From an uncultured bacterium (lineage in GTDB: Bacteria; Babelota; Babeliae; Babelales; Babelaceae): a stretch of DNA of 64,000 nt. Numbering within the stretch: position 1 is the stretch's first letter; every line of letters starts with the position of its first letter. Positions 1 to 64,000 of the stretch are shown here, piece after piece. The position numbers were made by a program, and so were the translations under genes. The stretch is taken from contig CAWFXL010000001.1 in NCBI GenBank assembly GCA_963819815.1, positions 576,001 to 640,000 of the forward strand. Reading direction: 5' to 3'. The notes under the pieces are model-generated. The model did no database searches, had not been told where the DNA came from, and saw only the letters and a program-made list of their open reading frames with translations.

Positions 1-170
1 GTAAAACAGCGGTTCGTCATGGTGTCTATCTCAGTGTCATGCATCTACTTGAGCATCACCGGCTCTTCGACAAGCCGATTGCTCTTGGCGCAGGATTCAA
101 CTTCAATCGCCTTGGACGATTTGATGCAAATAGTTATCTTGCGTGGCTGAACATCACACTTATCTTCTGA
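1..170 (+). CDS. 3' end of a gene entering the window; possible outer-membrane beta-barrel protein
   Basis: Open frame from position 3 to TGA 168-170 (...GAGFNFNRLGRFDANSYLAWLNITLIF*); alternating hydrophobic residues and terminal Phe resemble a beta-signal. Confidence 0.45.
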   Translation, partial: KTAVRHGVYLSVMHLLEHHRLFDKPIALGAGFNFNRLGRFDANSYLAWLNITLIF

Positions 171-196
171 TACTAAAATACACCCACATACCTATT

Positions 197-916
197 CTAC
201 GGAACTGTATCTTCAAGCTCCTGTTCCTTCTGCAAACTGCTAGGAACAAGCACGCCATCTTCAATCTCTAGAATACGATCAGCAAAAGACAAAATGCGCG
301 GATCATGCGTTACCACAACGATGGTTGTATTAAAACTCTTCTTGATAGCAACAAGAAGCTCCATAATCTGGAGGCCTCGGCTGCGATCAAGAAAGCTCGT
401 CGGTTCATCACACAAAATAATGCTTGGCTGATGAATACAAGCGCGCGCAATGGCCACCCTCTGCTGTTCACCTCCTGAAAGTTCCGAGGGAACTCGGTAC
501 CGTTGACTATCAAGACCGAATCTCACCAGATATTCTTCAGCTTTTGCAAAGGCCTCATCACGAGCAGTTCCCTTAATGAGGAGGGGCAGCGCTGCATTTT
601 CAACTGCATTGAGCGTTGGCACTAAATTAAAATTTTGAAAGATAAAACCGATATGGTTACCTCTAAATGACGTCCGTTCATCCTCGTCCATCTTTCGTAA
701 CTCTTTGCCAAGGATATAACACTCGCCATTCGAAGCAGTTAAAATACCTCCAATAATGGAAAGGAGCGTTGTTTTTCCAGAGCCGGAAGGTCCCATGAGC
801 ATAACCAACTCACTAGCAGAGGCAGAGAAGTTAATATCCTTGAGGGTATCAACACGCCCTGCGCCTTCATTAAAATGCTTCGAAATATGTACACATTCGA
901 TGGTGGTATTCTTCAT
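197..916 (-). CDS. ABC transporter ATP-binding protein (DevA/LolD/MacB-type)
   Basis: Walker A GPSGSGKT, signature LSGGEQQR, Walker B ILCDEPT, H-loop VTHD. Confidence 0.95.
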   Translation of the reverse strand: MKNTTIECVHISKHFNEGAGRVDTLKDINFSASASELVMLMGPSGSGKTTLLSIIGGILTASNGECYILGKELRKMDEDERTSFRGNHIGFIFQNFNLVPTLNAVENAALPLLIKGTARDEAFAKAEEYLVRFGLDSQRYRVPSELSGGEQQRVAIARACIHQPSIILCDEPTSFLDRSRGLQIMELLVAIKKSFNTTIVVVTHDPRILSFADRILEIEDGVLVPSSLQKEQELEDTVP

Positions 917-2070
917 CGTTTAAATATCGTTGCTAACTCAAGTGCATATATACGTCGTATACTTATCAGTGCAGCCATAGCACAAATAGCTGCCATAAGC
1001 ACCCCAGTGAGTACAAGCAGTTGCCAGGGCAGATAAAAGGCCAGCTCAGTCGATGATGTCACAAAACCTAACAGAGCAGCTGCTCCTGTACCGATACTCC
1101 AGCCAAGAAAAGCCAACCACAACGCCTGTATAATTGTCATACGCGCAAGGAGCCTCCGAGATGCGCCCATGATGGCAAATAGGGCAAGATAGGGTAAATT
1201 GTCGGTAGTAAAATTATAAAAGATTTGTCCTGCAATGGCGGCACCTACAAGAAGCCCAAGGAGCACTGCTATCCCAAAGTTAATAGGGATGCCGGTCTCA
1301 AGCATATAATAGCTCATAGTCTTCCAGGCAAATTCATCTTTGGTATATGCAGCAAGCCCTGTTCGAGCTGATATTTTTTTGCAGAGCTCTTTCAAAGATA
1401 CGGAAGATTGTGCTTTCACTAAAATATAGGAAAGCATCTTTCGTTCATAGGGAGTATACGCAAGAGCTCGTTTGTACGTGGTATATATCACCGGATTTGA
1501 CTGGAATGATCTCGTCACTTCACAGATTCCCACCACAAAGGCGCGTCTATCATTGAGCTCGATAGCTTCTCCTACACGCAAGGGAACTTTAGGTAACCCC
1601 GGTCCTTGAGACCGTGCAAGTTTATCCTCAGCTCCTATCTTATTAACAATAATAGCATCAGGTCTACGTAGTTCCTCAAGTCTTCCTTCGACCATACGGG
1701 GTGGCCCTCCAATTAAGGTTGCATCATCGATGCCCAAAAGAGTACACATCTGCATGGTTCCATCATCAAGGCGTGCACGTATTTCGCCTTTATACAAGGG
1801 CGCTGCCCAAGCAACTCCCTCAACCGATCGTACGTGAAAAAGTGCATTATAGCGCATAGGACTTACATCATCGACAAATCGCACATTAGGATCCATAACC
1901 CAAATATCTGCTTGGTTCGCATCGGTAATAGAACCAAACGTTCTTCTCATAAGTCCCAGAAATATGCCAGACTGCTGCGTAATAATAAGCGCAGAAAATG
2001 AGAGACTCAGAACCATACCAATATACTTCGCGCGATCTTCGGTAAGCATTTTAATGGCAATCTTATACAT
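913..2070 (-). CDS. ABC exporter permease (DevC/FtsX-MacB family)
   Basis: N-terminal TM, periplasmic domain (ADIWVMD), three C-terminal TMs; overlaps neighbouring genes. Confidence 0.9.
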   Translation of the reverse strand: MYKIAIKMLTEDRAKYIGMVLSLSFSALIITQQSGIFLGLMRRTFGSITDANQADIWVMDPNVRFVDDVSPMRYNALFHVRSVEGVAWAAPLYKGEIRARLDDGTMQMCTLLGIDDATLIGGPPRMVEGRLEELRRPDAIIVNKIGAEDKLARSQGPGLPKVPLRVGEAIELNDRRAFVVGICEVTRSFQSNPVIYTTYKRALAYTPYERKMLSYILVKAQSSVSLKELCKKISARTGLAAYTKDEFAWKTMSYYMLETGIPINFGIAVLLGLLVGAAIAGQIFYNFTTDNLPYLALFAIMGASRRLLARMTIIQALWLAFLGWSIGTGAAALLGFVTSSTELAFYLPWQLLVLTGVLMAAICAMAALISIRRIYALELATIFKR

Positions 2071-3490
2071 CGCATGCTCCTTCAGCCCAACCGCCTCCCA
2101 ATGCCTTGTACACCGTTACTAACGATATGCTTACGCCACGTTGTGCATCGGTAAGCAACCGCTCTATCTCAATACGCGTTTTCTCCGCAAGAAGATATTG
2201 GCTCTGATCAACAAGTCCCGCTTTGAAAAGATCTTTGGTAAGATCACGCTCCTTACGTACTGCAGATAATCTATTTTCAAGATAGGCTACTCGTTCTTGC
2301 TCTTTACAATGGGCAACAAGAGCTTGCTCAACATCGGTACATGCAGCCACGACACTTTGACAATAGGCAAGAAGCGCTTGGCGCTGAATAGCAGTTTTAG
2401 CCTGAATATTATAGGTCACTCGTCCAAAATTTACGAGCGGCCACCGTGTCGTAAAGTCCACCAGCCAGTTTAAGCTTCCAGCTGAGAACCACGTACGCGG
2501 GTAACTTGACTCGGTACCCACCGTACAGATCAAAGGAAATCGTGGGAAGAAGTCGGCAATTGCTTCCCCTATACGCTCAGTACTCGCAGCAAGTAACCTT
2601 TCTGCAGCTCGGATATCAGGACGCCGTCTGAGAAGCTCTGAGGGTAGTCCTGTTTTAAGAGGAAGGCTCGCCTGAGGAACTCGACCTGTATAGCGTTCAT
2701 CCTGTTCACCCCATACAAACCCTTCAGGCAGTTCTCCCAATACAAGTGCAAGCCCCTGTTTCGTTTGCGCATATAGCATCTCTAAAAGAGGCAACTGACT
2801 CTTAGACTCTTCAAGTTGTGAAAAGGTTTGCTGCACAAGAATGTTGCTATCAATGCCCGACGCAAAACGAACATTCTGTAGATCAAGAAGAGCAGTATCA
2901 ATGGTGATATACTCTTTAAGAAGCTGAATGTTTTTCTCAAGTGTCCGTAAATTAATATATGCTGCTGCTACATCGCTTACTAAAATAACATAGACACCGC
3001 GAGCATCTTCTACCGATGCTTCATATTCGGCATAGGCAGCACTGTACGCCCTTCTTAATCTGCCCCAGACATCGATCTCCCAAAGAACTGTCACTGCACA
3101 GCGTAAAAAATCAAGCGTGAACTGATTTGGCAGAAGAAATTCGTTTTGAGCAAGCTGTGCGCTATAATGCTCCCGATTAACTCTCAAAGCACCATCTGCC
3201 TCAGGAAATAGTTTTGCATGATTAATCTGATAATATGCCTCAAGCTCTTCTATACGAGTAAGCGCAATACGGAAATCATAATTATTGCAGGTTGCACGCT
3301 TTACAAGCTCTGTTAAACACTCGTCAGAGAAAACGGTCCACCAACAGGTCAGGTCCATTGCCTCTTTCTGAGCCTCCTTTCCTATCTGATCAAACGAATG
3401 TGGTAGACAAACCTTTGGGCGCACATAGCGAGGACCCACCATACATCCAGGCAATGTCAGAAAAAGAAGCATGATCATACCCTGCTTCAT
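2063..3490 (-). CDS. Efflux outer-membrane factor lipoprotein (TolC/NodT family)
   Basis: Lipobox LPGC, WEIDVWGRLRR, ELLRRRPDIRAAE, YKALGGGW. Confidence 0.95.
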   Translation of the reverse strand: MKQGMIMLLFLTLPGCMVGPRYVRPKVCLPHSFDQIGKEAQKEAMDLTCWWTVFSDECLTELVKRATCNNYDFRIALTRIEELEAYYQINHAKLFPEADGALRVNREHYSAQLAQNEFLLPNQFTLDFLRCAVTVLWEIDVWGRLRRAYSAAYAEYEASVEDARGVYVILVSDVAAAYINLRTLEKNIQLLKEYITIDTALLDLQNVRFASGIDSNILVQQTFSQLEESKSQLPLLEMLYAQTKQGLALVLGELPEGFVWGEQDERYTGRVPQASLPLKTGLPSELLRRRPDIRAAERLLAASTERIGEAIADFFPRFPLICTVGTESSYPRTWFSAGSLNWLVDFTTRWPLVNFGRVTYNIQAKTAIQRQALLAYCQSVVAACTDVEQALVAHCKEQERVAYLENRLSAVRKERDLTKDLFKAGLVDQSQYLLAEKTRIEIERLLTDAQRGVSISLVTVYKALGGGWAEGACDV

Positions 3491-4395
3491 GGCGCACCAA
3501 TCGGTTCAGTCTCGATAAAAATATCTAGGGATTGTCCTACATAGATTGGATATGCTTCTTTAGAAAACACATAGACTACTTGTAATACACGAGTATCAAC
3601 TCGATCAAGGTTAGAGCCGGAAAGAGTTTTCTTGGGAATCATAAATGGTTCTAGATAATCAAAGATAAGTGGTATCGAAATACGCGGATTGCCACGCACA
3701 AAGGCCGTTGCTGCAGCTCCCTTTTTGTAGCGCCATGCATCAGTTTCATCGATATCTATGCGCATTTGGTAACGATTTACTTCACCAAAAACCATAGTCG
3801 GAATGTTATCAAATGGATTTGCATTTGCATATTCACCAACTTTTGCATGGCCAGCCTGCAAGATTTTTCCATCACAGGGAGCACGGGTAATACTCCGTTC
3901 CATTTCAGTTTTGAAAACCTCTACGGCTGCGCTTGCTGTTGCAAGTCGATTCTTAGCGAGCTCATAGTCATAGTACGCCACAGTAAATGCTTGTTCACTC
4001 ACTGCTGCTTTATCTTTGAGCCTATGATAATAGGAAAACTGCTTCTCTTTATTCTCAAGATCAGTTTTTGCTGAACGCTCTTCCTCTTGAGCCTTGTGAA
4101 GTTCAGCCTCAAAGCGCCGGGTATCGAGTTTAAAGAGTGGTTCTCCCTTTTTAACTTCATCTCCCACGCAATGATATACTTCCATAATCAGTTCAGAAAA
4201 AGCAGGCCCTATGTTTATATTCTCAGCCTGAGCCTCAATCACCCCTTCAGCAGCAATGCTATGAGGATATGGTGATCGCGCTGGCTCAAAAAGAAGAGGT
4301 GGTACTATAGGTTTGGAACGCCCCTTATAGACCATGGCGAGTGAGGCGAGAATACCAAGCAGGGCAAGGAAAGGAATAAATCTATGGCGCCACAT
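3487..4395 (-). CDS. Efflux membrane-fusion protein (HlyD/DevB-like)
   Basis: N-terminal TM, VGDEVKKGEPLFKLD lipoyl half-motif, coiled coil, ITRAPCDG, DRVDTRVLQVVY; first gene of exporter operon. Confidence 0.9.
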   Translation of the reverse strand: MWRHRFIPFLALLGILASLAMVYKGRSKPIVPPLLFEPARSPYPHSIAAEGVIEAQAENINIGPAFSELIMEVYHCVGDEVKKGEPLFKLDTRRFEAELHKAQEEERSAKTDLENKEKQFSYYHRLKDKAAVSEQAFTVAYYDYELAKNRLATASAAVEVFKTEMERSITRAPCDGKILQAGHAKVGEYANANPFDNIPTMVFGEVNRYQMRIDIDETDAWRYKKGAAATAFVRGNPRISIPLIFDYLEPFMIPKKTLSGSNLDRVDTRVLQVVYVFSKEAYPIYVGQSLDIFIETEPIGAP

Positions 4396-4570
4396 TCTGT
4401 CCTTTAAAGCTCATCAAATATCGTCATATACGTATCATCCGAAATCGAAGAGAGTATACTGCATTGAGAAGCGTTAATTCAATAGTTTCAAGCTCTCACA
4501 CTTTTGAACTCGGAAAGATGGAGAGCCTTGAGTAAACTGCAAGGATCCCAGTACTTCTCGTAGGGAAGAG

Positions 4571-5251
4571 CTACAATGAAGAACAGGAACCTAAACATCT
4601 TTCTGGAGGAACAGACGTATCAAGAAGTCTTATTTCGATTCTTTCAAGAGACTTACCGGGATGTTCTCTTTTTAATGAGACAAAGCCTACTTCACCTGTC
4701 GATGTAACGTGAGTTCCACCACACGGAACCTCTGCAAACCCTTCTATCTTCCAAAAACGCCTTTGGGTTGTTTCATCTGAATATCCTGTTTTTATCACAA
4801 GATTTTTATCGATTATTTCGTTGTATTTTTTTAATATTTCATCAAAAAGAGTTGAAATATTACTATCAGCTTTAAAATCTATCCGAGACTTACTTTCCGA
4901 GATATGTGCTCCTACTTTTTCAAAGGTATAGTTCTGCGTAACAATTTCAAGAATCAGCTCCGCAGCGAAATGAAGCCGCATAAGTCTATGTCTTCGTGGC
5001 CAATCGATGGTCATGGTAACGATATCGCCTTCTGCAAACGCGTGGTTATCGGGTAACGTATAGTAGATACGATTGCCTTCACGTCGAGAATCTAATAACG
5101 GCACACCATTAATCCATGCTGTATCACTCTCTTGGCCGCCGGCAAAGGAATAGGCAATCGTTGCCTCAAATAACACTTGAGTTCCTTCAAGTGAAATAAT
5201 TTTGGTAACCAGCTCTGTTTGATAGGGATTTTCCCAAAATACTTTTCTCAC
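4571..5251 (-). CDS. alaX: AlaX-type trans-editing alanyl-tRNA deacylase
   Basis: GGQESD, MRLHFAAE, CGGTHV zinc-binding editing motifs. Confidence 0.85.
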   Translation of the reverse strand: MRKVFWENPYQTELVTKIISLEGTQVLFEATIAYSFAGGQESDTAWINGVPLLDSRREGNRIYYTLPDNHAFAEGDIVTMTIDWPRRHRLMRLHFAAELILEIVTQNYTFEKVGAHISESKSRIDFKADSNISTLFDEILKKYNEIIDKNLVIKTGYSDETTQRRFWKIEGFAEVPCGGTHVTSTGEVGFVSLKREHPGKSLERIEIRLLDTSVPPERCLGSCSSL

Positions 5252-5551
5252 GCTCTACTCTCAGTACTTTTAACTATACCACTCCTAAAGAAACACCTAG
5301 CTCCGCTCTTGAGTATATCTCTTCATCCGCTAAAGACAATACATTGAGTAACTCGATAAGCGATGACAAGCATTGGATCAAGACAAGCTCACCATTTCTG
5401 TTGGTGTTTTGTTTCTGTTCTTGATCAATCAGGTTCCTGTGGTAGTAGCAGCTCGTCAACGCGATCTATGCTTTTAGGTCGAACGAGCAGTTGCTGGTTT
5501 TCTATATTTCTGATAGCCTAAATAAAAAACAACACTATTTTGGAGAATTCA

Positions 5552-6211
5552 ATGAACCATTCTTTAAAAAAGCTTCTCATAACCGGATTAGTAGTCAGTC
5601 AGACGGTTGCAAACCCTCCTCGGACTCCTTTAAAAAAAGCTGCTCACCCCATTCTTCCTCTCATGCTAGAGCGTCAATCTAAATATGACCTACATAGAAC
5701 CCTTACTCCACAAGCAACCAGAGAAAAACTCAAATCTCTCTTTGAGGCTGCTCGATGGGCTCCATCCTCTTTTAATATGCAACCATGGCGATTTATTTAT
5801 GCGGTTCACGGAACCCCTCAATGGGATCAACTCTATAAGCTCTTAGTACCTTTCAATCAAACGTGGGTAGCAAATGCTAATGCCTTAATTCTGGTCATCT
5901 CAAAAAACACCTCCGATTATAAAGGTAAACCAAATCAAACACATTCCTTTGACACAGGACTTGCGGTATCTCAACTAAAGCTCCAAGCAACCAGTATGGG
6001 CCTCGTTGCTCATGGTATGGCTGGGTTTGATTATGAGCAGGCACGCAAAGACTTTAAGCTGTCAAAAGATTATACGGTAGAAGCTATGATCGCGATTGGC
6101 GAACCAGCATCTAAAGAACATTCTTCGAAAGAATTTGCTGAACGTGATGCACAACCGGCTCAACGAAAAGCTCTTAATGAGTTTGTCTTTGAAGGATGCT
6201 TCGTCGCCTAA
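5552..6211 (+). CDS. Nitroreductase family protein with N-terminal signal-like extension
   Basis: EAARWAPSSFNMQPWRF, FDTG, HGMAGFD; ATG 5552 after GGAG. Confidence 0.9.
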   Translation: MNHSLKKLLITGLVVSQTVANPPRTPLKKAAHPILPLMLERQSKYDLHRTLTPQATREKLKSLFEAARWAPSSFNMQPWRFIYAVHGTPQWDQLYKLLVPFNQTWVANANALILVISKNTSDYKGKPNQTHSFDTGLAVSQLKLQATSMGLVAHGMAGFDYEQARKDFKLSKDYTVEAMIAIGEPASKEHSSKEFAERDAQPAQRKALNEFVFEGCFVA

Positions 6212-6231
6212 AGAAAAGTATCTCTCTGAAC

Positions 6232-6258
6232 AAAGCCCTGGAATAACCAGGGCTTTTG
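6232..6258. terminator. Probable bidirectional intrinsic terminator
   Basis: AAAGCCCTGG-AATAA-CCAGGGCTTTT between convergent genes. Confidence 0.75.
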
Positions 6259-6263
6259 TATCA

Positions 6264-6626
6264 TCATTTTTCTAAAATCTTCTTTTTTTTCGAAGGTTTC
6301 TTTTTCCCCGATCGAACTGAAACCTCGCAGGCTTTTGCTATCCAAACAGGAAGTTCATCACGATTTTCTAAGATCGATTCGGGCAAGGTCATGTAGGGCA
6401 TTGCTACAGTTTTTGATTTTCCCTGGTACACAAATTGCTGCGCATCATAGCCCTCAAAATCTCCACGCGTGAGTTCGTCAACCTTAAAATAAAGCTGATC
6501 TTCAACAATGATGGCAAAGATAACCCCACCGCAGTAGAAAGCGTACCCACCAAAAAGAGCTTTAGCGGTCATCGGGCCATGGGGTTTAAACATATCAAGG
6601 ACATATTGAGCATACTGATGTTTCAT
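6264..6626 (-). CDS. TfoX/Sxy N-terminal domain protein
   Basis: KALFGGYAFYCGGVIFAII, LYFKVD, F.Y...MPY typical of TfoX_N. Confidence 0.85.
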   Translation of the reverse strand: MKHQYAQYVLDMFKPHGPMTAKALFGGYAFYCGGVIFAIIVEDQLYFKVDELTRGDFEGYDAQQFVYQGKSKTVAMPYMTLPESILENRDELPVWIAKACEVSVRSGKKKPSKKKKILEK

Positions 6627-6702
6627 CGAAGAACCTCTCACTGAACTTTTCACTGATAGAGCTCAAGTATAGCTTAGATTGGCCTTCTATGAAACTGGAG
6701 GG

Positions 6703-7041
6703 TTATTTTTTAGAGGGAGATGAGTTATCAAAAACCACCTTAGGCCCTACGTTGCCATCGGGAAACTCCACCCATACTTCCTTGCCAAAAGTGAAGAAAC
6801 CTGAATAAAAGCTCGTGAGTTCGCCATCCATGCGTCGTTCAATGCGAGCCATAACACCTTCGGCCTCAGGAGTATCATCAACTACAACGCGAAAGGTAAG
6901 GTCTAGGTAACCTGTAATATCAAGAGGAAACTGAACGTCCTTATAGGTTTTTGCGATACGCAAAAAATCAGTTTTAAGTGTCACCGCATTGAGCGAGAAG
7001 CTCATCCATGCAACAGAAGCAATAAGTAGATGTTTCAGCAT
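6703..7041 (-). CDS. Hypothetical secreted protein
   Basis: AAGGAG RBS, signal peptide MLKHLLIASVAWMSFSLNA. Confidence 0.7.
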   Translation of the reverse strand: MLKHLLIASVAWMSFSLNAVTLKTDFLRIAKTYKDVQFPLDITGYLDLTFRVVVDDTPEAEGVMARIERRMDGELTSFYSGFFTFGKEVWVEFPDGNVGPKVVFDNSSPSKK

Positions 7042-7227
7042 AGTATCTCTCCTTAGTATTTTTATGTAGTACATACCTACTGAGGGGATTCTAGCATACG
7101 AGGAATACCAGAAACAAGAGTTTTAAAAAAAGAACTCATTGCAGTTACCGCTCGACGCCAATGCCTATTTTATTTTAGAATATTGCAGACCCTAACAATA
7201 TACATTGCATGATAGTGCGTAAGTTCC

Positions 7228-8826
7228 TTAGCTCGCATCAAATTGGGAAGGCAAAGGCCTCGATTCTCTCTCAGTTTTTTTATCAAAAGAGCCCCCCCGG
7301 AGAAGCTCAATCATGAAATAGGCCATAACACACCCTGATCCAATGAGAAATGCTTTTGAGGGAGTCAACCAAGGAGTTACTTTCTCAGTCTTCGCTGATG
7401 GGGTTTTCATTTGACCGGGTTTTTTTTTATCTATAGAGCTTGCATCTTGGCTTTCACCATCTGAGATACCATGTAACAGAAGTACGGCGAGCTCTTCCTT
7501 ACGTTTTTTAAGTTGAGCTTGATAGTCTTTAATCGAGGTAGAACCTGCAAAGGCAATGCCCGCTTTATCTAATCCTCTAAGCCACGCCTCTAGTTCTTCA
7601 ATCATTACCAGATCAACTCCCGCAAGGCCAATTTCTATCTGCTTAGGTAACTCTTTTTTAAGCGCAGCTACGTATGGTCGTACCATTTCTGAGTTATTCC
7701 TAAGAATAGCTATCCCTTCTTCATCAAGGTTATTATTTTGAATGCAGCTCAGAATATGCTGAGCTGCTCCATAATATTTCTTATAGTACTGCCATCTTTT
7801 AGGAGTAACGGCATCTTTAATCTTTTTAGCCTGCTCATCACCTGCTTCACTGAGCTCTTCAATAACTTCTCCTAATGCAATGCTCGGATCAAATAAATAT
7901 CTTGCAGTAGCAGGACAGCAGGAAACTTCGTCAGCAACTGCAGCAAAATCCTTTGATATCTTCGCATAGAGCATCACTTCTTTACAGGAGGTCTCACCCC
8001 CTCGCATGGCGTAGAGACTATATACTTTCTGCGCCTCCTTATCACCTTGTTTGATCTGGTCCTTCAACAAGGTACCTAAAGCCACTTCGTTACCGGCTGC
8101 TGATACCATAATCTCTGCAAAGTTTGCTTTGTAAATTGCACTCGGGAAATCTTTCCTTAGAAAGGCTCGTATCAACTCCTTAATTCCAACCTTGTTATAG
8201 ACTTCTTGCACTCTCTTAATCAGATCTCGCAATTGAGCATAGTCGTCCAAGAGTTGTATTTCAGGACTACTCGACTCAGTCCGATAAGTTTCCCACAATG
8301 CTCCGTAGGCATCCTTAATCACTCGTGCATGCCCATTGCCTTCATACAGACTCATTTCGACATAATAGCCCAAACTGTTCAAATCTATAAGGACATTAAA
8401 TGGGTTCACGTATTCGATAACAAAAGGATAATCATGTATAAGGTGAGCAGTATCCGCCAAACCGATATTACCCATCTTTCCTTCAAGATAGCGCTTACCC
8501 TCCTCTGAAGAGAAGTAAGCATCCATAATCGCCTTCTCGCGAGAATCTTGAGCATTAAGTCGACCAATAATTTCTGCAATCGTAGTCTCATTACCTTGAT
8601 CAGTAACTATAATATATTGTAGGGGGAGGGTTAAAATACCCTGAGGCAGATGCCCTTTTTTAAGGGCTTCTACAAATGCTCGCGAACCCTTCTCTGCAAC
8701 CATCTTTTTGAGATTTGCTACATCTTCATCACTGAAAAAAAATTTTCTCGCAACAGGTGGGGCATCTGATGAGAGAATCGATGAACTATAACTGAGCACA
8801 CATGCGAGTAGAAGAATGTTTTTCAT
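7228..8826 (-). CDS. Hypothetical exported protein with internal repeat and C-terminal TM anchor
   Basis: AAGGA RBS, signal MKNILLLACVLSYSSSILS, hydrophobic C-terminal helix AFLIGSGCVMAYFMI. Confidence 0.75.
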   Translation of the reverse strand: MKNILLLACVLSYSSSILSSDAPPVARKFFFSDEDVANLKKMVAEKGSRAFVEALKKGHLPQGILTLPLQYIIVTDQGNETTIAEIIGRLNAQDSREKAIMDAYFSSEEGKRYLEGKMGNIGLADTAHLIHDYPFVIEYVNPFNVLIDLNSLGYYVEMSLYEGNGHARVIKDAYGALWETYRTESSSPEIQLLDDYAQLRDLIKRVQEVYNKVGIKELIRAFLRKDFPSAIYKANFAEIMVSAAGNEVALGTLLKDQIKQGDKEAQKVYSLYAMRGGETSCKEVMLYAKISKDFAAVADEVSCCPATARYLFDPSIALGEVIEELSEAGDEQAKKIKDAVTPKRWQYYKKYYGAAQHILSCIQNNNLDEEGIAILRNNSEMVRPYVAALKKELPKQIEIGLAGVDLVMIEELEAWLRGLDKAGIAFAGSTSIKDYQAQLKKRKEELAVLLLHGISDGESQDASSIDKKKPGQMKTPSAKTEKVTPWLTPSKAFLIGSGCVMAYFMIELLRGGSFDKKTERESRPLPSQFDAS

Positions 8827-8933
8827 GTGATCCTTTTTGAGTAACAAGTATATACAAGTGCCATGCAAGGAGCGCCAAATACATACCATCTCGCACTAAA
8901 GCATCCGTTAACCTAACAGGCTTACCTTAATCT

Positions 8934-11900
8934 CTACCACTTAAATAAGTTCCATATCGACCGGTTGGATGAGGCGGACCAATCTTCTTCAAACAACTTA
9001 TCCACCAGTGCTTCTATGCGTTTATCAGGTGCTCCCTCAAGAAAAGCTTTAAAAGCTTCGCTAACCCTTTCTAAAGCTGTATCAGATATTGCCTTACGCA
9101 AAACTTTAAGAGCTTTGCAATCCTCATTTAAAGCTGCATCAGGTATTGCATTAAGCAAAGCCCTGAGAGCTCGCCTGTCTTCTTTTAAGGCTATCTCAGG
9201 TATTGCCTCGAGCAATGCCCTAAGAGTTTCCCTCTTTCTTAAAGGCATACAAGGTATTGCCTCAAGCAATGCTTTAAGAGCCTCCCTATCTTGTTTTAAT
9301 TCTTCACATTTGGCAATCTGTTCGTCAGCAGCTTTTTCTGCTTGTTCAAATTCCTTTTTGAGCTTCTTATGCTCATTCTTTTTCGCATTATGTTCTTTTT
9401 CTTTGTCATAGTCACCATTATTTAGAGCTACAGATGCTAATGCGCCCTCACTTTGAGCTTTCTGCCCTTCAGCTTGAGCATTAGCTACCGCTTCCTGAGC
9501 CTTCTTTCTTTCCTCAGCAATATCACGATCGGTCACTGCATTTTTTAAGAGAGCGCATGCTCCAGGCGTCAGTCTTAAAGAACCTACCCTACGTTTTTTT
9601 TGAAGTGCCTGAGCAATCTTAGATGCAATCATTTTCTTGAGAACGTCCCGCACACGATTTTGCGAAAGAAGAGACAACTCCTCTTCCTGCCTTGGAGCCG
9701 AAGCAGGCTGACCCTGTACTCTAGCTTGGGAAGAAGCCGCCCGTTGATCACCTACGTTCTGTGGAGAAAAAAGAGGCTTAATCCTGTCATTAATACTGGT
9801 TTTAATAATCTTACTACTATCAATCTCTGCTTCCCCTAAATCCTTAACCATTGGCCAGCAAGAAGCTGATAAAACCGTCCAGACCATATCATCGCTAGCA
9901 CCGCCATGGTTAAATTTATTAATTGCATCCCTATATCGTTGTACCCTTTGTGCTTTCTCAGCCACAGTATCTTGACCCGCACCTACATGCTTATCAAACT
10001 GTAGAAGCCAACCTAACGGATCCGCTGGAGGGATAGCGTCCTCTTCAAATCCTCGTCTCTTAGCTTCTTCATTTCGTCGCATTATGGTTTGAACGTGCCT
10101 TTCATGCACTTCCCGCTTATCCCTTAGGCATCTGTCCGCTACTAATGCATTGAAGTTTCTCTCACTCTCTCTCACAAGCCGATGGGCTAAAAGGCCAAGC
10201 TCATGGGATATCATGCTCTCAATAATAGTGTTGCATAATTCCCTATGCCCTTCTTCAGCAGCGAGATGAAGCGGGGTAGCCTCATCGCTTATCGATTCTA
10301 CACCGGGATACTCGCCTAATTTTGCCTCTTCCTTTTGAAGATTTATCCAGAGACGTTCTGCCAACTTAATTTCAGGAGTTTCAGCAACTCCGTTTTTACA
10401 TAATAGTTCGATGAAATCAGGAAGCTGCTCTTCAAGAGCCCACTGCATGTGCGATATTTCACGACCATCTTTGGTCGTGACTGTGTCATAGAGAATATCG
10501 ATCGGTTTTGGCTGAATTTCTTTTCTTCGATCGATTATAAGCTTCATAGCTTCTCTCTGCTTTGCACGAGCAGCTACGCATAAAATCGACTCGGCCGCAT
10601 CCCCAAACAGTGAAGTCATCACTTGTAAAGAAGTCCCTGTTGGTAAATAGGGTGCACGATCTAAGCACCAGGAAAGCATCTGACATGCTCCATGCTGAGC
10701 TGCATAATGGGTCGGCGTAAGTCCACGCTCATCTGTAGGATTAAGCAATGCTCCTGCTTTTTCCAAGCGATTTGCAAGGGCACAATCATTAGCCATAGCA
10801 GCAAAGTGCATTGGTCGTAAACCTTGCTCATTAAAATTATTCACGCCACCAGCATACGTTAGAAAAAATGCCGCTACAGCATACTGCTTATACTCATGGG
10901 CATATTGTGCAGCCGTTTTACCATCAGCATCAGTAAAAACTGGTACGACGCCTCGATCAAGAAGCTCTTGAACGATTTCTTGGCATCCTCCCATAGCTGC
11001 CGCATGCAAAGGGGATCTTTTTGAACCATCAAGTGCTTTGCAATCTGCTCCACGTTCTAGTAATAATTTTGCTATATCCCTATGTCCCTCTCGGGCGGCG
11101 ATATGCAGAGGTCTACCATGTTTGGCAGAACATATTTCTTTATCTGCTCCTCGCTCGAGAAGTAATCGCACGCAATCTAGATGCCCTGCCCTAACAGCAT
11201 GATGAAGTGCAGTTTCAATATCCTTATTTTGGCTATCTATAAAAGGAAACGTTACTTGAGATGCTGCCTGGGCACGATTTTGTTTTTCTGAATCAGGTTC
11301 AAGACCTAGCAAGATCAACTTCTCCACAATGCCAGAATCTCTTATAGCGGCATCTTGCAAATACGGAGCAATATTTTCAGGAAGAAAGCCCTCTATCTTG
11401 AAAGCATATCTCCGCGCTAACTCTTCAGACGAAACTAAAGTCAGAGCCACACGAGCAACAATCTTGTGTCGTTCTATGTGGTCAAGTAGAAGGGCAAGGA
11501 TTGCACAATTTCCTACAAATGCTGCTCGATGAAGAGCAGTATCGCCATGCTCATCCGTTTTTGAGAGGTCGATCAAAGGATGTGAAAGAAGCTGGGTCAC
11601 TTCTGTTTGCTTACCCTCTTGCACTGCTTTGCGAAGTTTACCTCCAAGAAGTTGTTTTACTTTCTCTATCTTATCCTTAAGGGCAGGCTTAAGTAATACG
11701 CGCACGCAATTGAGACGTTCCTCTCTAATTGCCTGTTGCAAAGCCGTTTCATTATTTTTATTTCTGATATTTCTACAGGAAATAGCTGTATATGAATCCA
11801 CCTGATCATGAGGCTTTTTCATCGCATCAGACTCACGAAATAAGGGAACCAAGTCATCCCAAGACAAGAGATTTCCCGTCATAGCAGATAGCTCCTTATG

Positions 11901-12245
11901 AGAAAGGTTTTTCCCTATATAGCCATAGCTCAATGTAGGCTCTTCAGGCTCATGAGGGGCCAATTTAACGTAGGTGGTCATCTTATGCCGTTCTGCATGT
12001 GCAAGAAGCAAAGCAAGCATTTCACTCTGACCAGCACGAGCGGTAGTATGTAATATAGTATTGCCACGCTCATCACAATCCAATAGGTTTACTTTGACAT
12101 CTGCAAGAAGTTGGATTACCTCATCTAAATCATCAGCTTGAACTGCTTGCCGAAGTTGAGTTGCAGCATCTACTTTTGTTCTGGACATAGCTTCGAGGGA
12201 CATCCCAATCGAAAGAAATGTTCCCCATATGAGTAGCTTTTTCAT
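8934..12245 (-). CDS. Large secreted ankyrin-repeat protein with coiled coil and C-terminal helical repeats
   Basis: Signal MKKLLIWG..SLEAM; many TALH/TPLH.AA..G ankyrin motifs; 18-19 aa repeats near C-terminus. Confidence 0.9.
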   Translation of the reverse strand: MKKLLIWGTFLSIGMSLEAMSRTKVDAATQLRQAVQADDLDEVIQLLADVKVNLLDCDERGNTILHTTARAGQSEMLALLLAHAERHKMTTYVKLAPHEPEEPTLSYGYIGKNLSHKELSAMTGNLLSWDDLVPLFRESDAMKKPHDQVDSYTAISCRNIRNKNNETALQQAIREERLNCVRVLLKPALKDKIEKVKQLLGGKLRKAVQEGKQTEVTQLLSHPLIDLSKTDEHGDTALHRAAFVGNCAILALLLDHIERHKIVARVALTLVSSEELARRYAFKIEGFLPENIAPYLQDAAIRDSGIVEKLILLGLEPDSEKQNRAQAASQVTFPFIDSQNKDIETALHHAVRAGHLDCVRLLLERGADKEICSAKHGRPLHIAAREGHRDIAKLLLERGADCKALDGSKRSPLHAAAMGGCQEIVQELLDRGVVPVFTDADGKTAAQYAHEYKQYAVAAFFLTYAGGVNNFNEQGLRPMHFAAMANDCALANRLEKAGALLNPTDERGLTPTHYAAQHGACQMLSWCLDRAPYLPTGTSLQVMTSLFGDAAESILCVAARAKQREAMKLIIDRRKEIQPKPIDILYDTVTTKDGREISHMQWALEEQLPDFIELLCKNGVAETPEIKLAERLWINLQKEEAKLGEYPGVESISDEATPLHLAAEEGHRELCNTIIESMISHELGLLAHRLVRESERNFNALVADRCLRDKREVHERHVQTIMRRNEEAKRRGFEEDAIPPADPLGWLLQFDKHVGAGQDTVAEKAQRVQRYRDAINKFNHGGASDDMVWTVLSASCWPMVKDLGEAEIDSSKIIKTSINDRIKPLFSPQNVGDQRAASSQARVQGQPASAPRQEEELSLLSQNRVRDVLKKMIASKIAQALQKKRRVGSLRLTPGACALLKNAVTDRDIAEERKKAQEAVANAQAEGQKAQSEGALASVALNNGDYDKEKEHNAKKNEHKKLKKEFEQAEKAADEQIAKCEELKQDREALKALLEAIPCMPLRKRETLRALLEAIPEIALKEDRRALRALLNAIPDAALNEDCKALKVLRKAISDTALERVSEAFKAFLEGAPDKRIEALVDKLFEEDWSASSNRSIWNLFKW

Positions 12246-12552
12246 AGTATTTTTTCCGTACGGCACGCTCTGGTGCGTGAAGGTAGGTGCATCTTAGTCA
12301 ACGTGTTTACCTAAGTATCGCATAGTTCATGTACCGTGTAAAATGCTTCCAAGCTCTATGAGCCGGTATATACAGATAGTGCTATAAGGAGCATGAGGCC
12401 ATTGGCAGCTTAAAATCTAATAGTCCATGCTTACCTGAGATAGACAAAAAGCCATGATCAAGTCCATGCAATACCACTTTATGCCTAGGGCAGAGTATAT
12501 ACACCAGGTATACCTCCAATCGAAAATATCCCCGCAACTCGTTGACCCTTAT

Positions 12553-12930
12553 TTAGAGACCCAACTTTTTTTTGAGCTCTTGAGCAGATATAGTGGCAAT
12601 CTTTTCACCCGTGTGAGCGGGCTGATCGTATTCTTCTTTAAGATAGCTCATTTGGGCTGGCCCTTCAGTAGGGTAACCAAGAGCATGCCATTCAGCAGCG
12701 CCCCCTTCATAAGCACGTATCTGAGTAAAACCTAGATCTTTTAAAAGTTGCCAGGCTCTTCTACTCATAGGACAGACATAACTTGCGCAGTAAACGATCA
12801 TTTCGGTATCTTTAGGAAGATCTTTCGTGTACTCAGCGAGTTTTTCAAAGGGCACATTTATCGACCCGGTAATATAGCAGTCAGCAAAGGTTTCAGGCGA
12901 TAGAACATTAATGAGACGGAAACTTGTCAT
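12553..12930 (-). CDS. Rhodanese-like domain protein
   Basis: ITGSINVP, IVYCASYVC, YEGGAAEW. Confidence 0.85.
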   Translation of the reverse strand: MTSFRLINVLSPETFADCYITGSINVPFEKLAEYTKDLPKDTEMIVYCASYVCPMSRRAWQLLKDLGFTQIRAYEGGAAEWHALGYPTEGPAQMSYLKEEYDQPAHTGEKIATISAQELKKKLGL

Positions 12931-13139
12931 GGGAATCCTCTTTAATACGATAGTACGATGATCATCTAACAAAACAAACAATACAACTCTTTTGTGCCGA
13001 CAGTATAGCCCAACAGACATAGCCTGTACAAGAATTTAACCAACTTTATGTAATGGATTATTGCACATGAACTCAGTTGGACCCGAAACTCTTGAATGTC
13101 GGGCAAGCGCAATGCTACTCTTTGCCTGAAGGGAATGTC

Positions 13140-13976
13140 ATGGCACGTTACGTCCTTAAATCATCAGGTCGGAGAGAACCGTTCAACATTAAAAAGTTCA
13201 AACGCTCCTTGCGTAAAGTTGGTGCACGCCCTGATCTTATAGAAACCCTTATTGACGAGGTTCTTGCAGCTCCACAGCTTAACACTACAAAGAAGATTTA
13301 TACCTATGCATACGAACATTTAAAAGGAATTTCCCGTCCAGTTGCAGCGCGATATAGTCTTAAATATGCCCTGTATGAGCTTGGCCCTACAGGGTTTGTG
13401 TTCGAACGATTTATAGGGGAGATTTTTAAAGCACAGGGATATTCTGTCCACCATGATGTTACCCTCCAAGGAGTCTGTGTCGATCATGAGATTGATCTTA
13501 TCGTTGAAAAAGAGGAACAGCGATTCATGGTCGAATGTAAATTTCATAATAGACTCGGTGTCAAAACGGATGTACGAGATGGTCTGTATACTAAAGCCCG
13601 GTTTGAGGATTTATCAGCCCAGTGGGCAAAATCAGTACGACCCCATTTGGCGTGTAATGGAGTATGGTTGGTAACTAATACGCAGTTTACGCTAAAGGCA
13701 CTTACCTATGGTGCATGTGCTGGTATTAAGCTTCTTGGTTGGTCCTATCCTCAAGATGCAGGTATCGCCGTACTGATCGACACCCTAGGATTACATCCTA
13801 TAACGGGCTTAACTGGTCTTAACACAGCTCAAAAAAGACACCTCATTGATCAGGGTGTTATCCTGTGCCGAGATCTTATGGCGCAACCAGAGCTTTTAAA
13901 AACGCTCCATATGACGCTCCTTGAACAAGAAAAAATACACGATGAATGCCAGGCATTATGCACAAACGTAACCTAG
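13140..13976 (+). CDS. ATP-cone plus Mrr-like PD-(D/E)XK nuclease domain protein
   Basis: N-terminal VLKSSGRREPFN..K ATP-cone; LGPTGFVFERFI, HEID, VECKFH. Confidence 0.8.
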   Translation: MARYVLKSSGRREPFNIKKFKRSLRKVGARPDLIETLIDEVLAAPQLNTTKKIYTYAYEHLKGISRPVAARYSLKYALYELGPTGFVFERFIGEIFKAQGYSVHHDVTLQGVCVDHEIDLIVEKEEQRFMVECKFHNRLGVKTDVRDGLYTKARFEDLSAQWAKSVRPHLACNGVWLVTNTQFTLKALTYGACAGIKLLGWSYPQDAGIAVLIDTLGLHPITGLTGLNTAQKRHLIDQGVILCRDLMAQPELLKTLHMTLLEQEKIHDECQALCTNVT

Positions 13977-13985
13977 AAGAAAAAT

Positions 13986-15383
13986 ATGGAAGTATGGACT
14001 ATCATTATCATTGGAGCATCAGGAGACTTGTCCCGTCGGCGACTTATTCCCACGCTGTATGAGATGCTCAAGCATGAGAAAGATCTTTCCTTCTTATTCG
14101 TGGGCGCCGCAAAAGATGCTATCTCTATAGAGCAACTTCTTACAGAAAGCATCGCTCATAGGGATCCAGCACTTCTTGAAAAACTTATCACACGATCAAC
14201 GTATCAGACTATTGATTTTACTGATCCAGAGACTTTTTCAGAGCTCGCGAAGACAATCGTGCAGCAAGAAAAAAATGGTGATCACACTACCCAAAGACGA
14301 CTGGTGTATCTTGCCATAGATTCTCGGTGGTATAGCGGCGTAACTGCTTCTCTATGCAAGGAGGGCATCCTTCAAAAATCTGTAGTCACCCATCGTATTA
14401 TCTATGAAAAACCCTTTGGATGGGATACAGCCTCAGCCCTAAGCATCAATAATGAGGTAACTCACCTTCTTGATGAAGATCAGATTTATCGCGTCGATCA
14501 CTACATAAGCAAAGCACTCGTCACTTCCCTGCTTACTACCAGGCTCAGTAACGTATTTTTCGAGCCGATCTTGAATAGCGACTATGTTGATCAAGTACAG
14601 ATCATTCTCTCAGAAAAAGATACCCTTGAAAAAAGAGGTCTCTTTTATGATCGGTATGGCACACTAAAAGATGTTGTTCAAAATCATATGCTGCAGCTTC
14701 TTGCCTGTATCGGCATGGAGAAGCCACCCTCATTAGATCATGAATCAGTTACTGAATACAAAAAGACGGTGCTTCGCGAAATTAAAGTGATAGATGGGCT
14801 CCTTGGCCAGTTCCATGGCTATAGGGATATTCCTGGCGTTTCAGAAAACTCAACCCGAGAGACCTATGCACTTCTTCGGGCAGAGATTACAACACCTCGA
14901 TGGCACAAAGTCCCCTTCTATCTCAAGACGGGAAAAGCTCTTGATTATAAGTCCACCGAAATTCATATCGTATTTAAGCCACAAAAACTCGCAGACGTCT
15001 CGATACCTTTTGAATCAAATCGACTTATCATCCGCATCTCCCCCGACTCAGCTCTCCTTCTAAGACTCAATGCTCAAAAGATCCGAGAACCTGAATTAGT
15101 CCCGGTATCTTTAGAGTTTTGCTACCGGTGTACCTTTGGTGCACAGCCCCATTCCTATGAAACCCTTTTTCATGATGTTATGAAAGGTGACAAGAGTGTC
15201 GCGGTAACCTTTGATGAAATCGAATATGCGTGGGAATGTATTTCTCAGATAGAGAAGCTCAAGCTTCCTCTCTATAGCTACAAGGTAGGTTCATCTGGTC
15301 CTCTTGAGGCAGAAGAGTTTAGTCATAAGCATGCTATTATGTGGGCTAAAGAAACTACTCGCGCAGAACCATCGAATACCTAG
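13986..15383 (+). CDS. zwf: Glucose-6-phosphate 1-dehydrogenase
   Basis: GASGDL, EKPFG, YRVDHY, DVVQNHMLQ, VPFYLKTGK. Confidence 0.95.
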   Translation: MEVWTIIIIGASGDLSRRRLIPTLYEMLKHEKDLSFLFVGAAKDAISIEQLLTESIAHRDPALLEKLITRSTYQTIDFTDPETFSELAKTIVQQEKNGDHTTQRRLVYLAIDSRWYSGVTASLCKEGILQKSVVTHRIIYEKPFGWDTASALSINNEVTHLLDEDQIYRVDHYISKALVTSLLTTRLSNVFFEPILNSDYVDQVQIILSEKDTLEKRGLFYDRYGTLKDVVQNHMLQLLACIGMEKPPSLDHESVTEYKKTVLREIKVIDGLLGQFHGYRDIPGVSENSTRETYALLRAEITTPRWHKVPFYLKTGKALDYKSTEIHIVFKPQKLADVSIPFESNRLIIRISPDSALLLRLNAQKIREPELVPVSLEFCYRCTFGAQPHSYETLFHDVMKGDKSVAVTFDEIEYAWECISQIEKLKLPLYSYKVGSSGPLEAEEFSHKHAIMWAKETTRAEPSNT

Positions 15384-15451
15384 AAGATACTGAATTCCGA
15401 GAAACCTTGCTCCCGAGTTCTGTGAAAGAATAGCTATCAATCATATCAGAC

Positions 15452-16129
15452 TCATGTTATGTGCATCGATCTGCGACGAATTAGCACTGGAATAAGAGCG
15501 AGAAGTGCAAGCAGTATAAATGCTATCACTATATGAGGAGAAAGAATATCCTTTGGAGATGCTATCGTTGCAAGGCTCTGCCCCGCATAAGCAAAGACAA
15601 AAGCACCCGGCAAAATGCCGATCAAGGTTGTAATCACAAAAGTTTGCAATGAGATCGGAAGCAATCCAGCAATAATATTAACAAAGGTAAAAGGCACAAG
15701 AGCTAAAAACCGCAAAGAAAGAAGGTAATAGACTCCTCGTTTTTCAAGCTCTTGCGAAAGTGCTGCAAATTGCTTTGCATAGCGCTTAGCCACAAAATCA
15801 CCCACGAGATACCGCACCATCAGAAAACAGAGCGTAGCTCCCATTGTTGCGCCAATGACAGCAAAAAGAGTTCCGTACCATATCCCAAATAAAAAACCTC
15901 CGGCAAGCGTTAAAAGCACTGAAAACGGCAATGCAAAGGCACCATCTACCACATATGCACACACGTAGAGAATTACTGCAGCCCCATATTTTCTATCAAC
16001 AAAGCCCTGCAGCCGCTGTGCATAGTCCTTGAGGGTAGCAAAACTCAGGTGTGGAGCGACAAAAAAATAGAGCGCCGCAATCATTACAAGACAGAGAACC
16101 AACAGTCCCAGTCTTAAGAACTTTTCCAT
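15452..16129 (-). CDS. TVP38/TMEM64 (DedA/VTT) membrane protein
   Basis: LTLAGGFLFG..GT, LRFLALVPF..VN, TLIGILPG. Confidence 0.9.
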   Translation of the reverse strand: MEKFLRLGLLVLCLVMIAALYFFVAPHLSFATLKDYAQRLQGFVDRKYGAAVILYVCAYVVDGAFALPFSVLLTLAGGFLFGIWYGTLFAVIGATMGATLCFLMVRYLVGDFVAKRYAKQFAALSQELEKRGVYYLLSLRFLALVPFTFVNIIAGLLPISLQTFVITTLIGILPGAFVFAYAGQSLATIASPKDILSPHIVIAFILLALLALIPVLIRRRSMHIT

Positions 16130-16509
16130 ACGATTGTCCTTCCAAAAAGTATGTCTCACTGTACATAAACTTGCCTGTAAAAGCTAGACCAGAGGGCATG
16201 TCTATTAAGGTATCCTGGACGGACAGGCCACCGCATCCTAAAGGATATTAAATGCATGCAATCCTAAAAAAGAGGAGATTGTGGAAGAAAATAATGGTGA
16301 TCATTTCAACCAGCTTCAAGATCCATGAAATGATAGATCCGGGCCGCATGACCTGTAAGAGCTACTTTTCTTGAATTGATAAGGTGTAGATGATGAATTG
16401 TTGGCGTAAAGTTCACTGTCAAAGATTAGTACAATACTCTGAATTTAGCTTATTCTTGGTTTGAGTACCTATGCAATCGCACCGCGGTCAGCATAAGTTA
16501 ATCTAACTC

Positions 16510-16551
16510 AAGAAACCCCCTCGCACATGAATGCAAGGGGTTTCTTTTTTT
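16510..16551. terminator. Probable intrinsic terminator
   Basis: AAGAAACCCC...GGGGTTTCTTTTTT hairpin downstream of the 16561 gene. Confidence 0.6.
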
Positions 16552-16560
16552 AATAGCTAA

Positions 16561-17064
16561 TTAAGCCTCTAGGGGATGCTTCGCTTTTCTAATCATATCT
16601 CTCGTTTTTTCATCAGCAACAAATTGAAGTTTATATTTTCTTACCAGAGAATCTTGACTCAGAAAATATGGTAGCAATAAGGCTCCATATCGCTTAGCAG
16701 CAGGAAGCTTTTCAAATTTTTTGGGTTCCACTCTTGAAGCAAAATCAAGAAGCAAAAGTCCGGTAACCGCAGTATTAAGTTCGCGGAGAGTAGGTTTGGT
16801 CTTATTGGCAACTTGTTCAGCCTGTGCAACGATTGCATCAGCCTTTCCAATGACAAATTGAGCAATTTCTTCTTTTCTTTCGGGATTTTCCTCTAGGAAG
16901 TCCGTCAGAATAATCACATTGGCAGGATGAATAGGATTAATGCCTAGTGTTGATTCAATTTGGTCAACAATACCTGCCTTATATTCGTCGTATTTCATCC
17001 CATTTAGTTGTAAAGTAGCCGCTGCTACCAGAACTAAGCTTAAGCTTATATAATATTTGTTCAT
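16561..17064 (-). CDS. Hypothetical secreted protein
   Basis: AGGAG RBS, signal MNKYYISLSLVLVAAATLQLNGM; upstream TTGACA-N18-TATACT on minus strand. Confidence 0.75.
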   Translation of the reverse strand: MNKYYISLSLVLVAAATLQLNGMKYDEYKAGIVDQIESTLGINPIHPANVIILTDFLEENPERKEEIAQFVIGKADAIVAQAEQVANKTKPTLRELNTAVTGLLLLDFASRVEPKKFEKLPAAKRYGALLLPYFLSQDSLVRKYKLQFVADEKTRDMIRKAKHPLEA

Positions 17065-17276
17065 AGAACTCCTCTTTTTTAGTATTAAATTAGGATTAAG
17101 GGTCGATGCACTGTGCGCACCCACTATTTATTAGTATAGTCAATAGAGGTAAAAATTGTCAATATTTCTATGGTTTACCTTAATCTTATTTTCAATTTGC
17201 AAATTAAAGCATGGGGTCTTTTCTTCCGCTACTCGCGAGGTAGCCCTGCCTTGACCGGTAGATTTTAAAGGCCCAG

Positions 17277-17305
17277 TTGACATATTTAATATTTTCATAT
17301 AGAAT
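17277..17305 (+). promoter_or_regulatory. Sigma70-like promoter
   Basis: TTGACA-N17-TAGAAT upstream of 17378. Confidence 0.65.
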
Positions 17306-17377
17306 TATTTCATAAATTAAAAAAGCGTTATACCGCTTCGTCTCGACTCGCAAAAATAGTAAAAAGGAGACACCTAG

Positions 17378-19240
17378 ATGAACAAGTTACTCAGTATGCC
17401 TTTTTTGATCTTTACCGCACCTCTTATAGGTATGGATAGGGCCCATTCGCTCAATCTACATGAGATCAAGCCGCACCACAAGATTCAATTTGATGATAAG
17501 GGGCATTTTAAAGAAGACAAAGATCTGGCACTCTTCATGGAGCAGGCAGTCAATGAAGGAGCTACACCACGAAGTTTTGATGGTATAAAAAGAGTAAAAC
17601 CGCTTTCAAAAGAGCTTAAAGAAGCAAAATATGCCTCAGAGCAGTTGTGGTTAATCGAATGCATGAATGGCTATTCATTCATACTGAAAGAGATAAAGCA
17701 TAATAAAGAACCTTTAGAAGAAATAAAGCGCCTTGAACGTGCCCGAACTGCTCATAGGCTACAACCCTACGTCTTTCCACGTTCGCAGGATAATCTGCAA
17801 CTGGTATTTCCAAGTCGCTATATTACGTATACATACCGCAAGCAGCAACACATTATGGCACTCATGCCAAAGGCAAAGGGAAAGAGACTCCAATCACTCA
17901 TGGAGGATTTTGAGCGTAGCCCAGATAATCAGCAGGTACTGAAACTCGCCTGTAAAGTCTATTATGATCTTGGTGCTACCATGGCAAAATTCTATAAGAG
18001 CTTTGGTACACTGGATAAGACTATAAGCCACAAGGACTTCCATCAGGGCAACATTTTCTACGATCGAAATGGTCTGATCAGCTTAATCGACAATGAAAGA
18101 ATGGCACAAACCCTTGAAGAGGCTGATGATATTAGCAGTGATCTTGGGTATTTATTTGTAACCTCACCCTTTATTCTCGAATGGGCACGTGGCGGATTTC
18201 TAAAAAACTTCCCGGCCAAAAAATGGTATCAAATTGTGCTACCTAGTTTTATAATCGGGTTCATGCGAGCGTATGAAAAGCACGAACGTGCAGACGTTTT
18301 TGCTAGACTAGTTGAGCTCATATGTGCTTGGGAAAGTAAAGTCAACGAAAACGATTCACGGCCAATCCGAGGCATTATACGTGAGGTACTCAAGAATATG
18401 GAAACTCAATTGAAAGAACGTAAATCTGAGGCCCATATTGCCGCTGGCAATCCTGATTTAACGGCTCTTGTTGAGATTCTCATCAAGGAAAAAACGAGAG
18501 CGTTATTCGAAAAGGACATATTTGGCAACACGCCTTTACATGAAGCCGCCTACTTTGGATGCTCTGATTCAGTTGCCCTTCTAGTAGCAGCCGGCTGCGA
18601 TGTATCTGCTCGTAATGATAAGCAGGAAACTCCCCTATTTAAAGCTGAGTTTGCGAACCATCGTGATATTGCCAAACTTCTAAAAAAGTCTGCAGCAACA
18701 ATCATTGAGGTAGTTAAAGGAGACATTCTGAAACAAAATGTGGATGTCATCGTAAATGCTGCAAATCCACAGCTCGCTGCTGGTGGTGGTATCTGCGAAG
18801 CCATTTTTGATGCTGCAGGTAAAGAACAACTAAAAAGTGGCTGTCATGGGTATCCACTTATACATGGAGTCCGATGTCCCGCAGGGGATGCACGTATTAC
18901 CGATAGCTTCAAATTAGAAGCTCAGGGCGTTCAAAAGATAGTACATGCTGTCGGACCCGATGCACGGATTATCAAAGATCATCACCAACAACGCGCGCTT
19001 CTTGAGATGGCGTATACCAAGAGTTTAGAGCTCGCTGCCAAAGGTGGATTTACATCTATTGCATTTCCCTTTATAAGCAGCGGTATCTACCAAGTAGATC
19101 ATCAGCTTGCAGCCAAGGCAGCAATTACCGCAGCTCGAAAGTTTGTGTCTCATCATGCTACAAGCTTGAGAGTAATACGTTTTGTCTTGCGAAATACAAG
19201 CGATTATGAACTCTTTAAGGAGCTTTTAGCTGACGAATAG
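17378..19240 (+). CDS. Secreted kinase-like (APH/protein-kinase fold) + ankyrin + macrodomain protein
   Basis: FILKE, HKDFHQGNIF, LIDNE kinase-like motifs; GNTPLHEAA ankyrin; VKGDI, VNAAN, GGGIC.AI, HAVGP, FPFISSGIY macrodomain. Confidence 0.85.
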   Translation: MNKLLSMPFLIFTAPLIGMDRAHSLNLHEIKPHHKIQFDDKGHFKEDKDLALFMEQAVNEGATPRSFDGIKRVKPLSKELKEAKYASEQLWLIECMNGYSFILKEIKHNKEPLEEIKRLERARTAHRLQPYVFPRSQDNLQLVFPSRYITYTYRKQQHIMALMPKAKGKRLQSLMEDFERSPDNQQVLKLACKVYYDLGATMAKFYKSFGTLDKTISHKDFHQGNIFYDRNGLISLIDNERMAQTLEEADDISSDLGYLFVTSPFILEWARGGFLKNFPAKKWYQIVLPSFIIGFMRAYEKHERADVFARLVELICAWESKVNENDSRPIRGIIREVLKNMETQLKERKSEAHIAAGNPDLTALVEILIKEKTRALFEKDIFGNTPLHEAAYFGCSDSVALLVAAGCDVSARNDKQETPLFKAEFANHRDIAKLLKKSAATIIEVVKGDILKQNVDVIVNAANPQLAAGGGICEAIFDAAGKEQLKSGCHGYPLIHGVRCPAGDARITDSFKLEAQGVQKIVHAVGPDARIIKDHHQQRALLEMAYTKSLELAAKGGFTSIAFPFISSGIYQVDHQLAAKAAITAARKFVSHHATSLRVIRFVLRNTSDYELFKELLADE

Positions 19241-19271
19241 CAACTGATGCTTGCGTAAGAAAATTAACTAG

Positions 19272-19308
19272 TTTCAGCATGTGCCTGAGACCTACACGTG
19301 CTGAAACC
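19272..19308 (+). terminator. Hairpin downstream of macrodomain gene
   Basis: GTTTCAGCATGTG...CACGTGCTGAAAC inverted repeat. Confidence 0.5.
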
Positions 19309-19543
19309 CCACATAATCTCTTTTCCTGTAGCTGATCGGCATATGTCTTAATGGAAAGCTTAAATTCATGAATATACAACAGATACATACACCAATCATT
19401 ACTGCCACAGTAGCAAGTTGAGCGAATCTCAAAAATATCCTAAACCTAGGTCTTTCTGTCTCACTTGACAAGCCTCATCTAAAGGAGCCCCCATAAAAAC
19501 TCACTTCTGTAAACCTCCTCCAAGGTGGTACTTAGTGATGCTT

Positions 19544-19571
19544 TTGACACTCTGCATACTTCCTATAGAAT
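19544..19571 (+). promoter_or_regulatory. Sigma70-like promoter
   Basis: TTGACA-N16-TAGAAT upstream of 19644. Confidence 0.55.
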
Positions 19572-19643
19572 TTGAATCAGATGATATCGCTCTCCTTTAA
19601 TCATATCAGGTGGAGCTCTAACATCTACTAAAAGGAATCATCT

Positions 19644-20996
19644 ATGAACAAGATACTCGGTATAGCTCTAATCCTCCTACCTGCACCTCTTTTTTGTATG
19701 AATAGATCATACGTACTCGAACAACATGAAATCGTACCGCTTCCGCAGATTCAATTTGATGATGAAGGTCATTTTAAAGAAGATAAAGATCTGGCACTTT
19801 TTCTAGTACAAGCCATCCAAGCAGGGGCCATTCCAAAAGACTTTGATGGAATAAAGAGAATAAAGCGTCTGTCAAAAGAGCTCCTAGAAGCACGATATGC
19901 CTCAGAACAATTGTGGTTAGTAGACTGCATGAACGATACTTCATTTATACTTAAAGAAATAAAGGAAGAAAAGGAACCGCTTGAAGAAATTAAACGGCTT
20001 GAACAAGCGCGCACAGACTCTCGACTTCAGCCCTATGTCGGGCCATGCTCACAGGAAAATCTGCAATTGATTTTTCCGGCCAGTTGTATTTCTTACACCC
20101 AATGCCAACGAAAACATATCATGACACTCCTGCCCAAAGCACAGGGGCTACTCTTGCAATCACTCATGGAAGATTTTGAAAAAAGTCCAAATGACCCACA
20201 GGTGTGTAAATGCGCGTGCAAAGCTTACTATGATCTTGGGGCTGCAATGGCAAAGTTCTATAAGAACTTTGGCACTCTTGATGCAACCATAAGTCACAAA
20301 GATCTTCATCAGGGAAATATTTTCTATGATGAGAGCGATGGTCTTATAAGTTTGATCGACAATGAGCGAATAGTGCAAACTCTTGAATGCACAGAAGATA
20401 TAAGCTGCGATCTCGGGTTTTTATTTGTTACATCACCCTTTATCTTAGCTTGGACCTATGGAGATTTTCTTCAACGCTTCCCTGCGAAAAAATGGTATGA
20501 AATCGTGCTGCCCAGTTTTGTTATCGGTTTTATGCGAACCTATGAAAATCGGGAACGAGCGGAGGTGTTCAGCAAGTTGAGTACACTCTTATGCAGGTTC
20601 AATACCACGGTCAATGCTGGTGACTCAACCTCAATAAGAAGTATCATAGAAGAGATACTCAAAGACATGTACCTACGGTTCCAAGAGGGAAAAGCAGCAG
20701 TACATATAGCGGCAAGCAATCCTGATCTAACTGCTCTTGTAAAGATTCTCATCCAAGAAAAAACAAGAGGATTAGGTAAAAAAGATAGCGCGGGCAATAC
20801 GCCTTTACACGAAGCAGCCTACTTTGGTTGCACTGATTCCGTTGCACTTTTAATAGCAGCAGGATGTGATGTATGGGCATGTAATGATAATCAAGAAACT
20901 CCTCTATTCAAGGCGGAGTTTGCGAACCATCGTGAAATTGTCAAGCTTATAAAAAGGTCCGCAACTCAAACCAGCTCATCTGAAAATCAACAGTAA
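19644..20996 (+). CDS. Secreted kinase-like + ankyrin protein, paralog of 17378 lacking the macrodomain
   Basis: Colinear high similarity (IQFDD.GHFKEDKDLALF, YASEQLWL, HKDLHQGNIFYD, GNTPLHEAAYFG). Confidence 0.85.
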   Translation: MNKILGIALILLPAPLFCMNRSYVLEQHEIVPLPQIQFDDEGHFKEDKDLALFLVQAIQAGAIPKDFDGIKRIKRLSKELLEARYASEQLWLVDCMNDTSFILKEIKEEKEPLEEIKRLEQARTDSRLQPYVGPCSQENLQLIFPASCISYTQCQRKHIMTLLPKAQGLLLQSLMEDFEKSPNDPQVCKCACKAYYDLGAAMAKFYKNFGTLDATISHKDLHQGNIFYDESDGLISLIDNERIVQTLECTEDISCDLGFLFVTSPFILAWTYGDFLQRFPAKKWYEIVLPSFVIGFMRTYENRERAEVFSKLSTLLCRFNTTVNAGDSTSIRSIIEEILKDMYLRFQEGKAAVHIAASNPDLTALVKILIQEKTRGLGKKDSAGNTPLHEAAYFGCTDSVALLIAAGCDVWACNDNQETPLFKAEFANHREIVKLIKRSATQTSSSENQQ

Positions 20997-21196
20997 TGGC
21001 ACCGTATGTTAAAAGTCAGGGTAATTTTTAGGAGTTTTTGGTCAAAAGTCAATCATTCTCCGAAATACGATACCCCCCTATAAGAATATCCTCCTCACAA
21101 TCAACCACTCACAGCTTCGATTATGCACAACCAACAAAACTCTTACGTTTTACCCTCCAAATCAGGTAAAGTACTCAAAAGAAGGAGTACATTCCC

Positions 21197-22117
21197 ATGA
21201 AAATCGGCGTCATCGGATTAGGCAAGATGGGTGGACCTATTGCTAAGAAACTCAACGCAATGGATAGCGAGCTTGTAGTTTTTGATGCCAATCCAGCAGT
21301 GCTCCAAGAATATGCTAATGAAGGGTTTGTGGTCGCTCAGAGTATTTCCGACCTCAGTGCTCGTTCAACAATTATTTGGGTTATGGTCCCACAAAGCGTC
21401 CTTGATTCTGTTCTTGATCACCTTTGTGCTTGCACAGAACCAGAAACCGTCATCATTGATGGAGGAAACAGTTTTTATAAAGATAGCATACGTAGAGCTC
21501 TCGATCTTGAAAAAAAGCATCTTGCTTTCCTAGATTGCGGAACTTCAGGAGGCCTTTGGGGAGCTGACCATGGATTTAGTTTAACTATTGGTGGGAAAAA
21601 AGAGGTCTTTCAAAAGGTTGAGCCCGTCTTTAAGCTGCTTGCTGCCTCTTCTACCTCCTATGCTTTAGTTGGCCCAGCTGGAGCAGGACACTATGTAAAA
21701 ATGATTCACAATGGTATTGAGTATGCACTCCTTGAATCCTATGCCGAAGGATTTAATATGCTGCGCAATGGTGCGTATAAAGATCTCGACCTTGCTGCCA
21801 TTAGTACCACCTGGATGTCAGGCGCTGTCATTCGCTCCTGGCTGCTTGAGCTTACTCGCGAGATACTCGTACACGACCAACGACTTGATACTATTAAAGG
21901 ATCAGTGGGAGAGCATGGCATGGGACGATGGACCGTTGAAGAAGCTGAAAAGCTTTCACTTCCTGTTCCCGTCATTAAAGAATCGGTAGAGGTACGAGAA
22001 TGGTCTCGACAAACAGGTGGAGATTTTAGAACGAAGCTTATTGCCTGTGTACGCCATGCCATGGGTGGCCACAAAATCCTCCAGGAACATTGCGAAGGCT
22101 GCCAGGAGGTTCAGTAA
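21197..22117 (+). CDS. gnd: 6-phosphogluconate dehydrogenase, short decarboxylating type
   Basis: GLGKMG, IDGGNS, DCGTSGG, GAGHYVKMIHNGIEY, GEHGMGRWT. Confidence 0.95.
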   Translation: MKIGVIGLGKMGGPIAKKLNAMDSELVVFDANPAVLQEYANEGFVVAQSISDLSARSTIIWVMVPQSVLDSVLDHLCACTEPETVIIDGGNSFYKDSIRRALDLEKKHLAFLDCGTSGGLWGADHGFSLTIGGKKEVFQKVEPVFKLLAASSTSYALVGPAGAGHYVKMIHNGIEYALLESYAEGFNMLRNGAYKDLDLAAISTTWMSGAVIRSWLLELTREILVHDQRLDTIKGSVGEHGMGRWTVEEAEKLSLPVPVIKESVEVREWSRQTGGDFRTKLIACVRHAMGGHKILQEHCEGCQEVQ

Positions 22118-23559
22118 TGGCCTATACATACGACCTTATTGTTATTGGAGGAGGTCCTGTTGGGCTTATCTCCTCTAAGATAGCTGCGGGCTTTGGAAAA
22201 AAGGTTGCACTCATTGAAAAGGAACGCTTAGGTGGAGATTGCACCATCACCGGCTGTGTCCCTTCAAAAACCCTCATAGCTCTTGCTAACTATATCCACT
22301 ACGCTCAAGATCTAGCACCGTTTAACTGCAACTTTTCTGCAGCATGCCTTGATACAAGCAAGGTACTTGAGCATGTACATCAGATAGTCGAAGAGATCTA
22401 TGCAGGACATACTCCTGAGCTCTTGCAACAACAAGGCATCGAAGTGATATTTGGAGAGGCATCTTTCATCGATCAGCATACGATTTTAGTGAACGGTAAT
22501 AAGCTCACTTCACACAGCTTTGTTATTGGAACAGGATCAAGACCCTTCGTTCCCCCGATAGAGGGATTAGATTCAGTTCCCTATCTTACCAACAAAAACT
22601 TTTTTGATCTTACTTCACTCCCTAGATCACTCCTTATCTTAGGAGGAGGACCAATCGGTATCGAACTCGGTAGCTGCTTACAACGCCTTGGTACCCAAGT
22701 CACTATCATCGAACAAAATGAGCGAATTCTTCCTCGCGAAGAAGAGGAACTGGTTATACTCCTGAGTAAGAATCTGCAAAAAGATGGTGTCATACTTAAA
22801 ACAAGACATAAGGCTATCAAGGCATTTGAACAAGATGACCAGATAACTCTTGAATGTCTTGATAGCAACCAGAACAAGGTCATCGTATCCGCTGAGAAAC
22901 TTCTTATCGCCGTCGGTCGTCGCCCAAACATAGAAGGGCTTAACCTTGAAAATGCCGGTGTAGCTGTTACACCCAAAGGAATCACGGTATCTCAAACTCT
23001 TCAAACAACTGCAAAAAACATCTATGCAGCGGGAGATGTGGTAGGACCTTACCTCTTTAGTCACATGGCTGAATATCAAGCTACCATCGCCACACGCAAT
23101 GCTCTCATTCCTTTCTTTAAGAAGAAAGTTGATTATAGACAAGTCGTCTGGGTTACGTTTAGCGATCCTGAGTTAGCATCATCCGGGCTTACCGAGCAGG
23201 CTGCAAAAGAGCTCTATGGGGATCGTATTAAAGTTTATCGTTCCTCATATGCACAAAGTGATCGTCCCCGAACTGATGGACGCACAGAAGGTATGGCAAA
23301 ATATATTTGTGATAGTAAAGGGTACCTCATAGGAGCACATATTTACGGAGCGCGCGCTGGAGAACTCATAGCTGAGCTTCAGGTAAGCAAATATTATCGC
23401 ATCAAACTAGCATCTTTATATCAGGTCATACATCCCTACCCTACCTACAGTGCCATCACCTGGCAGGCAGCAAAAAAAGCCTATATAGAGTCTCTGCAAA
23501 ATCAGTGGTTTCTCAAGCTGGTACGAAAGCTCATGGGCTATTTTAAAAGAAATAGATGA
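22117..23559 (+). CDS. Pyridine nucleotide-disulfide oxidoreductase (dihydrolipoamide dehydrogenase/MerA-like)
   Basis: GGGPVG, GGDCTITGCVPSK redox disulfide, GGGPIGIE, IHPYPT; no MerA C-terminal CC. Confidence 0.9.
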   Translation: MAYTYDLIVIGGGPVGLISSKIAAGFGKKVALIEKERLGGDCTITGCVPSKTLIALANYIHYAQDLAPFNCNFSAACLDTSKVLEHVHQIVEEIYAGHTPELLQQQGIEVIFGEASFIDQHTILVNGNKLTSHSFVIGTGSRPFVPPIEGLDSVPYLTNKNFFDLTSLPRSLLILGGGPIGIELGSCLQRLGTQVTIIEQNERILPREEEELVILLSKNLQKDGVILKTRHKAIKAFEQDDQITLECLDSNQNKVIVSAEKLLIAVGRRPNIEGLNLENAGVAVTPKGITVSQTLQTTAKNIYAAGDVVGPYLFSHMAEYQATIATRNALIPFFKKKVDYRQVVWVTFSDPELASSGLTEQAAKELYGDRIKVYRSSYAQSDRPRTDGRTEGMAKYICDSKGYLIGAHIYGARAGELIAELQVSKYYRIKLASLYQVIHPYPTYSAITWQAAKKAYIESLQNQWFLKLVRKLMGYFKRNR

Positions 23560-23886
23560 GCCAAGCATGGTCTTGAGCCCAGACTCTGCTTAAAACGGAA
23601 TCCCCATTAAAGCAGTCCTTCTCTCTATCAATTTATTACATGTGCACCTCTTACAAGACCACCTCGTCAACTTTTGTCTTTTGGTGTATTGTAAAGCCCT
23701 ATACTCCGCCAACTCTTTCATTTCGTTATAAAACTCATAGAGATGGACTTCCCGTACTTTGGATGACGACTATACCTTTAAAGACTTTTTAGAGCTAACA
23801 TAACTCAATTTGCCTAAAGCACCTCTTTTGATTTACACTAGTGCTACTATTATCGCACCCTCTTACATAGTAAGGAGATTCTCTTT

Positions 23887-24132
23887 ATGATGAAATACAT
23901 CTCTTCTCTTGCATTATGCAGCATACTTCTGCTTGTTACTGCATGCGGTGGCAAAAGATGTGGCAGCGGTTGCTGTCCAACCACCACCACCCGTATAAGC
24001 ACAGATTCAAGTACTGTAGTGGTACATGACGGAGGTAGAACACCTCATGAACAAACCATTATGGTTACTGGACCTTCTGATAAAGAGGCTCTTGAAGAAG
24101 CTGAGCTTGAAGAAGTAATGACCAACAAGTAG
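23887..24132 (+). CDS. Small lipoprotein
   Basis: AAGGAG RBS, lipobox VTAC, Cys-rich N-terminus. Confidence 0.7.
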   Translation: MMKYISSLALCSILLLVTACGGKRCGSGCCPTTTTRISTDSSTVVVHDGGRTPHEQTIMVTGPSDKEALEEAELEEVMTNK

Positions 24133-24164
24133 ATTCCTTAGCCCTCTGAGAGCGAGAAAGCACT

Positions 24165-25895
24165 ATGGAGCAACGATCTCTCCGTGATGGGGCAAAATAT
24201 ATCTGGCAACTGCCTGAGCAATCATCTCAGGCAGTTCTTGATTTGGCACTTTCATACAATATTTCAGTACCTATTATGCATACTCTGTATTCACGGGGTA
24301 TGACATCAAAAGAAGAGCTCGATCGGTTTCTCTTTAGTACGTCTGAACGTGACGTTACCCATGCCAGCCATTTAAAGGATGCTGAGAAGGCTGTTGAGCG
24401 AATTCTTAAAGCCATACAAAATAAAGAAAAGATTCTCATCTGTGGCGACTATGATGTCGATGGTATTACCTCTTCAGCAATGATGATGACCTGCTTACTC
24501 CCCTTAGGTGCGCAGATCAACTTTTTTTTGCCGCACAGGGTCCATGATGGATACGGACTCTCAGCAAAAACAGTCCAACGGGCTGCACTGAATAACTACA
24601 AAGTACTGGTCACCGTCGATAATGGTATTAGCGCTTTTGAAGCTGCTTTCGAAGCCAAGAGGCTAGGGCTTGATCTGATCATTACCGATCACCATAAACC
24701 GCATGCAGAGCTACCGATTGCACTTGCTATTATTAACCCTCATCAAGACACCTGCCCCTATCCCTACAAAATGTTTGCCGGTGTCGGCGTCATCTTTAAA
24801 ATTATGTCTCTGCTGTATGAGCGCATACAAAAGGAGCTGCCTCCAAAGGTATATGAGCTGCTTACCTTAGGTACCATTGCCGACGTCGTTCCCCTGACGG
24901 GAGAAAATCGCTTTTGGGTACGGCATGGACTGCATCTGGTAAACGCCCATGAAAGCCTTGCAATGCGCGTGCTTAAAAAGAATGCGCGCTTTATTAAACC
25001 TGCAGTATCATCACTTGATATCGGCTTTTCCTTAACACCACAACTCAATGCTCTTGGCCGTCTTGAAGATGCACGTGATGGGGTTGCGTTTCTTATTGGT
25101 CAGGATGAAGCTCGAGTAGAACGGATCGGCACGATATTAAAAGAGCTCAATGAAGCACGGAGATTTATTGAGAAAAAGATATTTCAGGACGTTGATGAAC
25201 AGATTCAGACCAAAAAAATTGATCTTGATAATGAGCGTATTATTATTGCCTCATCTTCACAGTGGCAACCTGGTGTTATTGGCCTTGTTGCCTCTCGCTT
25301 AGTGGGTGCCTATAATAGACCGGCAATATTACTTTCGATCACCAGCCAATCAATAGCAAAAGGATCCTGTAGATCTGTTCCTGGATTTAATATGTTTGAC
25401 GCGCTTTCAGAACATAAAGATCTGCTCACCACATTTGGTGGTCATGCCCAGGCTGCAGGACTTTCCTTACCTCTTGAACGGGTCCCTTTATTAAAAGAAC
25501 GTCTTGAAAAAACGGTACGCGAACGAATACCGACCTTTCAAGCAAAGGCAACCTTAGAGCTCGATGCAGAAGTGCGCCTTGAAGAGGTCAACAAAAAACT
25601 CATAGATGATCTTGCGAACTTAGAACCTTTTGGAAATGGTAATACAGAGCCTAAGTTCTATATAAAAGATGTGAGCCTCATTGAAGCACCAAAGCTCCTT
25701 AAGGATGCCCATACGAAGCTCATGGTATTTAGTCAGGGAACTATTAAACCGGTTATCTTTTTTAATAGGCCCGACGTCTACGAAACTCTTTTAAAAAATG
25801 GCGACCAGTCCTTTTCCCTAGCAGTACAAGCCACTGAGAACCATTTTAATGGACGGGTATCGGTGGAACTTCAGGGCGTGGATATCGCTCTATGA
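24165..25895 (+). CDS. recJ: ssDNA-specific exonuclease RecJ
   Basis: GDYDVDG, DGYGL, TVDNG, TDHH, GTIADVVPL, GGHAQAAG, LEPFGNGN. Confidence 0.97.
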   Translation: MEQRSLRDGAKYIWQLPEQSSQAVLDLALSYNISVPIMHTLYSRGMTSKEELDRFLFSTSERDVTHASHLKDAEKAVERILKAIQNKEKILICGDYDVDGITSSAMMMTCLLPLGAQINFFLPHRVHDGYGLSAKTVQRAALNNYKVLVTVDNGISAFEAAFEAKRLGLDLIITDHHKPHAELPIALAIINPHQDTCPYPYKMFAGVGVIFKIMSLLYERIQKELPPKVYELLTLGTIADVVPLTGENRFWVRHGLHLVNAHESLAMRVLKKNARFIKPAVSSLDIGFSLTPQLNALGRLEDARDGVAFLIGQDEARVERIGTILKELNEARRFIEKKIFQDVDEQIQTKKIDLDNERIIIASSSQWQPGVIGLVASRLVGAYNRPAILLSITSQSIAKGSCRSVPGFNMFDALSEHKDLLTTFGGHAQAAGLSLPLERVPLLKERLEKTVRERIPTFQAKATLELDAEVRLEEVNKKLIDDLANLEPFGNGNTEPKFYIKDVSLIEAPKLLKDAHTKLMVFSQGTIKPVIFFNRPDVYETLLKNGDQSFSLAVQATENHFNGRVSVELQGVDIAL

Positions 25896-26575
25896 TAGTT
25901 ACCATCGATGGGCCAACTGCCTCCGGCAAATCTACCGTAGCTCGTGAGCTGGCCAAAAGACTCGGCATTACCTATATAAATTCAGGTCTTTTATTTCGCG
26001 CTTTGGCCTATCTTGCTGAAACAAAGCATCTTACCCTAAATTCAGAGTCACTGAATCATATTCTCACCTTAGGCAAAGAAAGCATCCTCCGTTACTGCTA
26101 TACTCAAGAACAAGGTGCTCAGGTATTTTACCAGGATGAAGATATCACCCCCCTACTTAAGACACCTTCAATGGACCAGCTAGCCTCCAAGATAGCTCTT
26201 GACCCTCAGGTACGAGAAGTCATAGCCCTCTATCAACAAAAGCTAGCTCAGACTCATAGTGTGATTGCTGAAGGTCGGGATTGTGGTACGGTTATATTTC
26301 CCCAAGCTGACTACAAATTCTACATCACCGCAAGTCTTGATGTGCGTGCTCAGCGTTGGCAAAAGGATCAGGAAAAAAAAGGTGCTCACTATACACTCAA
26401 AGAGAGTAAGCATTTCGTTGAAGAACGGGATACAAGAGACTCTGAAAGAAGTCTTGCTCCTCTTGCTATCCCAGTAGGAGCGCAGGTCATAGATACAAGT
26501 ACTATGACTATTGGCCAAGTTATTGACACTTGTTTAGCCTTCATCAAGCAAATGAACGACACCGAACTCGATTAA
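25892..26575 (+). CDS. cmk: Cytidylate kinase
   Basis: TIDGPTASGKST, EGRDCGTVIFP, ERDTRD.R..APL. Confidence 0.95.
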   Translation: MIVTIDGPTASGKSTVARELAKRLGITYINSGLLFRALAYLAETKHLTLNSESLNHILTLGKESILRYCYTQEQGAQVFYQDEDITPLLKTPSMDQLASKIALDPQVREVIALYQQKLAQTHSVIAEGRDCGTVIFPQADYKFYITASLDVRAQRWQKDQEKKGAHYTLKESKHFVEERDTRDSERSLAPLAIPVGAQVIDTSTMTIGQVIDTCLAFIKQMNDTELD

Positions 26576-26606
26576 CATAAGAACGACTTAGGTTGCTCTT
26601 TTTGCT

Positions 26607-26780
26607 TTTAATGTCAAAACACCGCCTTTTCCCGTGACATGAAATTGCCCTTTTCCCAATTTCATGTCAAATTTTTCATCCACTTATCTTGACATGAAAT
26701 TGGATTTTTCCGAGTTTCACGTCAAACCCATCACCTATTTTTCTTGACGTGAAATTGACTTTTTCCGCATTTCATGTCAA
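26607..26780 (+). repeat. Array of 37-bp palindromic units, 55-bp period, upstream of ATPase paralog 1
   Basis: Units 26634-26670, 26689-26725, 26744-26780 = (T/G)TGACRTGAAAT-N13-RTTTCAYGTCAA, 18-bp linkers; degenerate half-unit TTTAATGTCAA ending 26617. Confidence 0.9.
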
Positions 26781-26811
26781 ACTATATCTCATAAGAAAGA
26801 AAGGAAATGAT

Positions 26812-28251
26812 ATGTCACTTCCCTTTATTGGACGCAAAAAAGAGCTCGCCACTCTTGAGAAACTCTTAAAAAAGAGTGTTGCAAGCCTGGTAGTTGTCAA
26901 AGGCAGGCGCAGGATAGGGAAAAGCCGCCTCATCCAAGAATTTGCAAAAAAATATACCTTCTACCAATTTAGTGGGCTGCCCCTCACTCCAGAAACTTCT
27001 ATTCAATCTCAGCTAGATGCCTTTGCATTACAGTTAAGCGAACAAACAGGTCTTCCAAAAATTCAGGCCAATGATTGGAGTAAACTTTTTCATTTGCTAG
27101 CGGACAAAATTAAAACAGGAAGAATTATTGTCCTTTTTGATGAAATTTCTTGGATGGGATCAAAAGATCCAGACTTTCTCGGAAAATTTAAAAATGCTTG
27201 GGACATCTATTTCAAGAAGAACAATAAACTCATCTTCTTTCTCTGCGGTTCAGTATCATCATGGATTGATAAAAATATTTTAGCGAGCACAGGGTTCGTA
27301 GGAAGAATTTCCTTTAGACTTACCTTAGATGAACTCCCTTTAAATGAGTGTAACGAATTTTGGACACACAAAGATAGCCTCATTTCACCCTATGAAAAAT
27401 TCAAAATACTTTCTGTTACCGGAGGCATTCCACGCTATCTGGAGGAAATAGATACCTCACTTCCAGGCAATGAAAATATCAAAGATCTGTGCTTCTCACC
27501 AGGAGGTCTTCTTGTACATGAATTTCACGATATATTCTCAGATATATTTGGTCATCGGACTGGAATCTATAAAAGAATTGTTGAAGCTCTCGCAAATGGA
27601 CCCTTAGATGCAAAAAAAATATGTAAGCTCTTAGGAGTCACCTATACAGGAACCCAAAATGAATACTTAGATGATCTTGTCGCGTCTGGTTTTGTAAAGA
27701 GAGACTACACATGGCACTTCTCTACCGGGAAAATCTCGCGATTCAGCCAATTTCGATTAAGCGATAACTACGTACGCTTTTATCTTAAATACATTGATCC
27801 TGTTTTACCAAAAATTGAAAATCATACTTTTGATTTTGCCTCTCTCAGCGCACTTCCCGGATGGGAAACAATTAAAGGCTACCAATTTGAGAATCTCGTT
27901 TTAAAAAACAGGCGCTTCTTGAGAGAGTGTTTACACCTCAACCCTAATGATATTATCGCAGATAATCCCTTTTTCCAGCGAACAAGTGAGGAAGTCCCTG
28001 GTTGTCAAATCGATTACCTTATTCAAACTAAATTTAGAGTACTTTATGTCTGCGAGTTTAAATTTAGTAGTCAACCGGTTGGCACGAGGGTTATACGGGA
28101 AATGCAAGAAAAGATACGGAGACTATCATACCCTAAAGGATTTTCTATTCTGCCAGTTCTCGTACACGTTAACGGCGTCGACGACGAGGTCCTTGGCAGT
28201 GGATTTTTTGCAAACGTTATCGATTTTTCGCAAGCTCTTACCCAGGGTTAG
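26812..28251 (+). CDS. Archaeal-type P-loop ATPase + wHTH + PD-(D/E)XK nuclease-like protein (DUF234/DUF4143-like), paralog 1
   Basis: FIGRKKE, Walker A GRRRIGKS, Walker B VLFDE, LCGS, GGIPRYL, C-terminal QIDY..VCEFK; ATG 26812 after AAGGA. Confidence 0.88.
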   Translation: MSLPFIGRKKELATLEKLLKKSVASLVVVKGRRRIGKSRLIQEFAKKYTFYQFSGLPLTPETSIQSQLDAFALQLSEQTGLPKIQANDWSKLFHLLADKIKTGRIIVLFDEISWMGSKDPDFLGKFKNAWDIYFKKNNKLIFFLCGSVSSWIDKNILASTGFVGRISFRLTLDELPLNECNEFWTHKDSLISPYEKFKILSVTGGIPRYLEEIDTSLPGNENIKDLCFSPGGLLVHEFHDIFSDIFGHRTGIYKRIVEALANGPLDAKKICKLLGVTYTGTQNEYLDDLVASGFVKRDYTWHFSTGKISRFSQFRLSDNYVRFYLKYIDPVLPKIENHTFDFASLSALPGWETIKGYQFENLVLKNRRFLRECLHLNPNDIIADNPFFQRTSEEVPGCQIDYLIQTKFRVLYVCEFKFSSQPVGTRVIREMQEKIRRLSYPKGFSILPVLVHVNGVDDEVLGSGFFANVIDFSQALTQG

Positions 28252-28450
28252 CATATCTTCGAAAGTATAGAGTTTTTTACTGAGTTCATGAAGAACTACC
28301 AATTATCACTTGCCAATAAGAAAATGCATCACAGGCATAACTACAATAGCCAATCAATAAGTTTGTATTTTTGATTCATGGAAAAGGAAAGAAAACTTAT
28401 ATCAGTTCTTTGAGAACCTTTGATTTCTTCTTCTAGTAGAGTGTTTCTAA

Positions 28451-28509
28451 TCTTTCCCTCAGCCAAGGAAAGATGATCTTCCCACTTTTTTCCTTCCCCG
28501 AGGGAAAGA
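28451..28509. terminator. Hairpin between convergent ATPase gene and lysS
   Basis: TCTTTCCCTC...GAGGGAAAGA inverted repeat. Confidence 0.45.
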
Positions 28510-28544
28510 GGGCTCAATATTTCGCTTACGAGCCTCTCAATCGA

Positions 28545-30050
28545 CTATTTCTTTTTGAGTGTAGGGAAAAGTATCACTTCTTTGATCGAAGTAGTATTGG
28601 TGAGAATCATTGCTAAACGGTCGATCCCAATACCAACACCTGAGGTTGGCGGCAGTCCATACTCTAACGCACGTATAAAATCAGCATCAAATTGATGAGC
28701 CTCCTCATCACCAGCCTCCAAATTTTTGAGCTGATCGATGAAACGCTGCGCCTGATCGAAAGGATCATTTAACTCGTTATAGCTGTTTGCAATCTCCATG
28801 CCCGCAATAAAAAACTCAAACCGGGGAGCTATAGCAGGATTGTTCGGATCTTTTTTTGTCAGCGGCGATACCTCTATCGGGAACCCTACAATGAAGGTAG
28901 GCTGAATCAGCTTACTCTCAACAAGCTCTTCAAACAGCGCATAGACCTTTTCTGCAGGAGAAGCACCCTTTCTCAGCGTGACGCCATAGGTTTTCAATGC
29001 CGTATCAATTGTATCTTCTTGAAGATCGCTTTTGGTAAGTTTCGTATGTTCAATAAGCGCCTCAACCATGGAGCAGCGTTTAAACGGCTTCTCAAAGTCT
29101 ACAACATGCTCACCAAAAGGAGCATGAAGGGTACCACATACTTCTTTAACGACAGAGCGAACAAGCGCTTCTACAAAATTGAGACTATATTGGTAATCTT
29201 GATGAGCTGTATAAAATTCCAACATCGTAAACTCAGGATTATGACGCGTCGAAACACCTTCATTTCTAAAGTTCCGATTAATCTCAAAAACCCGCTCAAA
29301 ACCACCAATAATAAGCCGCTTTAAATACAGTTCAGGAGCTATACGTAAATAGAACTCTGAATGCAAGGCATTATAGTGCGTAACAAAAGGCTTTGCTGCA
29401 GCACCTCCTGCTATCGGATGCAGCATAGGAGTTTCTACTTCTACGTAATCATGAGCTTCAAGGTAGGCTCGCATCGTATGAATAAGTTTACTCCGCTTAA
29501 TAAAACGTTTACGAACCTCTTCGTCCATCAATAAATCTAAATACCGTTGACGGTACTTTGTTTCAATATCTTGTAACCCGTGAAACTTCTCAGGCAGTGG
29601 AAACAGACACTTTGAAAGGAGAACATATTTTTCAACCTTGAGGGTAACTTCACCCATCTTCGTTTTGAATGAGGAACCTTCTACCCACACAATATCCCCA
29701 ACATCAATAAGATGCTCAAAGATATCAAATGCTTCTTCCCCTACTTTATCACTGCGAAGATAGATCTGCAGACGCCCGGTGATATCCTGAATATGAGCAA
29801 ACGCAGTTTTTCCATGAAGACGAACGGTCATAAGTCGCCCTGCAATACTATACCGACGCTCAACCTCATCATCCTTAAATTCACTCAGAACCGTTTCACA
29901 GTGTGCTGTGGTCGGCATCATAGAAGGCCAAGGATCGATCCCTTTTTCACGAAGTTTGCGAACTTTTTCAACACGAACTCGATGCTCTGCCGACTCGTCA
30001 CTCAAGGCACCTTCAAGTTCGTGAAGGAGTCCATCTTTTTTTTCAGCCAT
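28545..30050 (-). CDS. lysS: Lysine--tRNA ligase (class II)
   Basis: YRQRYLDL, YLRIAPELYLKRL, FRNEG, HNPEFTMLE, GIGIDRL. Confidence 0.98.
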   Translation of the reverse strand: MAEKKDGLLHELEGALSDESAEHRVRVEKVRKLREKGIDPWPSMMPTTAHCETVLSEFKDDEVERRYSIAGRLMTVRLHGKTAFAHIQDITGRLQIYLRSDKVGEEAFDIFEHLIDVGDIVWVEGSSFKTKMGEVTLKVEKYVLLSKCLFPLPEKFHGLQDIETKYRQRYLDLLMDEEVRKRFIKRSKLIHTMRAYLEAHDYVEVETPMLHPIAGGAAAKPFVTHYNALHSEFYLRIAPELYLKRLIIGGFERVFEINRNFRNEGVSTRHNPEFTMLEFYTAHQDYQYSLNFVEALVRSVVKEVCGTLHAPFGEHVVDFEKPFKRCSMVEALIEHTKLTKSDLQEDTIDTALKTYGVTLRKGASPAEKVYALFEELVESKLIQPTFIVGFPIEVSPLTKKDPNNPAIAPRFEFFIAGMEIANSYNELNDPFDQAQRFIDQLKNLEAGDEEAHQFDADFIRALEYGLPPTSGVGIGIDRLAMILTNTTSIKEVILFPTLKKK

Positions 30051-30064
30051 TCTTTTTCATCTCA

Positions 30065-30820
30065 TTATGCTTTGACAGTACCCTTTTGTTCGATACTGTT
30101 TTGAGCGGCCACGTAATTTTTTTCAACCTGTTCCCAGTTTACCACATGCCACCAGGCATCACTATACTCAGCACGCCTATTTTGGTATTTCAAGTAATAA
30201 GCATGCTCCCATACATCAAGACCTAACAGCGGTATCAACCCTTGTGTAATAGGTGTATCTTGATTTGAGGTGGTCACAATTTTAAGGCCCCCATCTTTTG
30301 TAAGCACAAGCCATGCCCAACCGCTTCCAAATACACTCAGTGCAGCTTTATTAAACTGCTCCTTAAAGCTTTCAAGGCTACCAAAAGTTTTTTCAATAAG
30401 ATCTTTTATTAGGCCAACAGGTTGCTGTGCTGTAGGAGTCATACAAAGCCAGAAGAAGGAATGGTTATAATGGCCACCCCCATTATCACGAACTGCAGTA
30501 TGAATATATTCATAGTCTGGGAGTTCAGCTAAATGCGTAAGAAGGTATTCAAGAGATTTATTGCGAACCTCAGGAAAACTTTTTATTGCATCATTGAGCT
30601 TATCAACATATGCCTGATGATGCTTCGTATAATGAATCGTCATCGTCTCAGCATCAATATATGGTTCTAATGCATTAAATGCATAGGGCAAGGGAGGTAG
30701 CGTATAGGGATACGTTCCTTCAACATGGGCAACATGATTTTTATACATATAGGCACCACCAATAACAACCACTACCACGAGTCCCACTCCAAGGAGAATA
30801 GCAAGATTTCGATTCAACAT
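30065..30820 (-). CDS. sodA: Fe/Mn superoxide dismutase with N-terminal membrane anchor
   Basis: [35 protein letters not shown]; hydrophobic N-terminus. Confidence 0.92.
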   Translation of the reverse strand: MLNRNLAILLGVGLVVVVVIGGAYMYKNHVAHVEGTYPYTLPPLPYAFNALEPYIDAETMTIHYTKHHQAYVDKLNDAIKSFPEVRNKSLEYLLTHLAELPDYEYIHTAVRDNGGGHYNHSFFWLCMTPTAQQPVGLIKDLIEKTFGSLESFKEQFNKAALSVFGSGWAWLVLTKDGGLKIVTTSNQDTPITQGLIPLLGLDVWEHAYYLKYQNRRAEYSDAWWHVVNWEQVEKNYVAAQNSIEQKGTVKA

Positions 30821-30823
30821 AAC

Positions 30824-31438
30824 TCACCCACCATGTTTTTTATATAGTTCTTCAACGTAACCCCAATTCACCACATTCCACCAGGCTTGGATATAATCTA
30901 CACGACGATTTTGGTATTTGAGATAGTACGCATGCTCCCAAACGTCTAAACCAAGAATCGGCATATTCCCCTCTGACCAAGGCGTATCTTGATTAGCAGA
31001 AGAGGTAATTTCTAAGTTACCTGCCTTATTAAGAACCAGCCAGGCCCAACCACTACCGAAGCGGCTTTTTGCCGCAGTATTAAACTGTTCTTTAAATGCT
31101 TCAAAGGAGGTAAACTGCTTCTTAATTGCGTCAACTACAGTTCCTTGAGGAGTACCACCACCCTTGACCATCCAATCCCAAAAGAGTGTATGATTATAGT
31201 TTCCACCACCATTGTTTCTCACAGCAGTACGAATATCTTCAGGTATCTGCGTGAGGTTACCCAGTAACTCATCAAGTGTTTTACCCTGAAGTTCTGGATG
31301 ACCAGTAAGCGCTGCATTGAGGTTATCAACATACCCCTGGTGATGCTTCGTGTAATGGATCTCCATAGTACGCGCATCAATATAGGGCTCTAGGGCATCA
31401 TAGCTATATGGTAATGGGGGAAGCTTAAACATACTCAT
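30824..31438 (-). CDS. sodA: Fe/Mn superoxide dismutase, cytoplasmic
   Basis: [34 protein letters not shown]. Confidence 0.95.
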
Positions 31439-31722
31439 CCTTCAGGTAACAAATACACCGTTTCATTTTTGTAAGCCATTTGAAGCTCTTTTCGAGCTAT
31501 GCTTTCTTTATAAAAAGGATTCTGCTGACGCTCATCAAGTTCATATTGGAGTTGAGCTATTTCTTCATCAAGCATCTTTATGTCACTCAGAAGTTCCTTA
31601 TTAAGAGCATCGGCCTGCCTCAATGCGTGCAGACCACCCTTTCCAAACAAATAAAAAAAGACCACTAAAGCAATCTCAAAGCCGATAATAACACGTAATG
31701 CCGTTCTTTGTAATTCTTTCAT
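31435..31722 (-). CDS. ftsB: Septum formation initiator (FtsB/DivIC family)
   Basis: TM + FGKGG, coiled coil, E.IARKELQM...NE.VY. Confidence 0.8.
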
Positions 31723-32000
31723 AGGGTACTATTCTTTGGACGTCTCGCCACGTTTATGTTCACAAGGATAATTTCTCTGAATCTAGCGTAAAAGCATGAT
31801 CTTGACAAGCGAAAATTAGTAAGCATCAACCCCATAAGTGATTCAAATGGGGCAAGAAAGTAAGGTGGGCACACTTCATCTAAGATCGTGAACTGGAATG
31901 CAAAGCGGATCAAGCGTTACACTACTTGGTTGTTTGCTTATTGCCAGATTCATCAAAAACCCTATTGGATCCTAAGCAAGAGATATCATACAGCTTCTAT

Positions 32001-33473
32001 CTAGTCACTATTTTTAAACAGGTCATCAAGGGTACAGATTCCCGATATAAGTTCTTGTGAGTACATCGTTTTTTTAAGGCCGCTAGCAGAAATCATACTG
32101 ATTAAAAATGTTTTTTGGGTCTTTGTTTGCTTTTCAAAGACTTTGAGTTTATTAGCCAAATTTGTTGCACATGATTTATCGATGGTAAAAGGTGTTATGG
32201 TATATTTAATTTCGCACACGGTAATCACACCATCATCTCGGTCAAACAAAAGATCTATTTGAGCTCCTTGCTCAAGAGAGCCTTTTGGCGGAACATAACG
32301 CCAGGTATAGGGAATTGCAGCATCACTTATCTGCAAAGCTTTTCTTATTTGTGAGACATGTCTATGACATAATGACTCAAAAGCGTAGCCAGCCCAACTA
32401 TGCCATGCAGGAGAATGTTGCACCTTTTCCCAATGTCCCTTGCTCATCCCTTTCTCCTGCAAAGTTCCTTTGATTGGCTCAATCCATTGAAAATAAAATA
32501 AACTATATTCGTCAACCATCTTATAATAGTAGCTCTTCTTGGCGGAGAATGGTGTGAACCGCTCAATAAATCCCGCCTTCTGTAAGTCTTGAAGACGTTG
32601 CACTAACGTGCCTCCACTTGAAGCGTGAAGAGCCTTTCTTGTCAACTCTTCTTGGCTAATTCCATAGCGGCAACCTGCGATAATTCTTGCTAACTCGATA
32701 TGGTCTTCACCACTATCAAAAAGCGTGGCATATAAGTTTTCAAATTCCTCAAGCAAGAAGCTGTGTTTTCTAAAGGCAAGATCAGCTATAACCTGTACCG
32801 CAGATAATCCTGGCCTGATCTGTGAAAGGTAAAAAGGAATACCTCCCAAGATCATATAGAGATCAGCTATATGCTTATTGCTTAGAGTAACCTTCTTGTA
32901 CTGCAAGTACTTTTTTGTCTCGTTGAGGGTAAATGGTTCAAGACAAATCCTCCGGGTAACACGATTATATAAAGCTCCACGATTGTTAACGATCTGCTTG
33001 AGTATCCAACCTGCTGAAGAACCGCAAATGATGAGCTTAACCCGAGAATCGTTGCTCGCGTGCTGATTCCAGAAATATTCAAATGCGGTCAGAAGTTCTG
33101 ATTTTCTTGTCGCCATCCAAGGAAACTCATCAAAGAATAGAACTATCTTCTTTTTCTGCGAGGCCTTTATTTCTCCCGCAAGTAGGTCAAGAGTATCATA
33201 CCAGTTTTCTGGCGGCTCAAGCCGTGCGCCAGGTCGATAAAAACACTCGCCAATTTGGTTCACAAAATTCTTAATCTGCTGGGCAACCTTTCCTTCCTTC
33301 ATTCCTGTTATCGTAAAAAATATTGTATTTTTCCTGTCGAGAAACGTATTTCGAACCAGATACGTCTTGCCGACTCTGCGCCGACCAAACAGTGCAATAA
33401 GCTCTGAACTATCTGATAAAAAAGCATCTTCAAGAATTCGCTTTTCCTCATACCTACCAATTATTGGTTTCAT
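32001..33473 (-). CDS. Archaeal-type P-loop ATPase + wHTH + PD-(D/E)XK nuclease-like protein, paralog 2
   Basis: IIGRYEE, Walker A GRRRVGKT, Walker B FFDEFPW, ICGS, GGIPFYL, GAQIDL..VCEIKY. Confidence 0.88.
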   Translation of the reverse strand: MKPIIGRYEEKRILEDAFLSDSSELIALFGRRRVGKTYLVRNTFLDRKNTIFFTITGMKEGKVAQQIKNFVNQIGECFYRPGARLEPPENWYDTLDLLAGEIKASQKKKIVLFFDEFPWMATRKSELLTAFEYFWNQHASNDSRVKLIICGSSAGWILKQIVNNRGALYNRVTRRICLEPFTLNETKKYLQYKKVTLSNKHIADLYMILGGIPFYLSQIRPGLSAVQVIADLAFRKHSFLLEEFENLYATLFDSGEDHIELARIIAGCRYGISQEELTRKALHASSGGTLVQRLQDLQKAGFIERFTPFSAKKSYYYKMVDEYSLFYFQWIEPIKGTLQEKGMSKGHWEKVQHSPAWHSWAGYAFESLCHRHVSQIRKALQISDAAIPYTWRYVPPKGSLEQGAQIDLLFDRDDGVITVCEIKYTITPFTIDKSCATNLANKLKVFEKQTKTQKTFLISMISASGLKKTMYSQELISGICTLDDLFKNSD

Positions 33474-33522
33474 ACTTTACCCATTCACCAAAAGAGAGCC
33501 TTACCAATTTCACCAGAGATAT

Positions 33523-33643
33523 GTAGCGGAAAAATAAGAAAACTATGAAAATTCCGCTGGGAATAAAATAACATATCCAGCGGAAAAAACCAATTTTTGC
33601 AAAAAAACCGCTGGCTATATATCAACATTCCCAGCGGAATTTT
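33523..33643 (-). repeat. Array of 38-bp inverted-repeat units, 54-bp period, upstream of ATPase paralog 2
   Basis: Alternating (CC)AGCGGAA and (TT)CCGCTGG half-sites: units 33523-33560 and 33577-33614, third left arm at 33631; 16-bp linkers. Confidence 0.85.
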
Positions 33644-33825
33644 ATGCAAATCAAGCACCATCAAAAACTTCCAAACTTAGCACCTAGAGGGATAATGCAG
33701 GACCTTTCGAAGGCGCTCCCATTCATCAGATAGCAACGTAAAATGCCCTAAAAAGAAGCAAAGAATGAACAAAAAACAAAGCTCTCTTATCTACGCAAAC
33801 TGACTAGTGCTACTCACACCAACAC

Positions 33826-34797
33826 TCACGCCTCAAGTTCATGAGGATCAGGATATTTCACACCGCGCGCAATTCCCATAGGAAAAAGCTGATTAAGTCG
33901 TCTTAAGTCCTCAGCAGATAGAGTGACGTTTGCAGCATTCACGTTCTCTTCTAAATAAGATATGCGTTTGGTACCTGGAATCGGTACGATGTCATTTCCT
34001 TGGGCTAATATCCATGCTAATGCTAATTGAGCAGGCATCAATTGCTTTTCTGCAGCAATTTCTTTTAATGTTACCAGCAGTTTTTTATTTGCCTCAAAAT
34101 CTTCACCAAGAAAGCGAGGAAGCCCTCGCCGGAAATCACCCTCAGGTAAAGTTTCAGTGCGGTCGATAGTCCCCGTCAAAAACCCTCGCCCGAGTGGGCT
34201 GTAAGCAACAAAGCCAATACCCAATTCTCTGCAGGTGGGAATAATCTCCTTTTCTGGATCACGTTGCCACAGTGAATACTCTGTTTGTACTGCGGCTATA
34301 GGGTGGATTTTTGCTGCGCGTCGTATGGTTTCAGGCTTCACTTCAGAGATACCGATATGACCAATTTTACCCTCCTTAACAAGATCGGCCAGCGCTCCTA
34401 TAGATTCTTCAATGGGAGTTTTCGGATCGACACGATGTAAATAATAGAGGTCTATAAAATCAACACCAAGTCTTTGTAAACTTTGGTCACACGCCTGTTT
34501 AATATAGGCAGGCGACCCATCAAGGACAACATCATTAACCAGTCTAAAACCCATCTTTGTTGCTAAAATAACGTTATCACGCTTGCCTTTAATCGCTTTA
34601 CCTATAAGCGTTTCATTGTGTCCCAACCCATACATATCAGCAGTATCGATGAATGTCACACCCAATTCAATAGCTCTTTGTAACGTAGCAAGTGATTGTG
34701 CATCATCACGTGTCCCATACCCCATAGACATGCCCATGCACCCAAGTCCAAGCTCAGGCACCACTAATCCGTTAAGTCCTAATTTTCGCAGTTTCAT
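33826..34797 (-). CDS. Aldo/keto reductase
   Basis: [42 protein letters not shown]. Confidence 0.95.
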
Positions 34798-35242
34798 CTC
34801 AACATCTCCTCATCAACAAAATAATTTTTTCGTTGGAATACCCTATCATATCGAGCAGGAAAATCCAATTTCCCCAAAAATGGCGCGGGCTCTGGTTTGA
34901 TTTAACAGTATATAAACCCATCTCCCGGTAAGAAATTATTTCCAACTTCACATGGTATGCTCATTTCCTTACGCCCATATTGCAAGCCCTTATGGGGATG
35001 AAAAAAAGTGCCACCTTAGATTCCGGAGTACGTATATGTCTGATTTAGAATGGATGAATGTGGTTTCAAGCAATCAAGGCAAAGGATCTGGTACGCGCGT
35101 GATTGGTCTATTATGGGTGCACAGGGTAACCAACAAATGTTGTTATCGTGCTCTCGAGATTGCAAGCAAATGAACTGAGGTATGATGATAATCGGTTTAG
35201 CAGGGTATGGAGACAATCATGCCTCCATACCCTACTAAAACC

Positions 35243-35758
35243 TTATTTGCAGATTAAGCGGTACACAGTGAAATTATTTATTGGCACTGCTGGAAGAGCA
35301 GTACTAGGTAGTTGTGCTTTTGGATCAGCAAACTCGGTTGCTGAAAAATTAGTGATTTGTGCGGTATTACACGCATCGTCAGTAAAGCAGATAGTTCCAA
35401 CGTAACGAATAAACTGTACATGGGATTCAATATTCAAATCTGCGATAAGACTTTCAGCAGCGCAAAAGGAAAAGCAGTTGTCACCAAGGCATTTCCATGT
35501 TCCTAATATTTCATGTTGAGTAGACGGATGATCTGCATCTGAACCAGGTCCCTCAGCAAATTGAATGATCATCGTTTTATCCTTATTGAATTGAAACGTA
35601 AATGGTCGAAACTCATGAAAATTCGATGCCATTGTTATGCCAACAAAAATGCCCTCGATGCATTTTGCGCCTTGAGGACGTTCATCACAACGTGCAATGG
35701 CCGGTAAAGTTACTAAGAGAAGTCCTATGGTTGCTACTTTAGAAAATGTATTCATCAT
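35243..35758 (-). CDS. Hypothetical secreted beta-rich protein
   Basis: AAGGA RBS, signal peptide; lipocalin-like G.W motif (LGTWK). Confidence 0.7.
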   Translation of the reverse strand: MMNTFSKVATIGLLLVTLPAIARCDERPQGAKCIEGIFVGITMASNFHEFRPFTFQFNKDKTMIIQFAEGPGSDADHPSTQHEILGTWKCLGDNCFSFCAAESLIADLNIESHVQFIRYVGTICFTDDACNTAQITNFSATEFADPKAQLPSTALPAVPINNFTVYRLICK

Positions 35759-36064
35759 TTTAATTCCTTTTTTTGCGATATATCAATGAGATTCGCGGTT
35801 ACTTAATATAGTTTAGTAATGCACCCCACTATTCTGTGGGTAGAAGTAAAAAAGTGTATGAGCGCTCTTCCTCCCTCTAGTAACAAATTTGTATTGCAAG
35901 ACATCATACAAAAAGTACTAAAAAGAGTTTTCACCAGTCAATAGATTGCTGGTATCTTTGAGCATAAGCTCAATGCATAGGCAAGCACTTCTCGTAATAG
36001 CGAGAATACCTGAGACATGTTGCATGCTTCATAGATACGAAAAAATGAGCTTTGAAGATAACCG

Positions 36065-37910
36065 TCACTCAACCGTGAGAGACTTTGCAAGATTCCGAGG
36101 CTTATCTATCGGACGCCCAAGGTGCTTTGCAATAGAATAGGCAAAGAACTGCATGAGCCCCGTCATAGCAAGCGGACCAAGAAGAGGATCAACCTGAGGC
36201 AATACAAAGGAGGTATCTGCAAGCTCAATAAGCTCTTTTTGACCTTCAAAGGCAAAGACCAGCAGATGCCCATTGCGAGCTTTTACCTCTTGAGCATTCG
36301 CGACAAGCTTTTGATAGAGAACTGGATCAAGCACGGAGAAAACAAACACCGGCATATGCTCATCAACAAGCGCTAGTGGTCCGTGCTTAAGCTCAGCTGC
36401 TGGATAACAGTCTGTAAATATGTATGATATTTCCTTAAGCTTTAACGATGCTTCCCGTGCAAAAGGATAGGTAATATGACGTCCAAGGAACAAAGCATTT
36501 TTATATAAAGCATACTGTGGTGCTAACTTCTCTACGATCACCTTTTTATAGGTATCGATCGCATTTTCAAGAATCTCTGCAACTACCAGAAGCTCATCTT
36601 CTGAAGCCTCAAGAGTTCGCTTATCGATACAACCTCGTTCATAGGCCATCTTGTGAGCAAGCCAATAGAGCGCCGCTACTTGTGCTGAAAAGGCTTTTGT
36701 TGAAGCTACAGCAACTTCTGGACCTGCATATAACGGAAGATAGCCATCAGTCTCACGTACCATAGTGCTTGATGGGACATTTACCAAAGCCACCGTATGC
36801 ATCTTCTGACTTTTTAGAAACCTGAGCGCTTCTAACGTATCAGCAGTCTCACCTGACTGACTTATCCCGATGCCAATACTTCGCATCTCCGGGAAGAATT
36901 CCTGATAGCGCATCTCAGACGCAAGACCAACTTCAATTTTTATGTGCGCAAGAGACTCAAAAAAGTACTGCCCAACTAAAGCAGCGTGCCACGAGGTACC
37001 ACATCCTACAAAGGTAATACTTTTAAGATCTTTTATCTGCTGAGAAGATACACCCATGCGCTGCCAAAGAGTATCTGCCAATGCACGATAGTTATGCACG
37101 GTATCTTGGATAACCTTCTTCTGATCGTAAATCTCTTTGAGCATAAAATGCTCAAAACCCTGCTTTAAATCTGATCCCATTGGTATATTCACCAACTCAA
37201 ACTGCACCGGCATCTCGTTGCCCATAAAGTCAAACAGCTTAACCGAATCCTTCTTCACTAACGCAAAGCTCTCATCAGGTACAAAGAATATCTTCGTGGT
37301 CTTACCGGCAAATGCGAGAATGTCTGACGCTATATACATCTCACCCTCGCCTCTACCTATACAGAGCGGCGAGCGTTTGCGTATAATAACCAAGGTATCG
37401 GGACAGTCACTGAGCATAAGAGCACAGGCATAGGCTCCTTCAAGCACATTGACGAGTTCAATGAGTGCATTTTTTAAGATCGTGTGGCGCGTAAGAAGAG
37501 ATTCCAATAGATGAGCAATAACTTCGGTATCGGTCTGCGAGCGAAAGGTATGTCCCTTCTTTTAAAAGCTGTATCTTCAGCTCATGGTGATTCTCGATAA
37601 TCCCATTATGGACGACCGAGATCTTTTTTTCACAATCAAAATGAGGGTGTGCATTTTCAGTGGAGCTCACTCCATGAGTAGACCAACGGGTATGCCCAAG
37701 GCCAATAAAGCCATCAATAGGTACGAGATCAAACGTCTTTAATAAGTTTGATACGCCCCCTTGGGATTTGGTGTACATAATCTGATGGGTATCAGGATGT
37801 AAACAAGCAAACCCCGCAGAATCATACCCACGATACTCAAGATGCGTAAGACCTTCCATAACGAAGGATCGGCTGTAGCTTTTGCCTACATACCCTACAA
37901 CACTGCACAT
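36065..37910 (-). CDS. glmS: Glutamine--fructose-6-phosphate aminotransferase, one frameshift near 37555
   Basis: MCSVVG, LEYRGYDSAG, GHTRWSTHG, HNGIIEN; removing one G in GAAGGGA restores GHTFRSQTDTEVIAHL; SQSGETAD, PRNLAKSLTVE. Confidence 0.93.
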
Positions 37911-37924
37911 AGATATATCTGGTA

Positions 37925-38368
37925 TTAACGTTTGGTAAATTGGAAACGAGCACGCGCTGCACGTTGCCCATATTTTTTACGCTCTTTAACACGAGAATCG
38001 ACCGTTAAAAGGCCTGCATCACGCAATATTGAACGTATATCTGGGTTAATTTCTAAGAGTGCTCGAGCGATACCGAGTTTCACCGCGTCCGCTTGGGCAA
38101 CAACGCCACCCCCACAAACATTCACGTCTATGTCATACTTTGAAGTATGAGGATAGACCTCAAATGGAGTTCGTGCTCTAAATTGAGCTATTTCTGTATC
38201 AAAGTAGCGATCATAAGGACGATCATTCACGGTCATGGTCCCCGTTCCTCGACGTAACCATACTCGTGCTACAGATTTCTTACGACGACCTACACCATGA
38301 CCTAAAGGTGCAGAACCTTTAGGAGCTTTAGGTGCTTCTTTTTTCGCAGTTTCTTTTTTTAGTGCCAT
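37925..38368 (-). CDS. rpsI: 30S ribosomal protein S9
   Basis: GVGRRKKSVARV, GGGVVAQADA, DSRVKERKKYG..ARARFQFTKR. Confidence 0.97.
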   Translation of the reverse strand: MALKKETAKKEAPKAPKGSAPLGHGVGRRKKSVARVWLRRGTGTMTVNDRPYDRYFDTEIAQFRARTPFEVYPHTSKYDIDVNVCGGGVVAQADAVKLGIARALLEINPDIRSILRDAGLLTVDSRVKERKKYGQRAARARFQFTKR

Positions 38369-38387
38369 TCTTAAACCTTTTACCTTT

Positions 38388-38464
<77 letters not shown>

Positions 38465-38566
38465 GTATGCACGCTCTTCACTAAGCTTGAGTATAGCAGA
38501 TAAAGATAAAAACTCCACTCCAAAATACAACTCTTTTTAGGCTCACCATGCTCCTGGGCAGGTCAG

Positions 38567-38926
38567 CTATTCCTTATGTGCATGTAGAGAAGGACCCTCT
38601 TCATAGGCCTCCTGACATTTAAGGCATCGAGTTGCATAGGGAAACATTTCTAAACGACGTTCAGATACTGGAATATTGCATTCTGAGCAGTTGCCATACT
38701 CGCCGTTATCGATCATAGCTAAGGCACGAAGTACCATCTGGTACTCATCAAGCTCATTATCATGCAATGAGATTTTGATACCTTCTAACGATGACGTTAA
38801 GGCCTGGTCTGCCGTATCTTGCACCTGATCATCGGTCACTTTTTCTTTATAGACCAAGGGTAAAGCTTCCTCCAATTCAAGCTTTCGTTTATGGAGCTTC
38901 GCTTTTATCGATTCTAAGTTCTTCAC
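38567..38926 (-). CDS. dksA: DksA/TraR C4 zinc-finger protein (in frame with tadA as sequenced)
   Basis: D..DQA coiled-coil tip, GEYGNCSEC...RL..P.ATRCLKCQ; probable GTG start 38926 after AAGGA. Confidence 0.8.
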   Translation of the reverse strand: MKNLESIKAKLHKRKLELEEALPLVYKEKVTDDQVQDTADQALTSSLEGIKISLHDNELDEYQMVLRALAMIDNGEYGNCSECNIPVSERRLEMFPYATRCLKCQEAYEEGPSLHAHKE

Positions 38927-39406
38927 TCTGTATCCTTTTTTTTTGAAAAAATCCTCAATAAGCTTTTGTGATTCATCACTCAGCACACCAGAAGTAATAC
39001 CCTTTAGGTGCTTCTGGTAGACCTCAGGAAAAGCTTCTTTCTCTACCTGGTAACCAAAGAGCGGTGATTGAGCACCATACACCACACGTGAAACTCTACT
39101 CAAACAGACCAAGCTCATGCACATAAGACAGGGCTCCACCGTTACATACAGCGTACAGTCGGTTAGTCGCCAATCTTTGCCTTCTATCCCCGCCTGTTCA
39201 ATAGCTCGTACTTCAGCATGGTAGCTTTGACTATAGCCATGCTCTGTATGATTAAAACCAGAGCCTATCACAACTCCTTCGGCGCTTACAATAATAGCTC
39301 CTATAGGAACTTCGTCAGCTTCGAAGGCAAGAATCGCCTGCTCTAGAGCCTTATGCATATATGTTTGATCGTACGCCCTTGTGCCTCCTATGATTCGGTT
39401 AACCAT
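38923..39406 (-). CDS. tadA: tRNA adenosine(34) deaminase
   Basis: EVPIGA, HAEVRAI, LYVTVEPCLMC, FF near C-terminus. Confidence 0.88.
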
Positions 39407-39810
39407 ACTTTGCAACTTTCACTCTCCGGATATAAATCAACAATCTTTTCAAGAAGCTGCACAATATCACCCTTGCGCAAAGTACGCAGCTGTGTTGACC
39501 AATCTTCCCTATCGGGAATCGATTCAGGGTGTTCAAGCCAAAATATCAATAATGCCGCAATATGCTTACAGGGGACAGATCTATTAACATAACAGGTACA
39601 GCATGAATTTGCTATGCCACGCTCATCAAGTAAGACACGAACAGCATAGCTTGGACACTCCGTTCCTTCGCTTAAAGCTTTCAGCATGTTCCATTCCCGG
39701 TAAAAGACGAAAAATGGATCCGTTTTCAAAAACTCCTTACCAATGTTGTACATCCGCGATCCACAATAATCTCTAATCGACTGCTTCGTAAGCTTGGGTA
39801 GCGTAACCAT
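39388..39810 (-). CDS. SWIM zinc-finger protein
   Basis: CTC....PCKHIAALL motif; AGGAG RBS. Confidence 0.8.
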   Translation of the reverse strand: MVTLPKLTKQSIRDYCGSRMYNIGKEFLKTDPFFVFYREWNMLKALSEGTECPSYAVRVLLDERGIANSCCTCYVNRSVPCKHIAALLIFWLEHPESIPDREDWSTQLRTLRKGDIVQLLEKIVDLYPESESCKVWLTES

Positions 39811-40308
39811 TCCACTCCTTAAGAGTTTTACGTAAGAATCTTCATTCTCACGGCAGTGCCACTATCGGAGCATACCTTATGCCCTTCCAGCCCGCACTTT
39901 GAAATAACCAGCTTCCACTACAATTACTCACCGCATAACGGATGTCTCTAGTGTAGAAAAAGTCATCAAGAAATGTAAATGGTTTTCGCAAATTCTATAG
40001 GAGTTCCGCGAAAATCACCAGTAGTAAGATGCGCTAAACTGTCGAAAGAGACCACTATTTACGCTAAATTTCTTTCATTCAGCGCCAAAGACAAGCTACA
40101 ACCGTAGGTCTATTAATGAACAGGTCAACAGGATCAATGCATGTCATACATGTATGGACAAAATTCATCGCCTTATTCGTATTTCAGTTTTATTGATTCG
40201 CATTTTAGGGTAAAATGTGAAGGATTGAGCATCAAGGTCTTTGACAAAGCAGAGCTAAATACCTTTATGTGCTTTATCAAAAAGATTACAGTTGGAGTAC
40301 ATCAGTTC

Positions 40309-40896
40309 ATGAAACGTAGCAATAAAGTACGAGTAAAAAAACATACAAGCATCACTAGCGTACCTGAGCTTATTGTTCATGAGAACAAGACTAGAAAAAT
40401 ATCACTTCTGCTTTTGCCTCTACTTGCAGCTTTGGGTTTTGATGTTCTTTTTAAACTCTATAACTGGTCTTCCTCAATTTCTATAAAAACTCTCTTATTC
40501 ATTGTATTGATAGTATTTGCGGTCTTTTCAATGGTCAGATTTTTCCAACTTCTTAAACTGTATATAAGCAAAGCCCCCGTACTGATTCTTAACAAGGACG
40601 GCCTATGGGTTAAGCAATGTGGTGTAATCCCGTGGGATAACATACTAGTAGTAGAAGAATTCATCATTAATCCCTTTAGTATCGAAGGTGAAGATCTTGT
40701 CAGCCTTGGGATTCGCTTGCGAGACCCGGAAGTAGCCTTCAAAAAAACAATGTTGGGACGTGTGGCACTCAAGTTAGTGAGACGCCGTAATCCCAATTAC
40801 CATATTCTGGTGCGACATCTTGATATAAGTTACCAAGAGATTTCACAATTTGCTGAAAAATTTATTAGTAAGAATCAACAAATTTCGCCTGAATAA
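40309..40896 (+). CDS. Hypothetical two-TM membrane protein with PH-like C-terminal domain
   Basis: GGAG RBS before ATG 40309; two TMs then PVLILNKDGL..IPWDNI. Confidence 0.6.
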   Translation: MKRSNKVRVKKHTSITSVPELIVHENKTRKISLLLLPLLAALGFDVLFKLYNWSSSISIKTLLFIVLIVFAVFSMVRFFQLLKLYISKAPVLILNKDGLWVKQCGVIPWDNILVVEEFIINPFSIEGEDLVSLGIRLRDPEVAFKKTMLGRVALKLVRRRNPNYHILVRHLDISYQEISQFAEKFISKNQQISPE

Positions 40897-41091
40897 GCAA
40901 TGAGATCTGGGAAAGTATATTCGAGATCCACGAGCAATCACTTATTTAATTCCCTTGGTTTTCATCAATTCCCTAGAGGCTGTCTGAGAAGAACCTGATA
41001 TCTCCACTATAAGATTGTATCTCCTGAGAAGGCGTTTATGTTGGAGGAATTTTATGAGAGCTGCTGGAGACAATGATGGTAACAAGGGAAA

Positions 41092-41117
41092 GGTGGAAGC
41101 ACCACGGTGCTTCCACC
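41092..41117 (-). terminator. Hairpin downstream of Cys-rich peptide gene
   Basis: GGTGGAAGCACC-AC-GGTGCTTCCACC 12-bp inverted repeat. Confidence 0.6.
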
Positions 41118-41143
41118 AATCGTGAAGTTCTTTTTTCTAAAAC

Positions 41144-41380
41144 TTATCTACTGCGTTTGTCGCAGCAGCTTTTTTCTTTCTGGTCGCAGCGATCTTTGTT
41201 GCATGATGAGAAGTTTTTCTCTCTGCAGCAATCTCTATCTTTTGATTCACAACGATCTTTGTTGCATGATGAGAATTCTTTTTCTCTGCAGCAATCTCTA
41301 TCTTTTTGTTTACCTGCAACTACATTAGAAGCAACAGCACAAGCTGCTACGAGTACTAATAGGCTTAAGAATTTTTTCAT
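41144..41380 (-). CDS. Small secreted Cys/Lys-rich tandem-repeat peptide
   Basis: Signal MKKFLSLLVLVAACAVASNVVA; two 21-aa (63-nt) repeats KDRDCCREK.FSSCNKDRC.. plus a partial third. Confidence 0.75.
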   Translation of the reverse strand: MKKFLSLLVLVAACAVASNVVAGKQKDRDCCREKEFSSCNKDRCESKDRDCCREKNFSSCNKDRCDQKEKSCCDKRSR

Positions 41381-41788
41381 GGAATTACCCTTTCTTAAAA
41401 AGTGTTTTTTGTTAGTTTTCTTATACATCAATTTTGGTATTCTGCCTTCCATAGTTCGATACCTGGTAATCATCCTTTCATCGTTAAGAGTGTTAACAAA
41501 CAAACATCAATACCTCGGTGAGGTAGGATTCCTCACGCTGGATTGTTATACTTTCACTATACCGCATTCTCGATTACAGAAACAAGATTTTCTTAATTTT
41601 ACATTAATTCAAAATAGAAATATTATATTTTTGTGAGAAGTCGCGCATTATTGATGCCCTCCTAGAGGCATGTATACTTACAAACTAGCAACCGTGCAAT
41701 CGCATGCTAGCTTTGGAATAAAGCTAAACTTTTTTCTCCAAAAGTTTCACCCTGTCAATAAAGGGGGCCTGTTTTCCTGTTTCTCGAC

Positions 41789-41817
41789 TTGGAAAATTCC
41801 CTATTTAGAGGTATACT
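41789..41817 (+). promoter_or_regulatory. Putative gyrB promoter
   Basis: TTGGAA-N17-TATACT upstream of ATG 41850. Confidence 0.5.
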
Positions 41818-41849
41818 AGGGACAAATTCAGCAAATCGGGAGTATTTCC

Positions 41850-44267
<2,418 letters not shown>

Positions 44268-44269
44268 CG

Positions 44270-45289
44270 ATGGCACATCCCCAGATGGTACATCGACTCG
44301 TTGAAAAAATAAGAACCTTTAGTGATGAGCATCAGCTCATACCTAAAGGTTCTCCCCTTATTGTGGGTCTTTCAGGGGGACCTGACTCGATAGCACTCCT
44401 GTCCATTCTTAAGACTCTCGAGCCTGTATATGACTATACACTCATCGCCGCACATCTTGATCATCAGTGGCGTATCCACTCATCTAAGGACGTTGCCTTC
44501 TGTAAAGAATTTGCCGATTCACTTCAAATAGCCTTTGTGCATACAACAGCGGATCAAATCAGCCTCACAAAAAAACCTCGATCTCAAGAAGATACAGGAC
44601 GTCTTTTAAGACGGACTTATTTTGAACGGCTCGCACAAGAGCATAGAGCCAAAGGAATTGCACTTGGCCATCATTACCATGATCAGCAGGAGACCTTTTT
44701 TCTTCGTTTAATTCGTGGAGCAAGTATCGCTGGTCTCGCGGCTATGAAACCAAAACAAAAAGAATATATTCGTCCACTTCTTACCTGCACCAAGGATGAA
44801 CTTATTGCGTATCTTAACGAGCTTGCTATCCCCTTTTTAACCGATGAAACGAATGATGATCCACGCTTTCTTCGTAATGCCATTCGACATACCGTCATGC
44901 CCGCCTTGCGCGCTTGTGATGATCGCTTCGAAGGATCATTTCAAAAAACCTTGAGCGCTCTTCAGGAAACAGATGCGTACCTTGAGCGCATTACAGAACA
45001 GATGCTTACCCAGCTTACCCGTGATTCTCACCAACTTAGTATTGATGCGTTCCTGGCAACTGATACGTTTCTACACCCTAGAATCCTCGTTGCATGGCTC
45101 TGTAAGGAAGGGGTGCCCTTTACGCCTTCCACAAAATTCTTTGAAGAACTCATTCGCTTCATGCACAACAATGCTCAGGAGCATCAGATGCATCCGTCAT
45201 GGAAGCTCAGAAAATCAGGCACTCTTCTTTCTATTCATAAGATAGTCTCCAAAGATACGAACCCATCTTCATCGATTGTTCAGTCTTAG
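44270..45289 (+). CDS. tilS: tRNA(Ile)-lysidine synthase
   Basis: SGGPDS PP-loop, GHHYHDQQET, RPLL, DETN..RN.IRH. Confidence 0.93.
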   Translation: MAHPQMVHRLVEKIRTFSDEHQLIPKGSPLIVGLSGGPDSIALLSILKTLEPVYDYTLIAAHLDHQWRIHSSKDVAFCKEFADSLQIAFVHTTADQISLTKKPRSQEDTGRLLRRTYFERLAQEHRAKGIALGHHYHDQQETFFLRLIRGASIAGLAAMKPKQKEYIRPLLTCTKDELIAYLNELAIPFLTDETNDDPRFLRNAIRHTVMPALRACDDRFEGSFQKTLSALQETDAYLERITEQMLTQLTRDSHQLSIDAFLATDTFLHPRILVAWLCKEGVPFTPSTKFFEELIRFMHNNAQEHQMHPSWKLRKSGTLLSIHKIVSKDTNPSSSIVQS

Positions 45290-45391
45290 CATTCGGTGTA
45301 GTGAAAAATGGAGGCCCGCCTCCCGTAGCTTTTTCTTGCGCATCTGCTAAGATAGAAAAATTATATAACACCCCTTCGTAAATAGAGCGCT

Positions 45392-47123
45392 ATGAAAAGG
45401 TATACTCTTTCTAAAACACTGTTCTTAGCCATGGTGCTCGTAAGCGTTTCTTTCCCGTTTTTATCTGCTAAAGCCGCACCTTCCTCAAAAAAAAAATCAG
45501 AGTACCAAGAAAGTTTCCGTTTCAAAAAAACGGAGTACACAGCGCAAACGGCCTTTCAGAAAAGCACTCAAGAAAACACTGAAACTTCCAAAAAAAATAG
45601 TTCAGCACAAATCCCGTAGAGTTCCCGTATCAGCCACTGCTCTTTCTTCAACTGCACAGAAGCCACTCACTCAACAGGGAGTAAGCACAGCACAACAATC
45701 ATTGCAAGGTTTTCAAGCACCAGATAAAGCTCCGATTAGCAAGGCCCATCAAGAACAGCTACGAGCATTAAGAACTACTATAGGAAACTTAGTAAGCGAA
45801 GTTGATAAAAAGGCATCAGTCGGGGTAAAGGTAGTCCTTCTTAAAAATAATAGCACCATCTATGAAAAAAATGCTACCCATCTTTTTACCCCTGCAAGTA
45901 ATACCAAACTGATTACTGCAGCCGCTGCTTACCATCTTTTAGGGCCAGACTATCAGTTTAAAACTAAACTCTATACTGACAAGAAAGTAGGAACCCATGC
46001 GATTCGCCATCTGTATATCAAAGGAGCGGGAGATCCCACACTCACCGATAAAGATCTTGTTGCATTAGCAAAGCGCTTAAGAAGTCTTGGCATTCACGAA
46101 ATCAAGGGTGATATCATCGTTGATGCTTCCCTATTTTCATCTGAAAGCGCCGCTGCTCCTGGATGGAGTAAGGGAGATGGCCCCATCTTTGATAAATCTC
46201 CCACAGGTGGGCTCATGGTCAATCATAGCTGTATTCGCATCCAGGTAAAGCCTTCAAGGATGGTAGGAAAGAAACCGATCGTTATTATTGATCCTCACAC
46301 CGACTATGTGCTGATTCAAAACGAAGCAAAAACACGAGCAGAAAACAAACCTCATTCTCTTACAGTAGTTCCAGGAGCACATAATAGCCTCATCATTCGC
46401 GGATTTCTTGGAAAGAAAAGTAAAACGAAGTTCTATAGAATGGCCGTAGAGCATCCCACTATCTATGCAGGTCAGGTCCTTGCCGGTATCTTAAAAGCAC
46501 AAAAAATTCAGGTGCGAGGTAAGGTTACCACCGGTATTGTTCCAGAGAATGCACGGTTTCTTGCTGAGCATAGCTCTACTGATTTAAACGACATAATCAG
46601 ACATATGATGAAAAGATCAGATAACTTGTATGCAGATTCGCTCTTTAGACTCATGGGAGCTCGGCACACCAATGAACCAGGGAGCTGGGCCAATGGGAAA
46701 AAGGCGATTGAGGAGTTTTTACAGACAACTGTAGGAATCGATACGACTACCCTTAAGATTTTTGATGGTTGCGGACTCTCCCATAAAAATAAAGTATCTC
46801 CCAACGATTTCATTCAGCTGCTGAGCTGGATGTATACCCAGTCACCATATAAAGATAACTTTATTGCCTCGCTTCCGATTGGAGGAGTTGACGGCACCCT
46901 GCGCAATAGAATGAAACAGACCGTCCCTCATAGTATCAACGCGAAAACGGGAAATTTAAATGGGGTGACCTGTCTCTCGGGTTATATTACCCCAAAGACA
47001 GGACTCCCACTTATTTTTGTAATCATGGTAAACCGAAAAAATAAATCTGCCGTTATGTTCAAAAGAAAACTCGAAGACCAGCTGTGCAAGATTCTTGCAG
47101 CTCACGCTTTTAGTACTTCTTAA
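45392..47123 (+). CDS. dacB: D-Ala-D-Ala carboxypeptidase/endopeptidase PBP4 (S13), frameshift in A10 run 45487-45496
   Basis: PASNTK, GAGDP, SDN, DGCGLS, GVDGTL, KTG; the 45392 signal-peptide ORF joins the 45702 frame if one A is removed. Confidence 0.88.
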
Positions 47124-47568
47124 GAGGCTCCGGCTGATGATAAAAACTCTCATGTTTTTCGCATGATTCAATACACTCATCAACTGCAATTAAAGCTCGC
47201 TCACAAACATCGCGGGCATCTTGGCATGCCGATCTACACCCTTCTAGTAGAGAACAGGTATCGATTGAGGCATTAAGTGTCCTTATACACTCACCAAGAG
47301 TTTTCACTGCTTTATTGATAACCTCCATATGATTCTCATCACCTTCATCTTTGAATTGGATGATCATCTCATCTAATACTTTAACGCAGGAATGGCAGGT
47401 CGCAATACACTCATGTGCTTGATCAATAAAGTTTTTAGCCCCAATGGGACACTGGGCAGGCTTTTCACATAGATCTTCACAAGAATCCGCCGCAGCAATG
47501 CAGCTTTCTAGTTCAACGATGCTTTTATTGCAGGCATCCATGAGGTTAGTAAACGCTTGAGGTAACAT
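47110..47568 (-). CDS. Cys-rich four-helix-bundle protein (copper-storage Csp/DUF326-like)
   Basis: Repeated C..xxC..xC helical pattern (ECIATCHSC, ACQDARDVC, ECIESC). Confidence 0.65.
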   Translation of the reverse strand: MLPQAFTNLMDACNKSIVELESCIAAADSCEDLCEKPAQCPIGAKNFIDQAHECIATCHSCVKVLDEMIIQFKDEGDENHMEVINKAVKTLGECIRTLNASIDTCSLLEGCRSACQDARDVCERALIAVDECIESCEKHESFYHQPEPLKKY

Positions 47569-47720
47569 ACTGATACCCTCCGTAAGTCCCTAGTCAGACA
47601 CCGCCCCTTTACCTAACTCAGGAATTTTGCATACACTTACACAAACGCACATCGCTCAATTCTCACTCGTTGATTTCATAATAGCATACATAAAATTAAT
47701 TATTCAATAGTTTCATTCAA

Positions 47721-48278
47721 CTATTTTCGAAGTGAAGAGATAGGAATTACAAAACGCCAGAGTTTATCAACTCCTTGCGAGATACCAATCCGAGGAGTAG
47801 AAAGTACTTGAGCTGGCTGATATACATCGTCATAGACACAGAGTAAGGAGGAAGATTGAGTAAGATCGATACCGTTATGTTCAAGGGAAACCTGAAGAGC
47901 CTTGCCCGTTCTTCCAGGGCCATCGATACGTCGTGTTATTTTATTGGTATCACTCATCTGTTCAATTCCACGAATAAGCACCCCTCCTGCGGAAACACCT
48001 TCTGGCCGTGAAACAATATTCATGCACCAATGAATACCATAACTTAGGTATATATAGGAATGGCCCACAGGCCCAAAAAGTGCTGAATTCCGCTTTGTAA
48101 GACCACGATAGGCGTGACAAGCAGGATCATCGGAACGATAGGCTTCAGTTTCTACGATACGGCCAATAAAAGGCACATCAGCAACTGAGCATATAAGCAC
48201 TTTGCCAAGCAAATCGCGTGCTACAGCAACCGTATCTCGTTCGTAAAAACTTCGTGGTAAAGGGTTTAAGGTATTCAT
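47721..48278 (-). CDS. mpg: DNA-3-methyladenine glycosylase (MPG/AAG)
   Basis: VARDLLGK, GRIVETEAY, YIYLSYGIH, VLIRG, GPG, PRIGI, WRF. Confidence 0.95.
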   Translation of the reverse strand: MNTLNPLPRSFYERDTVAVARDLLGKVLICSVADVPFIGRIVETEAYRSDDPACHAYRGLTKRNSALFGPVGHSYIYLSYGIHWCMNIVSRPEGVSAGGVLIRGIEQMSDTNKITRRIDGPGRTGKALQVSLEHNGIDLTQSSSLLCVYDDVYQPAQVLSTPRIGISQGVDKLWRFVIPISSLRK

Positions 48279-48313
48279 ATAGCTCCCCTAGGCTAACTTA
48301 TACATGCGGTAAA

Positions 48314-49120
48314 CTATCTATTGAGATAAATAATATCAATACATTGAGGAAAGGTCATTTCTTGAGGATTCTCCTGAAAGAAACTTAGAAGCCGATCAGA
48401 TGCATAATTTTTAAGCGCTGTACCAAAACGCGTTTGCTGCTGAATCTCAGGAGTTATTTGAAGGTAACAATACGCCCTTTTAAGATCATCTTTTTCAAGA
48501 GAGTCTAAATGGGCCTTAAGGTTATTCAAAGTCAGCGTATTTTTCGTAAAAGTTGGCTGTAAATCGGTCCATATAACGGCAGTGTATCCATTTTCACGTG
48601 CCCAGGAAACGATTCTCTGAAGCAGAGTATGGTCTGTATAATAGTCATCGCCAATAGTGCCCTTTTGAAGAGTAGTTTTTCCCGTGCGTACATTATAGTC
48701 TTTGCGCCTATAGGTACTATCTTGCAGATTAACATACCCAATGTTTTCAGCAGAAACACCTTCACGAGCCTGCAACGCCGAACGGGCTTGGCTAACATTA
48801 TCACCTCTATAGGTAGCATAAAATGTTTCCACCTCTTTTATTAAGGGCTCTGTGCCAAGCTTTCCAAATCCAGACGCAATAACAAGACTGAGTCTGCCAT
48901 CACTATTTTGACGGGCATACTCGACCGGAAGTGTGGGACCTGTGCGGGGATTAGACTTAAATCCATTTGGCTCAACCAAAGGAAGACTGCCAGGATTTGC
49001 AGCTAGAGAACCCCAAGATAAATAGGCAATTTTTGCAGGCGCTTCTACGCCATTCATAGGAACAAGCCAGAAAAGAGCTCCAAGAATCACATATAGACTT
49101 CGTATACAATACACAAGCAT
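48314..49120 (-). CDS. Conserved hypothetical protein with signal peptide (possibly GGCT-like fold)
   Basis: IAYLSWGSL, GPTLPVEYAR..DGRLSLVI, L.AREG, VIWTDL; AGGAG RBS. Confidence 0.6.
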   Translation of the reverse strand: MLVYCIRSLYVILGALFWLVPMNGVEAPAKIAYLSWGSLAANPGSLPLVEPNGFKSNPRTGPTLPVEYARQNSDGRLSLVIASGFGKLGTEPLIKEVETFYATYRGDNVSQARSALQAREGVSAENIGYVNLQDSTYRRKDYNVRTGKTTLQKGTIGDDYYTDHTLLQRIVSWARENGYTAVIWTDLQPTFTKNTLTLNNLKAHLDSLEKDDLKRAYCYLQITPEIQQQTRFGTALKNYASDRLLSFFQENPQEMTFPQCIDIIYLNR

Positions 49121-49420
49121 CTCCTTTATCTCTTGTCAAACATCTGAAATTCTCATATTTAATTGTATCACAAATAGTTTCACCCTGTCAAGAGTTTAAG
49201 CAGAGTGATCCTAATACTCGCATGTATGCAGATCCGTGACTCTCAAAAGGCCATTACTTGTGGATTTTGGGTTACCGTATAGCCAAGACTCGTTCCGATA
49301 GATTTTATAGGAGAGGAGATGCTATAAATACATTGACACAACTGGTGATTTAGCTACAATTCATACTACACATCGGGTTATGTTGATTAAGTCATATCTA
49401 TAACAAGCAGGACCTATCTG

Positions 49421-51880
49421 ATGCGCGCTATATTCTACTCTCTTATCTTACTCGTAACATTTTCACTGTCTATACAGGCAAAAGATTCGATTCACTCGAC
49501 TCAAGCAGCTCAGGACCAATTAAATAGAGAATTCCTTGCTGCGGCGGCGGAAGGTTCCTCAAACTTACTTGCCGACCTTCTTAAGAGGGGAGCTCATGTT
49601 AATGCCCAGGATGAATATGACTTGACACCTCTTCACTATGCCGCTCGGAATGGTCATAGAGGCTGTTTAGAGATTCTCATTACTGCTAAGGCAAACGTTA
49701 ATGCTCAGGATAGAAGTGGCAGCACACCTCTTCACTATGCCACTCTGCATGGTCATAGAGGCTGTTTAGAGATTCTCATTGCAGCTAAGGCAAACGTTAA
49801 TGCTCAAGATAGAAGTGGCAGCACACCTCTTCACGATGCCACTCTGAATGGTTATAGAGACTGCTCAGAGATTCTAATTGCAGCCAAGGCAGACGTCAAT
49901 GCTCAGGATAAAAGTGGCAGTACACCCCTACATCACACTGTTTATAAAGGCGACCAAGAGAGTACCAGTATCCTCATTACCGCCAATGCAGATGTTAATA
50001 GACAAGATAGAGGGGGCCGCACCCCCCTTCACGAAGCTGCTACATATGGCCATAGAACCTGCTTAGATATTCTCATTACTGCTCAGGCAGATGTTAATAT
50101 TCAGGACTCAGATGGCGACACACCCCTGCACAAAGCTGTTTACCGCGGCCACCAAGATTGTATCGGTGTTCTCATTGCTGCCAACGCAGAGGTTAATGTT
50201 CAGGATAGAACGGGCGACACACCCGTACATTATGCTGCTGAATGTGGCTATAGCACCTGTTTAGAGATTCTTATTACTGCTCAGGCCGAGGTAAATGCTC
50301 AGGGTAGAGATGGCGCCACGCCACTCCACAAAGCTGCCTGCAATGGCCATAGAAACTGTATAGATATACTCATTACAGCTAACGCACTTGTTAATATTCA
50401 AGATAGAGAAGGCGATATACCTCTTCACAAGGCTGCTCGAAATGGTCATAGAGAGTGTGTAGATAAACTCATTAAGACTCTCGCCGAGGTAAATGTTCAC
50501 AACGGAAGTGATCTCACACCGCTTCACATGGCTGCTTGCAATGATCATAGCGAGTGCGTAGGAATGCTCCTTACCTCTGGAGCAGACGTTAATGCTCAGG
50601 ATATCGATGGCTTTACACCCCTTCACTATGCTGCCAGAAATGGTTGTAGAGACTGCTTAGAGATTCTTATTACTGCTCAGGCAGATGTTAACGTTGAGGA
50701 TACAGATGGCGAAATGGCTCTTCATAAGGCTGCTTACAATGGTCATAGAGGCTGCGTAAATATTCTTATTAGCGCCATGGCAGATGTTAATGCTCGGAAT
50801 AAAAATGGCAACGCACCCATCCACGAAGCTGCTTGCCATGCTCATGGAGGCTGCTTGGACATTCTCATTAAAGCTAAAGCAGATGCTAACGCTCAGAATA
50901 AAAATGGTTTGACACCCCTTCACTATGCAGCAAAGAATGGTCATCCAGATTGTGTGGATATTCTCATTAACGCTAAAGCAAAGGTTAATTCGCAAGATAT
51001 AAATGGCTCAACACCACTGCACAATGCTGCTGAAGAGGGTCGCCTAGATTGTATAGATATTCTCATTAGCGCCAAAGCTGACGTCAATGCACAGGATAGA
51101 GATGGCTTAACACCACTTCACTATACTGCTAAGAATGGCTGTAGAAACTGCATACATATTCTTATTAATTCTAACGTAGACGTTAATGCTCTGGATAAAG
51201 ATGGCTTTACACCACTTCACTATGCTGCAAGCAATGGTCATAGAGACTGTCTAGATATTCTCATTAGGGCTAAAGCAGAGGTGAATGCTCAGGATAGAAG
51301 AGGCTCTACACCACTTCATTATGCCGTTGAATACGGTCATAGATACTGTCTAGAAACTCTCATTAGAGCTAAGGCAGATGTTAATGCTCAGGATAGAGAT
51401 GGCTTCACACCACTTCACATAGCTGCTCGCAATGGCCTTAAAGACTGCATGGATATTCTCATTAAAGCTAAAGCTGATGTTAATGCTCAGGACAATCAAT
51501 GTCGCAATAAGGCATTGCAGATGGCTGCTGAGTGTGATGCATGTGATTGTGTCGAGCTACTCATAAAGCACAGTTATTTGATGTTCGCACCTTCAGCAGA
51601 AACTTCTTCTGAAGCTCTTGAAAGAGTTCGTACAGCTCGCGCTCTACCTGACGACCTTTCTCTGATTTTTCTTGATCAAGTCAGACAAGGACAAGTCGCC
51701 GAAGATTCCTTAATCAAATCAAAAGATACGGCCATTCACTATCTCATTAAAAAGTTTACTGATCATAGTGCATTATTTGATCTAAGTAGTGTGAGCATTG
51801 CACTCAGAGTATTCCTCCAAGATACAACTCATATTGAAAAGCTTATCAGAGAAGGTGTCAACGAAAGATGTAGCAACTAA
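49421..51880 (+). CDS. Secreted ankyrin-repeat protein (~20 tandem 33-aa repeats)
   Basis: Signal peptide; repeated A.VNAQD..G.TPLH.AA..GH..C..ILI; upstream TTGACA-N16-TACAAT at 49333-49360. Confidence 0.95.
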   Translation: MRAIFYSLILLVTFSLSIQAKDSIHSTQAAQDQLNREFLAAAAEGSSNLLADLLKRGAHVNAQDEYDLTPLHYAARNGHRGCLEILITAKANVNAQDRSGSTPLHYATLHGHRGCLEILIAAKANVNAQDRSGSTPLHDATLNGYRDCSEILIAAKADVNAQDKSGSTPLHHTVYKGDQESTSILITANADVNRQDRGGRTPLHEAATYGHRTCLDILITAQADVNIQDSDGDTPLHKAVYRGHQDCIGVLIAANAEVNVQDRTGDTPVHYAAECGYSTCLEILITAQAEVNAQGRDGATPLHKAACNGHRNCIDILITANALVNIQDREGDIPLHKAARNGHRECVDKLIKTLAEVNVHNGSDLTPLHMAACNDHSECVGMLLTSGADVNAQDIDGFTPLHYAARNGCRDCLEILITAQADVNVEDTDGEMALHKAAYNGHRGCVNILISAMADVNARNKNGNAPIHEAACHAHGGCLDILIKAKADANAQNKNGLTPLHYAAKNGHPDCVDILINAKAKVNSQDINGSTPLHNAAEEGRLDCIDILISAKADVNAQDRDGLTPLHYTAKNGCRNCIHILINSNVDVNALDKDGFTPLHYAASNGHRDCLDILIRAKAEVNAQDRRGSTPLHYAVEYGHRYCLETLIRAKADVNAQDRDGFTPLHIAARNGLKDCMDILIKAKADVNAQDNQCRNKALQMAAECDACDCVELLIKHSYLMFAPSAETSSEALERVRTARALPDDLSLIFLDQVRQGQVAEDSLIKSKDTAIHYLIKKFTDHSALFDLSSVSIALRVFLQDTTHIEKLIREGVNERCSN

Positions 51881-52015
51881 AGGTATATATAAGATCAGTC
51901 TTCATTTTGACTCACTAGTTCGCATTTTCCCCAGATGCAGCATCAACCATAGTTTTTTTATAGCTCTTTCCGGTATACTAGTAGAAGCGGATTTAACCAT
52001 CCTACACAATGGACT

Positions 52016-52912
52016 ATGACCACATTTACGTTCAAAAAATATCGCTCCTTTATTCTTTCATGTCTTCTGCATGCACTGTTGCTCTTGGTCCTACTGTATA
52101 CAAGAATATATCAGAATAGTCCCGAGCAGCTCATTCGTACTACGCGTATCCCTGCAAAAGTCCAGATGCAAAATATACCCCAGCTGCCTTTTCAACCTCC
52201 CGCTTCTGATAATCAACCTACCCTGGATGATACAGCAGAGTCTAAACCCGTCCAGCAGGAAGAGGCCCATCCTGAACAAATGTCTGAAGAAAACGCCAAA
52301 TCAGAGATTCTAGAGAAAAAAGAATCTACATTTCAAGAGCAGCTCCCTCAGAAAGAGGCTCCAAAAAATGTATCAGAGAAAACTAGCATGCAGCCTTTCT
52401 CTAGAAATGACTACCTATCAGCTTCACCGTATCAAAGCAAAAACGTTCAGCATGGAACATCTGTTTCACGTGAGGCGTTTATGCAAGCTTTTTCATCGGC
52501 AATACAGCATGGGAAGGTATATCCTACAGCTAAGTCTTCTCAAGATGCCTACTCTGGTCCTGCTCATGTGCAAGAGCGCCTTCAAGAATGGGGCCAGCAC
52601 CATTATAAAGAAAAGCTATTTAAAGCACTAAGAAAAGCCAGTGTACATACCTCAACTCATATCTATAATGAACGATCTCTCAAGAAAAGAATATTAATCA
52701 CCATCACCATCACTAAAGACGGCATGCTCGGCAAAATTAATAAAAACGATCTCTCAGGAATTCAGGAAGTTGATAACCATATCATCAGAATTCTCGAGTC
52801 AGCTGACTTTCCGCCGATTCCAGACCGCTATGGTACAGATTCATTTGTCTTTTCACTCCCTATAGAAATTAACCTTCAACCAGGCTCAGGGGCATACCGA
52901 CTCTTTGTATAA
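52016..52912 (+). CDS. TonB/TolA-like protein
   Basis: S..LH TM motif (SCLLHALLL), Pro/Glu linker, C-terminal ITI.KDG, SG..EVD, FPPIP. Confidence 0.65.
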   Translation: MTTFTFKKYRSFILSCLLHALLLLVLLYTRIYQNSPEQLIRTTRIPAKVQMQNIPQLPFQPPASDNQPTLDDTAESKPVQQEEAHPEQMSEENAKSEILEKKESTFQEQLPQKEAPKNVSEKTSMQPFSRNDYLSASPYQSKNVQHGTSVSREAFMQAFSSAIQHGKVYPTAKSSQDAYSGPAHVQERLQEWGQHHYKEKLFKALRKASVHTSTHIYNERSLKKRILITITITKDGMLGKINKNDLSGIQEVDNHIIRILESADFPPIPDRYGTDSFVFSLPIEINLQPGSGAYRLFV

Positions 52913-53003
52913 TTGAAAAGCACTAGATAAGAATCAGTTGCTAGGGCTACCACAGCAACTGATCTCTTCCATTTCTGCTTTAACTTTTATAGAAGCACTA
53001 TCA

Positions 53004-53258
53004 TCAGTCGGACGATCCCGTTGCGGAAAATCCCGAAACCTGACCACAAGCAACCATGAGCTTTTGTTCTTTGCCCTTATGTTTTATATTGGCTCCAGCA
53101 GCGTCCCCTGTTCCATTACATGGAACCGCAAATCTTACCTCAGTACCTGGCACTTCAATATAAATTTGTGCAGCATTTGGTATTTTTTTTGGCCATTCAC
53201 CATATACTAGGGAGGTAAAATACCCACACACAAGTGCAATCGCAAATAGTTTCTTCAT
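53004..53258 (-). CDS. Small secreted protein (may extend to 52934 if frameshifted)
   Basis: AAGGAG RBS, MKKLFAIALVCG signal; similar to 53364 gene. Confidence 0.7.
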   Translation of the reverse strand: MKKLFAIALVCGYFTSLVYGEWPKKIPNAAQIYIEVPGTEVRFAVPCNGTGDAAGANIKHKGKEQKLMVACGQVSGFSATGSSD

Positions 53259-53298
53259 ATGTTCTCCTTTTAAGTTTATTTTCGATACATGCATAAGT

Positions 53299-53330
53299 CA
53301 TGCATAAGTTGCTATAGCAACTTATGCATG
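53299..53330. repeat. Perfect 32-bp palindrome
   Basis: CATGCATAAGTTGCTATAGCAACTTATGCATG, preceded by a direct copy of CATGCATAAGT (53288-53298). Confidence 0.85.
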
Positions 53331-53363
53331 CTATTTTTCTTATAGGGCTCTTCGAAAGAAGCA

Positions 53364-53564
53364 CTAATTAATAGTGAGGTATCCTTGCTGACCACAAGCA
53401 ACATTCAAGGTACCAACTTTCCCTCGAGATTTTGCAACGACCTGAGTTGTTTCACCCTCTTTACATGTGGCCATCACGTTTATTTTTGCCACACCAGCTT
53501 CCCCATCACATATTATAGCTGTAAAAGGTGTACACAATAATACGATCGCTAATAACTTCTTCAT
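53364..53564 (-). CDS. Small secreted protein, paralog of 53004 gene
   Basis: AAGGAG RBS, MKKLLAIVLLC signal; shared C...K.(R/K)GK...L.VACGQ. Confidence 0.7.
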   Translation of the reverse strand: MKKLLAIVLLCTPFTAIICDGEAGVAKINVMATCKEGETTQVVAKSRGKVGTLNVACGQQGYLTIN

Positions 53565-53883
53565 ACATTCTCCTTTGAAAATTACATTATTATTATTTCT
53601 ACTTGTAACATATTTTGAAATACAAAGTCAATACTTCTTCAAGGGAGGCAGCTTATCTCTGACAAAGAATTTTTTTGTAAGGCAGCATGGTATTTATGAA
53701 ATCAAGTTTGTTAATTTATGTCGATTAGCTCATAACTTTGCAATCCACCATAGCGCGATGCTGTGAATTTCCAACAAAATCTCCCCTCAATATATTTCAA
53801 AAAGAGGATATAATTTGACAAACGCAAAAGTTCGTGTAGACTTAATGATGTTTGTAGAGCACCCTCAACATAAAGGAGATCAT

Positions 53884-54057
53884 ATGCTTTACCTCACCCT
53901 TAAAAAAGAGCTGCCACGACGACGTACAACAGCTCAATGCACTCAGAAATTATCCCTCGTACCAAAGGTTATTACTATTTCATTGCTGAACCCGCCCTGT
54001 TCATACCGATTGAAGAGCAAAAAAGGTTCGTCTAAAGTGGTAAAATTCTTTATATAA
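53884..54057 (+). CDS. Small basic protein (57 aa)
   Basis: TTGACA(53815)-N16-TAGACT promoter, AAAGGAG RBS, downstream terminator. Confidence 0.5.
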   Translation: MLYLTLKKELPRRRTTAQCTQKLSLVPKVITISLLNPPCSYRLKSKKGSSKVVKFFI

Positions 54058-54073
54058 AGGATATATAAATCGT

Positions 54074-54105
54074 AAGGGTGTGATTAAATTCACACCCCTT
54101 TTTTT
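54074..54105 (+). terminator. Intrinsic terminator
   Basis: AGGGTGTGA-TTAAAT-TCACACCCC-TTTTTTT. Confidence 0.75.
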
Positions 54106-54122
54106 GATCTCAACACATCCTC

Positions 54123-55043
54123 TCACGCTTCTAGTCCCTGATCTTTGAAGGTAGCTTCCTTGGGCTCTTTATCTGGCCGCATCCGCAAAAATACCGGAGC
54201 ACGTACCACGTGTGCATCGGTGAACTCAAGATACTTAATTTCACAGACTAATTGAGGCTTCATCCAGGTAATAACTTTCTGAGCTGTTACCGGTATCTCC
54301 TTCAAAAGAGAATTATCATGGGGATCGGGAAGGATAAACTTTTTGTACAGCACAAGAAGATCACTACGAATTTGCTCCGAAAAGCCTGTCCCCACTTTGC
54401 CGATGTATCTGAGCCTCCCTTCATCATAGATGCCGAGTATAAGGGACGACAGCGCACGTTTTTGTGTGGTATAGCCTAGGACAACTGCTTCAAGAGTCTT
54501 ATATGCTTTAATTTTGAGCCATATTTTCTGCCGTTTGCCTGGATAATAGAGACTCTGTGGATCTTTTGCCATGACCCCTTCCATATGCCTCTTCTGAATC
54601 TCCTTCCAAAGCGCATGCCCATCAGAAGTATAGAGACACTTTTCTAAAGATGGTCCATCCAATACCACTTTCTCAAGGATCTTTTTCCGCTCTACAAGCG
54701 GAGTCGTCATCAGATCTTTCCCATTATAGGCAAGTATATCAAACACGATATAGACTGCCTCATGATCCTGCTGCCACAGAGAAAAGCGCGGCACTGATGC
54801 ACTATCAAGTACCACAATTTCGCCATCAAGTATGGCTGAATGAGCCTTAATCTGGTTTCTAAACTGAAACTCAGGATATTCTTTGGTAATGTTGATCCTA
54901 TTGCGTGAATAAAAGCTTAATGAATCATCGACATAGCAAAGCGATCGTATGCCATCAAGCTTAGGCTCAAATAAAAGACCTGGACGATCAAGATCTTTTT
55001 CGGTGCCAATTACCGCTTTCATGGGAACAAGAGGGCGCTTCAT
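54123..55043 (-). CDS. ligD: ATP-dependent DNA ligase (NHEJ LigD ligase domain only)
   Basis: EPKLDGIR, LDGEIV, FDIL, EGVMAK, WLKIK, GKVGTGF, RAPVF.R.R.DK. Confidence 0.9.
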   Translation of the reverse strand: MKRPLVPMKAVIGTEKDLDRPGLLFEPKLDGIRSLCYVDDSLSFYSRNRINITKEYPEFQFRNQIKAHSAILDGEIVVLDSASVPRFSLWQQDHEAVYIVFDILAYNGKDLMTTPLVERKKILEKVVLDGPSLEKCLYTSDGHALWKEIQKRHMEGVMAKDPQSLYYPGKRQKIWLKIKAYKTLEAVVLGYTTQKRALSSLILGIYDEGRLRYIGKVGTGFSEQIRSDLLVLYKKFILPDPHDNSLLKEIPVTAQKVITWMKPQLVCEIKYLEFTDAHVVRAPVFLRMRPDKEPKEATFKDQGLEA

Positions 55044-55843
55044 CTACCACGCTTTCCTGAAGTCTTTTCTTCATATGCGCTCAACGAAGCTTTGAGAGAC
55101 TCCATGAGTGATTCTTGTGGACGTGAGGGAGGAGCAACCTTTTCTACCTCTACAATTTTGCCCTCTTTCTTTAACTTGATCGCTTTTTCAAGTCGTGCAG
55201 CAAAGGTATCTTTAAAGTCTTGTATATTGAATTCTTTCTGGTACAGCCTCTCCATAAGGAGCTGCGCAAGTTCAAGTTCTTTAGCTGTAATTTTTACCGA
55301 AACCTCTTCCTTGAGTTGTTTCAACGGAACGACTTCATAAGCATAATTAAGAGTCGAAAGGAGCAGCGCATCTTCATAGGGCTCTATAAGACATACAGAA
55401 TCTTTATCACGCATCACAAACTGGCCTATGGCACCTTTCTTAAACTTGGCAAGAGCAGCACAAAAGAGTGCATAGGCTTTGTCTGAAGACTTTTGAGGAA
55501 CTACATAATAATGTGCGTCGTAGTATAATGGAGAGACAATTCCCTTATCCACAAATTCTACAATATCGATTGTATCCGTTTTCGTGGGCTTAAGAGATTT
55601 AAGAGCTTCTTGGGTCATCACAAAATAGGTGCCATCAGGTAATGGCAGCCCTTTTACCGTATCGGACCATTCAATCTCTTTATCACAATGAGGACACCAT
55701 CGTTTATTTACTATAGGGGTATCACACTTAGCATGCAAAATTTTGAAGCCTAATACATGTTCTCGCACTGCTTTTAAAAGCTGCACTTGAATTGATACCA
55801 GACCAAAATTAATCGTACCCTTCCATAGTGGACGTACACTCAT
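55040..55843 (-). CDS. ku: NHEJ Ku protein
   Basis: WKGTINFGLVSI.V, TIDIVEFV, YYV.P, F.MR, FKD, LMESLKASL. Confidence 0.93.
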   Translation of the reverse strand: MSVRPLWKGTINFGLVSIQVQLLKAVREHVLGFKILHAKCDTPIVNKRWCPHCDKEIEWSDTVKGLPLPDGTYFVMTQEALKSLKPTKTDTIDIVEFVDKGIVSPLYYDAHYYVVPQKSSDKAYALFCAALAKFKKGAIGQFVMRDKDSVCLIEPYEDALLLSTLNYAYEVVPLKQLKEEVSVKITAKELELAQLLMERLYQKEFNIQDFKDTFAARLEKAIKLKKEGKIVEVEKVAPPSRPQESLMESLKASLSAYEEKTSGKRGR

Positions 55844-55951
55844 AGATTCTCCTCCCCTGTTGTAAGTATGGAACAAAGAGATTCTGAAGTGCAATGATTT
55901 TTTCTACATGGAGAACTGTGGCTCCGATATATCTGCTGGCACCCTATTACC

Positions 55952-57526
55952 TTATTGATCAGAGCTCTCTCCACGATCCCAAAGAATGTAGAGAAGAAAA
56001 TGAGGTACATTATAGAAGCTCACAATATTATTCGAGGCCATATAAGCTTTGATCTTATCCTCATCCCAACCTGCAAGGTAACAGACCCGCAATGCATCTA
56101 TCAGTCTTTCCTTACGAGCATGCATATATTCATTTGAATGTGCTCCTGCTTGCTGGTGAGGAGTTTCATAGGTAAGTCGATATTTTTTGCCCTCACCAAA
56201 ATTCAGGACAAGTGCTCCTTTATTGTGACCACCGTCTCCTCGTGAAGCATTGGAGATGATCCCGAGCATCGCATTAATCTCTTGGTTCATCTCTTGCACG
56301 CTAACTGTTTTCCGAGCGCTCAATGTTTCCAATCTCTCTAAGGCTACTTTTCGAAGCCTATCAAGAGCTGTCTCAGGAGCGGGTTCCTCAAAAGATGCGT
56401 CACTGCTTGTTGCCACGTTAGACGCAGCATCGGGAGATCTTCTCGTTTTGACTTTTACTCTCTGGGTTGCAACTACTGAAGACTCTTCCTCACTGCCAGC
56501 AAGATCTCGCCATTCTGGCCGAAGGGCTCTTGGTGCACTAGGTGCCTGGTCTAGTCGCACAGAAGCATTGCTTGATTTCGGAAGAACTAAAGCGGGCGAA
56601 CTCGAATTAGGTTTTTGAGGAAGTATATTAAGCATACTCAACTCAGGTTTTTGAGGAACAGGTTCTACGATAGCCTTTCCTTCTCTCATCTTTATACCGT
56701 ACTGCAAGATATTCCATAGTACCTGTATCGCTCCTGTAATATAGTCATAGTCTGCATGAGCTTGAAGACAACGGAAAAAAACCCATTCCTCAGGAGTCCA
56801 CCTTCGAAGAATCACATAATACGTGTCACCTTGACTAACGATGTGATCAATAGTGCTGTTAATTCCGCAAAAATTATAAAAGCACTCGGCCAATAAAGCA
56901 TCAGTTGCCCCATCAAGAATCTTAGCTACCGGCCTATTATTGCGCATTTTGCCCGAACGGTAACTTTCGTAGAGCTCATTGAGATGGTAAACAATACCCA
57001 GCCACATAATCCCTCCGCAAAGCATGATATCTCGCTGATTTAGTGGATAGCTGCCAATATAATCACCCGAGACGAGCGCATAAAAAACATAGAGCTGGAG
57101 AGCTGCACGCAGCGTATGATGAAACTGGCTCAAAGTATATCGGGAGCTTTGAATCTGTTTAGAGACTTTTTGAATCAAGCTTTTTTTAGAAATTCTTAAA
57201 TGGGAATATTGCGCCTCTGCCACCTGTTCAAGATACGCCTCGATACAATTTTTGCCCAGCCGATAGAGGGCATCGTAACCTAGGCCAGCACTCGCTACCA
57301 GAGGTATGTCCGCCAGTGACATCTTGTTTGGATCGTTAGGAAGGACGGTCGAAAGAGCATATCCAGCAGCTGCTCCAACCAGCTCTTTTGCTGGAGTCTC
57401 CCAGTTGCGGCTATATGACTCAGGTTTTTCAAGTACCTGCTGCGCAGCTACAGCAGAGTAGGTTACCGTAAAAAGTACCCCATAAAGTATATTGTGCCAG
57501 CTCTGTTTGGTTGCGTTATTCTGCAT
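55952..57526 (-). CDS. Hypothetical multi-domain membrane protein
   Basis: Long ORF, several hydrophobic segments, Ser/Pro-rich linker, globular C-terminal domain. Confidence 0.65.
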   Translation of the reverse strand: MQNNATKQSWHNILYGVLFTVTYSAVAAQQVLEKPESYSRNWETPAKELVGAAAGYALSTVLPNDPNKMSLADIPLVASAGLGYDALYRLGKNCIEAYLEQVAEAQYSHLRISKKSLIQKVSKQIQSSRYTLSQFHHTLRAALQLYVFYALVSGDYIGSYPLNQRDIMLCGGIMWLGIVYHLNELYESYRSGKMRNNRPVAKILDGATDALLAECFYNFCGINSTIDHIVSQGDTYYVILRRWTPEEWVFFRCLQAHADYDYITGAIQVLWNILQYGIKMREGKAIVEPVPQKPELSMLNILPQKPNSSSPALVLPKSSNASVRLDQAPSAPRALRPEWRDLAGSEEESSVVATQRVKVKTRRSPDAASNVATSSDASFEEPAPETALDRLRKVALERLETLSARKTVSVQEMNQEINAMLGIISNASRGDGGHNKGALVLNFGEGKKYRLTYETPHQQAGAHSNEYMHARKERLIDALRVCYLAGWDEDKIKAYMASNNIVSFYNVPHFLLYILWDRGESSDQ

Positions 57527-57915
57527 AGCAAAGATCCTATTTTTTATATTTCTCATAGAGATAAATTACATTTCCAATAACATTATACTACACACTAAAA
57601 GACTTTTAGTCTAGCCCGCATACCTTACAACTCACCTCACAGGAGAATTCATACCCTTCACTTCAGCCAATCGGCTTTTCCCCTACCATGATAGAGTAGC
57701 GCTCTATTTTTCAAGAGGTGCAGTATGTTTATGCCATTCCTATAGACATTTCTTGCTCAGTACACCATAAAAAGACCGCTCAAAAAGGCATTGGAACCAA
57801 TAGGCTATACCTCATAGTTTATCCTGAGGCACTTTCTACGACGCCCGATGGGGGGCACGGCCAACCCCCCAATTAATTCAATACGAATAAAATCCCAAAC
57901 CCCATATTAACAAAA

Positions 57916-57944
57916 TTGACAAAATTGCCCTAAAGGGGTATATT
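57916..57944 (+). promoter_or_regulatory. Sigma70-like promoter
   Basis: TTGACA-N17-TATATT upstream of 58000. Confidence 0.6.
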
Positions 57945-57999
57945 CAATGAGAACTAATCTTTAGAACAAATATTTCGATCAATTTTTGGGAAAATTACT

Positions 58000-60702
58000 A
58001 TGAAAAGTCAATTCATCAAGCTTTTAGCTATAACACTAGGTATGCTCACACCCTACTCATTGCAGGGTATGATAGTAGAGAAACAACTAACCGTTGCATC
58101 ATCAGCTACAGAAACGTTTGATCTTCATCTGCGTAATGAAAATCTAGATCCTGTGCATGTAGCACTCGTAGAACAAAAAGCGCCAACAGAAGGGGTTGCA
58201 AGCTGGAGGTTGGTCTCTGCTGTTAGCTCGTACGGATACACTAATGCACTCAGCACCCAATCACAAGAAATCAAACCATCTGAAACCATAACTATCAAAG
58301 TCCCTAAGATATCACCTATCTATAAACGCTGGATTTGTTGGGACACTAAGCCCATTACAGGCCCGCAATGCGGCACGACTATTCCTCTTGAAAAAGAAGT
58401 ACCCGAAAACGAAAAAACAATAGATATTATAAGTGATGCACGTAAACTGCAACTAAAAGAGCAAACATCTAAAGAAAAGACCGAACAGCAGGTCGTTAAT
58501 CTACGTGCTGAAATAAAGCCAATATCCGAAGAAGCTTCAAAAAGCGTTCTTCCACAAGATAGGTATCTTCTAAAAATTAAAAACCTTGATATGAAAACAC
58601 TCCATGTAGCACTTGTTGCTGGAATACCCCAACCTCAAACATGGGTGGGTTATTTGGTTTCATCGGTACCCTATACACTAGAACCGCTTACCGCCTCAGT
58701 GGAAATCCAAGCCGACAAAAAAATACTGCTTACGCTTCCAAAAAATATTGATATAGCAAAGCTCTGGATCTATTGGGATACAAAGCCCATTGAATGCAAA
58801 GGTGTCTGCAATGGTTCTACCGTTGAGCTCAAGCCTACCGTTACTGAAGATAAGAAAACGGTTAAGCTAATGACTGAAGAGCGCAAATTATATTTGAATA
58901 ACATGGCAGAACGGCTTATAGAGCGCAAACAAGGGCCTCAAACAGATAAATATGCACTAGTAACTTCTGGAGGCACCCTATCTGATGAGGAAAGCCGGAC
59001 ACTTGAAAATCGCGAACGTACAGTCAAAGAATCGGTACAGAGTATAACTGGCTCTGCCCACTCTATACCTCGTATTGGGATATGTCATAGTGGTGGCGGA
59101 TTGCGCGCCATGTTCTCAGCTATTGGATTATCTCAGGGACTTAATAGAGCAGGTCTTATAAATGCCTTCTTGTATGCCGCGGGATTATCTGGGTCGACCT
59201 GGTTCCTCATGAAATGGCTCGAACAAGGTGGCAGTCCAGATAAGCTCGATGAAATTGCAGAAACTTTGCGTGCCTCTATGGCAAAAGGACTCATACCTAA
59301 AGAACTTCTTGATCCCGTTACCAAAGAACTTAGTAACTGGCAAGCATTTAAAGAGCTTGCTTATGGAGGAGCACTCGATAAACATCCTAACTTTATGGCC
59401 CAATTTAAGGCAACCATCATCTGTCCAAATGGCGTATGTCTTAAAACAAATCCTTCATTAATTGATTTATGGGGCTACTTTTTGGGGCGACGTCTCTTTA
59501 AAGGTAATGAGAACAAATACCAATTTACGTTATCATCGCTTCAAGCCACTGCTCAAAATGCAAAAATGCCTTTACCTATATTTACCGCTATAGATACTAG
59601 AGGGACAGAAGGTTATATTGAAAGTCTCACTAAATGGGCATGGAGCAATCACGAACAAGAACCACCAAAAAATTATAAGTTTCTTGAAGTTACTCCCTTT
59701 AATGCAGCTCTTCGCAGTAAACATACATTAAACGAGATTCCTCTGTGGGGATTAGGTCGGAAGTATAAGAGTGGGTGGCTTGACATCTATTCGATAAAAG
59801 AGCCAAGCCATAACTTCCAACCTTTTGCATCAACCAAGCAAATAGCTGGACAGCCCCAAACGACACGTATGGAATTTAGTCGAATAGAACCAAGTGCAAC
59901 CCAATTACTCGGCGCCTTCGGTTCTGCATTTACCGTCTCACTGGGAGAGGTAACCAAGATGATGGAAACAACAATCGAGGCCGGTGCCCAAAAGGCACAA
60001 TGGATTGCCTTAGGAGCACATGTCGTTGGTGCAGCAGTACCACACTTAAGGACGGTTGGCCAAGCTGTTGGAGCAGCAAGTGAGGTCATGAAGCATGTTT
60101 CTAAAACTCTTATAAAGTCTCAGTCTGATATCCAGTTTTTTGCTGGACTTGGACTTTATGATTTTTCTCGTGGCGGCGATGAACAGCTTGAATTGCGTGA
60201 TGCGGGTGTCTTCTATAATCTTCCCTTACCTCCGCTCTTTGATAAGCGACGTGACCTTGATATCATACTCGTTCATGATACCAGTGGTGACTTACATGCG
60301 ATGGAAGATGGAAGACCTATGATTGGTTCAGAGTTAGCAAAATTTGCACAATATCCACAGTTTGCCGAGAAAGCACTTCCCCATGATCTTAGAAATAACG
60401 CATCATTTAAAACTAAAATGGACGCACTCTATAACCATAAGAAAATGTTGGCCGTATTTAATGATCCTCGTTCAGCAGATTATAATCCAGATGAGGTAAC
60501 GGTAATTTATCTGCCAACCATCGCCCATCCCAATGTCGCAGGACTTGAATGCAGTCCTACTGAGAAGTTTGGTACCTTCAAACTGCAGTATGATGCACCA
60601 GAATCTGAGCAGCTCATGCAGTATAACAGGGTACTCGCAGAAAAAAATGCCGAAGAAATCAAAGAGATTATTAAGGCAAAAACTCAGGCAATGAACTCAT
60701 AA
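58000..60702 (+). CDS. Secreted cPLA2/phospholipase B-type (lysophospholipase catalytic domain) protein
   Basis: SGGGLRAM oxyanion loop, GLSGSTW nucleophile, PLPIFTA, EVTP, GAFGSAF, LRDAG..YNLP. Confidence 0.85.
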   Translation: MKSQFIKLLAITLGMLTPYSLQGMIVEKQLTVASSATETFDLHLRNENLDPVHVALVEQKAPTEGVASWRLVSAVSSYGYTNALSTQSQEIKPSETITIKVPKISPIYKRWICWDTKPITGPQCGTTIPLEKEVPENEKTIDIISDARKLQLKEQTSKEKTEQQVVNLRAEIKPISEEASKSVLPQDRYLLKIKNLDMKTLHVALVAGIPQPQTWVGYLVSSVPYTLEPLTASVEIQADKKILLTLPKNIDIAKLWIYWDTKPIECKGVCNGSTVELKPTVTEDKKTVKLMTEERKLYLNNMAERLIERKQGPQTDKYALVTSGGTLSDEESRTLENRERTVKESVQSITGSAHSIPRIGICHSGGGLRAMFSAIGLSQGLNRAGLINAFLYAAGLSGSTWFLMKWLEQGGSPDKLDEIAETLRASMAKGLIPKELLDPVTKELSNWQAFKELAYGGALDKHPNFMAQFKATIICPNGVCLKTNPSLIDLWGYFLGRRLFKGNENKYQFTLSSLQATAQNAKMPLPIFTAIDTRGTEGYIESLTKWAWSNHEQEPPKNYKFLEVTPFNAALRSKHTLNEIPLWGLGRKYKSGWLDIYSIKEPSHNFQPFASTKQIAGQPQTTRMEFSRIEPSATQLLGAFGSAFTVSLGEVTKMMETTIEAGAQKAQWIALGAHVVGAAVPHLRTVGQAVGAASEVMKHVSKTLIKSQSDIQFFAGLGLYDFSRGGDEQLELRDAGVFYNLPLPPLFDKRRDLDIILVHDTSGDLHAMEDGRPMIGSELAKFAQYPQFAEKALPHDLRNNASFKTKMDALYNHKKMLAVFNDPRSADYNPDEVTVIYLPTIAHPNVAGLECSPTEKFGTFKLQYDAPESEQLMQYNRVLAEKNAEEIKEIIKAKTQAMNS

Positions 60703-60705
60703 AGA

Positions 60706-60744
60706 TTGACTGCGGGAGGAAGTTATTAATCCTCCCGCAGTCAA
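60706..60744. terminator. Hairpin terminator between convergent genes
   Basis: TTGACTGCGGGAGGA-N9-TCCTCCCGCAGTCAA 15-bp perfect stem. Confidence 0.75.
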
Positions 60745-60781
60745 GTTGATCACACTAGTGCAATTTCACTCTCTCCTCTGT

Positions 60782-62068
60782 TCACTCAACCGTTAAAAGC
60801 TCATGCCAATTGGTAGTGTAGTGAGGAGACTTTCGCAAACGTTTTGCCTTCCACGTATGATCTATACCAGCAGATACATAGGTAAGACTATGTGATCCAA
60901 ATCGTGCGGTAATCATATCATAGGTCTTCATAAGCTGTTTTTGCTTACTCACATCAACATCCGGATTAAAAAGATCAAGCTGCCGCTGCTCAGCAGATAC
61001 TAAATGGCTCAGCATAATACCCGCTTTTTTATAGAGATACCCCTGCTTAAAGATCTCATCGAGGCATGCAGATGCTGCATCAAGAAGATACGGTGTATAA
61101 TCAGTTGGCATAGCAAAACTATAACTTGCTGCATTATAATACTGTTCATGATCATGATAGCGGCTTGTTGCAATAAAGACCGTCATCAAAGCAGCTACCT
61201 CTTTTTCTCGACGAAGCTTTTGGGCAGCACGAATAGTATAGGCAGCAATGGCCTCTTCAAGATGTCTTCGCTCCGATACAAGCTTTCCAAATGACCGTGA
61301 AACGGTAAGTGATTGCTTGGCAGGAACATGGTCAATAAGATTCAAGCATGGGGTACCCCGCAGCTCTAGGACCGTCTTAAGACCAAGAATAGTCATGTTC
61401 TTACGAACCCACAGATCAGGAGCATACTTAAGATCTTTGACCGTTTTAATGCGATTCTGCACAAGCATCTTACCATAGCGATATCCCACACCCCATACAT
61501 CCTGAACGGGCATAGATGCAAGAAGCTGATCAACCTGAGGATGCTGTGTAATATCAAAGACACCCTGATGCTCAGGTCTTTTCTTTGCAAGTTTATTGGC
61601 AATTTTTGCAAGCGTTTTCGTCGGCGCAATACCTATAGATACAGGAATACCGGTGTGCTTGCGCACCAATGCTCTCATATGACGACCATAGTTCGTATAA
61701 TCCTTGGTATAAGGAGCAAACAAAAAAGCTTCATCTATTGAATAGATTTCTATGTCTGCTGCAAGATGTGAAAGCGTCTGCATAACTCGCGCTGACATGT
61801 CTGCATACAGAGAAAAGTTAGATGAGAGTACCTGTATGTTATGCCGCTTAATAAGAGGTTCTATTTTAAAAGCAGCCTCACCCATCGCAATACCCAAAGC
61901 CTTTGCCTCCTGTGAGCGAGATACTACACAACCATCATTATTAGAAAGCACCACAACAGGCTTACCAATAAGACGAGGATTAAATACTTGCTCACAGGAG
62001 ACAAAAAAGTTATTGCAATCAACTAAAAAGAATCGCTTTCCCGGAATTATACCCGGTGTATCACGCAT
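60782..62068 (-). CDS. umuC: Y-family DNA polymerase V subunit UmuC
   Basis: DCNNFFVSCE, VLSNNDGC, SSNFSLYADMS, YSIDE, KAGI.L, SPHYTT.W. Confidence 0.95.
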   Translation of the reverse strand: MRDTPGIIPGKRFFLVDCNNFFVSCEQVFNPRLIGKPVVVLSNNDGCVVSRSQEAKALGIAMGEAAFKIEPLIKRHNIQVLSSNFSLYADMSARVMQTLSHLAADIEIYSIDEAFLFAPYTKDYTNYGRHMRALVRKHTGIPVSIGIAPTKTLAKIANKLAKKRPEHQGVFDITQHPQVDQLLASMPVQDVWGVGYRYGKMLVQNRIKTVKDLKYAPDLWVRKNMTILGLKTVLELRGTPCLNLIDHVPAKQSLTVSRSFGKLVSERRHLEEAIAAYTIRAAQKLRREKEVAALMTVFIATSRYHDHEQYYNAASYSFAMPTDYTPYLLDAASACLDEIFKQGYLYKKAGIMLSHLVSAEQRQLDLFNPDVDVSKQKQLMKTYDMITARFGSHSLTYVSAGIDHTWKAKRLRKSPHYTTNWHELLTVE

Positions 62069-62451
62069 GTTACAACTCCCCACACCTCAAAATCCATTGA
62101 GGGGGTAATAATAATAGGTTCATAGGCAGGATTCTCTGCACAAAGCAGTATCCTTGACCCTTCTTTACGAAGACGCTTAACGGTAAGTTCACCATCAATA
62201 CGTGCAATAACAATCTTATTATTGGTAGGCGTAAGTGCCCGATCAACAATAAGAATATCATCTGACGTAATACCAGCATTCATCATAGAATCACCCGATA
62301 CGCGCACAAAAAAAGTTGCTGCAGGATGTTGAATAAGCAACTCATTTAAGTTCAGTGCTCGATCAACATAATCTTCAGCAATAGAAGGAAACCCTGCAGG
62401 AACAAGAGATTCAAAAAGAGGAAATGAGAGCTCTTTGCGTAGTTTACCCAT
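62047..62451 (-). CDS. umuD: DNA polymerase V subunit UmuD (S24 peptidase)
   Basis: AGFPS.A.DY cleavage site, VSGDSM, TVKRL. Confidence 0.95.
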   Translation of the reverse strand: MGKLRKELSFPLFESLVPAGFPSIAEDYVDRALNLNELLIQHPAATFFVRVSGDSMMNAGITSDDILIVDRALTPTNNKIVIARIDGELTVKRLRKEGSRILLCAENPAYEPIIITPSMDFEVWGVVTCVIHRV

Positions 62452-62939
62452 TGTGATTATCCTTATTATTTATATACTACGCTCTCTAGTATATAAAAAT
62501 CCTCATAAAATGGAAGTTCCGGTCCTGTGGAACTCTGAAAGGATGTAGGCGAGATTAAACCACACCGAGATTGATTGAAGTGAATATATTTCATACTATC
62601 ACTGGAGTTAGAGTTGGCGAAATTATTGTATTTATTTTAAAATCCCGCCAACTCTTGAAGTTTGATCCCCACACAAATTAATATTTTAATAAACACTGCA
62701 TGATATATTTGACCTATAAGGGGTTTTTATGAATTCACCACCCTATAACATCCTTGGGGTGACAGATCGCACAATTCTCCCCCCTCTTTACATGATCATG
62801 CAACATGGTAAACTAAACTTAGATGTGGTACAAGAAGCTCAGTGTGTTAGTACACTGAAAAGGTACAAACACTCATTTCTTGCTGGACCATTGAAAAGAA
62901 CGATATTGTCATTTTTTTTCATTCAGAAGGAGTATTCGC

Positions 62940-63422
62940 ATGAAAAAACTATACGGCATAGTATTGATGAGTCTTGCAGTTGCAAGCTTACAGGCAAAAA
63001 AAGAGATCGACCTTGATGCTATATTGCAAGCAATTCAAAACTCTAACCTACCGGATGCTCAACGTCAGCTGGAACCACTGAATCTTAGCACTAAGAATTC
63101 TGCTGACAGGCAAGAGCTCCTTGAAGAACTGAAAGACAAAGCTACTTCAGTTGATCAAAGACAGAATATCACTAAATTAGCCTTAGGTAGCCTCATTTTG
63201 CTGGGATCAAGTTTAGGAACCACCTTCGCCCAAAGAAGCGACTGGTACAATAGAAATACATCTGTATATCCTAGAGATCTTGTCTATTATTGCTTATTCG
63301 GTGCTCGAGTACTTGCAGCACTCTTTATAAAAGATGGGATTTCAGGACTGTTCTTTAAGGATGGCTCTTCAAAATCTGCACGTGTTCGTGAGTATTTTGA
63401 AGACCTTGCTAATATAGAGTAA
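62940..63422 (+). CDS. Hypothetical exported/membrane protein
   Basis: AAGGAG RBS, signal MKKLYGIVLMSLAVASLQA, two hydrophobic segments. Confidence 0.7.
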   Translation: MKKLYGIVLMSLAVASLQAKKEIDLDAILQAIQNSNLPDAQRQLEPLNLSTKNSADRQELLEELKDKATSVDQRQNITKLALGSLILLGSSLGTTFAQRSDWYNRNTSVYPRDLVYYCLFGARVLAALFIKDGISGLFFKDGSSKSARVREYFEDLANIE

Positions 63423-63526
63423 TTGCCCTGGTTGCGCGATCTTGAAGGCTGGAGAACTCGTGAATAGAGCTCCTCAACGCAAGACAAAAACTAACCTTTA
63501 GAGACTAATCTAAATCTCAGGTAACA

Positions 63527-63568
63527 AAACGGCGGTAGATATAGTACTTCTATCGCCGTTCTTTTTTT
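63527..63568 (+). terminator. Probable intrinsic terminator
   Basis: AACGGCGGTAGA...TCTATCGCCGTT followed by T-run. Confidence 0.55.
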
Positions 63569-63811
63569 GCTCTCAAGAGTATCTAATCCCTTGATAGTTA
63601 TTTTTTTTGTACGAGCTGATCATCTATAGAGTTGATAAACTTCCAAGTCTAGGCGACATGGTAATCCTTTTTTGTTGGAGAAGTAAGAAAAAACGTGATC
63701 AGATGCTCGTGCAGAGGCTCTTAGTCGATCAATGAAATGATGGGTATCTCTACTTTTTTAATGCTCCAACTACAATCCATTGATTATTCAACATACACTT
63801 TTTCTTAAGAA

Positions 63812-64000
63812 CTACTTAGGCGGCATTTTAGATTTTTGCTCAGAAGAAGTCCAATTAAAATTTTTTGTTATACCCCGAACCACTGCACCTAAAAGCAGGT
63901 AAAGAAACGGGGGTAAATCATGTAAGTCCACTATTGCTTCTTCGACCTCAGGTTCAAGGAGATCATCTATATAGCTAACCAACTTCGTAACACCGTTGCC
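63812..64000 (-). CDS. 3' end of a gene entering from the right edge
   Basis: Open frame GNGVTKLVSYIDDLLEPEVEE...KMPPK* ending at 63812. Confidence 0.4.
   Translation of the reverse strand, partial: GNGVTKLVSYIDDLLEPEVEEAIVDLHDLPPFLYLLLGAVVRGITKNFNWTSSEQKSKMPPK

Follow-up and report, generated by a model that had tools for sequence, protein, structure and literature searches.

The window, by which we mean the whole 64,000-nucleotide stretch of DNA that was analysed, contains two PDC-S27 genes, each preceded by an array of inverted repeats. Gene 1 (26812..28251, + strand, ORF coordinates as first noted) encodes a 479 aa clade I protein with an AAA+ ATPase domain (about residues 1-235), a winged helix (about 237-317, with the recognition helix at 280-292 and the wing at 295-316) and a PD-(D/E)XK nuclease domain (about 350-479); the turn and recognition helix are encoded by codons 276-292 (27637..27687, + strand). 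Gene 2 (32001..33473, - strand) encodes a 490 aa clade II protein for which Pfam, PADLOC and alignment indicate the same three domains. The two proteins share 26% identity. Both exceeded the PF01637 cut-off of 33.2 (protein 1, E 3.6e-15, 56.8 bits; protein 2, E 6.8e-16, 59.2 bits) and both matched the PADLOC PDC-S27 model (PF01637 + DUF234 PF03008, COG1672) over nearly their whole length (E 4e-83 and 3e-162, respectively). Protein 2 alone also matched PF03008 with 18 bits, below the cut-off of 22.5, and gave a weak match, likewise under cut-off, to PF13635. The nuclease motifs are intact: the residues assigned to them from conservation (E360, D401, E415 and K417 of protein 1) were retained in 99-100% of 245 homologs, among which R165 and the Walker A, Walker B and nuclease motifs hardly vary.

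An alignment-based AF2 model of protein 1 had a pLDDT of 93, whilst single-sequence AlphaFold prediction of protein 2 gave a pLDDT of 38. Homodimer prediction for protein 1 scored 0.00, which was counted neither for nor against. The nearest solved folds were the archaeal ATPases SSO1545 (2fna, Z 20.7; HMM match E 6e-12) and PAB2304 (2qen, Z 21.3; E 5e-09), aligning with residues 1-327. These two proteins are about 350 aa each, and the match excludes the nuclease domain. An Orc1/Cdc6-like fold was also found (2qby, Z 14). In the wide fold search, residues 1-332, comprising the ATPase and winged helix, took up the matches, with the nuclease domain lying outside them.

Array 1 (26605..26781, + strand) consists of seven alternating half-sites with the consensus ATTTCATGTCAA and a period of 55 bp, in which an invariant G recurs every 25-28 bp. 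Six of its half-sites form three 37-bp inverted units (26634-26670, 26689-26725 and 26744-26780) separated by 18-bp linkers, the seventh lies upstream of these, and the array ends 31 bp 5' of the ATG. Array 2 (33518..33639, - strand) has five alternating half-sites with the core CCAGCGGAA and a period of 54 bp, including a 38-bp unit (33577-33614) and a 16-bp linker, with steps of 23 and 31 bp; its final half-site is degenerate and lies about 45 bp from the ATG. A reading of this DNA made from sequence alone had described such arrays before both genes, with unit/linker/period values of 37/18/55 and 38/16/54 bp, stopping 30-50 bp before the start codons, and all of this was found again. The arrays scored 32.0 and 16.2, scores reached by none of 300 dinucleotide shuffles, the best of which gave 10.0 and 8.4. 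Among the 46 gene starts of the window these two rank highest; the earlier reading had found no such array before any other gene there.

The natural unit of the arrays is the half-site rather than the palindrome. The sequence-only reading had given the two arrays the same geometry, and this holds for the period (55 and 54 bp) but not for the phasing, as the gene 1 clade has G-to-G steps of 27 and 27-28 bp, versus 30-31 and 23-24 bp in the gene 2 clade. It had also called the arm sequences unrelated; the motifs do differ, but when placed in the homolog register the arms of both arrays have in common an A/T tract at -7..-4 and the invariant G at 0.

Upstream repeat searches in homologs, which had been proposed as a check, showed that the arrays extend well beyond this locus. 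With an array called at a score of at least 10 and a strong array at 15 or more, 170/245 full-length homologs had an upstream array (112 of them strong) and 75 scored below 10, although these counts overstate independence because the homologs are kin. Downstream regions reached 10 in 19/173 cases and 15 in 4/173, and none of the 245 homologs had an array inside the gene. Same-strand spacings were 53-56 bp in 217/325 cases, at least four sites were detected in 103/146 arrays, and the last site lay a median of 33 bp ahead of the start. The gene's own motif occurred downstream in only 7/142 genes.

Eleven PDC-S27 paralogs are dispersed through the genome, nine scoring as array-bearing and two scoring below 10. 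They are 22-63% identical and their motifs differ. When the nine motifs were scanned over the genome, each gave 0-2 stray matches and clustered nowhere else; when eight motifs were scored against all 11 upstream regions, a non-cognate region never reached the weakest own site. No restriction-type avoidance of motif cores was seen (32 vs 32.6, 39 vs 36.0, 32 vs 23.0 and 37 vs 34.9). The idea that the motif is a copy of the Gly-Gly helix-start codons was rejected, as the own gene was matched in 0/88 cases and a positional peak was absent.

Arrays are also found before other gene families of this genome, where 20 of 1115 gene starts scored at least 15. Fourteen of these belong to PDC-S27 or PDC-S01 genes, two share an intergenic region with such genes, and three more precede AbiEi, HTH_3 and Schlafen-HATPase genes; a Fic gene also has an upstream inverted-repeat array. 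PDC-S01 (AAA_14 + DUF4143, COG1373) is a separate family that resembles PDC-S27 in its three-part design and private upstream arrays (12/18 genes score at least 10), but several of its arrays repeat at 64-65 bp instead of 54-55 bp, which shows that the period follows the protein family. The arrangement is not limited to this gene pair: it is a property of the family as a whole and extends to PDC-S01, AbiEi, Schlafen-HATPase and Fic genes of this genome.

The same reading had suggested comparing arm sequence with the recognition helix of the winged helix-turn-helix. Motif similarity follows this helix in both clades when corrected for overall identity. For clade I (n=91), every one of the 15 best windows begins at 244-252 or 272-278, within the winged helix, and 278 is the best column taken singly. 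Of the free and the 50%-cluster permutations 0/200 each reached the helix window, and of the tightest permutation 11/200. For clade II (n=52), the best window is 278-286 (r 0.248), a value reached in any window by 5, 2 and 0 of 300 permutations. This significance arose only once DNA spacing was used to orient the sites, with 15 flipped and 3 dropped. Before that, the first registered test had fallen short of significance (its best window, 108, was reached by 25 to 85 of 200 permutations), and single columns were still noisy after reorientation. In the earliest scan, which used unregistered motifs, clade II (n=52) peaked at 274-280 and clade I, which then held 27 loci and was later increased to 91, lacked a peak at the helix.

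In clade I the top MI-APC residue/base pairs were 278/-1, 273/-2, 281/+3 and 278/-2. Ser278 occurs with C in 9/9 cases, Lys278 with T in 34/38 and Arg/Lys281 with C in 10/15. On a neighbour-joining tree built without the winged helix, the 278 and 281 associations rest on 5 and 7 parsimony changes, respectively. Among 44 disjoint nearest pairs, 278 fell outside the eight best columns for base -1, and 281 ranked second for base +3 (39 pairs).

The private motifs, the conserved period and the covariation with the helix support the proposal that every paralog recognises the array of its own gene, and we consider it very likely that each protein binds the array before its gene. The inverted repeats lie directly upstream of a gene for a predicted DNA-binding protein, and the private motifs and covariation point, computationally, to sites specific for the cognate protein. 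A cooperative operator, one of the options put forward from the sequence, is the best reading of the arrays, and probably one that includes self-repression. In double-stranded form, the array would be bound by the protein encoded directly downstream, with one winged helix to each half-site of roughly 12 bp; the variable bases flanking the invariant G would be read by the beginning of the recognition helix, whilst the A/T tract probably contacts the wing or is contacted through the minor groove. If the packing of neighboring protomers sets the 54-55 bp period, 3 to 8 protomers would load cooperatively in alternating orientation. As the array would occupy the promoter region, its loading probably represses its own gene, so that a nuclease whose catalytic motifs are intact would hold itself at a low level at whatever site the one-gene cassette inserts. 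Helix and sites changing together would insulate the paralogs, so that 11 copies could coexist in a small genome without cross-repression. The ATPase would most likely be the switch that frees the nuclease upon a signal, in defence or addiction; we rate a defence role for PDC-S27 cassettes at about even.

A sigma70 promoter scan found none before either window gene. Our own scoring gave a weak promoter-like match, TTGACT-17-CAAACT (26755..26783, + strand), which is below the threshold of the promoter scan and spans the last half-sites of array 1. By eye, an imperfect hairpin and T run follow the cmk stop (26579..26609, + strand); this possible terminator is absent from the scan listing and, if real, would make gene 1 dependent on a promoter inside the array. 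Across homologs, strong promoter-like matches lay over half-site cores in 21/26 clade II cases (14.2 expected) and, without enrichment, in 14/31 clade I cases (17.2 expected).

That missing enrichment in clade I would also suit an array that is more than an operator and serves chiefly as a platform for loading or holding the protein. On it, an ordered nucleoprotein complex would either keep the nuclease inactive, as a DNA antitoxin, or prime it, and loss of, damage to or competition for the array would release nuclease activity. Four or more sites in most arrays, at a very tight period, go beyond the needs of simple repression, the ATPase and nuclease motifs are nearly invariant as described above, and the fold is near Orc1/Cdc6 and TnsC/MuB, proteins that assemble on DNA. 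However, the arrays keep to the promoter side, close to the start codon and seldom downstream; similar arrays precede genes of this genome that encode no ATPase (AbiEi, Fic, HTH_3); and cooperative operators with several sites have been published for antitoxins of the AbiEi type (PMC7319586). We regard a platform as unlikely. Somewhat less likely still is its most specific form, in which 3-8 protomers form a head-to-head/tail-to-tail lattice on the own array and its breakdown, loss or out-competition during infection lets loose a lethal nuclease; were this true, each paralog would be a sentinel of its own chromosomal locus, with a simple helix-to-base code.

Insertion of these genes is sporadic. 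The family is expanded in the genus (9/9 other genomes, with as many as 14 matches) and present in 1/31 other relatives; none of seven recJ-cmk loci in relatives has the gene directly behind cmk, and none of five loci of the small gene at 31435-31722 has a PDC-S27 gene within 1.5 kb. All of this would fit arrays that are the ends or targets of a mobile cassette, with the nuclease cutting to move or copy the gene. That seems improbable given that the sites are one-sided, that stray motif clusters are absent from the genome, and that the divergence of the paralogs and their motifs indicates no recent copying of one unit; moreover, the cmk-lysS slot carries other small genes in two relatives, like a general insertion hot spot.

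Another option raised earlier, that the arrays give rise to structured repeat RNAs which the protein binds or is guided by, is very unlikely. Both regions fold far better than shuffles (z -6.8 and -4.4), but this is expected of any inverted repeat, and adjacent inverted partners were no more alike than distant ones (differences of 0.107 and 0.104 vs 0.100 in clade I; 0.149 and 0.150 vs 0.160 in clade II). An excess of G-U over A-C mispairs on the sense strand in clade I (70 vs 43) was not matched in clade II (64 vs 58), and other mispairs (270) outnumbered both G-U (134) and A-C (101). Variable spacers able to guide were absent, the motif did not match its own gene, and Rfam gave a single match far below threshold. 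Although other genes of the genome have inverted-repeat arrays too, a genome-wide MITE/REP family, or sites of one common host regulator, can practically be set aside, since each motif is restricted to one gene and varies with that gene's helix, so that the earlier worry over repeats scattered independently of these genes was not borne out.

Among known systems, CRISPR- or TIGR-like guide arrays have conserved repeats, hairpin-specific pairing and variable guide spacers. A guide array of this kind was rejected here: there was no hairpin-specific similarity, the repeats differ between paralogs, and no Rfam family reached threshold. DnaA and plasmid Rep proteins autoregulate, and Orc1/Cdc6 initiators have paralog-specific origin recognition boxes beside their own gene. 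PDC-S27 proteins have the AAA+ and winged-helix fold of Orc1/Cdc6 but continue about 130 residues past the winged helix with a conserved PD-(D/E)XK motif, and their 11 copies are scattered among housekeeping genes, a dispersal that makes a replication-origin role unlikely. In the available part of PMC7319586, AbiEi is an autorepressor acting cooperatively on promoter inverted repeats, and AbiEi and Rv2827c bind the inverted repeats of their own promoter as monomers, in one case at two sets. The AbiEi gene of this genome is likewise preceded by inverted repeats; PDC-S27 differs in that a single polypeptide with an AAA+ switch combines the reader and the putative effector, no partner gene being present, and in its arrays, whose 3-8 sites keep to a fixed period of 54-55 bp. 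Immune STAND NTPases bear C-terminal sensor repeats, according to the accessible portion of 10.64898/2026.10.19.760177, and such repeats are absent from PDC-S27 proteins.

The accessible text of PMC12988326 describes PDC-S27 as a fusion of an ATPase with a PD-(D/E)XK domain, with 3503 archaeal and 4562 bacterial systems, and places PDC-S27 and PDC-S01 among the commonest predicted defence genes; the 145 PADLOC PDCs are presented as untested candidates in the available part of bioRxiv 10.1101/2024.01.29.577857. Within those portions, neither account of PDC-S27 mentions upstream arrays, DNA specificity or autoregulation, and the corresponding part of PMC13056530 mentions neither inverted repeats nor autoregulation. 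Our search of openly available main texts found no published description of such arrays and, in the sections accessible, no substrate or mechanism given for PDC-S27 or PDC-S01. The arrays give a predicted DNA ligand for each family member, and the 54-55 bp period supplies a geometry for structural work. Exchanging residues 278 and 281 should alter specificity, and the arrays imply that heterologous defence tests should carry 200-300 bp of upstream sequence. If the array only represses transcription, this would be conventional biology; if it also gates the nuclease, it would be a new way of sensing infection. The eleven insulated protein-site pairs of this one genome would also constitute a natural library of orthogonal DNA readers.

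Both ORFs described in the sequence-only reading were recovered, gene 1 at 26812-28251 on the plus strand (479 aa) and gene 2 at 32001-33473 on the minus strand (490 aa). Their products share 26% mutual identity, have Pfam ATPase_2 above cut-off and match the PADLOC phage defence candidate model PDC-S27 (E = 4e-83 for protein 1 and 3e-162 for protein 2). Array 1 (26605-26781, plus strand) consists of three 55-bp direct copies (26635, 26690, 26745), each an inverted pair of half-sites, with a seventh half-site upstream, and array 2 (33518-33639, minus strand) of five half-sites with a period of 54, bearing out the repeat lengths first noted. Scored as a 12-mer plus its further copies on both strands within 300 bp upstream of the gene start, they reached 32.0 and 16.2 respectively, values attained by 0/300 dinucleotide shuffles each, and ranked first and second among the window's 46 gene starts. 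The arms had been called unrelated on a shared geometry; their sequences do differ and their periods are similar, but both arm types have a loose common frame (an A/T tract at -7 to -4 and an invariant G at 0), and half-site phasing within one period differs between clade I, that of gene 1 (27/27-28 bp), and clade II, that of gene 2 (30-31/23-24 bp).

Three parts can be told apart in the AlphaFold model of protein 1 (51-row alignment, pLDDT 93): the AAA+ module, a winged helix (one helix ending at 262, two more at 267-274 and 280-292, wing at 295-316), and an alpha/beta domain at the C-terminus. The nearest folds were the archaeal ATPases 2qen (Z 21.3) and 2fna (Z 20.7), followed by NLRs and Orc1/Cdc6 2qby (Z 14.0), with the last domain outside these matches. 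Across 245 homologs, Walker A (GRRRxGK), Walker B (DE), S147 and R165, the last a putative arginine finger, were kept at 99-100%, as were the nuclease residues E360, D401, E415 and K417, and the least conserved stretch was the turn and start of the recognition helix (0.45 vs 0.65 for the ATPase). PMC3424549 lists DUF234/COG1672 and DUF4143/COG1373 among PD-(D/E)XK families, the latter with function unknown.

The starting set of 330 loci gave 296 ORF matches, and these homologs are what was left once 24 partial rows, 22 duplicates and 5 rows with short flanks had been removed. The upstream array is a real, family-wide feature: scores were at least 10 in 170/245 and at least 15 in 112, against 19/173 and 4/173 downstream and 0/245 within the gene. 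Same-strand spacings were 53-56 bp in 217/325 cases and 49-57 bp in 249/325, the last site ended a median of 33 bp ahead of the gene start, and a gene's own motif recurred downstream in 7/142 genes (L023, L028, L137, L142, L149, L240, L302). A clade II subgroup (L079 at G000:C1:76901, L013, L017, L030, L137) had a period of 50-51 bp, and the helix-2 turn was shorter in several members; protein packing may be linked to array period. On viral contigs, six clade I homologs that are nearly identical to one another (L160-L165) scored 0-6, with no detectable upstream array, and may be co-transcribed with a neighbor.

The genome holding the window (G000) encodes 11 full-length PDC-S27 paralogs and two fragments, with identities of 22-63%, in two clades. 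Nine of the 11 scored at least 10; the remaining two, at 5.3 and 6.0, still showed short inverted repeats. Weight matrices of the nine arrays found 0-2 single matches each elsewhere in this genome and no clusters, so that the repeats are not scattered genome-wide apart from these genes. When eight matrices were run against the 11 upstream regions, every non-cognate region fell below the weakest own site, own scores being inflated by construction (closest approaches 18.3 vs 20.4 and 14.5 vs 15.9). Each motif is thus private to its gene.

We compared motif similarity with protein similarity in sliding windows, with overall identity removed. With unregistered motifs, clade II (n = 52) peaked at 274-280 and clade I (n = 27) gave no clear peak. 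In an enlarged clade I set (91/162 loci kept; three sites required, 85% dereplication), the 15 best windows fell at 244-252 and 272-278, both inside the winged helix, and residue 278 was the best single column; the helix window was reached by 0/200 free, 0/200 50%-cluster and 11/200 55%-cluster permutations. Clade II (n = 55) was not significant in this registered run: owing to a self-complementary GC core, its sites had been oriented both ways. Re-orientation from nothing but the DNA spacing (15 flips, 3 exclusions), a second attempt to be weighed as such, gave a best window of 278-286 (r 0.248), a value that 5, 2 and 0 out of 300 permutations matched in one window or another. The suggested covariation of arm and recognition helix was therefore seen in clade I, and in clade II only after re-orientation.

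The top MI-APC residue/base pairs in clade I were 278/-1, 273/-2, 281/+3 and 278/-2. At residue 278, Ser went with C (9/9), Lys with T (34/38) and Gln mostly with A (5/8); at 281, Arg or Lys went with C in 10/15, His accounting for the other 3/13 C. A neighbor-joining tree built without the winged helix gave five changes for Ser278 and seven for Arg/Lys281. Among disjoint nearest pairs, column 281 came second overall for base +3, just ahead of 278 and 279, but 278 was outside the eight best columns for base -1. Covariation and the low conservation of the turn and helix start together point to direct readout of the array by the cognate winged helix.

Array 1 takes up nearly all the space from a putative terminator behind cmk, identified by eye where the tool made no call, to the ribosome site, so the gene 1 promoter would sit inside it. 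The best promoter matches there were weak, and the promoter tool made no calls for gene 1 or gene 2; many paralogs have a clear -35/-10 pair inside the array. Using our own scoring with consensus weights, promoter-array overlap was enriched in clade II (21/26 vs 14.2 expected) but not in clade I (14/31 vs 17.2). From array position and promoter overlap, autorepression is the likeliest putative function, with clade I and the missing promoter calls against it. PMC7319586 offers a precedent: two AbiEi monomers bind promoter inverted repeats cooperatively, and Rv2827c has two sets of such repeats. The many sites, their rigid spacing and the invariance of the ATPase are compatible with a bolder reading in which the array would additionally hold or arm the nuclease. 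The structured repeat RNA that had been offered as an option is not supported: both array regions fold well as RNA, as does any inverted repeat, but adjacent inverted partners were no more similar than distant ones, mispairs were mostly of other types (270, against 134 G-U and 101 A-C, with a G-U excess only in clade I, 70 vs 43), the one Rfam match was far below threshold, and the motif occurred inside its own gene in 0/88. In all this the sites act like targets of a protein on double-stranded DNA.

A self-regulating operator is already a known kind of element; the open-access article texts searched contained no description of arrays, a fixed period or a helix-base code in PDC-S27.

Scores of at least 15 occurred at 20/1115 gene starts in G000. 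From a scan of 24 proteins, these 20 comprised seven PDC-S27, seven PDC-S01, two divergent neighbors that share PDC array regions (one assigned from coordinates and motif only), and one each of Schlafen AlbA_2-HATPase_c_4, AbiEi, HTH_3 and lepA. Eighteen PDC-S01-like AAA_14-DUF4143 genes (for example C1:791685, 1166983, 665695 and 1249572) bring the stand-alone ATPase-nuclease genes in this 1.64-Mb genome to 29 with the 11 PDC-S27; 12/18 have private arrays scoring at least 10, several with a period of 64-65 bp. Private inverted-repeat arrays also precede the Schlafen gene (L187, C1:1018624), an AbiEi antitoxin gene (L197, C1:110523), a DUF4172-Fic gene (L204, C1:137102) and an HTH_3 gene (L195, C1:1271934). 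Private arrays therefore mark stand-alone accessory genes with their own DNA-binding domain. The lepA array (L188, C1:1578682-1580505; four inverted sites in alternating orientation at 212-294 bp upstream, score 28) was the sole top-scoring one without a tie to such a gene, and may belong to a neighboring gene or RNA.

The PDC-S27 family was found in 9/9 other genomes of the genus, 1/31 further relatives, 6/201 genomes of a phylum sample (query protein 2) and 70/201 genomes of the order that includes genome G210. In relatives, a PDC-S27 gene lay directly behind cmk in 0/7 recJ-cmk loci, one of which had a clade II gene 1.1 kb off on the opposite strand, and in the gene 2 slot in 0/5; the cassette occurs as single, sporadic insertions. 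The cmk-lysS gap (26575-28545) is a variable slot that holds other small genes in relatives (L336, L338), presumably one MerR-like by its look and one like a minimal nucleotidyltransferase. Two tandem genes at 30065-31438 (minus strand), one with an N-terminal hydrophobic segment, we take to be superoxide-dismutase-like; the pair also occurs in three of five relatives. At 36065-37910 (minus strand) a gene that we assume to be glmS-like is broken into two ORFs (150 and 480 aa), which suggests a frameshift or assembly error.
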